Part shown: positions 1 to 39,657 of the stretch, piece after piece
Position numbering within the stretch: position 1 is the stretch's first letter
Layout of the letters: the number at the start of each line of letters is the position of its first letter
NCBI GenBank assembly: GCA_009699825.1
Contig: WLNM01000001.1
Coordinates: 1-39,657, forward strand
Source of the DNA: Actinomycetota bacterium
GTDB lineage: Bacteria; Actinomycetota; Actinomycetes; Nanopelagicales; Nanopelagicaceae
Direction of reading: 5' to 3'
Length of the DNA stretch: 39,657 bases
Position numbers and translations under genes: made by a program
Notes under the pieces: generated by a model
What the model was told of the DNA's origin: nothing
The model's input: only the letters and a program-made list of their open reading frames with translations
Databases searched by the model: none

Positions 1-2
1 AT

Positions 3-872
3 TCGCATCCAGAGTGGATTATTAGTGCCTATCTGGATCAGTTAGGAAATTTAGAAGAAGTTGAAGAACTGCTCATGGCTAATAATATTCCAGCCAAACC
101 CACTTTAGTTTCTTGGCCCGGTTTAAGTACTCAAAAAGATTTAATTGATGTGGGAGCAGTGGCTACAAATTACTCGCCTTTTGGTGCAATTTATGATGGT
201 TCACCCGCTTCGATAGATCTCATAGTGCAACGCAAAGCTGGAGTACAGGACGAAGGTTCGCAATTAGTCGCGAAAATATTTGCCGATGTTGCCGAAGACC
301 AGAAGTCATGGCTTGATATATGCGCAGGACCAGGCGGAAAAGCTGCGCTTCTATCGGCGATAGCAAAAATTAAGGGCATCGATTTTTCGGCAAATGAAAT
401 TTCGGAAGTTCGTGCAAATTTAGTTCGCCAAGTAGTACAAGGAGCGAAAGTTAGTAATTATGATGCACGAGAAGTTTCTACCTTCGGGGAGAATTACGGC
501 GCCATACTCGCTGATGTTCCATGTACAGGTTTAGGGGCTTTAAGACGACGCCCAGAGGTTAGGTGGCGACGAAGTGTTGCGGACCTGAAATCCTTAGTCG
601 TGTTACAGCAAGAGATTATTGATGCGGCAATTTCGGCGATATCTCCTGGAGGGATTTTCGGGTATGCAACATGTAGTCCACATTTATCGGAGACTCGTAT
701 TGCAATATCCGAGGCCCTCAAACGACACCCTGAAATGCAGCTCGTAGACCTCACTGAATATGTACATCCCGAATTACGTTCTTCTGCAATAGATCGAGGT
801 TCTTTAACTCTGTGGACTCATCGCCACAACACGGACGCTATGTTCCTCAGTATTTTACGTAAGAAGAAATAG
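3..872 (+). CDS. rsmB: RsmB/Fmu (Sun) 16S rRNA m5C methyltransferase, 5'-truncated by the window edge
   Basis: Frame is open from position 3 (SHPEWII...). Motifs VQDEGSQ, LDICAGPGGK, LADVPCTGLG, YATCS and TDAMF. Lies upstream of rpe, as in other Actinobacteria. Confidence 0.9.
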   Translation, partial: SHPEWIISAYLDQLGNLEEVEELLMANNIPAKPTLVSWPGLSTQKDLIDVGAVATNYSPFGAIYDGSPASIDLIVQRKAGVQDEGSQLVAKIFADVAEDQKSWLDICAGPGGKAALLSAIAKIKGIDFSANEISEVRANLVRQVVQGAKVSNYDAREVSTFGENYGAILADVPCTGLGALRRRPEVRWRRSVADLKSLVVLQQEIIDAAISAISPGGIFGYATCSPHLSETRIAISEALKRHPEMQLVDLTEYVHPELRSSAIDRGSLTLWTHRHNTDAMFLSILRKKK

Positions 873-881
873 GATTACTCA

Positions 882-1547
882 ATGAGCAAGTCCGTACGTA
901 TTCATCCGAGCATATTGAACGCTGACTATTCAAAAATTTTGTCCGAAATAGATAGAGTTGCCAAAGTTTCAGATTTATTGCATCTAGATATTCTCGATGG
1001 GAAATTTGCTCCGAACACTTCTTTTTCCTGGGAACAAGCCAAATATATTATTGATGGATCGAGTATTCCTGTGGACGCTCATTTAATGGTTATTGATTGT
1101 GACGAGCAAGGTCCGAAATATGCCGAGGCTGGCTGCGAAAGTGTTACGGTTCATGTCGAAGCAACAAAGGATATTCGCAAAGCTATAAGAAATATTAAAT
1201 CTCATGGGACCCGGGCAAGTTTAGCTCTCAAGCCTTCTACGCAAATTGAGGACTATTTAGATTTTGTAGATGATGTAGATATGTTTTTGATCATGACCGT
1301 AGAACCTGGTTTTGGTGGCCAAGCCTTCATGCCGGATATGATGGATAAAGTTCATAGGACCCGCGAATTGATTGGCGAAAGACCGATTTGGTTACAGGTT
1401 GATGGTGGAATTTCGAAGGAAACTATCGAGATTGCAAGTGCAGCCGGTGCTGACACTTTCGTGGCAGGCAGCGCTGTATATAAAGCTGAAGATCCAGCAG
1501 CAATGGTTTCTATATTGCGCGATTTAGCGCAAACTGTGCAAAACTAG
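882..1547 (+). CDS. rpe: Ribulose-phosphate 3-epimerase
   Basis: PSIL, HLDILDG.F.PN, DAHLM, MTVEPGFGGQ, VDGGI and VAGSA motifs. Confidence 0.95.
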   Translation: MSKSVRIHPSILNADYSKILSEIDRVAKVSDLLHLDILDGKFAPNTSFSWEQAKYIIDGSSIPVDAHLMVIDCDEQGPKYAEAGCESVTVHVEATKDIRKAIRNIKSHGTRASLALKPSTQIEDYLDFVDDVDMFLIMTVEPGFGGQAFMPDMMDKVHRTRELIGERPIWLQVDGGISKETIEIASAAGADTFVAGSAVYKAEDPAAMVSILRDLAQTVQN

Positions 1548-1554
1548 GCCCACG

Positions 1555-1675
1555 TTGTTCCGGGGGTCGGTGTAATTCCGAACCGGCGGTAAAGTCCGCG
1601 ACCCGATCAAAACCATTGATCGGTTGATTTGGTGAAATTCCAATACCGACAGTTAAAGTCTGGATAAAGGGACAT
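1555..1675 (+). ncRNA. FMN riboswitch (RFN element)
   Basis: Reads GGGGUCGGUGUAAUUCCGAACCGGCGGUAAAGUCCGCGA...GUUGAUUUGGUGAAAUUCCAAUACCGACAGUUAAAGUCUGGAU, matching the RFN consensus. P1 is UGUUCC/GGGACA. Located directly upstream of a PnuC-family transporter. Confidence 0.96.
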
Positions 1676-1715
1676 AGCTTCACCTATTCAATCCCGAAAA
1701 GGTGATGCTTTGTTG

Positions 1716-1741
1716 CTTCCTGGGCGCTTTAACCGAGGAGG
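1716..1741 (+). promoter_or_regulatory. Putative SD-sequestering hairpin (riboswitch expression platform)
   Basis: CUUCCUGG (1716-1723) can pair with CCGAGGAGG (1733-1741), which contains the SD for the ATG at 1752. Confidence 0.55.
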
Positions 1742-1751
1742 GAATACGTAA

Positions 1752-2417
1752 ATGTCATTAATTAAATGGCTTTTTGAAACAAATATCGCTTTTGGATCCA
1801 AATCCATTCCACTACGAGAAATTATTGGCGGCATCTTAGGATTAACAAGCGCTGTGCTTGGTGCTAAAAGAAAAATTGCTGCCTGGCCGATTGGTATCAT
1901 TGGCGACGCACTCTTATTTACGGTGTTTCTAGGTGCTGTCTTTGCTTACAGCGACCAAGATTCAAATTTTTATGGTCAAGCTGGTCGTAATTTACTTCTA
2001 ATAGTTGTCAGTGTTTATGGATGGATTCGCTGGACCGCATATAGAAAAATGTCGAAATCGCATACAACGGTGACACCTCGTTGGACCACCACAAAGGAAA
2101 AAATCTACTTAGTACCCACGATCGTGGTGGGCTATTTCTTAGCGATGAACATTTTCAAAGCCTTGGGAGAATCGGGCACTTGGCTACTAGTTGATACATG
2201 GATTTTCACTGGAACCGCATTAGCTACTTACGGAATGAGCAGAGGATATGTTGAATTCTGGCTCGTCTGGGTAGCGGTGGATTTAGTCGGTGTTCCATTC
2301 GCATTTATCAATGGTTATTACCCAACAGGTACTTTGTACGCGATTTACTTGCCATTCGTGCTGTGGGGCTTCATCTCATGGCTCAAAATTAGCAAGAATG
2401 AAAAGGTTGCTGTCTAG
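1752..2417 (+). CDS. ribM: PnuC-family riboflavin transporter (RibM/PnuX-like)
   Basis: Hydrophobic multi-TM protein with WPIGIIG, YGWIRW and VEFWLVWVAVDLVGVP motifs. Controlled by the FMN riboswitch. Confidence 0.85.
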   Translation: MSLIKWLFETNIAFGSKSIPLREIIGGILGLTSAVLGAKRKIAAWPIGIIGDALLFTVFLGAVFAYSDQDSNFYGQAGRNLLLIVVSVYGWIRWTAYRKMSKSHTTVTPRWTTTKEKIYLVPTIVVGYFLAMNIFKALGESGTWLLVDTWIFTGTALATYGMSRGYVEFWLVWVAVDLVGVPFAFINGYYPTGTLYAIYLPFVLWGFISWLKISKNEKVAV

Positions 2418-2429
2418 TAAACTAATACC

Positions 2430-2693
2430 ATGAAAACCTTTGAATCACTCTGGAGCGAGTTGGAGAATATATCTCTCACTCGCCCAGAGGGATCAGGGAC
2501 CGTTAAGGCGTTAGATGCCGGCTTACACTCAATCGGCAAAAAGATCATCGAAGAAGCTGGCGAAGTGTGGTTGGCAGCCGAACATGAAGATAATGAAGCA
2601 CTTGCTTTAGAAATTAGCCAATTAATTTATCACCTTCAAACTTTGATGTTAGCTCGGGGATTGACCCTTCAAGATATCTATAAAAATCTTTAG
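2430..2693 (+). CDS. hisE: Phosphoribosyl-ATP pyrophosphatase
   Basis: MKTFESLW...[16 protein letters not shown]...EISQLIYH, the actinobacterial HisE pattern. Confidence 0.95.
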
Positions 2694-2702
2694 GAGATTA
2701 TT

Positions 2703-3548
2703 GTGTTGAGAGTAGCTATTCCTAACAAAGGGTCTTTAGCCGATGACTCAATTTCTGTCCTGAAGGAAGCAGGTTATAGGCAAAGAACTGATAGTCGCGA
2801 TTTAGTTTTAGTTGACACTGAAAATCAAGTGGAATTTTATTATTTGCGGCCACGAGATATTGCTTTGTATGTAGGTTCCGGGGAATTAGAAGCAGGAATT
2901 ACCGGTCGAGATTTACTTATAGATTCCGGAGCCACGGCTGAGGAAGTACTCGCACTTGGTTACGGAGGTTCGACATTCAGATTTGCGGCTCCAATTGGCA
3001 AGAATTGGAAGATTGCAGATATTGCAGGAAAACGTGTAGCAAGTGCTTATCCTGGATTAGTAAATTCACATTTAGATTCCCTGGGGATCAAATCAACTGT
3101 TGTCCGTTTGGATGGAGCCGTTGAAAGTAGTGTGCGTCTAGGAGTTGCAGATTTAATTGCAGATGTTGTAAGTACAGGTAATACGTTACGACAAGCAGGG
3201 TTAGAAATCTTTGCAGACCCAATCCTTGTCAGTGAAGCGATTCTCATTACGCGTGCAACAGAGAAACAAAACCCGTCTTTACAGATTTTGCTAAGGCGCT
3301 TGCAGGGTGTCATTACTGCGCGTCGATATGTTTTATTGGATTACGACGTTCCTAAGGATAAATCTGAAGTTGCATGTGCCATTACTCCAGGTTTAGAGTC
3401 ACCAACTATTTCACCTCTGCAAAATCCAGACTGGGTTGCCGTACGTGCGATGGTTCTGCGAAAAGATACGAATAGAGTGATGGATGAGTTATGGGAGATT
3501 GGTGCTCGTGGAATTCTAGTAACAGATATTCACGCTTGCCGACTTTAA
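2703..3548 (+). CDS. hisG: ATP phosphoribosyltransferase (long form)
   Basis: AIPNKGSL, LRPRDIA.YV, GAVE and DVVSTG.TL motifs, plus the C-terminal PGLESPTISPL regulatory domain. Confidence 0.96.
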   Translation: MLRVAIPNKGSLADDSISVLKEAGYRQRTDSRDLVLVDTENQVEFYYLRPRDIALYVGSGELEAGITGRDLLIDSGATAEEVLALGYGGSTFRFAAPIGKNWKIADIAGKRVASAYPGLVNSHLDSLGIKSTVVRLDGAVESSVRLGVADLIADVVSTGNTLRQAGLEIFADPILVSEAILITRATEKQNPSLQILLRRLQGVITARRYVLLDYDVPKDKSEVACAITPGLESPTISPLQNPDWVAVRAMVLRKDTNRVMDELWEIGARGILVTDIHACRL

Positions 3549-4753
3549 TCTTCGCGATCTGATTCTTCGATATCTTCTCGATTAATTCCTAGAATAAAAA
3601 GTACTGAATCCAGATACGGTGCATTAAGTGCACTCTGTGCCGCCGCTTGCACAGTAGGTTTGGCATTGAAAGCAATGCCTAGACCAGCAGTTGCAATCAT
3701 GTCCAAATCATTAGCACCATCACCTATGGCGATTGTGTTGGCTTGCGTGATCTGCTCAAGTTGGGCAAACTCTTTGAGCGCTTGCGCTTTTCCTGCACGG
3801 TCGATAATCGGTCCCGAGAGATTGCCGGTGATGATCCCATTAATAATTTCTAAGGTATTTGATCGTACGTGAGGAATACCCAATTGAGCAGCTATTGGAT
3901 CAACAACTTGCGAAAAACCACCAGATACAAGCCCCACGCCATGACCAAGTTTTCTCAACGTTCGTATAAGCGTTCTGGCACCGGGAGTGAGGGAAATTTG
4001 TTTCGCCACCGTTTCAATTATGGATTCAGGTTGTCCACTAAGCAGTGCGACTCGTTTTCTTAAGGATGTTTCAAAATCTAATTCGCCGCGCATGGCAGAT
4101 TCTGTAATAGCCCGAACTTGGTCCCCTACGCCGCTAACTTCTGCCAATAAATCAATCACTTCTTGTTCGATAAGAGTTGAATCAACGTCCATAACGACCA
4201 ATTTTCGAGCAAAGCGATTGAGGCCTGCATCTTGGATAGCTATGTCTACTCCGAATTTTTTAGCAGATGGTCCTAATGAATTTCGGAGGGAGTCTGAATG
4301 CGATCCGGATACTAGGAATTCGATTGCGGTTAAAGGAAAAGAGGCGCTTCGATGGATACGTTCTATATTTCCACCCGTTGAAGCTATATGAGAAGCAAGT
4401 TCAGCAATTGCTCCAGGTGTAATCTTCTGTGCAAGTGCAATGACATGTATAAGACCAGTTTTTTGTGCAATTGACTGAGTTGATTCATTCGAAAATGATG
4501 TAGCAATATCTACATTGAGTTTTTTAGCGCATTCATTCAAATCTGACTCAACAGCTTGGGCATGTGCGGGATCTAAGTCGATCAAAACTGTGAGAATTAA
4601 ACGAGACCTAATGACAACTTGTTCTATGTCCAAGATAGTGACGGAGAAAGGTTCCAGGGTTTTAAATAGAGCCGAAGAAATTCCAGGGGTATCAACACCG
4701 GAAAGTAGGATTAATCCCGTATAACGATTTTCAATCCCATTACGCGTATCCAT
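3545..4753 (-). CDS. serB: Phosphoserine phosphatase with N-terminal ACT domains
   Basis: HAD motifs MDVDSTLIEQEVID, VSGGF and GDGANDLDM...AFNAKP. Two ACT-like domains at the N-terminus. Confidence 0.93.
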   Translation of the reverse strand: MDTRNGIENRYTGLILLSGVDTPGISSALFKTLEPFSVTILDIEQVVIRSRLILTVLIDLDPAHAQAVESDLNECAKKLNVDIATSFSNESTQSIAQKTGLIHVIALAQKITPGAIAELASHIASTGGNIERIHRSASFPLTAIEFLVSGSHSDSLRNSLGPSAKKFGVDIAIQDAGLNRFARKLVVMDVDSTLIEQEVIDLLAEVSGVGDQVRAITESAMRGELDFETSLRKRVALLSGQPESIIETVAKQISLTPGARTLIRTLRKLGHGVGLVSGGFSQVVDPIAAQLGIPHVRSNTLEIINGIITGNLSGPIIDRAGKAQALKEFAQLEQITQANTIAIGDGANDLDMIATAGLGIAFNAKPTVQAAAQSALNAPYLDSVLFILGINREDIEESDRED

Positions 4754-4837
4754 GGATGAAGTTTATCGCCAATTACACATGCGAAATTGCGTGCTATTAC
4801 CGCCTTCCGGCCCTTCGACGCGCTATCTTTTTGGTCT

Positions 4838-5623
4838 ATGTCCTCGCAATTGGTTCTAGCCCTCGATGGGGTAAGCGTTGTGCGCGACGGTAATCAAATA
4901 TTGGGACCGATAACATTTCAAATAGCACCGGGGGAGCGCTGGGTTATTTTGGGACCAAACGGAGCTGGAAAATCAACTTTACTTGGAGTTTTGTCGGCTC
5001 GAATATTTCCGAGTAAAGGTAATGCTGTTTTGTTGAACCAGCAAGTGGGACGTGTTGATTTATCTGAATTGCGAACTCGAATTGGTTTAGCTTCTCCATC
5101 GCTTGAAGCGATGGTTGAGTCAGGAGAATTGGTTAAAGATGTTGTTTTAACAGCGGCTTATGCAATCATTGGTCGCTGGAATGAAGATTATGACTTATGG
5201 GATGAATCACGTGCAGTTGCCTTATTAACTACTTTTGGCGTTCGCGAATTAGGAGATCGACGTTTTTCAACCCTGAGTTCTGGCGAAAAGAAGCGTGTTT
5301 TGATTTCTCGAGCATTGATGGCAGATCCAGAACTACTTCTGCTCGACGAACCGGCAGCAGGATTAGATGTTGGAGGTCGTGAAGATTTATTGCGCCGTTT
5401 CGCACAATTTTCAATCGACCCGACATCTCCTGCAAGTGTTTTGGTTACTCACCATATTGAAGAGATTCCAGTAGGTACCACTCATGCAATTTTACTTAAA
5501 GATGGAAAGATTGCAGCGAGTGGACCTGTGGCATCGGTTATTACTACAGAACATATAAGCGCTGTTTTTGGTTTACCAATCGAAGTGACGCATGAAAGTG
5601 CCCGTTTCTTTGCCCGCGCTTAG
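4838..5623 (+). CDS. ABC transporter ATP-binding protein (no adjacent permease)
   Basis: Walker A GPNGAGKS, signature LSSGEKKR, Walker B LLLLDEP and H-loop VTHH. Start moved to the ATG at 4838. Confidence 0.88.
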   Translation: MSSQLVLALDGVSVVRDGNQILGPITFQIAPGERWVILGPNGAGKSTLLGVLSARIFPSKGNAVLLNQQVGRVDLSELRTRIGLASPSLEAMVESGELVKDVVLTAAYAIIGRWNEDYDLWDESRAVALLTTFGVRELGDRRFSTLSSGEKKRVLISRALMADPELLLLDEPAAGLDVGGREDLLRRFAQFSIDPTSPASVLVTHHIEEIPVGTTHAILLKDGKIAASGPVASVITTEHISAVFGLPIEVTHESARFFARA

Positions 5624-6254
5624 AGATTTACTGGATCATCGCTGGAAAGCATTACTTGAGCCATCATTGAGCGTACTTGATCTGCTAGAAACTGAATTGG
5701 ATTTCGACACAAATGTTCCGGGAAAAAATTCTATATTCAAAGCATTTGATTGTGATCCTCTTGCAATCAGAGTAGTTATTTTTGGTCAAGATCCATACCC
5801 TAATGCCGATCAAGCCATGGGACTCTCTTTTAGTATTCCTGCAAACGCAACCAAAATCCCGGCATCCTTGCAAAATATTTTTAAAGAAATTGCAAGCGAT
5901 TTAGGTAAAGTTGAGATCACTAATGGAGATTTAAGTTATCTTTCCAAACAAGGGGTCATGTTACTTAATCGCGGTTTAAGTATTTCTTTGCCGCAGAAGA
6001 AGGTTAATCCGCTCTGGTATCTATTCACCGAACAAGTTGCGCAGGCGTTAGCAAAAATGGGAGTAATTGGTATTTTCTGGGGGAATCAAGCACAAGAATT
6101 GGCGCATTTCTTTCCAGAAAAAAATAGAATTTTCAGCGTTCATCCAAGTCCGTTATCAGCCTATAGAGGTTTTTTTGGTAGTAAACCCTTTAGTAAAACA
6201 AATGCAATTCTGCATTCGGAAAATAAGTTGCCCATAAACTGGACAAAGCCATAG
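5592..6254 (+). CDS. ung: Uracil-DNA glycosylase, family 1
   Basis: GQDPY, AMGLSFS, SLQNIFKE, QGVMLLN and HPSPLSAYRGF motifs. Confidence 0.92.
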   Translation: MKVPVSLPALRDLLDHRWKALLEPSLSVLDLLETELDFDTNVPGKNSIFKAFDCDPLAIRVVIFGQDPYPNADQAMGLSFSIPANATKIPASLQNIFKEIASDLGKVEITNGDLSYLSKQGVMLLNRGLSISLPQKKVNPLWYLFTEQVAQALAKMGVIGIFWGNQAQELAHFFPEKNRIFSVHPSPLSAYRGFFGSKPFSKTNAILHSENKLPINWTKP

Positions 6255-6280
6255 CGCGGAGCCATGTGACCCCGCGCTAT
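6251..6280. terminator. Hairpin between convergent ung and NCS2 permease genes (probable terminator)
   Basis: Perfect 9-bp arms ATAGCGCGG/CCGCGCTAT, extending to about 13 bp with G-U pairs on the minus-strand RNA. No strong U tract. Confidence 0.65.
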
Positions 6281-6294
6281 CGCTTTAGTATTTG

Positions 6295-7728
6295 TTATCC
6301 AATCCAGGTATTAATTGGTGAAGCTAAGAAGTAGATCATAAAAAGACCACTGACGAGCATAAGAAGTGGATGAATTTCTTTGCGTCGTCCTTGGACCATG
6401 CGAATAACTACATGGGAAACAAATCCTGCGCCAATACCCACAGAAATATTGTAAGTAAATGGCATCAAGATGATTGTCAAAAATGCTGGAATCGCGATTC
6501 CGTAATCTGCCCAGTCAATTCCCTTAATCTGTGTCATCATGAGGAATCCCACAATAACAAGAGCTGGAGTTGCAGCTTCGTAAGGAATCACAGCAACAAG
6601 AGGCGCAAGGAAAGTGGTGAGAAGGAATAGAACACCAGTGACAACTGATGCTAAACCTGTACGAGCGCCTTCGCCGACACCAGATGCTGATTCAATGTAG
6701 CTGGTATTAGATGAAATACTGCCAGCTCCACCGGCAACTGCTGCCAATGAGTCAACTAGGAGAATTCGATCATTGTTAGGAATGTTTCCTTTTGAATCAA
6801 TAAGTCCTGATTCATGTCCGATCGCAGTAACAGTTCCTACGGTGTCAAAGAAATCTGATAGCAAAAGTGTAAAGACAATCAGAATTGCAGCAACTACAGA
6901 AATTCTGCTAAAAGATCCGAAGAGTGAGAAGTGTCCTAATAATCCAAAATCAGGAGTTGCAATCACATCAGATGGGATGCTTGGAACGTTAAGTCCCCAA
7001 CCCTTTGGATTGACTTTATCTGGGGCAATGAAGTTTGGACCGATTTTGAATGCAGATTCAACTGCTATTGCAGCAACGGTTGCTACAGAGATGCCAATTA
7101 ATAAGGCGCCTTTAACTTTCTTAACCATTAAAGCGATCATTAAGAAGAGTCCAAGTGCGAAAATTACAATTGGCCAACCAACGAGATTTCCATTATCGCC
7201 AAGTGTTACGGGTACAGGACCTGAACTTGTACGACGTACGAAACCTGCATCCACCAGACCGATCAATGCAATGAAGAGACCGATACCGACTGAGATCGCA
7301 ATCTTTAATTGCGCTGGGACTGCGCGGAATACCGCAGTTCTAAAACCAGTTAGAACCAGTACTGTGATGATTAAACCTTCAAGTACAACTAGTCCCATTG
7401 CATCTGCCCATGACATATGCGAAGCGATACCTACAGCTACGAAGGTGTTTAGACCTAGTCCGGTAGCCAATGCAAGAGGATAGTTACCGACAACGCCCAT
7501 AAGAATTGTAAGTACACCGGCGATGAGTGCAGTTGCTGCTGCAACCATTGCTAGGTTCGGAGCGTCGCCGCCACCGAGATATTTACCATCGGCATCTTTT
7601 GCCAAACCGATGATGAGTGGGTTAAGTGCCACGATGTATGCCATCGTGAAGAACGTAACGAAGCCGCCGCGAATTTCACGACCAACTGTTGATCCACGTT
7701 CTGTGATTTTGAAGTATGTATCTAGCAT
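6295..7728 (-). CDS. NCS2/AzgA-family nucleobase (purine) permease
   Basis: FFTMAYI, GLGLN, GIGLFIALIG, DFFDTVGT, YIESASGVGEGARTGL and MPFTYNI motifs. Confidence 0.93.
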   Translation of the reverse strand: MLDTYFKITERGSTVGREIRGGFVTFFTMAYIVALNPLIIGLAKDADGKYLGGGDAPNLAMVAAATALIAGVLTILMGVVGNYPLALATGLGLNTFVAVGIASHMSWADAMGLVVLEGLIITVLVLTGFRTAVFRAVPAQLKIAISVGIGLFIALIGLVDAGFVRRTSSGPVPVTLGDNGNLVGWPIVIFALGLFLMIALMVKKVKGALLIGISVATVAAIAVESAFKIGPNFIAPDKVNPKGWGLNVPSIPSDVIATPDFGLLGHFSLFGSFSRISVVAAILIVFTLLLSDFFDTVGTVTAIGHESGLIDSKGNIPNNDRILLVDSLAAVAGGAGSISSNTSYIESASGVGEGARTGLASVVTGVLFLLTTFLAPLVAVIPYEAATPALVIVGFLMMTQIKGIDWADYGIAIPAFLTIILMPFTYNISVGIGAGFVSHVVIRMVQGRRKEIHPLLMLVSGLFMIYFLASPINTWIG

Positions 7729-7817
7729 GTACGACCTTCCTGATTTTGGTATCGGGGGTGTTTGCGACCCCGTGCGAAATCACGGCTCGCAGGCCGGAGG
7801 AAGATACGAGAACGCTA
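7729..7817 (-). promoter_or_regulatory. -10 element plus structured 5' leader of the NCS2 permease (candidate cis-regulatory RNA)
   Basis: TAGCGT -10 at 7817-7812. AUCUUCCU pairs with the SD-containing AGGAAGGU. Internal hairpin at 7763-7791. Confidence 0.6.
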
Positions 7818-7818
7818 C

Positions 7819-8502
7819 CTATTTCTGAGAGGTAATTCGGGAAACAACACCCAATGAGATGGCAATAGATTGGCCGATTAGCAGGGCAAAAAGTGCGGTT
7901 CCAAGCCCGACAGTGCCCCCAAGGAAGGCTCCAATAATGAGTACCGTGGATTCAATTCCCAGTCGAACTCTTCCCACGCGGATTCCGCTTCGATTGTGAA
8001 GGGCAGTCATTAGTCCATCTCTAGGTCCCGGCCCTAGAGCACATGTTATGTAGAGTGCAGAGCCCATTCCAACCATTGCGATCCCTAGTAAATCCATCAG
8101 TACACCTGATAAATAATTACTGGCTGAAGGAAAAACATTAACACCCAGTTGAATTGCACTTGCAATAATTACGATATTTGCGATTGTGCCAAAGCCTGGT
8201 TTTTCACGTAATGGAATCCATAAAAGTAAAACAAGGGTGCTAATGGTAAATGTTGAGATACCTAGAGAAATATCCAATTTTTTCGAAACACCTTCTGCAA
8301 GAACTGTCCAAGGAGCATTGCCTGTGCCGCTTTGTACAAAAAGTGAATCCCCGAGACCGAAAATAAGTAATCCGAAAAAAAGAATAAGTGTTCTACGTAT
8401 TGATAAATCCCATCTATGCCGCGCAGCCCATGAAGTATGTGGAATAGTCCTATGGGGGCGTAGGAATTCTAAAAAAACATTCTTCGAGGCATCTGAACTC
8501 AT
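7819..8502 (-). CDS. YczE/YitT-like membrane protein
   Basis: GNAPWTVLAEG, EKPGFGTIAN and LGPGPRDGLM repeats. Start reassigned to the ATG at 8502, 6 nt after a TACTAT -10. Confidence 0.85.
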   Translation of the reverse strand: MSSDASKNVFLEFLRPHRTIPHTSWAARHRWDLSIRRTLILFFGLLIFGLGDSLFVQSGTGNAPWTVLAEGVSKKLDISLGISTFTISTLVLLLWIPLREKPGFGTIANIVIIASAIQLGVNVFPSASNYLSGVLMDLLGIAMVGMGSALYITCALGPGPRDGLMTALHNRSGIRVGRVRLGIESTVLIIGAFLGGTVGLGTALFALLIGQSIAISLGVVSRITSQK

Positions 8503-8545
8503 TGAGCAATAGTACGGGGTAGACTGCGTCAATGAGGTTTTTATC

Positions 8546-9283
8546 GTGATTATCGGCTTAGGTACTTTAATTAATATCGCAACAATTGTTGCTGGTGCAA
8601 CCGTTGGTGTTTTGGCTGGATCTCGCTTAGCCCCAAAAACTCGTGATTTGATAACAGATATTTTGGGTTTAATCACAATACTTGCGGCTTCTAGTGCTGT
8701 TATCCCGATGTTTAGCAGTGAATTCTCTTCTTCGCTTCCAAAGGGGTGGACGTTATTGAGCATTCTGGGTTCATTACTACTCGGAGGTTTAATTGGCTCC
8801 GCATTAAAGTTAGAAGATCGCTTGGAGAAACTTGGCGAGAAACTACGTCGCAAATTTGGTGCGCATCAAGAAGGAACTTTTGTGGAAGGTTTTGTTTCTT
8901 CTTCCCTACTTTTTGTTATTGGCCCTCTTGCTATTTTAGGAAGTATTAGCGATGGCATGGGTACCGGAATTGACCAGCTTTCCTTAAAATCAATCCTCGA
9001 TTTTTTTGCAGCCATAGCCTTTGCTGCCTCTTTAGGCTGGGGAGTAGCTGCTTCAGCGATTCCAGTTGGCATATATCAAGGTATCTGGACCTTGGTTGGT
9101 TTATTTCTTGGAAACATTCTGGCGCAATATCAAGTTGACGCCATGACAATTGTCGGTGGATTGCTCCTACTGTCCATTGGATTACGCCTACTTCGTATCA
9201 AGGAAGTAGCAGTCGGAAACCTATTACCGGCTTTGGCTATTGCTCCGATTTTTGTTTATGTACTCCACACGTTTCTATCTTAG
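8546..9283 (+). CDS. DUF554 (YqgA/YdfK-like) membrane protein
   Basis: GTLINIATIVAG, FVEGFVSSSLLFVIGPLAILGSI.DG, LKSILD and VGNLLPAL motifs. Confidence 0.88.
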   Translation: MIIGLGTLINIATIVAGATVGVLAGSRLAPKTRDLITDILGLITILAASSAVIPMFSSEFSSSLPKGWTLLSILGSLLLGGLIGSALKLEDRLEKLGEKLRRKFGAHQEGTFVEGFVSSSLLFVIGPLAILGSISDGMGTGIDQLSLKSILDFFAAIAFAASLGWGVAASAIPVGIYQGIWTLVGLFLGNILAQYQVDAMTIVGGLLLLSIGLRLLRIKEVAVGNLLPALAIAPIFVYVLHTFLS

Positions 9284-10320
9284 AAAGTGCTGGCGTCGAT
9301 TACGAATCGATATTTAACATCACTGGCAACAGTGCGATCATATGCAGTGTTCGCATAATCTGCCTTGATAATTTCTACATCACTCACAATATTGTGCTTA
9401 CCGCAGAAATCGAGCATCTCTTGTAGTTCAGGCATGCCACCAATCATTGAACCAGTTAATGAGCGTCGTCCATCAAGCATTACACCAGGATTAAGTGCAT
9501 ATGGCTTACCAGGCAGACCAATAACAACAAGCGTGCCATCAAGTTTTAAACATTGTAAATATGCATTTATATCAAGCTCTGCACTTACTGTGTTTAGAAT
9601 GATATCGAATGATTTCTTTAATGTGTCCAATGCGCTTATATCTTTAGTGCTTACGAAGTGATGAGCGCCCATCTTTTTTGCGTCATTTTCTTTAGATGGT
9701 GAGTGGGACAAAACAGTAACTTCAGCGCCCATTGCAACTGCAAACTTTAGGCCCATGTGGCCTAATCCTCCGAGGCCCATAACCGCAACTTTCGTTTTTG
9801 GCCCTACATTTAAATGTTTGATCGGTGAATACAGAGTTATTCCGGCACACAAAAGGGGTGCAACACCTTCGAGTGGTAAATTTGCAGGAATGTGCACGGC
9901 GTAATCTTCATTGATAACAAAGGTATTTGAATAACCACCCCTTGTTTGATTCTTACCGTCGCGTTCCATGCTGTTGTACGTACCCGTCATTCCTTCAAGA
10001 CAGTAATTCTGTAATCCTTTTAGGCAGGTATCGCATTTACGGCACGAGTCAACAAAAACTCCTACGCCAATCAAGTTGCCTACCTTGAATTTACTTACAC
10101 CTGAACCGGTGGCAGTTACAACGCCTACGATTTCATGTCCAGGGACTAATGGATACAGAGCTGATCCCCACTCACCTCGGGCAGTATGGATATCTGAATG
10201 GCAAATACCAGTAAATTTCACATCGAGAGCAACATCGTGTGCTCCAATTTCGCGGCGATCAAATTCGAATGTTTTTAGGGGAGATGTTGCGTTATCGACT
10301 GCTAGGCCACGAGATTTCAT
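9280..10320 (-). CDS. Zn-dependent NAD(P) alcohol dehydrogenase (AdhC/YahK/CAD family)
   Basis: GICHSD, PGHEIVG, four-Cys structural zinc site, APLLCAGIT, GLGGLGH and YRFVID motifs. Start at the ATG at 10320 after an AAGGA SD. Confidence 0.92.
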   Translation of the reverse strand: MKSRGLAVDNATSPLKTFEFDRREIGAHDVALDVKFTGICHSDIHTARGEWGSALYPLVPGHEIVGVVTATGSGVSKFKVGNLIGVGVFVDSCRKCDTCLKGLQNYCLEGMTGTYNSMERDGKNQTRGGYSNTFVINEDYAVHIPANLPLEGVAPLLCAGITLYSPIKHLNVGPKTKVAVMGLGGLGHMGLKFAVAMGAEVTVLSHSPSKENDAKKMGAHHFVSTKDISALDTLKKSFDIILNTVSAELDINAYLQCLKLDGTLVVIGLPGKPYALNPGVMLDGRRSLTGSMIGGMPELQEMLDFCGKHNIVSDVEIIKADYANTAYDRTVASDVKYRFVIDASTF

Positions 10321-10336
10321 ATTTATCCTTTGCTGG

Positions 10337-10978
10337 TTATGTGAATGGAAGTGGTTCTGTTGATACATGCGCAGCTCTTGATGAGCGGGCAGTTACTTCG
10401 CGCATATGATGTCTGCGACACAAAACTTCATATGCAATTTCTTGATCGGGAGCAACATCTCCTACAACGACTTGCTCTCCTTGGGTCACCATTGTGCCAC
10501 CGACGGTTCTGGCATTGTGTGTAGCACGCGAGCCACACCAACATAGTGCTTCAACTTGAAGCGTATTTACGCGGTCTGCAAGTTCAACTAAACGGGCAGA
10601 ACCTGGGAAAAGTTTTGTCCTAAAATCCGAAAGAATACCGAATGCATAGACATCGATACCTAGTCCATCAACTATTTTGGCTAATTCTTCGATCTGTTTT
10701 GGTTGATAGAATTGCGCTTCATCACAAATTATGTAATCGATACGTGAACCTTGCGATAAATTATCTACAACGTATTTGTGCAAATCCATTTCACTTGAAA
10801 CTTCAATTGCGGGGCTTTGTAATCCTAAACGTGATGAAATGACACCTGATCCAGCTCGATCCTGTGAGGTAAAAATCAAACCTGTACGACCTCTGCTTTG
10901 ATGGTTGTGCGCCGTCTGAAGTGCAAGCGTGGATTTGCCACTATCCATTGTTCCGCAGTAGTAAACGAGTTCGGGCAC
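10337..10978 (-). CDS. tdk: Thymidine kinase
   Basis: GTMDSGKST, ICDEAQF, FGILSDFRTKLFPGS, LCWCG and YEVLCRRH motifs. Confidence 0.93.
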   Translation of the reverse strand: MPELVYYCGTMDSGKSTLALQTAHNHQSRGRTGLIFTSQDRAGSGVISSRLGLQSPAIEVSSEMDLHKYVVDNLSQGSRIDYIICDEAQFYQPKQIEELAKIVDGLGIDVYAFGILSDFRTKLFPGSARLVELADRVNTLQVEALCWCGSRATHNARTVGGTMVTQGEQVVVGDVAPDQEIAYEVLCRRHHMREVTARSSRAAHVSTEPLPFT

Positions 10979-11032
10979 GGGTTCATCTTGCCATTATTTG
11001 GGAATATTTGCAGGTTTAGATCGAAATCAAAA

Positions 11033-12913
11033 CTATAGATTTACACCATCATCCCGCAAAGCTTGAGTTAAGAGGGGTATCAAAGAGATGGCAATGTCCA
11101 TTGAAATATGCGAAGCATCTCGATATACAACTACTCCGTCCTTGACCGCGGTGCACACGTCCGAACATAACCAAGAATTTGGATCGATTACTGTGAAGCC
11201 AGGTATGGAAAGGTCTTCGCTGCGCATAGTTGTGTTGCACATTGATATCGGATTACTGGCCAAACATGCTGGAATATCTCGTGCTGGGTGCGGTGTGTCT
11301 GTTATGTAAATCAGATGCCGAGAAGAATCCTTCACATCATTGAGTAATTTGCGCTGACCGTCATTCCACCACACAAGGCGATTTTTAAACGCTGGTGGCT
11401 GACCGAAATATTGAAAACTGCTCATGATCAAAATATCTGGCTTAATTTTTTGAATTCGTTTGATTGAATTATCTCGCCATTTTGCACAGCGTGACATTTT
11501 AAATGCACCTTGGTCTAGTCGTATGACATCCACGGATGAACACGCTGATTTTGTTAAGGAAATCAACTTGTATCCGGAACGAGAAGCAATTTCGACGAGA
11601 GCAGGAAACCACTGAGCCGCATGAGAATCGCCGTATAGAACCATCGTTTTGGATGAATTTATATCTGCGTATTCACACTTACCTGAAACAGAATCTGCAT
11701 ATGTAGCATGGCAACCATCTTTGTAGATTATCGGAAGAGCCTTTATTTCAGCCAGAGATACTGAACCTTTAACTCCAGAAATATCAAATTTGTCGCTTGT
11801 AGTAAGTGAAATTGCTGTGCCGAGGAGGACTGAAACTATGGTCAGAATAGCTGCTCTCTTATAAATCCATGATGGGGCAGCTGAATATCTACGCATTGGA
11901 TCTTCGACATATCTGTGCGTGAGATCTGCTAAAACTATAGTGAATAAGATTGCAATTATTCGTTCATAGATAGCAAGGGGACGAGCAAGGTATGTACTCG
12001 GTAAGACAAGCAATGGCCAATGCCACAGATAGAGTGGATAAGAGATATTACCGAGCCATTGGAAAAGACGACTATTAGCGACATCATCTAGAAATGGTGG
12101 CCATGAGTTAATGGAAGCTATAAGTAAAAAAGTACCCAAAACTGGCAAGACTGCCTTTATCCCAGGAAATGCAGTTGTTTCATTGTAAAGAAACGCGCTT
12201 ATCAAAATTAGAGTAAAGCCAACTAAACCGACCAATTTCTTGGTTTTAAATGCCGGGACCAGTACTAAGAGCGCACCAAGCCCTAATTCCCACGCCCGAG
12301 TGGGTAATGAATAAAACGCCCAAATAGGTGAAGTTTCAGTTTGATATAGGGAAAAAATAAATGATAGCAACGAAAAAGTGGCAACCAAAAAAGTTATAAC
12401 ACTTCTCTTTTTGACTCTCTTTGCAATTGAGAAAAAAATGAGAATCAGTAATGGCCAGAGCAAGTAAAACTGTTCTTCAACGGCTAGTGACCAGTAGTGG
12501 ATTACAGGGGATGGGGTTGCGTCCAAATTTTGATAATCAGCCTGCCACCAAGCAAAAAGGTAATTTGAAATGTATAAACTCGCGGCAATAATGTCGCGGC
12601 CCAGCGAAGATCTCATAGTTGCAGGTATTAGCAGCCAAGAGACGATTGCAGTGACCGCTAAAATAAAGAATGAAGTTGGCAGTAAACGTTTGAATCGACG
12701 AGAATAAAACTGCTTGAAATTTATCGTTCCTGTTCGGTCGATCTCTCGAACAAGAAGCCCCGTGATCAAAAAACCACTGATCACATAGAAAATATCTACC
12801 CCGATAAATCCGCCGCTTACCCATTTAGCGTGAAATAGGGTTACCAATATGGCGGCAAGGGCTCTTAGCCCTTGAATTTGGGAGATTTTTGGTGTTGAGA
12901 ATTTGGCGCTCAT
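11033..12913 (-). CDS. Acyltransferase-3 fused to an SGNH domain (OatA/OafA-like O-acetyltransferase)
   Basis: IQGLRALA, GVDIFYVISGFLI, RRFKRLLP, HYWSLAVEEQFY and SYPLYLWHWP motifs. C-terminal GDSHA and DASH catalytic motifs. Confidence 0.92.
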   Translation of the reverse strand: MSAKFSTPKISQIQGLRALAAILVTLFHAKWVSGGFIGVDIFYVISGFLITGLLVREIDRTGTINFKQFYSRRFKRLLPTSFFILAVTAIVSWLLIPATMRSSLGRDIIAASLYISNYLFAWWQADYQNLDATPSPVIHYWSLAVEEQFYLLWPLLILIFFSIAKRVKKRSVITFLVATFSLLSFIFSLYQTETSPIWAFYSLPTRAWELGLGALLVLVPAFKTKKLVGLVGFTLILISAFLYNETTAFPGIKAVLPVLGTFLLIASINSWPPFLDDVANSRLFQWLGNISYPLYLWHWPLLVLPSTYLARPLAIYERIIAILFTIVLADLTHRYVEDPMRRYSAAPSWIYKRAAILTIVSVLLGTAISLTTSDKFDISGVKGSVSLAEIKALPIIYKDGCHATYADSVSGKCEYADINSSKTMVLYGDSHAAQWFPALVEIASRSGYKLISLTKSACSSVDVIRLDQGAFKMSRCAKWRDNSIKRIQKIKPDILIMSSFQYFGQPPAFKNRLVWWNDGQRKLLNDVKDSSRHLIYITDTPHPARDIPACLASNPISMCNTTMRSEDLSIPGFTVIDPNSWLCSDVCTAVKDGVVVYRDASHISMDIAISLIPLLTQALRDDGVNL

Positions 12914-13437
12914 ACTATGTGCAAGGAATCTAGTTTAATTTCGGGAAATTCTTGGGCAATTTTTATCCGGCCCTTCAAAGCAGCTATTTCCAATAAGAAA
13001 AAAATATGAGTTACATCAGAACCGGTTTTTTGAATCAAACGAATTGCCGCACACGCAGTACCTCCGGTGGCAAGAACGTCATCGACGATCAGCACTCTAG
13101 ATCCCGATGGGCAAGCATCTGCGTGTATTTCAAGAGTATCTATTCCGTATTCCAACCCATAATTTTCTGAGTATATATCTGATGGTAATTTTCCTGATTT
13201 GCGTATCGGAATAAATCCACGAGACGCATAGTTTGCGATTGCCGATGCAAAAATAAATCCACGGGCTTCCATCCCTGCAACGTAGTCAAAGGTTGAATTT
13301 TCTGGAGACATTTGTTTAATGATTAGTGCGAAGGCTTCACCGTTGGCGAGCAAAGGAGTGATGTCCTGGAATGTGATTCCGGGTTTAGGGAAATCCGGAA
13401 TTTCACGGATTAATCCCAATGCCTTTTCAATATTCAC
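12910..13437 (-). CDS. apt: Adenine phosphoribosyltransferase
   Basis: IPDFPKPGI.FQDIT, EARGF, RKSGKLP, LEYG and VDDVLATGGT motifs. Confidence 0.95.
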   Translation of the reverse strand: MNIEKALGLIREIPDFPKPGITFQDITPLLANGEAFALIIKQMSPENSTFDYVAGMEARGFIFASAIANYASRGFIPIRKSGKLPSDIYSENYGLEYGIDTLEIHADACPSGSRVLIVDDVLATGGTACAAIRLIQKTGSDVTHIFFLLEIAALKGRIKIAQEFPEIKLDSLHIV

Positions 13438-13461
13438 AATGCTGATAGTTTCATATTTTTG

Positions 13462-13545
13462 TGTCCGAGAGGGGACTTGAACCCCTAAGCCCTTGCGGGC
13501 ACTAACACCTCAAGCTAGCGCGTCTGCCAATTCCGCCACCCGGAC
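13462..13545 (-). tRNA. tRNA-Leu (anticodon GAG)
   Basis: Reverse complement GTCCGGGTGGCGGAATTGGCAGACGCGCTAGCTTGAGGTGTTAGTGCCCGCAAGGGCTTAGGGGTTCAAGTCCCCTCTCGGACA folds as a cloverleaf with a long variable arm. CCA is not encoded. Confidence 0.97.
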
Positions 13546-13616
13546 GAGTGTGAGTAGAACGATAGCAATGCCTGTAAAGGTAAGCAAAAGCCCCCTTTCT
13601 AAGGGAGAATGTGACT

Positions 13617-14945
13617 ATGACTTCGTTGCAATTAAGTGAACTGGATCGCAAAGAGTTGCATACGGAAGTAATTTCAATATGCCAAAGGCTTATCAGGATT
13701 CCCAGCGTTAATTACGGCGACGGTAAAGGTGATGAATCTGCCATCGCATCTACAGTTGTGGAATTACTTGCCGAAGTTGGCATAGCTTCGAAGATTTACG
13801 AATCAGCACCGGGTCGATGCAATGTAATTGCAACGATCGAAGGTCTTGATGCGAAGAGGCCAGGATTAGTTCTGCATGGGCATCTAGATGTTGTTCCAGC
13901 CAACGCGCAAGATTGGAGTGTTGAACCATTTGCTGCAGAAATTAGAGACGGAATGATTTGGGGACGCGGCGCTGTCGACATGAAAAATACAGATGCGATG
14001 ATTATTGCGATTTTTCGTATGTGGGCTAGAAAAGGAATTAAACCGCCCAGAAATATAGTCTTAGCTTTTTTTGCTGATGAAGAAGCTGGTTCTCTTTTTG
14101 GATCTCGATGGATGGTCGCAAATCATCCAGAGGTTTTCAGTGGATGTTCAGAGGCGATATCCGAGGTCGGAGGATTTTCCGTCACGGTTGCGGATAACAA
14201 ACGTCTGTATTTCATTGAAGCTGCTCAAAAAGGTATTCACTGGATGAGATTGAGTGCAGATGGTCGAGCCGGCCATGGATCAATGATGAATTCAGAAAAT
14301 GCATTAACACGATTGAGTGAAGCTGTTTCCGCTGTTGGAAATTATGAGTGGCCACAAAAATACACAAAAACAGTGAAAATTCTTTTCAAAAAAATTGCAG
14401 AAGTTACTGGTAAAAAATACGACGAGAAAGATTTACGGCCACTCTTACAGGAGTTGGGTCCGATGGTACGAATGATTGGTGCAACACTGCAAAATACTGC
14501 TAACCCAACAATGTTAGATGCTGGTTATAAAGCAAATGTCATTCCACAATCTGCTAGTGCTGTTATTGATGGCCGTTTCCTTCCTGGAATGGAAGATGAA
14601 CTCAATGAAACTATCAAAAAAATTGTTGGACCAGATATCAAGATTGAAACGATTACTCATGATATTGCTTTAGAAGTTGATTTCGAAGGCGAAATAGTAG
14701 ATGCCATGACGAATGCGATTCTTGCCTTTGATCCTGAAGGAATTCCTGTTCCTTATTTGATGAGTGGTGGCACGGATAACAAAGCGCTGAGTGAACTAGG
14801 AATAGTTGGATATGGTTTTTCTCCCTTGAAATTGCCAGCAGATTTGGATTTTATGGCGTTATTTCATGGTGTAGATGAGAGAGTGCCGATTGATAGTTTG
14901 AAATTTGGAACTGATGTTTTGGAGAATTTTTTAAGAAATTCTTGA
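13617..14945 (+). CDS. M20/M25/M40 family metallo-hydrolase
   Basis: HGHLDVVP, WGRGAVDMK, ADEEAG, GGTD and FHGVDER motifs. Start may be 13611 or 13617. Confidence 0.9.
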   Translation: MTSLQLSELDRKELHTEVISICQRLIRIPSVNYGDGKGDESAIASTVVELLAEVGIASKIYESAPGRCNVIATIEGLDAKRPGLVLHGHLDVVPANAQDWSVEPFAAEIRDGMIWGRGAVDMKNTDAMIIAIFRMWARKGIKPPRNIVLAFFADEEAGSLFGSRWMVANHPEVFSGCSEAISEVGGFSVTVADNKRLYFIEAAQKGIHWMRLSADGRAGHGSMMNSENALTRLSEAVSAVGNYEWPQKYTKTVKILFKKIAEVTGKKYDEKDLRPLLQELGPMVRMIGATLQNTANPTMLDAGYKANVIPQSASAVIDGRFLPGMEDELNETIKKIVGPDIKIETITHDIALEVDFEGEIVDAMTNAILAFDPEGIPVPYLMSGGTDNKALSELGIVGYGFSPLKLPADLDFMALFHGVDERVPIDSLKFGTDVLENFLRNS

Positions 14946-15881
14946 TACTTGATTTAATGCGCTGCGAACTACATCTGGCAAAACAACCTCTTCACTTGAT
15001 AGAGCGCCTCTTAATTGGGCTCCTGTACGAGCGCCAAGAATTACGCTCGTTACTGCTGGAGCATCTCTAACCCAGGCAAGTGCTACTTCCAGAGGTGAAT
15101 AACCTAAACCATCAGCCGCCACACAAACAGCTTCAACGATTTGAGTTTGTTTATCGGATAGATAAGGCTCTACAAAAGAAGAAAAATGTGGGGTTGCCGC
15201 CCGTGAGTCACTAGGTATTCCTCTTCTATATTTACCTGTTAGAACTCCACGACCCAATGGTGACCACGCAAGTAATCCAATATCCAAACTGCTGACTGCA
15301 TCTATTAGATCTTCCTCAATTTTACGATTTAGTAAAGAATATTCATTTTGAATTGTCGTGATCGGAGCTTTGTTCGCTATAACTTCCTGTCTTGTAATTG
15401 CGCGAGCACTTTGCCACCCTGAAAAATTCGAAATTCCGACGTATCTTGCTTTGCCACTTGCGTAGGCATAATCAAGTGCGGACAAGGTGTCATCCAATGG
15501 ATTCTTCGGATCCCATGTGTGCACCTGCCATAAATCCAAGTGATCAGTATTTAACCGTTGCAAAGAATTTTCTAATTGCGCAATGAGAGCAGACCGTGAA
15601 TTATCAACAGTACGAACACCATCTGGAAAACTCAGACCAGCTTTAGAAGCAATAACTACATCATTGCGATCAAAGAGAGTTCCTATCAATCCACCTATTA
15701 CTCGCTCACTATCACCATCGCCATATACGGCAGCAGTGTCCAGAAAATTTCCACCAGCATCAAGAAAAGCACGACATTGATCTGCAGCTTCATGCTCATC
15801 AGTATCCCTGCCCCATGTCATGGTTCCGAGGCCGATTCTAGAAAGCATCAGTCCACTTTTACCCGCGCGCCTTAATTGCAT
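14931..15881 (-). CDS. Aldo/keto reductase
   Basis: GLGTMTWG, DTAAVYG.G.SE, DLWQVH, YVGISNF and WSPLGRGVLTGKY motifs. Confidence 0.92.
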   Translation of the reverse strand: MQLRRAGKSGLMLSRIGLGTMTWGRDTDEHEAADQCRAFLDAGGNFLDTAAVYGDGDSERVIGGLIGTLFDRNDVVIASKAGLSFPDGVRTVDNSRSALIAQLENSLQRLNTDHLDLWQVHTWDPKNPLDDTLSALDYAYASGKARYVGISNFSGWQSARAITRQEVIANKAPITTIQNEYSLLNRKIEEDLIDAVSSLDIGLLAWSPLGRGVLTGKYRRGIPSDSRAATPHFSSFVEPYLSDKQTQIVEAVCVAADGLGYSPLEVALAWVRDAPAVTSVILGARTGAQLRGALSSEEVVLPDVVRSALNQVSRIS

Positions 15882-15930
15882 GGTGAGACCTTAGCAAGTG
15901 TGTATTCCTAAATCCCGATAACCTTGCTCT

Positions 15931-16605
15931 GTGACCACAGTGATTTTGATCCGCCACGCCCATTCGATTGCCAATGAAAAGGGACTTCTGGCTGGCCGTT
16001 CTCAGGGTATAACTTTGAGTAAATCAGGAACGCGCCAAGCCGTTGAATTGAAAAAGCGTTTAGGTAATTTGAAATTTGGGCAAATTCGAATCAGTCCACT
16101 TGAGCGGTGTTTTGCAACAATAGAGCCATGGTTGATAGCCACTGCTGTGTCTGAGGACGCAGTAATTGTGGATCAAGGTTTCACAGAAGTTGATTATGGA
16201 GATTGGACAGGCAAGAAATTGATGGTTCTGTCGCTAAAAAAAGAGTGGCGCATTGTTCAAAAAACTCCCAGTCAAATGATCTTCCCTAATGGGGAAGGTT
16301 TACTTGAAGTTCAAGCCAGAGCAAAAAAATCATTACTGGAGTCTATAAAGAAGGCGGGAAATGGTTTAGTTTTAGTCGTAAGTCATGGCGACGTAATTAA
16401 GAGTCTAATTGCAACAGCCTTGGATCTTGATTTAGATAAGTTTCAGAAGATAGTTATAGATCCGGCGTCTATATCTGTTTTGGATTACAGCAAAGGAAAT
16501 TTCCGCCTCCTTCATCTAAATGATTCAACTTCGAATTTTGAACATCTGGCTAAAAGCAAACGATCAAGTAAGACCCAAGTTGGTGGGGGAGCAGGTCGCA
16601 AATGA
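15931..16605 (+). CDS. Histidine phosphatase family protein (MSMEG_4193-like)
   Basis: LIRHA, SPLERC, EVDYGDWTG, FPNGE and VSHGDVIK motifs, in the conserved context upstream of DUF3090. Confidence 0.88.
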   Translation: MTTVILIRHAHSIANEKGLLAGRSQGITLSKSGTRQAVELKKRLGNLKFGQIRISPLERCFATIEPWLIATAVSEDAVIVDQGFTEVDYGDWTGKKLMVLSLKKEWRIVQKTPSQMIFPNGEGLLEVQARAKKSLLESIKKAGNGLVLVVSHGDVIKSLIATALDLDLDKFQKIVIDPASISVLDYSKGNFRLLHLNDSTSNFEHLAKSKRSSKTQVGGGAGRK

Positions 16606-17153
16606 CACCAATAATCTATGAATTTAATCCTGTTGAACGTTTTGTGGCGGGAACGGTTGGTTCTCCTGGGGAACGAACCTTCTTCATCCAAGCTCGTACA
16701 GGATCACGCATTGTTTCGGTTGTAGTAGATAAGTCTCAAGTAATTGCTTTAGGCGAACGTACTAAAATCATGTTACGTGAAATCAAGAAAACCGATTCAG
16801 CGATAGTTATAAAGAGTACTGAAATTGACGATGCACCATTAGAACAACCTATTTTCGAAGAGTTCCGTGCGGGAATCATTGCAATGGCTTGGGATTCCGA
16901 GAATTCCGTTCTTATTTACGAACTGCGTGAGATGACAGGTTCGGATGATAATTCCCAGGACGATGTAATTTTCGAAGAAGGCGATCTTTCTGCAGATCTT
17001 CTTCGTGTGCATGTATCGCCAACGCAAGCTGCCGCTTTTTCTAAACGTTGTATTTCCTTAGCAAGTGCGGGTCGTATGCCATGTCCATTCTGTGGCAGTC
17101 CAATAGATCCAACGGGTCATCTGTGTCCACGTTCAAATGGTTACCGTAGATGA
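16602..17153 (+). CDS. DUF3090 family protein
   Basis: ERFVAGTVG.PGERTFFIQA N-terminus and a C-terminal GR.PCPFCG.PIDP.GHLCPR.NG putative zinc site. Confidence 0.9.
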   Translation: MTPIIYEFNPVERFVAGTVGSPGERTFFIQARTGSRIVSVVVDKSQVIALGERTKIMLREIKKTDSAIVIKSTEIDDAPLEQPIFEEFRAGIIAMAWDSENSVLIYELREMTGSDDNSQDDVIFEEGDLSADLLRVHVSPTQAAAFSKRCISLASAGRMPCPFCGSPIDPTGHLCPRSNGYRR

Positions 17154-17854
17154 CTTCTTCCGAAGAAATATTGCGAAATGGACAACTAATTGTTTCGGGG
17201 AGACTTGTTGATGCATCCAATGCAACGTTATTGGCTGCTTGTAAACTTGGAGAAGAATCGATCAAATGTATTTATAAACCTATTGCGGGGGAACGTCCTT
17301 TATGGGATTTTCCGGATGGAAATTTAGCTTCACGTGAGTTTGCGGCATACCTGATAAGTGAGTTTATGGAATTACATATAGTGCCCATGACAATGCTCCG
17401 TGATGGACCGTTTGGATCTGGGATGGTTCAAGAGTGGATAGAAATTGATTTTGAAATTGATTTAGCAAACTTTTTTAGTCAAGATGACCCACAACTAAGA
17501 CAGATGGCTCTGTTTGATGCTGTTATTAATAATACAGATCGCAAAATTGGGCATTTATTGCCTCGTAGCGATGGAAAACTTTTTGGTTGTGATCACGGTG
17601 TTACATTTCACAAGGAGGACAAATTACGCACAGTTTTATGGCAATGGGCTGATGAGATATTTAGTGATAAAGAGTTAGAAGCATTGAACAATCTTTTACA
17701 TGTATTGCAATCGAAACCAGGGGAAATTCTTAAATCATTAATAACGGTGGAGGAATTTAGTGCTTTACGTTTGAGGATTGAAAACTTACTCGTATCTGGA
17801 AAGTTTCCTACACCAAGTGCCGATTGGCCCGCTATCCCTTGGCCCGCGTTCTAA
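17150..17854 (+). CDS. SCO1664 family protein (PI3/PI4-kinase-like fold)
   Basis: YKPIAGERPLWDFPDG.LA.RE.AAY, FDAVINNTDRK.GH, DHG and C-terminal WPAIPWP motifs. Confidence 0.9.
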   Translation: MTSSEEILRNGQLIVSGRLVDASNATLLAACKLGEESIKCIYKPIAGERPLWDFPDGNLASREFAAYLISEFMELHIVPMTMLRDGPFGSGMVQEWIEIDFEIDLANFFSQDDPQLRQMALFDAVINNTDRKIGHLLPRSDGKLFGCDHGVTFHKEDKLRTVLWQWADEIFSDKELEALNNLLHVLQSKPGEILKSLITVEEFSALRLRIENLLVSGKFPTPSADWPAIPWPAF

Positions 17855-17889
17855 AACCGTTATAAAGATAGATGCATTAGTATGGGCAC

Positions 17890-19131
17890 ATGAAATCTTG
17901 GCCAGAAGTCTACACCCCTTCCATAGATTCCAAATATCATTTTCCGGAAATATCACTTTTCAATTCTGCTTCTAGGAAAATTGAAGTATTACCCCGTAAA
18001 AATAGATACCGAATGTACGTATGTGGAATAACACCTTATGATTCAACACACCTAGGGCATGCCGCAACATATATTGCTTTTGATTTAATCAATCGGTACC
18101 TGCGTGCAATGAATGCTGAAGTAGCTTACGTCCAAAATATAACTGATATTGACGACCCGTTACTTGAAAGAGCTCAACGAGACGGTGTTGATTGGCAGGA
18201 GTTAGCCAATTCGCAGATTGATCTGTTTAGAAGTGATATGACTGCTTTACACGTGATCCCGCCAAAGTATTACATCGGTGCTGTAGAGGCAATTCCATTA
18301 GTTACAGAGAAAATTCAAGAATTACAGGATGCAGAAGCGATTTATTCAATCAATCAGGATCTCTATTTCCGAATACATAAAGATCCCGAATTTGGTTCCA
18401 GAAGTCATCTATCAGAGGATGATTGCCTAAAGATTTTCGCAGAACGTGGGGGAGACCCTGGACGAATTGGGAAAGAACACCCTCTAGATTCATTAGTATG
18501 GCTGGCACAACGCCCCAATGAACCTGGATGGCCAAGTATTCATGGACAGGGTAGGCCGGGTTGGCATATTGAATGCTGCGCTATTGCATTGAAATATTTA
18601 GAGCCGGATTCTTCTGAAGATTTTTTGATCGATATTCAAGGTGGCGGAAGTGACTTAATCTTTCCTCACCATGAAATGAGTGCCGCACAAGCTCGTGTAT
18701 CTACGGGTAAAAAATTCGCTCGAATGTATGTCCACACTGGAATGATTGGACTTAATGGCGAAAAAATGAGCAAGAGTTTAGGTAATTTGCAATTCGTATC
18801 ATCGCTCATAAACACAGGCGTCAGTCCCATGATTATTCGTTGTGCTTTATTGATGCAGAGATATTCCAAGGATCGTATGTGGAATGATGAGCTATTGGAA
18901 AATGCGCAGATTTTTATGGATAAATTAGCGCTACATCTATCGCAAACGGAATGCGCGCCTACTCAAGAGTTGATTCAGAATATTATTGAGGCTTTGTCTT
19001 CAAACTTGGATACGGAATCGGTATTTTTCTTACTAAATAACTGGATCAAGGAAACCGAAGTGGGGGCCGTCGGAGGTAACCCTGGCGAACTGTCAAGGAC
19101 TCTTGATGCTTTACTTGGTCTAGCTATTTAA
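17890..19131 (+). CDS. mshC: L-cysteine:GlcN-Ins ligase (mycothiol synthesis)
   Basis: MKSW start, MYVCGITPYD.THLGHA, ERGGDP, GRPGWHIEC and KMSKS motifs. CysRS-like but lacks the anticodon-binding domain. Confidence 0.95.
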   Translation: MKSWPEVYTPSIDSKYHFPEISLFNSASRKIEVLPRKNRYRMYVCGITPYDSTHLGHAATYIAFDLINRYLRAMNAEVAYVQNITDIDDPLLERAQRDGVDWQELANSQIDLFRSDMTALHVIPPKYYIGAVEAIPLVTEKIQELQDAEAIYSINQDLYFRIHKDPEFGSRSHLSEDDCLKIFAERGGDPGRIGKEHPLDSLVWLAQRPNEPGWPSIHGQGRPGWHIECCAIALKYLEPDSSEDFLIDIQGGGSDLIFPHHEMSAAQARVSTGKKFARMYVHTGMIGLNGEKMSKSLGNLQFVSSLINTGVSPMIIRCALLMQRYSKDRMWNDELLENAQIFMDKLALHLSQTECAPTQELIQNIIEALSSNLDTESVFFLLNNWIKETEVGAVGGNPGELSRTLDALLGLAI

Positions 19132-19132
19132 T

Positions 19133-19795
19133 ATGTCGAATTTCTATAGTGCGGTATTTTTCGATATGGATGGTTTGTTCGTAGATTCCGAACCAATATG
19201 GCTTAGGGCCGAAACGCAACTAATGGAAAATTTTGGTTATCAATGGACTAGTGAAGATCAAAATCACTGTCTAGGCGGACCCTTGAGTCGAGTTGGGCAA
19301 TACATGTCGGAGAAAACCAATACTAAAGAATCACCCGAATATTTTACTAATAATGTAATTTTGTTAATGAGTCAAAAATTAGCATCGGGAGCACCTGTGA
19401 TGCCAGGTGCCCTCGAATTACTTAAAGATCTGCACAAGGAAGGTATTAAAACTGCTCTCGTATCTGCCAGTCCAAGGATTCTTGTGGATGCAGTATTGAG
19501 CAGAGTCCCAGAACACACATTCGAATTTTCACTTTCAGCAGATGATGTTGCCGAACCAAAACCGAATCCGGAGGCATACTTAACAGCTGCTAAAAGGTTG
19601 AATGTTGATGTGAGAGATTGTTTGGTTCTTGAAGATTCACCTAATGGGGTAAAAGCTGCATATTCAAGTGGCGCCTTTACTATTGCTGTACCCCATTTGG
19701 TGCACATTGAACCACTCGATCGCTTGCGAGTAATAAATTCACTCGAAGAGTTGAGTTTTGCAAATCTACAATTCAATTATGAGCAGGACAAATAG
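19133..19795 (+). CDS. HAD-family phosphatase (subfamily IA)
   Basis: FDMDG.FVDSE, VSAS, KPNPEAY and LEDSPNG motifs. Confidence 0.9.
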   Translation: MSNFYSAVFFDMDGLFVDSEPIWLRAETQLMENFGYQWTSEDQNHCLGGPLSRVGQYMSEKTNTKESPEYFTNNVILLMSQKLASGAPVMPGALELLKDLHKEGIKTALVSASPRILVDAVLSRVPEHTFEFSLSADDVAEPKPNPEAYLTAAKRLNVDVRDCLVLEDSPNGVKAAYSSGAFTIAVPHLVHIEPLDRLRVINSLEELSFANLQFNYEQDK

Positions 19796-20525
19796 ATTTA
19801 AAGGAACACCAATCGCATAATCTGCTCTTTCTTGGTTTCCAGTTGTTAGTTTCCATCGATTCCAAAATCGATTCGGCAATTTTTAATAGTGACTTCTCGG
19901 TAGCAATTAAATCTGATTCTAAGGGTGTATTTTTCAAAACATTCGAGTCTCCCAAATAAATTAGCTGCAATAATTTTGGAATAACGTTGTGTTCTTTCCA
20001 ATATAGCAATGCGTAAACTCTAAGCTGAAAGAGTGCCTTTTCTTCCCACCCAGGTTTGGGTGATTTACCGGTCTTGTAATCAATTATTCGTACTTCGCCC
20101 GTTGGTGCCACATCTAAACGATCCACGTACCCATGTAGGTATGTATCAGCCGACAAATTCTGCTCTAAATGAAGTTCGCGATAAGTTGGCTCGAAAGTTG
20201 TAGGATTTTCTAAACGGAAATATGTTTCGAGAAGAGATTTCGCACGGTCGTACCACTCTTTCTCACTCGTTATTAAGTTTGCTAATTCAGGTTTGAGTTC
20301 TAATTGCGCTTGCCATCTGCTTGGTAAGAGATCTAAAGCCGTTTGAATCGTACGAGATTGCGGGGGAGATTCGAAGAGATCATGAAGGATTGTGTGAACT
20401 AACGTTCCACGTTCGGCATCTATGCTTGGCGATTCAGGTAGCTGGTCGATAACACGATATTTATAGAGCAATGGGCAATTGGTAAAGTCATTTACCCTGC
20501 TTGGTGAAAGCCGCAATTGGTTCAT
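19773..20525 (-). CDS. RecB-family PD-(D/E)XK nuclease with a probable Fe-S cluster (Rv2119-like)
   Basis: LSPS...CP, GTLVH, GYVDRLD, IIDYKTGK, QL..YA and C-terminal CDWC.....C motifs. Start reassigned to the ATG at 20525. Confidence 0.88.
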   Translation of the reverse strand: MNQLRLSPSRVNDFTNCPLLYKYRVIDQLPESPSIDAERGTLVHTILHDLFESPPQSRTIQTALDLLPSRWQAQLELKPELANLITSEKEWYDRAKSLLETYFRLENPTTFEPTYRELHLEQNLSADTYLHGYVDRLDVAPTGEVRIIDYKTGKSPKPGWEEKALFQLRVYALLYWKEHNVIPKLLQLIYLGDSNVLKNTPLESDLIATEKSLLKIAESILESMETNNWKPRKSRLCDWCSFKSICPAHN

Positions 20526-20576
20526 TAACCCGAAGATACTCTGATATTTAAGGACTCGCACGCATAAGATATGCCT

Positions 20577-21428
20577 ATGTCGAATGACGGATTTTTTGCG
20601 GAAGGTGATCGGATTCAACTTACCGATCCAAAAGGAAAGATGTACACCTTCACGATTATTCCAGGCAAGGAATGGCATACTCATAAAGGTTGGATTGTTC
20701 ATAATGATTTGATCGGATTGCCAGAGGGAAGCGTTGTAAGCACAAGTGCTGGATTGCAATTCACAGCATTCAAACCTCTTTTAGGCGATTTTGTTTTGTC
20801 AATGCCGCGTGGAGCAACAATCGTTTATCCAAAAGATGCTGCCATGATTGTAGGTGTCGCAGATATTTTCCCCGGCGCTAAAGTTATAGAAGCAGGCGTC
20901 GGAAGTGGGGCATTGAGTATTTCGCTTTTGCGTGCAATCGGAATTAATGGCCAACTTTCAAGTTTTGAGCGCAGAGAAGATTTTGCAGACATTGCAACAG
21001 AAAATGTTCGTTCATATTTCGGCACCGTACCCGCAAATTGGAGTCTTACCATCGGATCGGTTCAGGATTCTGCTGTTGATAAAAATTATGATCGCGTAAT
21101 CTTCGACATGCTAGCTCCCTGGGAATGCATAGCTTTTGCCGCCGAGGTTTTGCGACCAGGTGGAGTTGTATTGGCATACGTTGCAACAACTACTCAGTTA
21201 TCTGCCACCGCCGAAGCTATAAAAGAAGACGGTCGCTTTACCGAGCCACTTAGTTCGGAAACTATCGTTAGAGATTGGCATCACGAGGGTTTGGCTGTGC
21301 GTCCGATGCAGCGAATGATTGGTCATACAGGTTTCCTTATTGTAAGCCGACGCATGGCGCCGGGAGTAAATGTGTTAGCCCGTCGTAGACGTCCTTCAAA
21401 AGGTGCTTACGGTGTCCCGGAAGAGTGA
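20577..21428 (+). CDS. trmI: tRNA (adenine58-N1)-methyltransferase
   Basis: MPRGATIVYPKD, EAGVGSGALS, DMLAPW and GHTGFL motifs. Confidence 0.95.
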   Translation: MSNDGFFAEGDRIQLTDPKGKMYTFTIIPGKEWHTHKGWIVHNDLIGLPEGSVVSTSAGLQFTAFKPLLGDFVLSMPRGATIVYPKDAAMIVGVADIFPGAKVIEAGVGSGALSISLLRAIGINGQLSSFERREDFADIATENVRSYFGTVPANWSLTIGSVQDSAVDKNYDRVIFDMLAPWECIAFAAEVLRPGGVVLAYVATTTQLSATAEAIKEDGRFTEPLSSETIVRDWHHEGLAVRPMQRMIGHTGFLIVSRRMAPGVNVLARRRRPSKGAYGVPEE

Positions 21429-22353
21429 GCGTTTAGTTAATTTAGTCATTGCATTATTAGCTACTAAAAGATACTTAACCAAGTCAGAAATTTTTAGGAT
21501 TATTGAAGGATATGAAGGCTCCAACGAGTCAATGGAACGAATGTTTGAACGTGATAAGGATGAATTGCGTGCGCTTGGTATTTCAATAGAAGTTTCCGCA
21601 TTAGATCCTCTTTTCGATGACGAAATTGGATATCGCATACGTTCGGAAGAATTTGAATTAGATCGAAATGGTTTCACCTCAAATGAGATTGCCTACATGT
21701 CTCTCGCAGCCCAGGTCTGGAAGGACGCGTCTTTGGGGGAAATTGGTCAAAAAGTGATCAGGAAATTATCAGGTTTAGCCAAGCAAGCCGATATTTCGGA
21801 GATACCTACATTGGCGCCAGTTGCGTTTAATGCTCCAATTTTTCTAACGGAAATAATAGAGTGCATAAGTAAGAGAAAACCAATCGAATTTTCTTATATC
21901 GATAGTGAATTGAATACTCTTGTCCGTCAGGTAAACGTTTATTCATACTTCGCATTAAAGGGTTTTTGGTATTTCAGTGGTTATGACGAATCAAAATCGG
22001 ACATACGAACTTTTCGTTGTGACCGAGTTTCTGGTCCTTTAACAATTTCGAAAAAAGCTAATTGTTATGATGTGCCCAACGATTTTGTAACCGACGTAAA
22101 TTTCAGCGATTCTGATGAGAAAATCTCCGCACAACTCAGTGTTCGCAAAGGCAGGGGCGCACAGTTACGTAGTTACGCATCCAAAGTCGAGCTAGGAGAC
22201 GAATTTGATTTTGTTGAACTGCCGTTTTTTTCAGAGAGTGAGTTAATTTCTCTCATTTTGTGGCATCTAGACGATGTAGTAGTGCTTGGACCTGCATCGT
22301 TGAGGGCATCAGTTGTCGCATCTTTACGCGAATTGGTTGCAACTCATGGTTAA
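21412..22353 (+). CDS. pafB: HTH-WYL transcriptional regulator PafB
   Basis: KSERLVNLVIALL, RMFERDK.ELR.LG, WYL-like WYF and RTFR.DR motifs. GTG start at 21412 overlaps the end of trmI. Confidence 0.88.
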   Translation: MSRKSERLVNLVIALLATKRYLTKSEIFRIIEGYEGSNESMERMFERDKDELRALGISIEVSALDPLFDDEIGYRIRSEEFELDRNGFTSNEIAYMSLAAQVWKDASLGEIGQKVIRKLSGLAKQADISEIPTLAPVAFNAPIFLTEIIECISKRKPIEFSYIDSELNTLVRQVNVYSYFALKGFWYFSGYDESKSDIRTFRCDRVSGPLTISKKANCYDVPNDFVTDVNFSDSDEKISAQLSVRKGRGAQLRSYASKVELGDEFDFVELPFFSESELISLILWHLDDVVVLGPASLRASVVASLRELVATHG

Positions 22354-23263
22354 TAAACTTGCTGATAACCAGGTTGCTCGCTTGTTGGATCTTGTTCCGT
22401 ATTTGACCCTGAATCAAGGTGTTGCTTTAGAAAAAATAGCCTTGGATTTCAATATCAGCAAATCTGATGTTTTAAACGATTTGAATACACTGTGGATGTG
22501 TGGGTTGCCAGGTTATACGCCACTGGAACTTATTGATTTGTCTTTTGAAACGGGTTTTGTATGGATTAGGAATGCGGAAGTTCTCAGCAATCCTCGCAAG
22601 TTAACAAATAGTGAAGTAGGAGCAATTATTGTTGGATTGAGCATCTTACGAGAGATTATCGGGCCCGATAGTTCCCACAATAAACTCGTAGAAGATCTTT
22701 CTTCCAGATTGTCGATAAAGTCTGAAATCATCGCACCTACAGTTGTGAAGGCAGAGGTTTCAGCAAGTTTAAGAGAAATGATTTATTCTGCGATGAAAAA
22801 TAATGAAAGTTTGAAGATCTCCTATCACTCTTTTTCACGAGATGAAATTTCAATACGAGACATTATCCCTTTGTCATTTTCTTATGAAGCAAATCATGAA
22901 TATGTATATTCTTTTTGTCAGCTTTCGCAAGATTTTAGGGTATTTCGTTTGGATCGTATTGTGGAGGCAGATGTAAATCAAAAATTCTTAGACATCAGTA
23001 ATCGGCAAGAAAAAACAAGTGATAGTTCGATTGATGTATCCATTAGAGTGCTTGCAAATTTGCGTAAAATTGCAGAAACTTTCAATAATAATGATCTATT
23101 GAATGCACAGTCCGGAAATCAACTGCAAATTAAAGCCTTTAATTCGGAATGGATTGTTAGAACTATATCTAGCTTTCAAGGCACGGCAGCAGTAACCCAA
23201 CCTTTAGAAATTCGTAACCTGATTGCCAACAGAGCCCAGAACGCACTTAATTTATACCTTTAG
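22346..23263 (+). CDS. pafC: HTH-WYL transcriptional regulator PafC
   Basis: RLLDLVPYL, DLNTLWMCGLPGY.P.ELIDL and RVFRLDRI motifs. Follows pafB. Confidence 0.88.
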   Translation: MVNKLADNQVARLLDLVPYLTLNQGVALEKIALDFNISKSDVLNDLNTLWMCGLPGYTPLELIDLSFETGFVWIRNAEVLSNPRKLTNSEVGAIIVGLSILREIIGPDSSHNKLVEDLSSRLSIKSEIIAPTVVKAEVSASLREMIYSAMKNNESLKISYHSFSRDEISIRDIIPLSFSYEANHEYVYSFCQLSQDFRVFRLDRIVEADVNQKFLDISNRQEKTSDSSIDVSIRVLANLRKIAETFNNNDLLNAQSGNQLQIKAFNSEWIVRTISSFQGTAAVTQPLEIRNLIANRAQNALNLYL

Positions 23264-23339
23264 GGCAATGGGCTAGGCGTTCAGACCCTTATTGGGATAA
23301 AGTTGCGCTCATAGTCATACATTCAGAGAGCGAGTAATC

Positions 23340-23525
23340 ATGTTTTTGCGCGAACCAAGCCATATCCTAATTTTGTTGCTGGTTGTTTTAGTTCTCTTCG
23401 GTGCAAAACGCCTACCTGATTCTGCTCGTTCGCTAGGAAAAAGTTTACGAATTTTCAAGAGCGAAATAAAGGAAATGAAGCAAGACGATAAGAAATCAGA
23501 TAACGACGAGTCATCTGAGAAGTAA
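23340..23525 (+). CDS. tatA: Twin-arginine translocase TatA
   Basis: One TM helix followed by [23 protein letters not shown]. Confidence 0.95.
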
Positions 23526-23529
23526 CAAT

Positions 23530-24303
23530 ATGCCGACCTCAACTGGTGGTCGCATGCCCCTGTTTGATCATCTACGTGAATTACGTAAAAGGATTATTCG
23601 AAGCGCATGCGCAATTCTTATCGCGGCCGCACTTGGCTGGTATTTTTATAACGATATTATCGTGGAACTTGCAAGCCCTGTGTGTGATTTACGCAAAGCG
23701 CAAGAATTGGGAAATCAATACTGTGGATCGTTATATATAAACGGAGTGCTTGGCCCTCTGAATCTGCAGGTGAAAGTCGCATTTCTGACGGGGATAATTC
23801 TGGCAGCACCAGTGTGGCTTTTTCAATTGTGGGCCTTTATTGCCCCGGGTTTGCACAAGAAGGAAAAACGCAACTCTATCTTTTTCGTCATAGCAGCAAC
23901 ACCATTTTTTGCCGCTGGAGCGTATTTGGGTTATTCAGTTTTACCGGCAGCAGTAAAGGTACTTTTCGGATTCACACCGGATGCACTCAATAACCTTATT
24001 AAGTTCGACGATTATTTAGATTTTGTTCTCAGAGTGATTTTGCTCTTCGGAATCGCTTTCGAATTACCGGTATTCCTCATTAGTTTGAATTTAATTGGGT
24101 TTCTCAGAGGATCAACAATTTTGAAACCCTGGCGAATTTGGATTTTTTCCATCGTACTGTTCACCGCAGCATTTACTCCCACAGCCGATCCGCTAACGAT
24201 GTCGTTACTAGCTATTCCTCTTATTTTTCTTTATCTAGGTGCTGGTCTTTTCTGTTTATTCAATGATAAGAGACGCGATAGAAAGAATTATGATCGTGCC
24301 TGA
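23530..24303 (+). CDS. tatC: Twin-arginine translocase TatC
   Basis: MPLFDHLRELRKR, QLWAFIAPGL...EK, FELPV and TPTADP motifs. Confidence 0.95.
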   Translation: MPTSTGGRMPLFDHLRELRKRIIRSACAILIAAALGWYFYNDIIVELASPVCDLRKAQELGNQYCGSLYINGVLGPLNLQVKVAFLTGIILAAPVWLFQLWAFIAPGLHKKEKRNSIFFVIAATPFFAAGAYLGYSVLPAAVKVLFGFTPDALNNLIKFDDYLDFVLRVILLFGIAFELPVFLISLNLIGFLRGSTILKPWRIWIFSIVLFTAAFTPTADPLTMSLLAIPLIFLYLGAGLFCLFNDKRRDRKNYDRA

Positions 24304-25177
24304 TCTGCGATGGGCAATAGTTGTAAATCCAAGCGCAGGTCAGGGCACCGGTGCAGAAGTAGGTAAAAAAGTCGCAGGCTATTTCTCTAGGCACGATCTC
24401 AACTACCAAATAATTAGTGGGATATCTGCCGCAAATGTTCTGATGGATTTGCAGAAATTTCTGGAAAATAATCCAGATACTCCCGGAGTTATCTCTGTTG
24501 GGGGAGATGGTTTAGCTCATTTGGTACTCCAAGCAGTTGTGCCTTTAGATGTAGCCTTTGCAATTATTCCGGCTGGCACAGGTAATGATTTCGCACGGGC
24601 ACTTGGCTGGTCACGAGATTTGATCGAACAACAACTAGACCAAGTAACAACAATGTTGCCAACACCAATTGATCTAGGCTTAGTTGATGGAGAATGGTTT
24701 GGCGCAGTTTTATCTTCGGGTTTTGACTCAACAGTAAACGAAAAAGCGAATACGATGAAATGGCCGAAAGGTCCTGCGAAATATAATGTAGCTATAGCTT
24801 TAGAATTACCGTTGTTTAAGCCATCACATTTTGACATTGAATTAGATGATCGAACGATAAGTACCCAAGCAATGCTCATTGCAGTAGGTAATGGTTCTAG
24901 CTATGGGGGAGGAATGCAGGTTTGTCCTCATGCATCCCTTTCAGATGGTTTATTTGATGTGATGGTTTTGAATCCAATTTCGAAACTTGAATTTATTCGT
25001 GTTTTTCCAAAAGTATATTCAGGTATGCACATTCACCATCCGGAAGTAGAGATTTATCGAACAAAAAAGATACATATTAGTTCTGATGCCATTGCTTATG
25101 CCGATGGTGAAAGAATAGGATCACTGCCAATTAGTGCTGAGTGCGTGGCCAATGCTGGGCTAACATGGAGAAAATAG
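24290..25177 (+). CDS. YegS/Rv2252-like diacylglycerol/lipid kinase family protein
   Basis: VNPSAG, GGDG, PAGTGNDFAR, GN..SYGGG and YADGE motifs. Confidence 0.88.
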   Translation: MIVPDLRWAIVVNPSAGQGTGAEVGKKVAGYFSRHDLNYQIISGISAANVLMDLQKFLENNPDTPGVISVGGDGLAHLVLQAVVPLDVAFAIIPAGTGNDFARALGWSRDLIEQQLDQVTTMLPTPIDLGLVDGEWFGAVLSSGFDSTVNEKANTMKWPKGPAKYNVAIALELPLFKPSHFDIELDDRTISTQAMLIAVGNGSSYGGGMQVCPHASLSDGLFDVMVLNPISKLEFIRVFPKVYSGMHIHHPEVEIYRTKKIHISSDAIAYADGERIGSLPISAECVANAGLTWRK

Positions 25178-27549
25178 TTGCACCTGCAGAAAAGTTCGCT
25201 TCTGCCAAAAAACGCTCCTCACACCCGCTGACACAACAATTTATAGATTCTTTCGATTTTGGCTTTGATGATTTTCAAATTGCAGCATGCAATAGCGTTG
25301 AAGATGGTCATGGAGTTTTGGTGGCGGCACCAACTGGCGCAGGTAAAACTGTAGTTGGAGAATTCGCAGCTTATCTAGCACTACTGCACGGGAAGAAGTG
25401 TTTTTATACAACTCCTATCAAAGCTTTATCAAATCAAAAATTTCAGGAGTTTGTGGAGCGATTTGGAAGCGAAAACGTTGGTTTATTAACTGGAGATACC
25501 AATATTAATAGCGAGGCTCCTATATTGGTAATGACCACTGAAGTATTGAGAAATATGTTGTATCAAGGTTCAAACACGCTAATAAATTTGGGTTCAGTGG
25601 TCATGGACGAGGTTCATTATCTGGCAGACAAGTTTAGAGGCGCAGTTTGGGAGGAAGTTCTTATCCATTTAATGGAGAGTGTTCAAGTTATTTCACTCTC
25701 GGCCACTGTTTCCAACGCAGAAGAATTTGGTGAATGGTTGGGTGAAGTTCGAGGAACTATCGATGTAATTGTTAGTGAAGTAAGACCAATTCCTCTATAC
25801 CAACATGTTCTCATTGGAAATAAACTAGTTGATCTATTCACAAAACCAGGACAAATCAATGGCGAGATTCTCAAGTTAGAAAATGAAGCATTGCGCAAAG
25901 TACGCCACCGTGGGAATCGTTCAACTAGATGGGTGGATGATTCGAATAAGTTATCTCGCGCGGAAATTATAGAAAAACTTGATCGTATGGCGTTATTACC
26001 CGCTATTACATTTATTTTTTCCAGGATCGGGTGTGACGCTGCTGTAAAGCAATGCTTGCAAGCCGGGTTGCGACTGACAAACGCTGAAGAGCGTAAAGAA
26101 ATATTGGAAACTGCAAATCGATATACACAAAATCTAGCCCAAGAGGATTTGGAAATACTTGGACACTCTGAGTGGCTTGCCGCTCTTGAACGTGGAATAG
26201 CAGCGCATCATGCTGGATTACTTCCCAGTTTCAAATCGGCAGTTGAGGATTTGTTTCAACGAGGGCTAGTTAAAGCGGTCTTTGCAACAGAAACATTAGC
26301 TCTTGGAATCAATATGCCAGCAAAAACTGTAGTTCTCGAGAAGCTGGTTAAGTACAACGGAGAAGCGCACGTTCCGATTACTCCGGGGGAGTTCACTCAG
26401 TTAACAGGACGAGCGGGTCGTCGTGGAATCGATATAGAAGGTAATGCCGTTATCCAATGGTCACCCAGTATTGATTCATCTACAGCTGCAGGTTTGGCGT
26501 CAACTCGTACGTATCCACTGCGGTCTTCGTTTTCGCCCACATATAACATGGCTGTTAATTTAATTTCACGATTTGGCCGTGAACGAGCAAGAGGTTCACT
26601 TGAGTCATCTTTTGCCCAATTTCAAGCAGATAGAGCAGTTGTTGGGTTAGTAAAACAGCAGAAACGCAATCAAATAGCAATTGATGAATTACTCGATCAA
26701 GCAGGTTGTCATTTAGGAAATTTCACGGAGTATGCCAGTTTACGTAGAGGAATAAAGGAGTTAGAGGGATTTTTGAGCAAACGAGGAGGAAAGAAAACCT
26801 TCGATAACAAACAACGTATTCATATGGAATCAGAAATTGATGGTCTACGAAAAGCGATGAGAAATCATCCTTGCCACTCTTGTAATGATCGTGAAGCTCA
26901 CGCTCGCTTTGCCGAACGATCTGATCGATTGATCCGAGAAAATGAAGGTTTAAATAACCGAGTTATGAACCGTACTCACGTAATCGCGAAAACTTTTGAC
27001 AAAATATGTCATGTATTAACCCTGCTGGGTTATATTGAAGGCGAAAAATTGCTACCTCAAGGGCATATTCTTTCAAAAATATATGCAGAATCTGACCTTT
27101 TGCTGACGGAGAGTATTCGCAGAGGATTGCTCGTAGAACTCAATCCCGCCGAATTGGTAAGCGTTGCCTCTGCAATGATTTTCGAATCTCGTAGCCAGGA
27201 GGATTTATCTCCAAAAATTCCTAATGATTCTGTTGCCCAAGTTTTAGCCTCCATTACTCGAGTTTGGGCAGAACTAGAGGAGCTTGAATTAGAAGTTGGT
27301 GTCAAAACTCAAAGATCTCCTGATTTTGGTTTTTGTTACATGATTTTCCGATGGGCAAATGGATCTTCCCTTAATCAGGTACTCAAGGGGTCCGATATGT
27401 CCGTGGGCGATTTTGTCCGTTCAACTAAACAACTAGTTGATCTTCTAGGGCAAATAGCAAATGCTTCTCCGGATCTTAATAAAAAATGCAGACAAGCTGT
27501 TAAATTAATTGATCGAGGTGTGGTTACTTATCTTTTGGGGGATATATGA
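25165..27549 (+). CDS. helY: Ski2-like DEVH-box RNA helicase HelY
   Basis: APTGAGKT, PIKALSNQK, DEVH, SAT, ATETLALGINMPA and GRAGRRG motifs, plus a DSHCT C-terminus (GDFVR). Confidence 0.93.
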   Translation: MEKIVAPAEKFASAKKRSSHPLTQQFIDSFDFGFDDFQIAACNSVEDGHGVLVAAPTGAGKTVVGEFAAYLALLHGKKCFYTTPIKALSNQKFQEFVERFGSENVGLLTGDTNINSEAPILVMTTEVLRNMLYQGSNTLINLGSVVMDEVHYLADKFRGAVWEEVLIHLMESVQVISLSATVSNAEEFGEWLGEVRGTIDVIVSEVRPIPLYQHVLIGNKLVDLFTKPGQINGEILKLENEALRKVRHRGNRSTRWVDDSNKLSRAEIIEKLDRMALLPAITFIFSRIGCDAAVKQCLQAGLRLTNAEERKEILETANRYTQNLAQEDLEILGHSEWLAALERGIAAHHAGLLPSFKSAVEDLFQRGLVKAVFATETLALGINMPAKTVVLEKLVKYNGEAHVPITPGEFTQLTGRAGRRGIDIEGNAVIQWSPSIDSSTAAGLASTRTYPLRSSFSPTYNMAVNLISRFGRERARGSLESSFAQFQADRAVVGLVKQQKRNQIAIDELLDQAGCHLGNFTEYASLRRGIKELEGFLSKRGGKKTFDNKQRIHMESEIDGLRKAMRNHPCHSCNDREAHARFAERSDRLIRENEGLNNRVMNRTHVIAKTFDKICHVLTLLGYIEGEKLLPQGHILSKIYAESDLLLTESIRRGLLVELNPAELVSVASAMIFESRSQEDLSPKIPNDSVAQVLASITRVWAELEELELEVGVKTQRSPDFGFCYMIFRWANGSSLNQVLKGSDMSVGDFVRSTKQLVDLLGQIANASPDLNKKCRQAVKLIDRGVVTYLLGDI

Positions 27550-28445
27550 GTTTGATGTTATTGGACTCAGCATCTCTTTGGTACCGGGCATTTTACGGGA
27601 TGCCTGATTCTCTTCTGAGCCCTGATGGAACTCCCGTAAATGCCATACGAGGTTATCTAGATATGAGTGCCCGTTTGATAACAACTTATCAACCCAATCG
27701 ATTGGTGGCATGCATTGAAGGAGACTGGCGACCTTCATGGAGAGTCGAATTGTTTCCAGATTACAAGGCTAATCGAATTGATGAAGAAGGTGAAGAAGAA
27801 GAACCTGATTTATTGGCTCCACAGATTCCAATCTTGATGGATATCTTAGACGCATTTGGTATTGCAATAGTTGGCGTTGATGATTACGAAGCAGACGATG
27901 TCATGGCATCTTTTGCCGAAAGGGAATTGGGACCGATCAGAATCGTGACTGGTGATCGTGACATGTTTCAAGTAGTTGATGACAGCAAAGATGTAAAAGT
28001 TGTCTATTTAGCAAAGGGAATTTCTCAACATGATCTAGTAGATCTCGACTGGATACAGAAAAAATATCAGATTCCGGGGGATAGGTATGCCTTATTCGCC
28101 ATGTTTCGAGGCGATCCATCAGATGGTTTGCCGGGTGTTAAAGGAATCGGTGAGAAAGGAGCGGCGTTAATTTGCAATTTTTTTCCTAATGTTGACGAAG
28201 TCATTCTTGCAGCTAAAGGTAACCACCCTGATTTAACACCAAATTTGATTAAAAAGATCCTAGATGGTCAGGATTACCTCGCGATTGCTCCCACTTTAGT
28301 GCAATGCGCTCGAAATGTTTCACTACCGCAGTTAGATCTTGCCTTACCAAAAAAGCCAGAGGATCTTTCAGAGATATATTCTCTTCAAAAACAATATGGC
28401 CTGGGTGCAAGTATTGATCGAATGATTGCAGCACTTAGATGGTGA
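27546..28445 (+). CDS. Stand-alone 5'-3' exonuclease/flap endonuclease
   Basis: LLDSASLWYRAFYG, YKANR, EADDV, TGDRD and GDPSDGLPGVKGIGEK motifs. Confidence 0.92.
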   Translation: MSLMLLDSASLWYRAFYGMPDSLLSPDGTPVNAIRGYLDMSARLITTYQPNRLVACIEGDWRPSWRVELFPDYKANRIDEEGEEEEPDLLAPQIPILMDILDAFGIAIVGVDDYEADDVMASFAERELGPIRIVTGDRDMFQVVDDSKDVKVVYLAKGISQHDLVDLDWIQKKYQIPGDRYALFAMFRGDPSDGLPGVKGIGEKGAALICNFFPNVDEVILAAKGNHPDLTPNLIKKILDGQDYLAIAPTLVQCARNVSLPQLDLALPKKPEDLSEIYSLQKQYGLGASIDRMIAALRW

Positions 28446-29863
28446 GCTTTGTCTTGGCTATTGTCTCTGGAATTGTTCTTTCAGGAAGTTTCGCACCTTT
28501 AAATTGGTGGTTTCTAGCTCCGGTATCTGTAGCAATTTTTCTATACGCTGTTACAAAAACGAGGAATCCATTTCGAGTCGCTTTTCTTTTTGCATTGGTT
28601 TTTAATTTTTTTACTTTGAAATGGACAGGAACGTACGTCGGAATCTTTCCCGTACTTTTCTTGGTTCTCTTACAATCTCTATTCTATATTCCGTTAGGTT
28701 TTGTTTCGTATAAAAGAGAACGCTACTCAAGAGTGTGGCTTATTTTACCCATATGGCTTTTAGCCGATGAAGTTCGATCAATTGTCCCTTTCGGCGGATT
28801 TGGTTGGAATCGATTGGCTTTTAGCCAAGCAGAGGCACCCTACATCGGAATCGCAAGTTTATTGGGGGACACTGGTTTAGGTTTTTTGGCAATTGCAATG
28901 GGAATTGCTCTATACCTCTTATGCGCTCGGGCGCAGTTGTTCTCAGTTGCTTTAATACTTTTTTCAACAACTATGTTTATCGTGATTCAAACACCTGTAA
29001 GCGTTCAGGGGAGCGCTTCGGTTCTAGGAGTACAAGGAAATGTTCCACGATTAGGGTTGGATTTCAATTCCCAAGCGCAGGAAGTTTTCAAATATCATGT
29101 AAGCGAAACAAAGATAGCTTTGAAGCAAATCAGTGAGAAACCAGATGCAATTATCTGGCCTGAAAACTCAGTAGATGTAGATCCTTTCATCAATATACAA
29201 GTCGGACAACAAATTTCGGATTTGGCCAAGAGTAATGCCACTCCAATCATTGTTGGAGCGGTTCTTCAAAGTGATCAAGGACCGAAGAATGCATCAATTC
29301 TGTGGAATGCTCAAGGTGCAATAGATTCGATTTATACAAAAAGAGTTTTAACTCCATTTGGTGAGTACATTCCCATACGTTCTCTAGCCGAAAAGATTTC
29401 CCCCTTAACTAAAGAGGTAGTTGATTTTGTTCCAGGAAAAAAGATTATGGTACACAAACTCGGCAAAATATTGGCCGCACCAGTTATCTGTTATGAGATT
29501 ATTGATGATTCTGCGGTTCAATCAATTCTTCGAGAATCCAATTTCTTGTTGGTTCAAACCAATAATGCAACATTTGCTAGCAGCGCACAAAGCTTTCAGC
29601 AGTTGAATATATCGCGCATACGCGCCGTTGAAAATAATCGATGGGCACTGAGTATTTCTACAACAGGAATTTCTGCAATAATTGATAATTATGGGAATAT
29701 TCAAGATATAACTGGGCAAAACACACCTGCATTTGTTTTTGATGAAATTAAATTGATTTCGGAACGCTCTTTAGCTAATCGATTGGGAAGTTGGAGTTCA
29801 GTGGTGCTGATTTTGTTCTCAACCTTAATATATGCAAGAAAGCGCGTTAAGCATGAAAAATAG
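28439..29863 (+). CDS. lnt: Apolipoprotein N-acyltransferase
   Basis: TM N-terminus, then PFGGFGW, VQGN, WPENS, K..LTPFGEYIP, ICYE and TNNA nitrilase-fold motifs. Confidence 0.92.
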   Translation: MVSFVLAIVSGIVLSGSFAPLNWWFLAPVSVAIFLYAVTKTRNPFRVAFLFALVFNFFTLKWTGTYVGIFPVLFLVLLQSLFYIPLGFVSYKRERYSRVWLILPIWLLADEVRSIVPFGGFGWNRLAFSQAEAPYIGIASLLGDTGLGFLAIAMGIALYLLCARAQLFSVALILFSTTMFIVIQTPVSVQGSASVLGVQGNVPRLGLDFNSQAQEVFKYHVSETKIALKQISEKPDAIIWPENSVDVDPFINIQVGQQISDLAKSNATPIIVGAVLQSDQGPKNASILWNAQGAIDSIYTKRVLTPFGEYIPIRSLAEKISPLTKEVVDFVPGKKIMVHKLGKILAAPVICYEIIDDSAVQSILRESNFLLVQTNNATFASSAQSFQQLNISRIRAVENNRWALSISTTGISAIIDNYGNIQDITGQNTPAFVFDEIKLISERSLANRLGSWSSVVLILFSTLIYARKRVKHEK

Positions 29864-30581
29864 GGTGGTTTTGATGCCTACCTACAACGAAGCTGATTCA
29901 ATTGTAGGAGTTATTACAGAATTGAGTACATTAGATGTCGACATTATTGTTATAGATGATAATTCGCCAGATGGCACATCAGAGATAGTCAAAAAGATGC
30001 GATTCGATAACGTATCCGTCATAGATCATGGGTCAAAAAAAGGTATAGGACCGGCTTACATCAGTGGATTTAAAGTTGCTTTGAATAAAGGTTATTCAAA
30101 GATAGCCACAATGGATGCCGATGGTTCTCATCAGGTTCTCGATCTGCAACGAATGTTTATCGAAAGTGATTCATACGAAGTTGTTATGGGAGCAAGGTGG
30201 ATAGAAGGTGGATCAGTAAGTAATTGGAAAGTGCATAGAATTCTAATTTCGAGATTCGGAACATGGTTTGCTGGTAGGTGTTTAGCCTTGCCATATAAGG
30301 ATTTAACAGGTGGTTTACGAATTTATGACGCTAAAGCTATAAGTCAAATCAACTTAGAAACTATTTCCTCGAATGGGTATTGTTTTCAAATAGAGATGAT
30401 CCGAGTTATTTCAGTTATTAAAGCGTCCATCAAGGAAATTCCGATACATTTCATAGAACGTCGAAATGGTGTATCAAAAATGAGCAAAGTCATCGTGCTG
30501 GAAGCTTTTGCAAGAGTGAGCATCTGGGGTTTACAGCGTATATTTCGGCATAACGCCGATAAGTTACATTATGTAAAGTAA
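29853..30581 (+). CDS. ppm1: Polyprenol-monophosphomannose synthase (GT2)
   Basis: PTYNE, DDNSPDGT, MDADGSH and GYCFQIE motifs. Adjacent to lnt. Confidence 0.88.
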   Translation: MKNRVVLMPTYNEADSIVGVITELSTLDVDIIVIDDNSPDGTSEIVKKMRFDNVSVIDHGSKKGIGPAYISGFKVALNKGYSKIATMDADGSHQVLDLQRMFIESDSYEVVMGARWIEGGSVSNWKVHRILISRFGTWFAGRCLALPYKDLTGGLRIYDAKAISQINLETISSNGYCFQIEMIRVISVIKASIKEIPIHFIERRNGVSKMSKVIVLEAFARVSIWGLQRIFRHNADKLHYVK

Positions 30582-30589
30582 CTTAAAAC

Positions 30590-33487
30590 CTATTGAGCAA
30601 ATTCAGATATCGGCGGGCAGGAACAAATCAGGTTCCTATCTCCAAATGCCCCATCTATTCGACCTGAAGTTGGCCAATATTTACCGCGCATCCCAATTAT
30701 TTCTCCAGGAACGAAACCATCTAGAAGTTCTGGAAATGCAGCGATTTCACGTGGGTATTTGCGATCCCATTGACTTGAAATAACATCGCCAGCGGTGTGA
30801 GGTGCGTGAGCCAATGGTGAATCTTCATGTGAAATAACACCATTTTGTACATCCATAATCTCACCATGAATCGAGATCATGGCGGAGATAAATCTTTCAA
30901 TTTCGGCAATATCTTCACTCTCCGTTGGTTCAACCATCAAGGTACCGGCTACCGGGAAACTCATTGTTGGAGCATGGAAACCATAGTCAATCAATCGTTT
31001 AGCTACATCATCGACTGTAACTCCAGATGATTTAGTAATTTCGCGAAGGTCTAAAATACATTCGTGCGCAACCCTTTTATTCTCACCTGTATACAAAACT
31101 GGATAGAACGGATTTAACTTTAAAGCTATGTAATTAGCTGACAAGATTGCAACCTGTGTTGCGTGGGTTAACCCTTGTCCCCCCATCATTCGAATATATG
31201 CCCAAGAAATAGGCAATATGCTCGCCGAACCATAAGGAGCAGAACTAACTGGTCCCGGTCCGGTAGATGGACCTGCTAATGAATCAAACGGATGATTTGG
31301 TAAAAATGGTGCAAGGTGTGCGCGGGAAATAACTGGACCAACTCCGGGTCCCCCACCACCATGCGGGATACAAAAAGTCTTATGTAAATTTAGATGCGAA
31401 ACATCGGCACCGAATTTACCTGGTTGAGCCAATCCAACTAAAGCATTCAAATTGGCACCATCTACGTACACCTGTCCACCTGCGTTATGTATCAATTCGC
31501 AAATTTCCGAAATTGCACTTTCAAAAACACCGTGAGTTGATGGATATGTAACCATCAAGGCAGCCAATGTCGATTGATGTTCTGATATTTTTGATTTCAA
31601 ATCTTCTAAACTAACATTTCCGTGATCATCACAATCAATAACTACAACTTTCATTCCAGCCATTACCGCGCTGGCCGCGTTTGTTCCATGAGCGCTAGAT
31701 GGAATTAAACAAATAGTTCTATTTTGGTCCCCTCGGCTATCGTGATAATTACGTATAGCTAATAGCCCGGCAAATTCCCCTTGACTACCCGCGTTAGGTT
31801 GTAATGAAACAGCGTCATATCCAGTTATCGCAATCAACCAATCTGAAAGTTCTTGAATCAACTGGCGCGAACCAATGCTTTGATCAACTGGCGCGAAAGG
31901 ATGTAATGAAGAAAATTCTGGCCATGTAACTGATTCCATCTCGGTTGTAGCGTTTAATTTCATTGTGCAAGAACCCAGCGGAATCATTGTTCGATCCAAC
32001 GCTAAATCTCTATCTGATAAAGTTCGAATATATCGAAGCATCGCTGTTTCCGAATGATTTATATTGAAAACAGGATGCTGCAGGAATGAGGAATTTCTTA
32101 TTAAATTATCGCCCATTGTTTTCGCTTCGCTTGTTTTCGTCAAAGTTGCATCGAAGATTTGAGCTAGTTTTTTAAGAGACTCTGAAGTAGTTGTTTCATC
32201 TATCGAAATAGATACATGCTCACCATCAACGTGACGCAAATTTATTCTGTGTTTTTGAGCTTTTTGGTGGATCATTTCTGCGTTAGCAACCTTGATAGTC
32301 AATGTATCAAAATACGTATCATTGATCATTTCGAAGCCAGATAACTTGAGAGCAGCAGCCAGAGTCTGCGCCTGGTTGTTTATGCGTTGCGCTATCAACT
32401 TTAATCCAATAGGACCATGCCACATTGCGTAAAAAGCGCTCATGACAGCTAACAAAACTTGTGCGGTACAAATATTACTCGTGGCTTTATCCCGACGAAT
32501 ATGTTGTTCACGAGTTTGCAATGCCAATCTAAACGCAGGATTACCGTGCACATCGACACTTTGTCCTATTAAGCGTCCAGGCATGGAACGTTCTAAACCA
32601 TTTCTGACTGCCATGAATCCTGCGTGTGGTCCACCAAATCCAAGCGGAACACCGAAACGCTGCGCTGAACCAACTGCAACATCTGCACCCCACTCCCCCG
32701 GAGGTTTAAGCAGAGTTAGTGATAATAAATCGGTTGCAGCTATTAAATATGCATCATTTTTATGCACACTGTCAGAAATTATTGAATAATCTCGAACTGA
32801 ACCTGTTGTGTCTGGGTATTGCACAAGTGCCGCGAAATAAGAGGATGTTGTCGTAATGCCAATAGATGCGTCGAATTCTTCAATAACAATATTCAAAGGT
32901 TTCGCGCGTGTGGAAATAACTGCCTTTGTTTGGGGATGAACATTTTTTTCAATTAAGAAAACAGCTTCGTCGCTTCCTTTAAAAGAACGTCTAGCTAGTG
33001 TCATAGCTTCGGCAGCAGCCGTGCCTTCATCGAGCATGGATGCATTAGCAATGGGTAATCCAGTTAAATCACAGACTGCAGTTTGAAAAGCAAAAAGTGC
33101 TTCGAGTCTTCCTTGGGATATCTCAGGTTGATAAGGAGTGTATGCGGTGTACCAAGCCGGGTTTTGAAGTACATTTCGAAGAACCACTGGCGGAGTGATC
33201 GTCCCGTAATATCCGCAACCAATGAAGGATGTAAACACTTCATTTTTATCCGCCATATCGCGCAACGCTTCAATTGCTTGCACTTCAGTTAATGGATCCG
33301 GAAGAGCATCCGCTAACTTCCTAGCCATCGCAATATTGCTGGGAACCACATCGCGTATGAACGAATCTAAATCTTTATAACCAAGCGTTTTTAAAAGTAG
33401 ATCTTCTTCGGCAGATGTTGGACCTATGTGCCTTCGTTCAAAGGCGGCATATTCTTCATATGAAGAAAAATGCTCTTCGCGTGACAT
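30590..33487 (-). CDS. gcvP: Glycine dehydrogenase (decarboxylating), P protein
   Basis: [36 protein letters not shown] and HLNLHKTF motifs. Confidence 0.97.
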
Positions 33488-33541
33488 TGCACAAACCCCT
33501 AGCTATGAAAGAAAAAACTACTAAGGAAAGAATATGCCTGT

Positions 33542-34048
33542 TTAGGCGCCTTTGCGCTTTCTGCGAAGGGATAATTCATCGTTACTTTCGCCACCTATTG
33601 CTTGACCATCTATTTCTCCAGTAAGAGTTGAGAGCGATCCTTCAACTTCATGCCAAACCTTGCCCACGGCAATTCCGAAGACGCCTTGCCCACCTGCTAG
33701 TAAGTCAATAATTTCATCGGGGCTAGCGCACTCATAGATCGATGCACCGTCACTCATTAACGTAATTCGTTCTAATTCAGTGACGCCGCGGTCACGTAGA
33801 TGATTAACTGCAGTTCGAATATTTTGTAGAGAAACCCCTGCATCAAGTAGTCGTTTTACAATTTTGAGAACGAGAATGTCACGAAATCCATAGAGGCGTG
33901 TGGATCCAGATCCCCCGGCTGGTCTGATACTCGGTTCAACTAATCCAGTGCGCGCCCAATAATCAAGCTGACGGTAACTAATTCCTGCTGCTGAACACGC
34001 AGTTGCACCGCGATAGCCGATTAGTTCGAAATCAGGCGTAGACATCAT
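33542..34048 (-). CDS. MerR-family regulator (Rv1830-like)
   Basis: GYRG..AC.AAGISYRQLDYWART and LLAGGQGVFGIAVG motifs. Confidence 0.9.
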   Translation of the reverse strand: MMSTPDFELIGYRGATACSAAGISYRQLDYWARTGLVEPSIRPAGGSGSTRLYGFRDILVLKIVKRLLDAGVSLQNIRTAVNHLRDRGVTELERITLMSDGASIYECASPDEIIDLLAGGQGVFGIAVGKVWHEVEGSLSTLTGEIDGQAIGGESNDELSLRRKRKGA

Positions 34049-34124
34049 GAGGGGAATCTCAATTCTCTTGGGGAGTGCTTAAGGATAGAGCCACCGCAGC
34101 GTAAAAAGGCGGAACGACACTCCC

Positions 34125-34145
34125 AAAACCTATACCTGAGGTTGA
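34125..34145. promoter_or_regulatory. Imperfect palindrome, putative MerR/FtsR-type operator
   Basis: Minus strand reads TCAACCT-CAGGTAT-AGGTTTT, the same architecture as the site at 35917-35937. Confidence 0.55.
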
Positions 34146-34165
34146 GAGATTCATACTCTATCTGC

Positions 34166-34678
34166 TTACCCAGCGAAATCTTCGGGATTGATCTGATCTA
34201 AAAACTCTCTGAATTTCTCTAATTCAGTGCTCTCCCCTGATGCTGCAGCCGCGTCTTCGGCAACGTCGTCTGGAATTTCTATTCCGACATTGTCGAGTAA
34301 ATCGGAATCCGCCAAAATATTGCTGTGAGTACGAAGGGCTAAGGCAATTGCATCCGATGGCCTAGAGGAAACACTTATAGCTTTTCCTTCTGGATCTCTA
34401 AGAAGCAATGACGCTAAAAAAACACCATCTTCTATCGCGGTAACTTGCACGGCGGTGAGGGTGGCGTCTAAGGATTCAACAATATCTTGCATTAAATCAT
34501 GAGTTAGCGGCCGCGGAGGTATTACACCTTGCTGCGCAAAAGCGATCGCCGTGGCTTCCACAGCACCGACCCAAATCGGTAAGAAACGAACTCCATCAAT
34601 TTCTTTTAAAAGCACTATGGGTTGGTTAGACGGCATCTCAATTCGAACACCAACTACCTGCATAGCAACCATACTCAT
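34166..34678 (-). CDS. Bifunctional nuclease/DUF151 family protein (Rv1829-like)
   Basis: LPIWVG..EA.AIA, RPLTHDL and RPSDAIALA motifs. Confidence 0.9.
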   Translation of the reverse strand: MSMVAMQVVGVRIEMPSNQPIVLLKEIDGVRFLPIWVGAVEATAIAFAQQGVIPPRPLTHDLMQDIVESLDATLTAVQVTAIEDGVFLASLLLRDPEGKAISVSSRPSDAIALALRTHSNILADSDLLDNVGIEIPDDVAEDAAAASGESTELEKFREFLDQINPEDFAG

Positions 34679-34690
34679 ATCAATACTGGT

Positions 34691-35410
34691 CTAGCGCAGG
34701 CGATTTAATCCACCGCGCACCAATGATGCGTGTAAGCGGATTGAAAGTGAGGCAATTTCCTTTTGAACTTCTTGTGCACGTGCCTTTGATTCGGCATTTT
34801 TCTGACGATTAAGTGGGGTAATCACCTGTTCAATCAAACCTATTTCGCGATCAGCTGCAGATTTAAAAGAACGCAAGTGGCGGGGTTCGATTCCAAATGT
34901 ACCCATCTCGGTTACGGCCTTAGCAACAGCAAGAGCATCACCGTCGTAGTGTCGACCGCGGGGTGCAATGAGTCCGAATGATTCTAATTCGACGAGAGCG
35001 TTCTCACTTAACCCACTGGCTGTAAGAAGTTCTTCACGAGAAAGACGCATTTCGCTGGATTCAGCAAAGGCAGATGGCGCCATTTCGCCATCAACAGTGG
35101 CAAGTGATGGTCGAGGGACGGCTATACCACCAGAAGTTGCCGCAGGCTGTAATCCACGATCTAGTGCATCAAGGTTCTCCTTGATAACGCGAAGAGGTAA
35201 ATATTGATCTCGTTGGGCAAGCAATACATACCTTAAACGTTCAAGATCCGAGCCTGTGAATTTTCGATAACCCGATGGAGTTCTTTGTGGATCAATTAGA
35301 CCCTCTGATTCTAGAAATCGTATTTTTGAAATTGTAATATCTGCGAAATCCCCTCTCAATTTCGTGAGAACTTCACCAATGCTTAGATAGGCACGTGCAG
35401 GAACGCTCAT
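34691..35410 (-). CDS. MerR-family regulator (Rv1828/FtsR-like)
   Basis: SIGEVL..L..DF.DITISKIRFLESEGL..P.RTPSGYR motif. Directly downstream of the FHA gene. Confidence 0.9.
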   Translation of the reverse strand: MSVPARAYLSIGEVLTKLRGDFADITISKIRFLESEGLIDPQRTPSGYRKFTGSDLERLRYVLLAQRDQYLPLRVIKENLDALDRGLQPAATSGGIAVPRPSLATVDGEMAPSAFAESSEMRLSREELLTASGLSENALVELESFGLIAPRGRHYDGDALAVAKAVTEMGTFGIEPRHLRSFKSAADREIGLIEQVITPLNRQKNAESKARAQEVQKEIASLSIRLHASLVRGGLNRLR

Positions 35411-35886
35411 TACTTCTCCCCTGAAGATTTAATATGTGAATTACCAAAAAATAGCGCATGAAACTTACCAATTTGTAACTGATCTCCCATATGCAGAACT
35501 TGCTTTGCGATTGAAATTGAATTTACATAAGTTCCATTAAGACTTTGAGAATCAAGAATTGCAAACTCATTGTTTGAACGTTCAATCCGTGCATGTTTGC
35601 GAGAAACGGTCACATCATCAAAGAAAATATCACTCTCGGGGGAACGTCCTATAGAAATTTGATCGCTATCTAATAAGAAACGAGAACCTTCTGCTGGACC
35701 ACGGTGAATGACCAACATAGCTTTTTTCGAGCCTGGTGCACAGACTTCATCGATAATTGACTTGATTGATGCATCGGTTTTTTGTAGAAATATTTCTGCC
35801 TGAGATATCTCACCGGGAACATCAATGCTTCGTAGTCCTAGGCTCAGTGTTGAGGTTAATTCGCGTTCATTTTCAACTGCTGCCAC
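35410..35886 (-). CDS. garA: FHA-domain protein (GarA/OdhI-like)
   Basis: GP..GSRFLLD, IGR.P.SDIF.DDVTVSR.HA and SLNGTYVN motifs. N-terminal LTST segment. Conserved position after gcvH. Confidence 0.8.
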   Translation of the reverse strand: MAAVENERELTSTLSLGLRSIDVPGEISQAEIFLQKTDASIKSIIDEVCAPGSKKAMLVIHRGPAEGSRFLLDSDQISIGRSPESDIFFDDVTVSRKHARIERSNNEFAILDSQSLNGTYVNSISIAKQVLHMGDQLQIGKFHALFFGNSHIKSSGEK

Positions 35887-35916
35887 GAATAACCCCTTCC
35901 CTTGAAATCTTTGGGC

Positions 35917-35937
35917 TCACCTTGAACTTAAGGGTGA
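35917..35937. promoter_or_regulatory. Palindrome, putative MerR/FtsR-type operator abutting the -10 of the FHA-MerR operon
   Basis: TCACCTT-GAACTTA-AGGGTGA, with a minus-strand TAGTGT -10 at 35942-35937. Confidence 0.6.
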
Positions 35938-35962
35938 CACTAGGGGGATGTAACCCTGCGGG

Positions 35963-36343
35963 TCAAGCCGTAATGCCAGCGTAATCAGTGGCTGAAAGTA
36001 GTGTTTCTGGCTCAACTTCAACGGATATTTCGAAGAGCCAACCTTTTCCGTATGGATCGCTATTGATTGATTCAGGGACTGAATTTAAATCAGAATTTAC
36101 GGCTGTTACGTTGCCGGTAACGGGTGAAAATATTTCCGAAACGCTCTTTGTTGATTCTACTTCCCCGCATACTTTGTCCGCAGTTAATGTCTCACCAATT
36201 TTAGGTAATTGGACGTAAACAATATCTCCGAGAGCAGCCTGGGCGTAATCTGTGATTCCGACTCGATAAACCAAAGCAGTTGCCGTTGGAGCCACCCATT
36301 CGTGTTCCTTGGTGTACTTGAGTAAATCGGGAATATTAGACAT
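35963..36343 (-). CDS. gcvH: Glycine cleavage system H protein
   Basis: YTKEHEWV, VGITDYAQ.ALGDIV, EVESTKSVS (lipoyl-Lys) and NSDPYG.GW motifs. Confidence 0.96.
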   Translation of the reverse strand: MSNIPDLLKYTKEHEWVAPTATALVYRVGITDYAQAALGDIVYVQLPKIGETLTADKVCGEVESTKSVSEIFSPVTGNVTAVNSDLNSVPESINSDPYGKGWLFEISVEVEPETLLSATDYAGITA

Positions 36344-36357
36344 TTTTACATCCACTT

Positions 36358-36924
36358 CTAGAAGTTTATGGAACCTACTCTAATCCTTTTAATACCGCTT
36401 TGGAAATAGATCAAACCCGTATAAATATAAAGCACTATCCCCCACGTTGCGAAACTCCAACCTAGGACAAAAGAGACATGACCCATCGTGGATTCATGAG
36501 TCGCCAACAGTAGAAGTGGAAAAGCATATAAAAGATTGAAAGTCGAAGCTTTACCGAGAAAGGAAACTTCCAAAAGTGCGATGTTTCGTAACTTCATGAC
36601 CAGGGTTATAAGAGCGAGTATCGCATCTCTGCCCAGCAGTAGTAGCACAACCCACAAAGGAATTGCATCTCGCAGATACAAGACTATGAGTGTTGCCACA
36701 ATATATATACGATCGGCTGCGGGATCTAGTAGCGCTCCAAAGCTTGAAGTTTGATTCCAGGCTCTCGCGATTTTTCCATCAAAATAATCCGTGGCACCAG
36801 CAACCATTAAGGTTAGAATTGCAAATACATCTTGTTTACTAACTAATGCGAAGAATATAAATACAGGTACACCTAATAATCGTAGGATGCTTAGCGCATT
36901 CGGAACGTTTAGATTTCTATTCAT
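36358..36924 (-). CDS. CDP-alcohol phosphatidyltransferase (PgsA2-like)
   Basis: NVPNALS.LR and TDYFDG.IAR...Q.S.FGALLDP.AD signature. Confidence 0.9.
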   Translation of the reverse strand: MNRNLNVPNALSILRLLGVPVFIFFALVSKQDVFAILTLMVAGATDYFDGKIARAWNQTSSFGALLDPAADRIYIVATLIVLYLRDAIPLWVVLLLLGRDAILALITLVMKLRNIALLEVSFLGKASTFNLLYAFPLLLLATHESTMGHVSFVLGWSFATWGIVLYIYTGLIYFQSGIKRIRVGSINF

Positions 36925-36932
36925 GCGAAATA

Positions 36933-38900
36933 CTAAATTTTCTCGCGTTCCTTAACGCGTATTGCTACCTGAACAGGAGTGCCCGGGAATGAAAATTCCT
37001 CACGAAGTCGACGCTCTATAAACCTTCGGTAGGAAGCTTCAATCCAACCACTAGAAAATATGATGAATTTAGGCGGGGCGATACCGGCTTGAGTTGCGTA
37101 AAAGATTTTAGGTTGCTTTCCTCCACGAACTGGTGGTGGTGTGGCCCCAATAAGAGCCCCCAAGAAAGCATTCAATTTAGAAGTTGGAACGCGTTTTTCC
37201 CACGAATCAATTGCAGTACGTAAAGCTGGAGCCAGTCGATCCCTATGCCATCCAGTTTTTGCAGCAACATTTACTCTTTGGGCCCACTCCACTTGATCCA
37301 AATGTCGATCAATTTCTCGGTCAAGTTGGTCTCTGCGGTCTTCATCCACGAGATCCCATTTATTCATAACAATTACCATAGCTTTACCAGCTTCTTCCGC
37401 CATTGTAATAATACGTAAATCCTGCTCTGAAATTGCCTCACTCGCATCTAAAACAACAACAGCTACTTCGCAACGTTCCAATGCTGCTTGTGTACGAAGT
37501 GAAGCGTAGTAATCAGTACCACTAGCTTGATTAGAACGTTTACGTAAACCGGCCGTGTCAATAAATCTCCACGTTGAACCACCAAATGAGATCAATTCAT
37601 CAACAGGATCACGTGTAGTTCCAGCAATTTCAGAAACGATAGATCTTTCTTCACCCGCGAGAGCGTTCAATAAAGATGATTTTCCCACATTAGGACGTCC
37701 TATCAGAGCAACGCGTCGATAACCATCTTGGACCTGTGCTCTGCCAACTTCAGGTAAATGCGAAACGACTTTATCTAAGAGATCACCACTTCCTCGCCCA
37801 TGCAAAGCAGAAACAAAGAAGGGTTCACCTAAACCAAGACTCCATAATGAATGTGCATCTGATTCTTCACGTTCACTATCAACTTTGTTGGCAATAAGAA
37901 TTATAGGTTTCTTAGCTTTTCGTAATTCTTGAACCAGAACATCATCTTCATCCAACGCTCCAATTTGAGCATCCACGACAAAGCAAAGAACATCTGATTG
38001 CTCCATTGCGATTTCAGCGCCGGCACTGACCGCTATTGAAATTCCATCCGGTTTAGATTCCCAACCGCCTGTATCCATAACAATAAATCTACGACCGCCC
38101 CATTCGCATTCGTACTGCACACGATCTCGCGTTACTCCTGGAGTATCTTCAACGATTGCCTCGCGTCTGCCAATAAATCGATTTATTAACGTTGATTTCC
38201 CAACGTTTGGTCTGCCTAAGATTCCAACTATTGGTAAACCAAGTAAATTGCGCTCACGCAGCAACTCCCAGATTCGATCGACGGTTTCATCGAGGTTTAA
38301 CAGCGTTGAATCAATTAAAACTGCGTCCGTAGGCCTTTGCAATGGTGAAACCTTACGTGTTGTGTCAATCTGATCGCGACCTTCTAAAGAAGCCTTAACT
38401 TCTTGAGTGGAAACATCACTGTCAATCTCAGCTTCTCGTCTAGAAGCCCGCGATTGCAAATCAGCGGTAAGAAATAATTTCAAGGTAGCTTCTGGAGCAA
38501 CCACACTTCCAATATCTCTTCCTTCGACAACTATTCCCCGTTGTGCGTTCTTTATGTATTGACGTTGGATCGACAATAGTTCTTTTCTGATTTCAGGAAT
38601 CGCCGCTATATAACTTACGCGATCAGTTACTTCCTGTGAACGTATCGCAAGATTTACATCCGTTTGGCCAACGTGCAAAATCGGATTTTGAGGATCGCAG
38701 TTAAATTTCAAAGGAAAATGTTTCAGCAGATCTATAAGTTTGTGGGCATCTTCTTCATTTTTTTCTAAACTCAACCACGTAACGCCGCGATAAAGAGCAC
38801 CGGTATCTAAATAATTCCAGCCAGCGCGATGAGCAATTAATTTCGCCGTACTTGATTTGCCAGCCCCACTGGGACCATCAATAGCTACAACGATTCCCAT
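36933..38900 (-). CDS. cmk-der: Fused cytidylate kinase / ribosome biogenesis GTPase Der
   Basis: N-terminal [20 protein letters not shown] and VEGRDIG (Cmk), followed in frame by two GRPNVGKS GTPase domains and a KH-like tail. Confidence 0.93.
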
Positions 38901-38928
38901 GCCGTAATTCTACGGCTAGCCAGAGTGC

Positions 38929-39657
38929 TTAATTACTAGTTAAATGAACTTTCCAGCCTTGTTGTGTCAGAAAAAGCTCTAAAAATTGTGCTTTTTCCTC
39001 ATCTAAAATTGATAGCGTTACTAAACCAGTGTTTTGACCAGGCGTATGCTCTATCGAAACATCTTCTATATTGACACTTGCCGACGCACAATCATTAAAT
39101 ATTGCCGCCAATTGACCCGCTTTGTCATCAATAACAATATGTAGATAAATATATGATCGAGCCACATTTCCGTGTTTTCCGGGAATTAATTTTCGACCTC
39201 TGTTACCCAATTCAATAAATGATTGCGCAGCAGAAGAATTATTAAGTTCGGATTCGATCTTCTCCAAGCTTTTACGAAAATTACTTAAAACGGGAAGAAT
39301 ATTGGTTGCATTTTCACTGATGATGTCTTTCCATAAAAGGGGGTCTGAATCTGCGATGCGGGTGAAATCTCGAAAACCTTGCCCGATCAAAGCAAGCCAT
39401 TGTGGATCTGCTTCGATTAATTGAGCTGCCAAGAGACTAGCCAGCATTTGAGGAGTGTGAGATACCAGCGCCATTGCCCGATCATGGTTTTCTGGGTCCA
39501 TGTAAATAGGTACGCCGCCACATATGGAAATCAGTTCTGCTGCAACATCGATACTGTGTTTTTCAGCGGACTCCCCCGTCGTAACAATCCACGTGCGACC
39601 AGCAAATAAGTCACCACGAGCTGACTGTGGCCCGCTGATTTCGCGACCAGCCATAGG
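38929..39657 (-). CDS. tyrA: Prephenate dehydrogenase with C-terminal ACT domain, 5'-truncated by the window edge
   Basis: PMAGRE.SG...A..DLF, HDRAMALVSH.PQ, GQGFRDFTRIA.SDP.LW and ACT motif DKAGQLA. Confidence 0.9.
   Translation of the reverse strand, partial: PMAGREISGPQSARGDLFAGRTWIVTTGESAEKHSIDVAAELISICGGVPIYMDPENHDRAMALVSHTPQMLASLLAAQLIEADPQWLALIGQGFRDFTRIADSDPLLWKDIISENATNILPVLSNFRKSLEKIESELNNSSAAQSFIELGNRGRKLIPGKHGNVARSYIYLHIVIDDKAGQLAAIFNDCASASVNIEDVSIEHTPGQNTGLVTLSILDEEKAQFLELFLTQQGWKVHLTSN

What the first reader, a model, noticed from the sequence alone, without database searches (positions are those of the whole stretch)
7729..7817. Candidate novel riboswitch-like leader on an NCS2/AzgA purine permease
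Seen in sequence: the 90-bp gap upstream of the permease is long for this window and about 58% GC by my count over 7734-7805. A TAGCGT -10 (7817-7812) predicts +1 near 7805, exactly where AUCUUCCU begins. That segment pairs over 8 bp with AGGAAGGU (7741-7734), the Shine-Dalgarno region 5 nt before the ATG. The enclosed region can form hairpin A (UGCGA-G-CCGUG/AUUUCG/CACGG-GG-UCGCA, 7791-7763) or hairpin B (CGGGGU-CGCAAAC-ACCCCCG, 7772-7753). The two share the GGGG tract and are mutually exclusive. Established: AzgA/PbuG permeases are often under purine riboswitch control. I cannot match this leader to the guanine/adenine, xanthine (NMT1), ZTP or PRPP consensus from memory. Inference: an undescribed nucleobase-responsive translational switch or a protein-binding leader.
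Basis: partly seen in the sequence, partly recalled or inferred. Interest (0 to 1): 0.78.

Follow-up and report, generated by a model that had tools for sequence, protein, structure and literature searches.

The report
Repurposed preQ1-type riboswitch on purine importer
A short RNA leader conserved in front of a predicted purine-uptake gene across a family of freshwater bacteria has the sequence pattern of a preQ1 riboswitch plus an extra predicted knot, and it likely senses guanine instead and likely turns the transporter down, which would make it a new riboswitch variant that standard annotation misses.

Summary
"Hairpin B" plus the A-rich tail (7772-7740) is a preQ1-I-type aptamer that scores below Rfam's cut-off (18.6 vs 39 bits). 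It is present in 68 of 70 orthologous leaders and in 138 of 151 Nanopelagicaceae (acI) genomes, with compensatory changes in 4 of 5 stem pairs. Upstream lie a covarying H-type pseudoknot (7796-7773) and a pyrimidine tract at the predicted start that can pair with the Shine-Dalgarno sequence (no clear covariation). The element precedes only nucleobase permeases (AzgA-type NCS2; NCS1 where that replaced it in place) and was not found at the tgt/yhhQ loci scanned. queA was found in 0 of 151 genomes, so preQ1 is an unlikely ligand. Best reading: translational feedback repression by guanine or a close purine base. Main rivals: queuine sensing (tgt is in 141 of 151 genomes) and ON rather than OFF logic. 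Ligand and direction are untested. Ten literature searches found no description, but the key 2014 alignment paper was unreadable. Verdict: new variant of a known kind.

The parts
7812..7817 (-). Predicted -10 hexamer (TANNNT type), directly after the stop codon of the upstream yczE-type gene
   Evidence: Sequence; same position in 118 of 127 leaders vs 18% of shuffles. Start site not mapped.
7798..7805 (-). 5' pyrimidine tract at the predicted transcription start; can pair with G33 and the Shine-Dalgarno sequence ('clamp')
   Evidence: Conserved UUCCC-like core (79-94% per position); best register starts at aptamer G33 (77.5% paired vs 39-60% slid); clamp forms in 103 of 127 leaders, median -6.0 kcal/mol; cognate no better than non-cognate.
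7793..7796 (-). 5' pseudoknot stem S1, 5' strand (pairs with 7786-7783)
   Evidence: Compensatory variants; 82.5% of cells paired in A2 (some rows are visibly shifted by one column).
7787..7791 (-). 5' pseudoknot stem S2, 5' strand (pairs with 7777-7773)
   Evidence: 100% of cells paired, all 5 pairs with compensatory change; predicted independently by RNAalifold.
7783..7786 (-). 5' pseudoknot stem S1, 3' strand
7773..7777 (-). 5' pseudoknot stem S2, 3' strand; abuts aptamer P1 with no linker
7768..7772 (-). Aptamer P1, 5' strand (positions 1-5; G5 = predicted pocket floor)
   Evidence: 100% paired, 4 of 5 pairs with change on both sides, G5-C16 invariant in 50 of 50.
7758..7767 (-). Aptamer loop, positions 6-15 (U6 7767, C7, G8, C9, A10, A11, A12, C13, A14, specificity base C15 7758)
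   Evidence: U6, C7, G8, A10, A11, C13, C15 invariant in A1 (all but A11 were demanded by the pattern, which 68 of 70 protein-selected leaders met); aligns to RF00522.
7753..7757 (-). Aptamer P1, 3' strand (positions 16-20)
7740..7752 (-). A-rich tail (A26-A29 = 7747-7744) and 3' end U30-C31-A32-G33; A32/G33 are the first two Shine-Dalgarno bases
   Evidence: Tail 11-13 nt in 154 leaders; A32 in register with the 16S 3' end in 118 of 143.
7734..7741 (-). Shine-Dalgarno region
   Evidence: Complementary to the 16S rRNA 3' end read from three relatives.
6295..7728 (-). Regulated gene: AZG/AzgA-type NCS2 permease, 477 aa
   Evidence: PF00860; best solved relatives are plant adenine/guanine permeases AZG1/AZG2; 37% identical to E. 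coli AdeP, 33% to GhxP.
7819..8853 (-). Upstream ORF whose 3' 206 codons match membrane protein YczE; its 3' end would hold the -35 region
   Evidence: NF052291 above cut-off; same neighbour in most relatives inspected.

Best explanation
The leader carries a conserved preQ1-I-type aptamer with an extra predicted 5' pseudoknot, and it likely acts as a translational riboswitch that senses guanine or a close free purine base rather than preQ1 and likely represses the predicted purine importer behind it. SHOWN: conserved start architecture; covarying P1, S1 and S2; conserved pocket bases G5, U6, C15, A29; association only with nucleobase permeases. INFERRED from solved preQ1-I structures: a ligand with a guanine-like face pairs with C15, the A-rich tail docks on P1, and A32/G33, the first two Shine-Dalgarno bases, are drawn into the upper helix. 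That would also remove the single-stranded tail on which a 30S subunit could load. INFERRED, weakest: the 5' tract damps basal translation by pairing with the SD, and the pseudoknot is a structural spacer between tract and aptamer (it has no invariant bases and is missing in genera g6 and g9). My odds per step: ligand-binding preQ1-I-type fold 0.92; ligand a free purine base, not a queuosine precursor, 0.55; OFF rather than ON 0.55.
For: Fold: full-length sub-threshold RF00522 alignment (21.3 bits in G001); P1 covariation with 0 of 500 shuffles as high and slid controls 46-73% paired; S1+S2+P1; pseudoknot parse in 129 of 154 leaders vs 108 of 3080 shuffles. Purine ligand: of 120 GTDB pattern hits, 74 had a full P1, of which 69 precede AzgA, 1 NCS1, 3 are cut by contig ends and 1 is unrelated; of 120 metagenome hits, 69 had a full P1 (64 AzgA, 4 NCS1, 1 cut); none of the 97 hits without P1 precedes either permease. 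The same leader stays intact before an NCS1 permease in 7 loci of 6 genomes, at the locus where a congener has AzgA. No motif at 15 yhhQ/tgt loci (13 of them also scanned with Rfam), although those genera carry both yhhQ and AzgA. queA 0 of 151; queG and queT 0 of 5, queC only weak partial hits in 4 of 5; hpt 5 of 5. 87 of 95 AzgA-positive genomes outside the family have no tgt, so the permease is not queuosine-dedicated. OFF: A32 is in 16S register in 118 of 143 leaders, as in the Tte and Can riboswitches (PMC11625349, PMC10622847). The permeases of G131 and G139, both with a broken or lost aptamer, differ at saturated synonymous sites (pS 0.79) but pN is only 0.046, as expected if loss leaves the gene on.
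Against: The pocket keeps every alpha-site base, including the G5 floor that contacts the aminomethyl group; the Bsu pocket ranks preQ1 > preQ0 > guanine (PMC11625349). No substitution points positively to guanine. tgt is nearly universal in this family (141 of 151) but rare elsewhere in the class sample (13 of 192), the same pattern as the aptamer (0 of 145); yhhQ was found in only 5 of 18 genera. The NCS1 cases may be one or two events and the leader was probably inherited in place, not recruited. That NCS1 travels with a cytidine/cytosine-deaminase-family gene and may prefer cytosine. Against OFF: the 5' tract is predicted to close the SD without ligand (-8.3 kcal/mol here; at most -3 in 85 of 127 vs 35 for an upstream control); C9-G33 is Watson-Crick in only 125 of 154; in 10 of 154 leaders the start codon is 31-38 nt past the aptamer. 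The aptamer losses in G131/G139 could be recent.
Confidence: 0.4

Rival explanations
1. The aptamer still reads a 7-deazaguanine. It senses queuine (or preQ1), and the AzgA-type permease, or its NCS1 stand-in, is the missing queuosine-precursor importer feeding a TGT that works without QueA.
For: All alpha-site bases kept (PMC11625349). tgt in 141 of 151 family genomes vs 13 of 192 outside, matching the aptamer's range. yhhQ found in only 43 of 151 and queT in 0 of 5. g15 has no tgt hit and its NCS1 leaders lack the aptamer. Recalled, not checked: plant AZG proteins carry bulky adenine derivatives.
Against: Absent from 15 yhhQ/tgt loci. Present on AzgA in genera that already have yhhQ. g4 has tgt (9 of 9) with no aptamer found (0 of 3) and g5 genomes that lost it keep tgt. 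AzgA is the only AZG-type permease seen in the 5 genomes tested, and G001 has no purF above cut-off; tying the main purine importer to a trace micronutrient seems maladaptive (inference).
Confidence: 0.33
2. Same aptamer, opposite sign (ON switch). Without ligand the 5' tract pairs with G33 and the SD. Ligand docks the tail along P1, the stacked pseudoknot holds the tract far from the SD, and translation rises, so substrate induces its importer. Confidence is for the direction alone.
For: Clamp forms in 103 of 127 leaders with P1 and S2 held; best register starts at G33, the base P2 needs; weak signal in A2 (1 of 500 shuffles reach the covariation score). 5'-tract:SD pairing is also in the predicted fold of all 10 aptamer-less, degenerate or different-insert leaders folded. 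No amidohydrolase-type guanine deaminase is needed for this logic (0 of 5 above cut-off).
Against: No cognate advantage (-6.26 vs -6.16 kcal/mol; 1317 of 5000 permutations as good); only 66% of cells paired in A2; 24 of 127 leaders form no clamp. Genes with clamp-only leaders remain intact and conserved, so the clamp does not silence. All members listed in the review repress or terminate (PMC11625349, Table 1 and Fig. 6 legend). The geometry argument is mine and unmodelled.
Confidence: 0.4
3. The 5' tract is a second, independent control of the pyrC type (recalled): the start site shifts between a purine and downstream pyrimidines with NTP pools and so changes clamp strength, in series with the aptamer.
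For: The tract sits right at the predicted start and persists without the aptamer in G131 and g15; the promoter-tract-SD pattern picked out only this gene in the 75%-complete own genome.
Against: Position of the first purine after the hexamer varies (5: 46, 7: 43, 8: 13, none: 10 of 118). A 2-nt shift would leave 6 bp here. No start-site data (uninformative).
Confidence: 0.2
4. One reading: an undescribed fold toggling between hairpins A and B, or a protein-binding leader.
For: Hairpin A can form in many relatives (81% of cells) and has probability about 0.7 in the pseudoknot-blind ensemble of this sequence at 37 C; in g10 a loop change C9 to U coincides with a matching change in the S2 strand.
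Against: Covariation 0.094 vs 0.084 shuffled, further pair types not above shuffles; predicted above 0.5 in only 17% of 127 leaders; impossible in g6/g9, which lack the 5' domain. Invariant unpaired bases map onto the preQ1-I pocket.
Confidence: 0.06

Closest known systems
preQ1-I riboswitch, type II (T. tengcongensis translational form; Rfam RF00522)
   Same: 5-bp P1 closed by G5-C16, AC before the P1 3' strand, C7, G8, A10, A14, A-rich tail, first two SD bases at the aptamer's 3' end (features from PMC11625349, PMC10622847).
   Different: 18.6-21.3 bits vs cut-off 39. Invariant A11 and U or nothing at 30 instead of the G11-C30 ceiling pair; invariant C13; extra 5' pseudoknot and tract; controls nucleobase permeases, not que genes, queT or yhhQ; host lacks queA.
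preQ1-I type I (C. antarcticum, two ligands)
   Same: A C-A-pyrimidine ceiling like Can C8-A12-U32 is possible (C7-A11-Y31, inference); the terminal G-C pair is dispensable in both.
   Different: Lacks the beta-site signatures (UU above P1, UC before the 3' strand), so one ligand is predicted. [quoted passage not shown]
Guanine (purine) riboswitch RF00167 on COG2252 permeases and its variants
   Same: Same kind of target: 22% of purine riboswitches precede COG2252 permeases (PMC5737381). Guanine-class variants show that ligand shifts follow gene-context shifts (PMC9295807, title and abstract start).
   Different: No three-way junction and no Rfam match; a different fold would be doing the job.
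pyrC/pyrD start-site-switching leaders (recalled)
   Same: 5'-terminal pyrimidine-rich segment that can hide the SD.
   Different: Here it encloses an aptamer; switching untested.

Membership tests
preQ1-I riboswitch (RF00522) | Covariance-model score at or above the gathering threshold (39 bits) | tested here: not met
   18.6 bits, E 0.13; 21.3 bits in G001.
preQ1-I riboswitch (RF00522) | 5-bp P1 with G5-C16 pocket floor | tested here: met
   100% paired, 4 of 5 pairs compensatory, G5-C16 invariant.
preQ1-I riboswitch (RF00522) | Alpha-site bases: U6, specificity C before P1 3' strand, adenine of the A-rich loop | tested here: met
   Conserved in 68 of 70 protein-selected leaders. Roles from PMC11625349; the numbers C15 and A29 follow my recalled Tte numbering.
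preQ1-I type II | AC before the P1 3' strand | tested here: met
   A14 in 153 of 154, C15 in all (C15 demanded by the pattern).
preQ1-I type II (Tte) | Ceiling built on a G11-C30 pair | tested here: not met
   A11 invariant; position 30 is U or missing. Type II ceilings differ among members (Bsu), so this does not exclude type II.
preQ1-I type I | Beta-site signatures UU and UC | tested here: not met
   Single U6, AC not UC.
preQ1-I riboswitch (translational) | First two SD bases at the aptamer's 3' end | tested here: met
   118 of 143 short leaders; 11 of 154 rows left out (10 long leaders, 1 mis-called start).
preQ1-I riboswitch (RF00522) | Controls queuosine synthesis or known precursor-transport genes | tested here: not met
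   Only AzgA or NCS1 downstream; none at 15 yhhQ/tgt loci.
preQ1-I riboswitch (RF00522) | Binds preQ1 and represses expression | not testable with these tools
   Needs binding and reporter assays.
Purine (RF00167), NMT1/xanthine, ZTP, ykkC/PRPP and other Rfam 15 families | Match to the family model | tested here: not met
   No hit at cut-off; with E up to 10 only PreQ1 and a chance match inside the coding region.
Miniature NAD+-II riboswitch (recalled, small pseudoknot) | Consensus pocket and NAD-salvage gene context | not tested
   No paper on it in the listing; downstream genes are not pnuC/nad genes.
AZG/AzgA subfamily of NCS2 permeases (regulated gene) | PF00860 fold, closest to AZG purine permeases | tested here: met
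AZG/AzgA subfamily of NCS2 permeases (regulated gene) | Transports guanine, hypoxanthine or adenine | not testable with these tools
   Homology only.

The most novel reading that the evidence does not exclude
A new riboswitch class by ligand: a preQ1-I scaffold that has switched to guanine (or is the first natural queuine sensor, revealing AZG and NCS1 permeases as queuine importers), wired through a pseudoknot strut and a 5'-terminal SD clamp into an ON switch, so that streamlined lake actinobacteria build their nucleobase importer only when substrate appears.
Probability: 0.27. Interest if true: 0.87.

Novelty: new variant of a known kind. Interest (0 to 1): 0.72.

Why it matters
Either ligand answer is new. 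If guanine, a 33-nt preQ1-I scaffold has been re-aimed at a common purine without touching the known pocket bases, a direct test of how that pocket discriminates, and a second fold doing the guanine riboswitch's job. If queuine, it names a missing queuosine-precursor transporter family and a sensor for a micronutrient in bacteria that have TGT but no QueA. The element is nearly universal in acI/Nanopelagicaceae (by recall among the most abundant lake bacteria), is invisible at Rfam's cut-off, and is small enough to settle with one in-line probing experiment. Natural variants (no pseudoknot, displaced SD, deleted loop) supply ready controls.

Tried and rejected
Folding z-score: no signal. Sigma-70 and terminator scan: nothing, so no evidence for transcriptional attenuation. 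Hairpin A as conserved alternative: not supported by covariation. 5' tract pairing with P1's G-run: mean -5.1 kcal/mol, weaker than with the SD, and the tract does not follow P1 changes. Wider distribution: model R1 found 0 of 145 non-family class genomes and two weak non-matching hits in 150 phylum genomes; 22 of 23 non-family orthologue loci scanned without filters gave nothing, 20 of them no Rfam leader, and none of the 23 a loose pattern hit. R1 is narrow, so diverged forms may be missed. g4, g12 and g15 NCS1 leaders: no R1 or Rfam match. RF00522 in 5 genomes including tgt-less g15: only the known site in G001 and weak hits, four of which I read without finding a convincing leader. RNA runs: shares of 0.05-0.06, contigs of relatives only; no evidence on expression or start site. 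TGT pocket motif read but not interpretable without a reference alignment. Permease alignment does not resolve substrate. Three look-ups of earlier scan findings returned nothing. McCown 2014 and a queuine-salvage paper were not held.

Full report
Observation. The leader is not more stable than shuffles (z -0.36). Rfam has no hit here at cut-off, but a permissive scan of 7650-7900 aligns 7777-7734 over the whole PreQ1 model at 18.6 bits against a cut-off of 39.

Host and gene. The permease has a match in 126 of 151 genomes of the family. Named GTDB records with the same leader and permease are Planktophila, Nanopelagicaceae and acI bins, so the window is taken to be Nanopelagicaceae. The protein is PF00860; its solved relatives are AZG1 and AZG2; it is 37% identical to E. 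coli AdeP and 33% to GhxP. Substrate is by homology only.

The aptamer. I examined 70 of the 126 orthologue leaders (the 30 best hits and 40 chosen down the ranking). 68 carry a 5-bp stem, a 10-nt loop, an A4 run and a final AG. On 50 distinct rows the stem is 100% paired, 4 of 5 pairs show change on both sides, 0 of 500 shuffles reach the covariation score, and slid controls pair 46-73%. Kin are not independent, but there are at least five distinct compensatory stem types. A model built on these rows finds 138 of 151 genomes in the order sample, all of one family, 0 of 145 non-family genomes of the class and nothing convincing in 150 phylum genomes. Non-family orthologue loci lack it. Against the features in PMC11625349 and PMC10622847, the G5-C16 floor, U6, the AC type II signature with its specificity C, C7, G8, A10, A14 and the A-rich loop are kept. 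The G11-C30 ceiling is replaced by invariant A11 with U or nothing at 30, C13 is invariant, and position 9 is C, A or U in 125, 20 and 9 of 154 leaders. The 154-leader set is pattern-defined, so its invariants are partly circular; the 68 of 70 figure is not.

The 5' domain. 129 of 154 leaders parse as an H-type pseudoknot directly before P1, against 108 of 3080 shuffles. On 67 of about 100 distinct such leaders, which I picked largely for similar spacing, S1, S2 and P1 give 95% paired cells and 12 of 14 compensatory pairs; RNAalifold finds S2 and P1 unaided. That S1 and S2 form together is inferred from non-overlap and loop lengths. The domain is missing in genera g6 and g9. It is 81% paired, with covariation near the shuffled level. 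It dominates the pseudoknot-blind ensemble of this one sequence at 37 C but exceeds 0.5 in only 17% of 127 leaders at 20 C.

Start and clamp. A TANNNT hexamer ends 11-17 nt before S1 in 118 of 127 leaders (18% in shuffles), placing the start at the pyrimidine tract. The tract pairs best in a register starting at G33. With P1 and S2 held it closes on the SD in 103 of 127 leaders, median -6.0 kcal/mol, at most -3 in 85 against 35 for an upstream control. But own partners are no better than foreign ones, and a fixed 8-bp helix is 66% paired. The same kind of 5'-tract:SD pairing appears in the predicted folds of all 10 aptamer-less, degenerate or different-insert leaders I folded. The 16S tail of three relatives puts A32 in first position of the SD in 118 of 143 short leaders, the arrangement of the Tte and Can riboswitches.

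What it controls. In capped scans of GTDB and metagenomes (120 hits each, more exist), hits with a full P1 precede AzgA (69 and 64) or NCS1 (1 and 4); four are cut by contig ends and one is unrelated; none of 97 hits without P1 precedes either gene. In part of genus g8 the leader precedes an NCS1 permease (7 loci, 6 genomes), between the same flanking genes, including the GMP reductase guaB1, that surround AzgA in G141. Close orthologues of this NCS1 occur in 14 genomes, all without an AzgA hit; in the g4, g12 and g15 loci read it lies next to a deaminase that resembles yeast cytosine deaminase (resemblance recalled; Pfam PF00383) and lacks the aptamer.

Ligand. tgt is in 141 of 151 genomes, queA in 0 of 151, queG and queT in 0 of 5; queC gives only weak partial hits. 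So preQ1 is probably neither made nor matured. yhhQ is in 43 of 151 genomes, mostly beside tgt, and 15 yhhQ/tgt loci have no motif. Outside the family 87 of 95 AzgA-positive genomes lack tgt (the tally includes four genomes flagged unpublished: G227, G250, G256, G262). hpt is in 5 of 5, purF in 4 of 5, guanine deaminase in 0 of 5 above cut-off. This favours a free purine with a guanine face. Against it, the pocket is unchanged, guanine is the weakest of three ligands for the Bsu pocket (PMC11625349), and tgt and the aptamer share a family-level distribution (tgt 13 of 192 outside). I put guanine-type base at 0.55, queuine or preQ1 at 0.33.

Direction. OFF rests on the SD register, on precedent, and on genus g5, where G063 and G139 have lost most of the loop and G131 the whole aptamer while the G131 and G139 permeases stay full-length with pN 0.046 at saturated pS. 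ON rests on the clamp, which is predicted to hide the SD without ligand and to compete for G33. I put OFF at 0.55 and ON at 0.4. Public RNA runs gave no usable evidence.

Literature. Ten searches listed no paper describing this element; I judged most by title and abstract start. Read: PMC11625349 (abstract, first three parts of the text, section 8, first part of section 9), and keyword passages of PMC10622847, PMC5737381, PMC5473149, PMC10043782, PMC3766115 and PMC9295807. No supplements were read. McCown 2014, whose alignments define the three types and include environmental sequences, was not held; these RNAs could be hidden there as type II members. Subscription papers are largely outside the library. 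Recalled and untested: pyrC-type start switching, a miniature NAD+-II class, cytokinin transport by AZG, the labels crtB and crtI.

Verdict. It works like a translational preQ1-I riboswitch in fold, but fails three membership tests (score, Tte-type ceiling, gene context) and adds a 5' pseudoknot and clamp. New variant of a known kind; interest 0.72.

Noticed in passing
window 1552-1678 (+) and 1752-2417 (+): FMN riboswitch (95.3 bits) in front of a PnuC-family membrane protein, probably a riboflavin importer.
   Followed up: no
window 13462-13545 (-): tRNA match.
   Followed up: no
L287, L289, L290, L291 and L288, L294, L295 (about 100 nt before position 1500 in gene orientation); L296: Two other conserved, structured leader types before the NCS1-deaminase operon of genus g4, one ending in an A-rich tail next to the SD; no Rfam or R1 match in those scanned. 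Candidate new RNA motifs, perhaps pyrimidine-responsive.
   Followed up: partly
L042/L320 (G131), L043 (G063), L321 (G139): Decay series in genus g5: loop deletion in two genomes, complete loss in a third leaving a 7-bp SD hairpin; permease ORFs intact.
   Followed up: yes
L044, L045, L059 and similar (genus g18): A 20-25 nt hairpin is inserted between aptamer and SD, moving the start codon 31-38 nt away; direct occlusion cannot explain control there.
   Followed up: partly
L316-L319 vs L225-L230, L287, L290, L296: AzgA and NCS1 permeases replace each other at two loci (beside guaB1; between genes that look like crtB and crtI, labels recalled).
   Followed up: partly
G000:C46:3729-4892 (-): TGT without QueA or QueG across the family; the motif after the second glycine pair differs from the recalled canonical one, suggesting direct queuine insertion.
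   Followed up: partly
G001 (complete genome, genus g2): No purF above cut-off: possible purine auxotrophy in this genus.
   Followed up: no
L225 and L226 (G053): Two NCS1 loci, 93% identical in protein, each with the leader; could be a duplication or mixed strains in the bin.
   Followed up: no
L298, L299, L300, L301: The same 5' pyrimidine tract precedes aptamer-less NCS1 genes, including distant ones, suggesting a wider leader module for nucleobase permeases in this family.
   Followed up: partly
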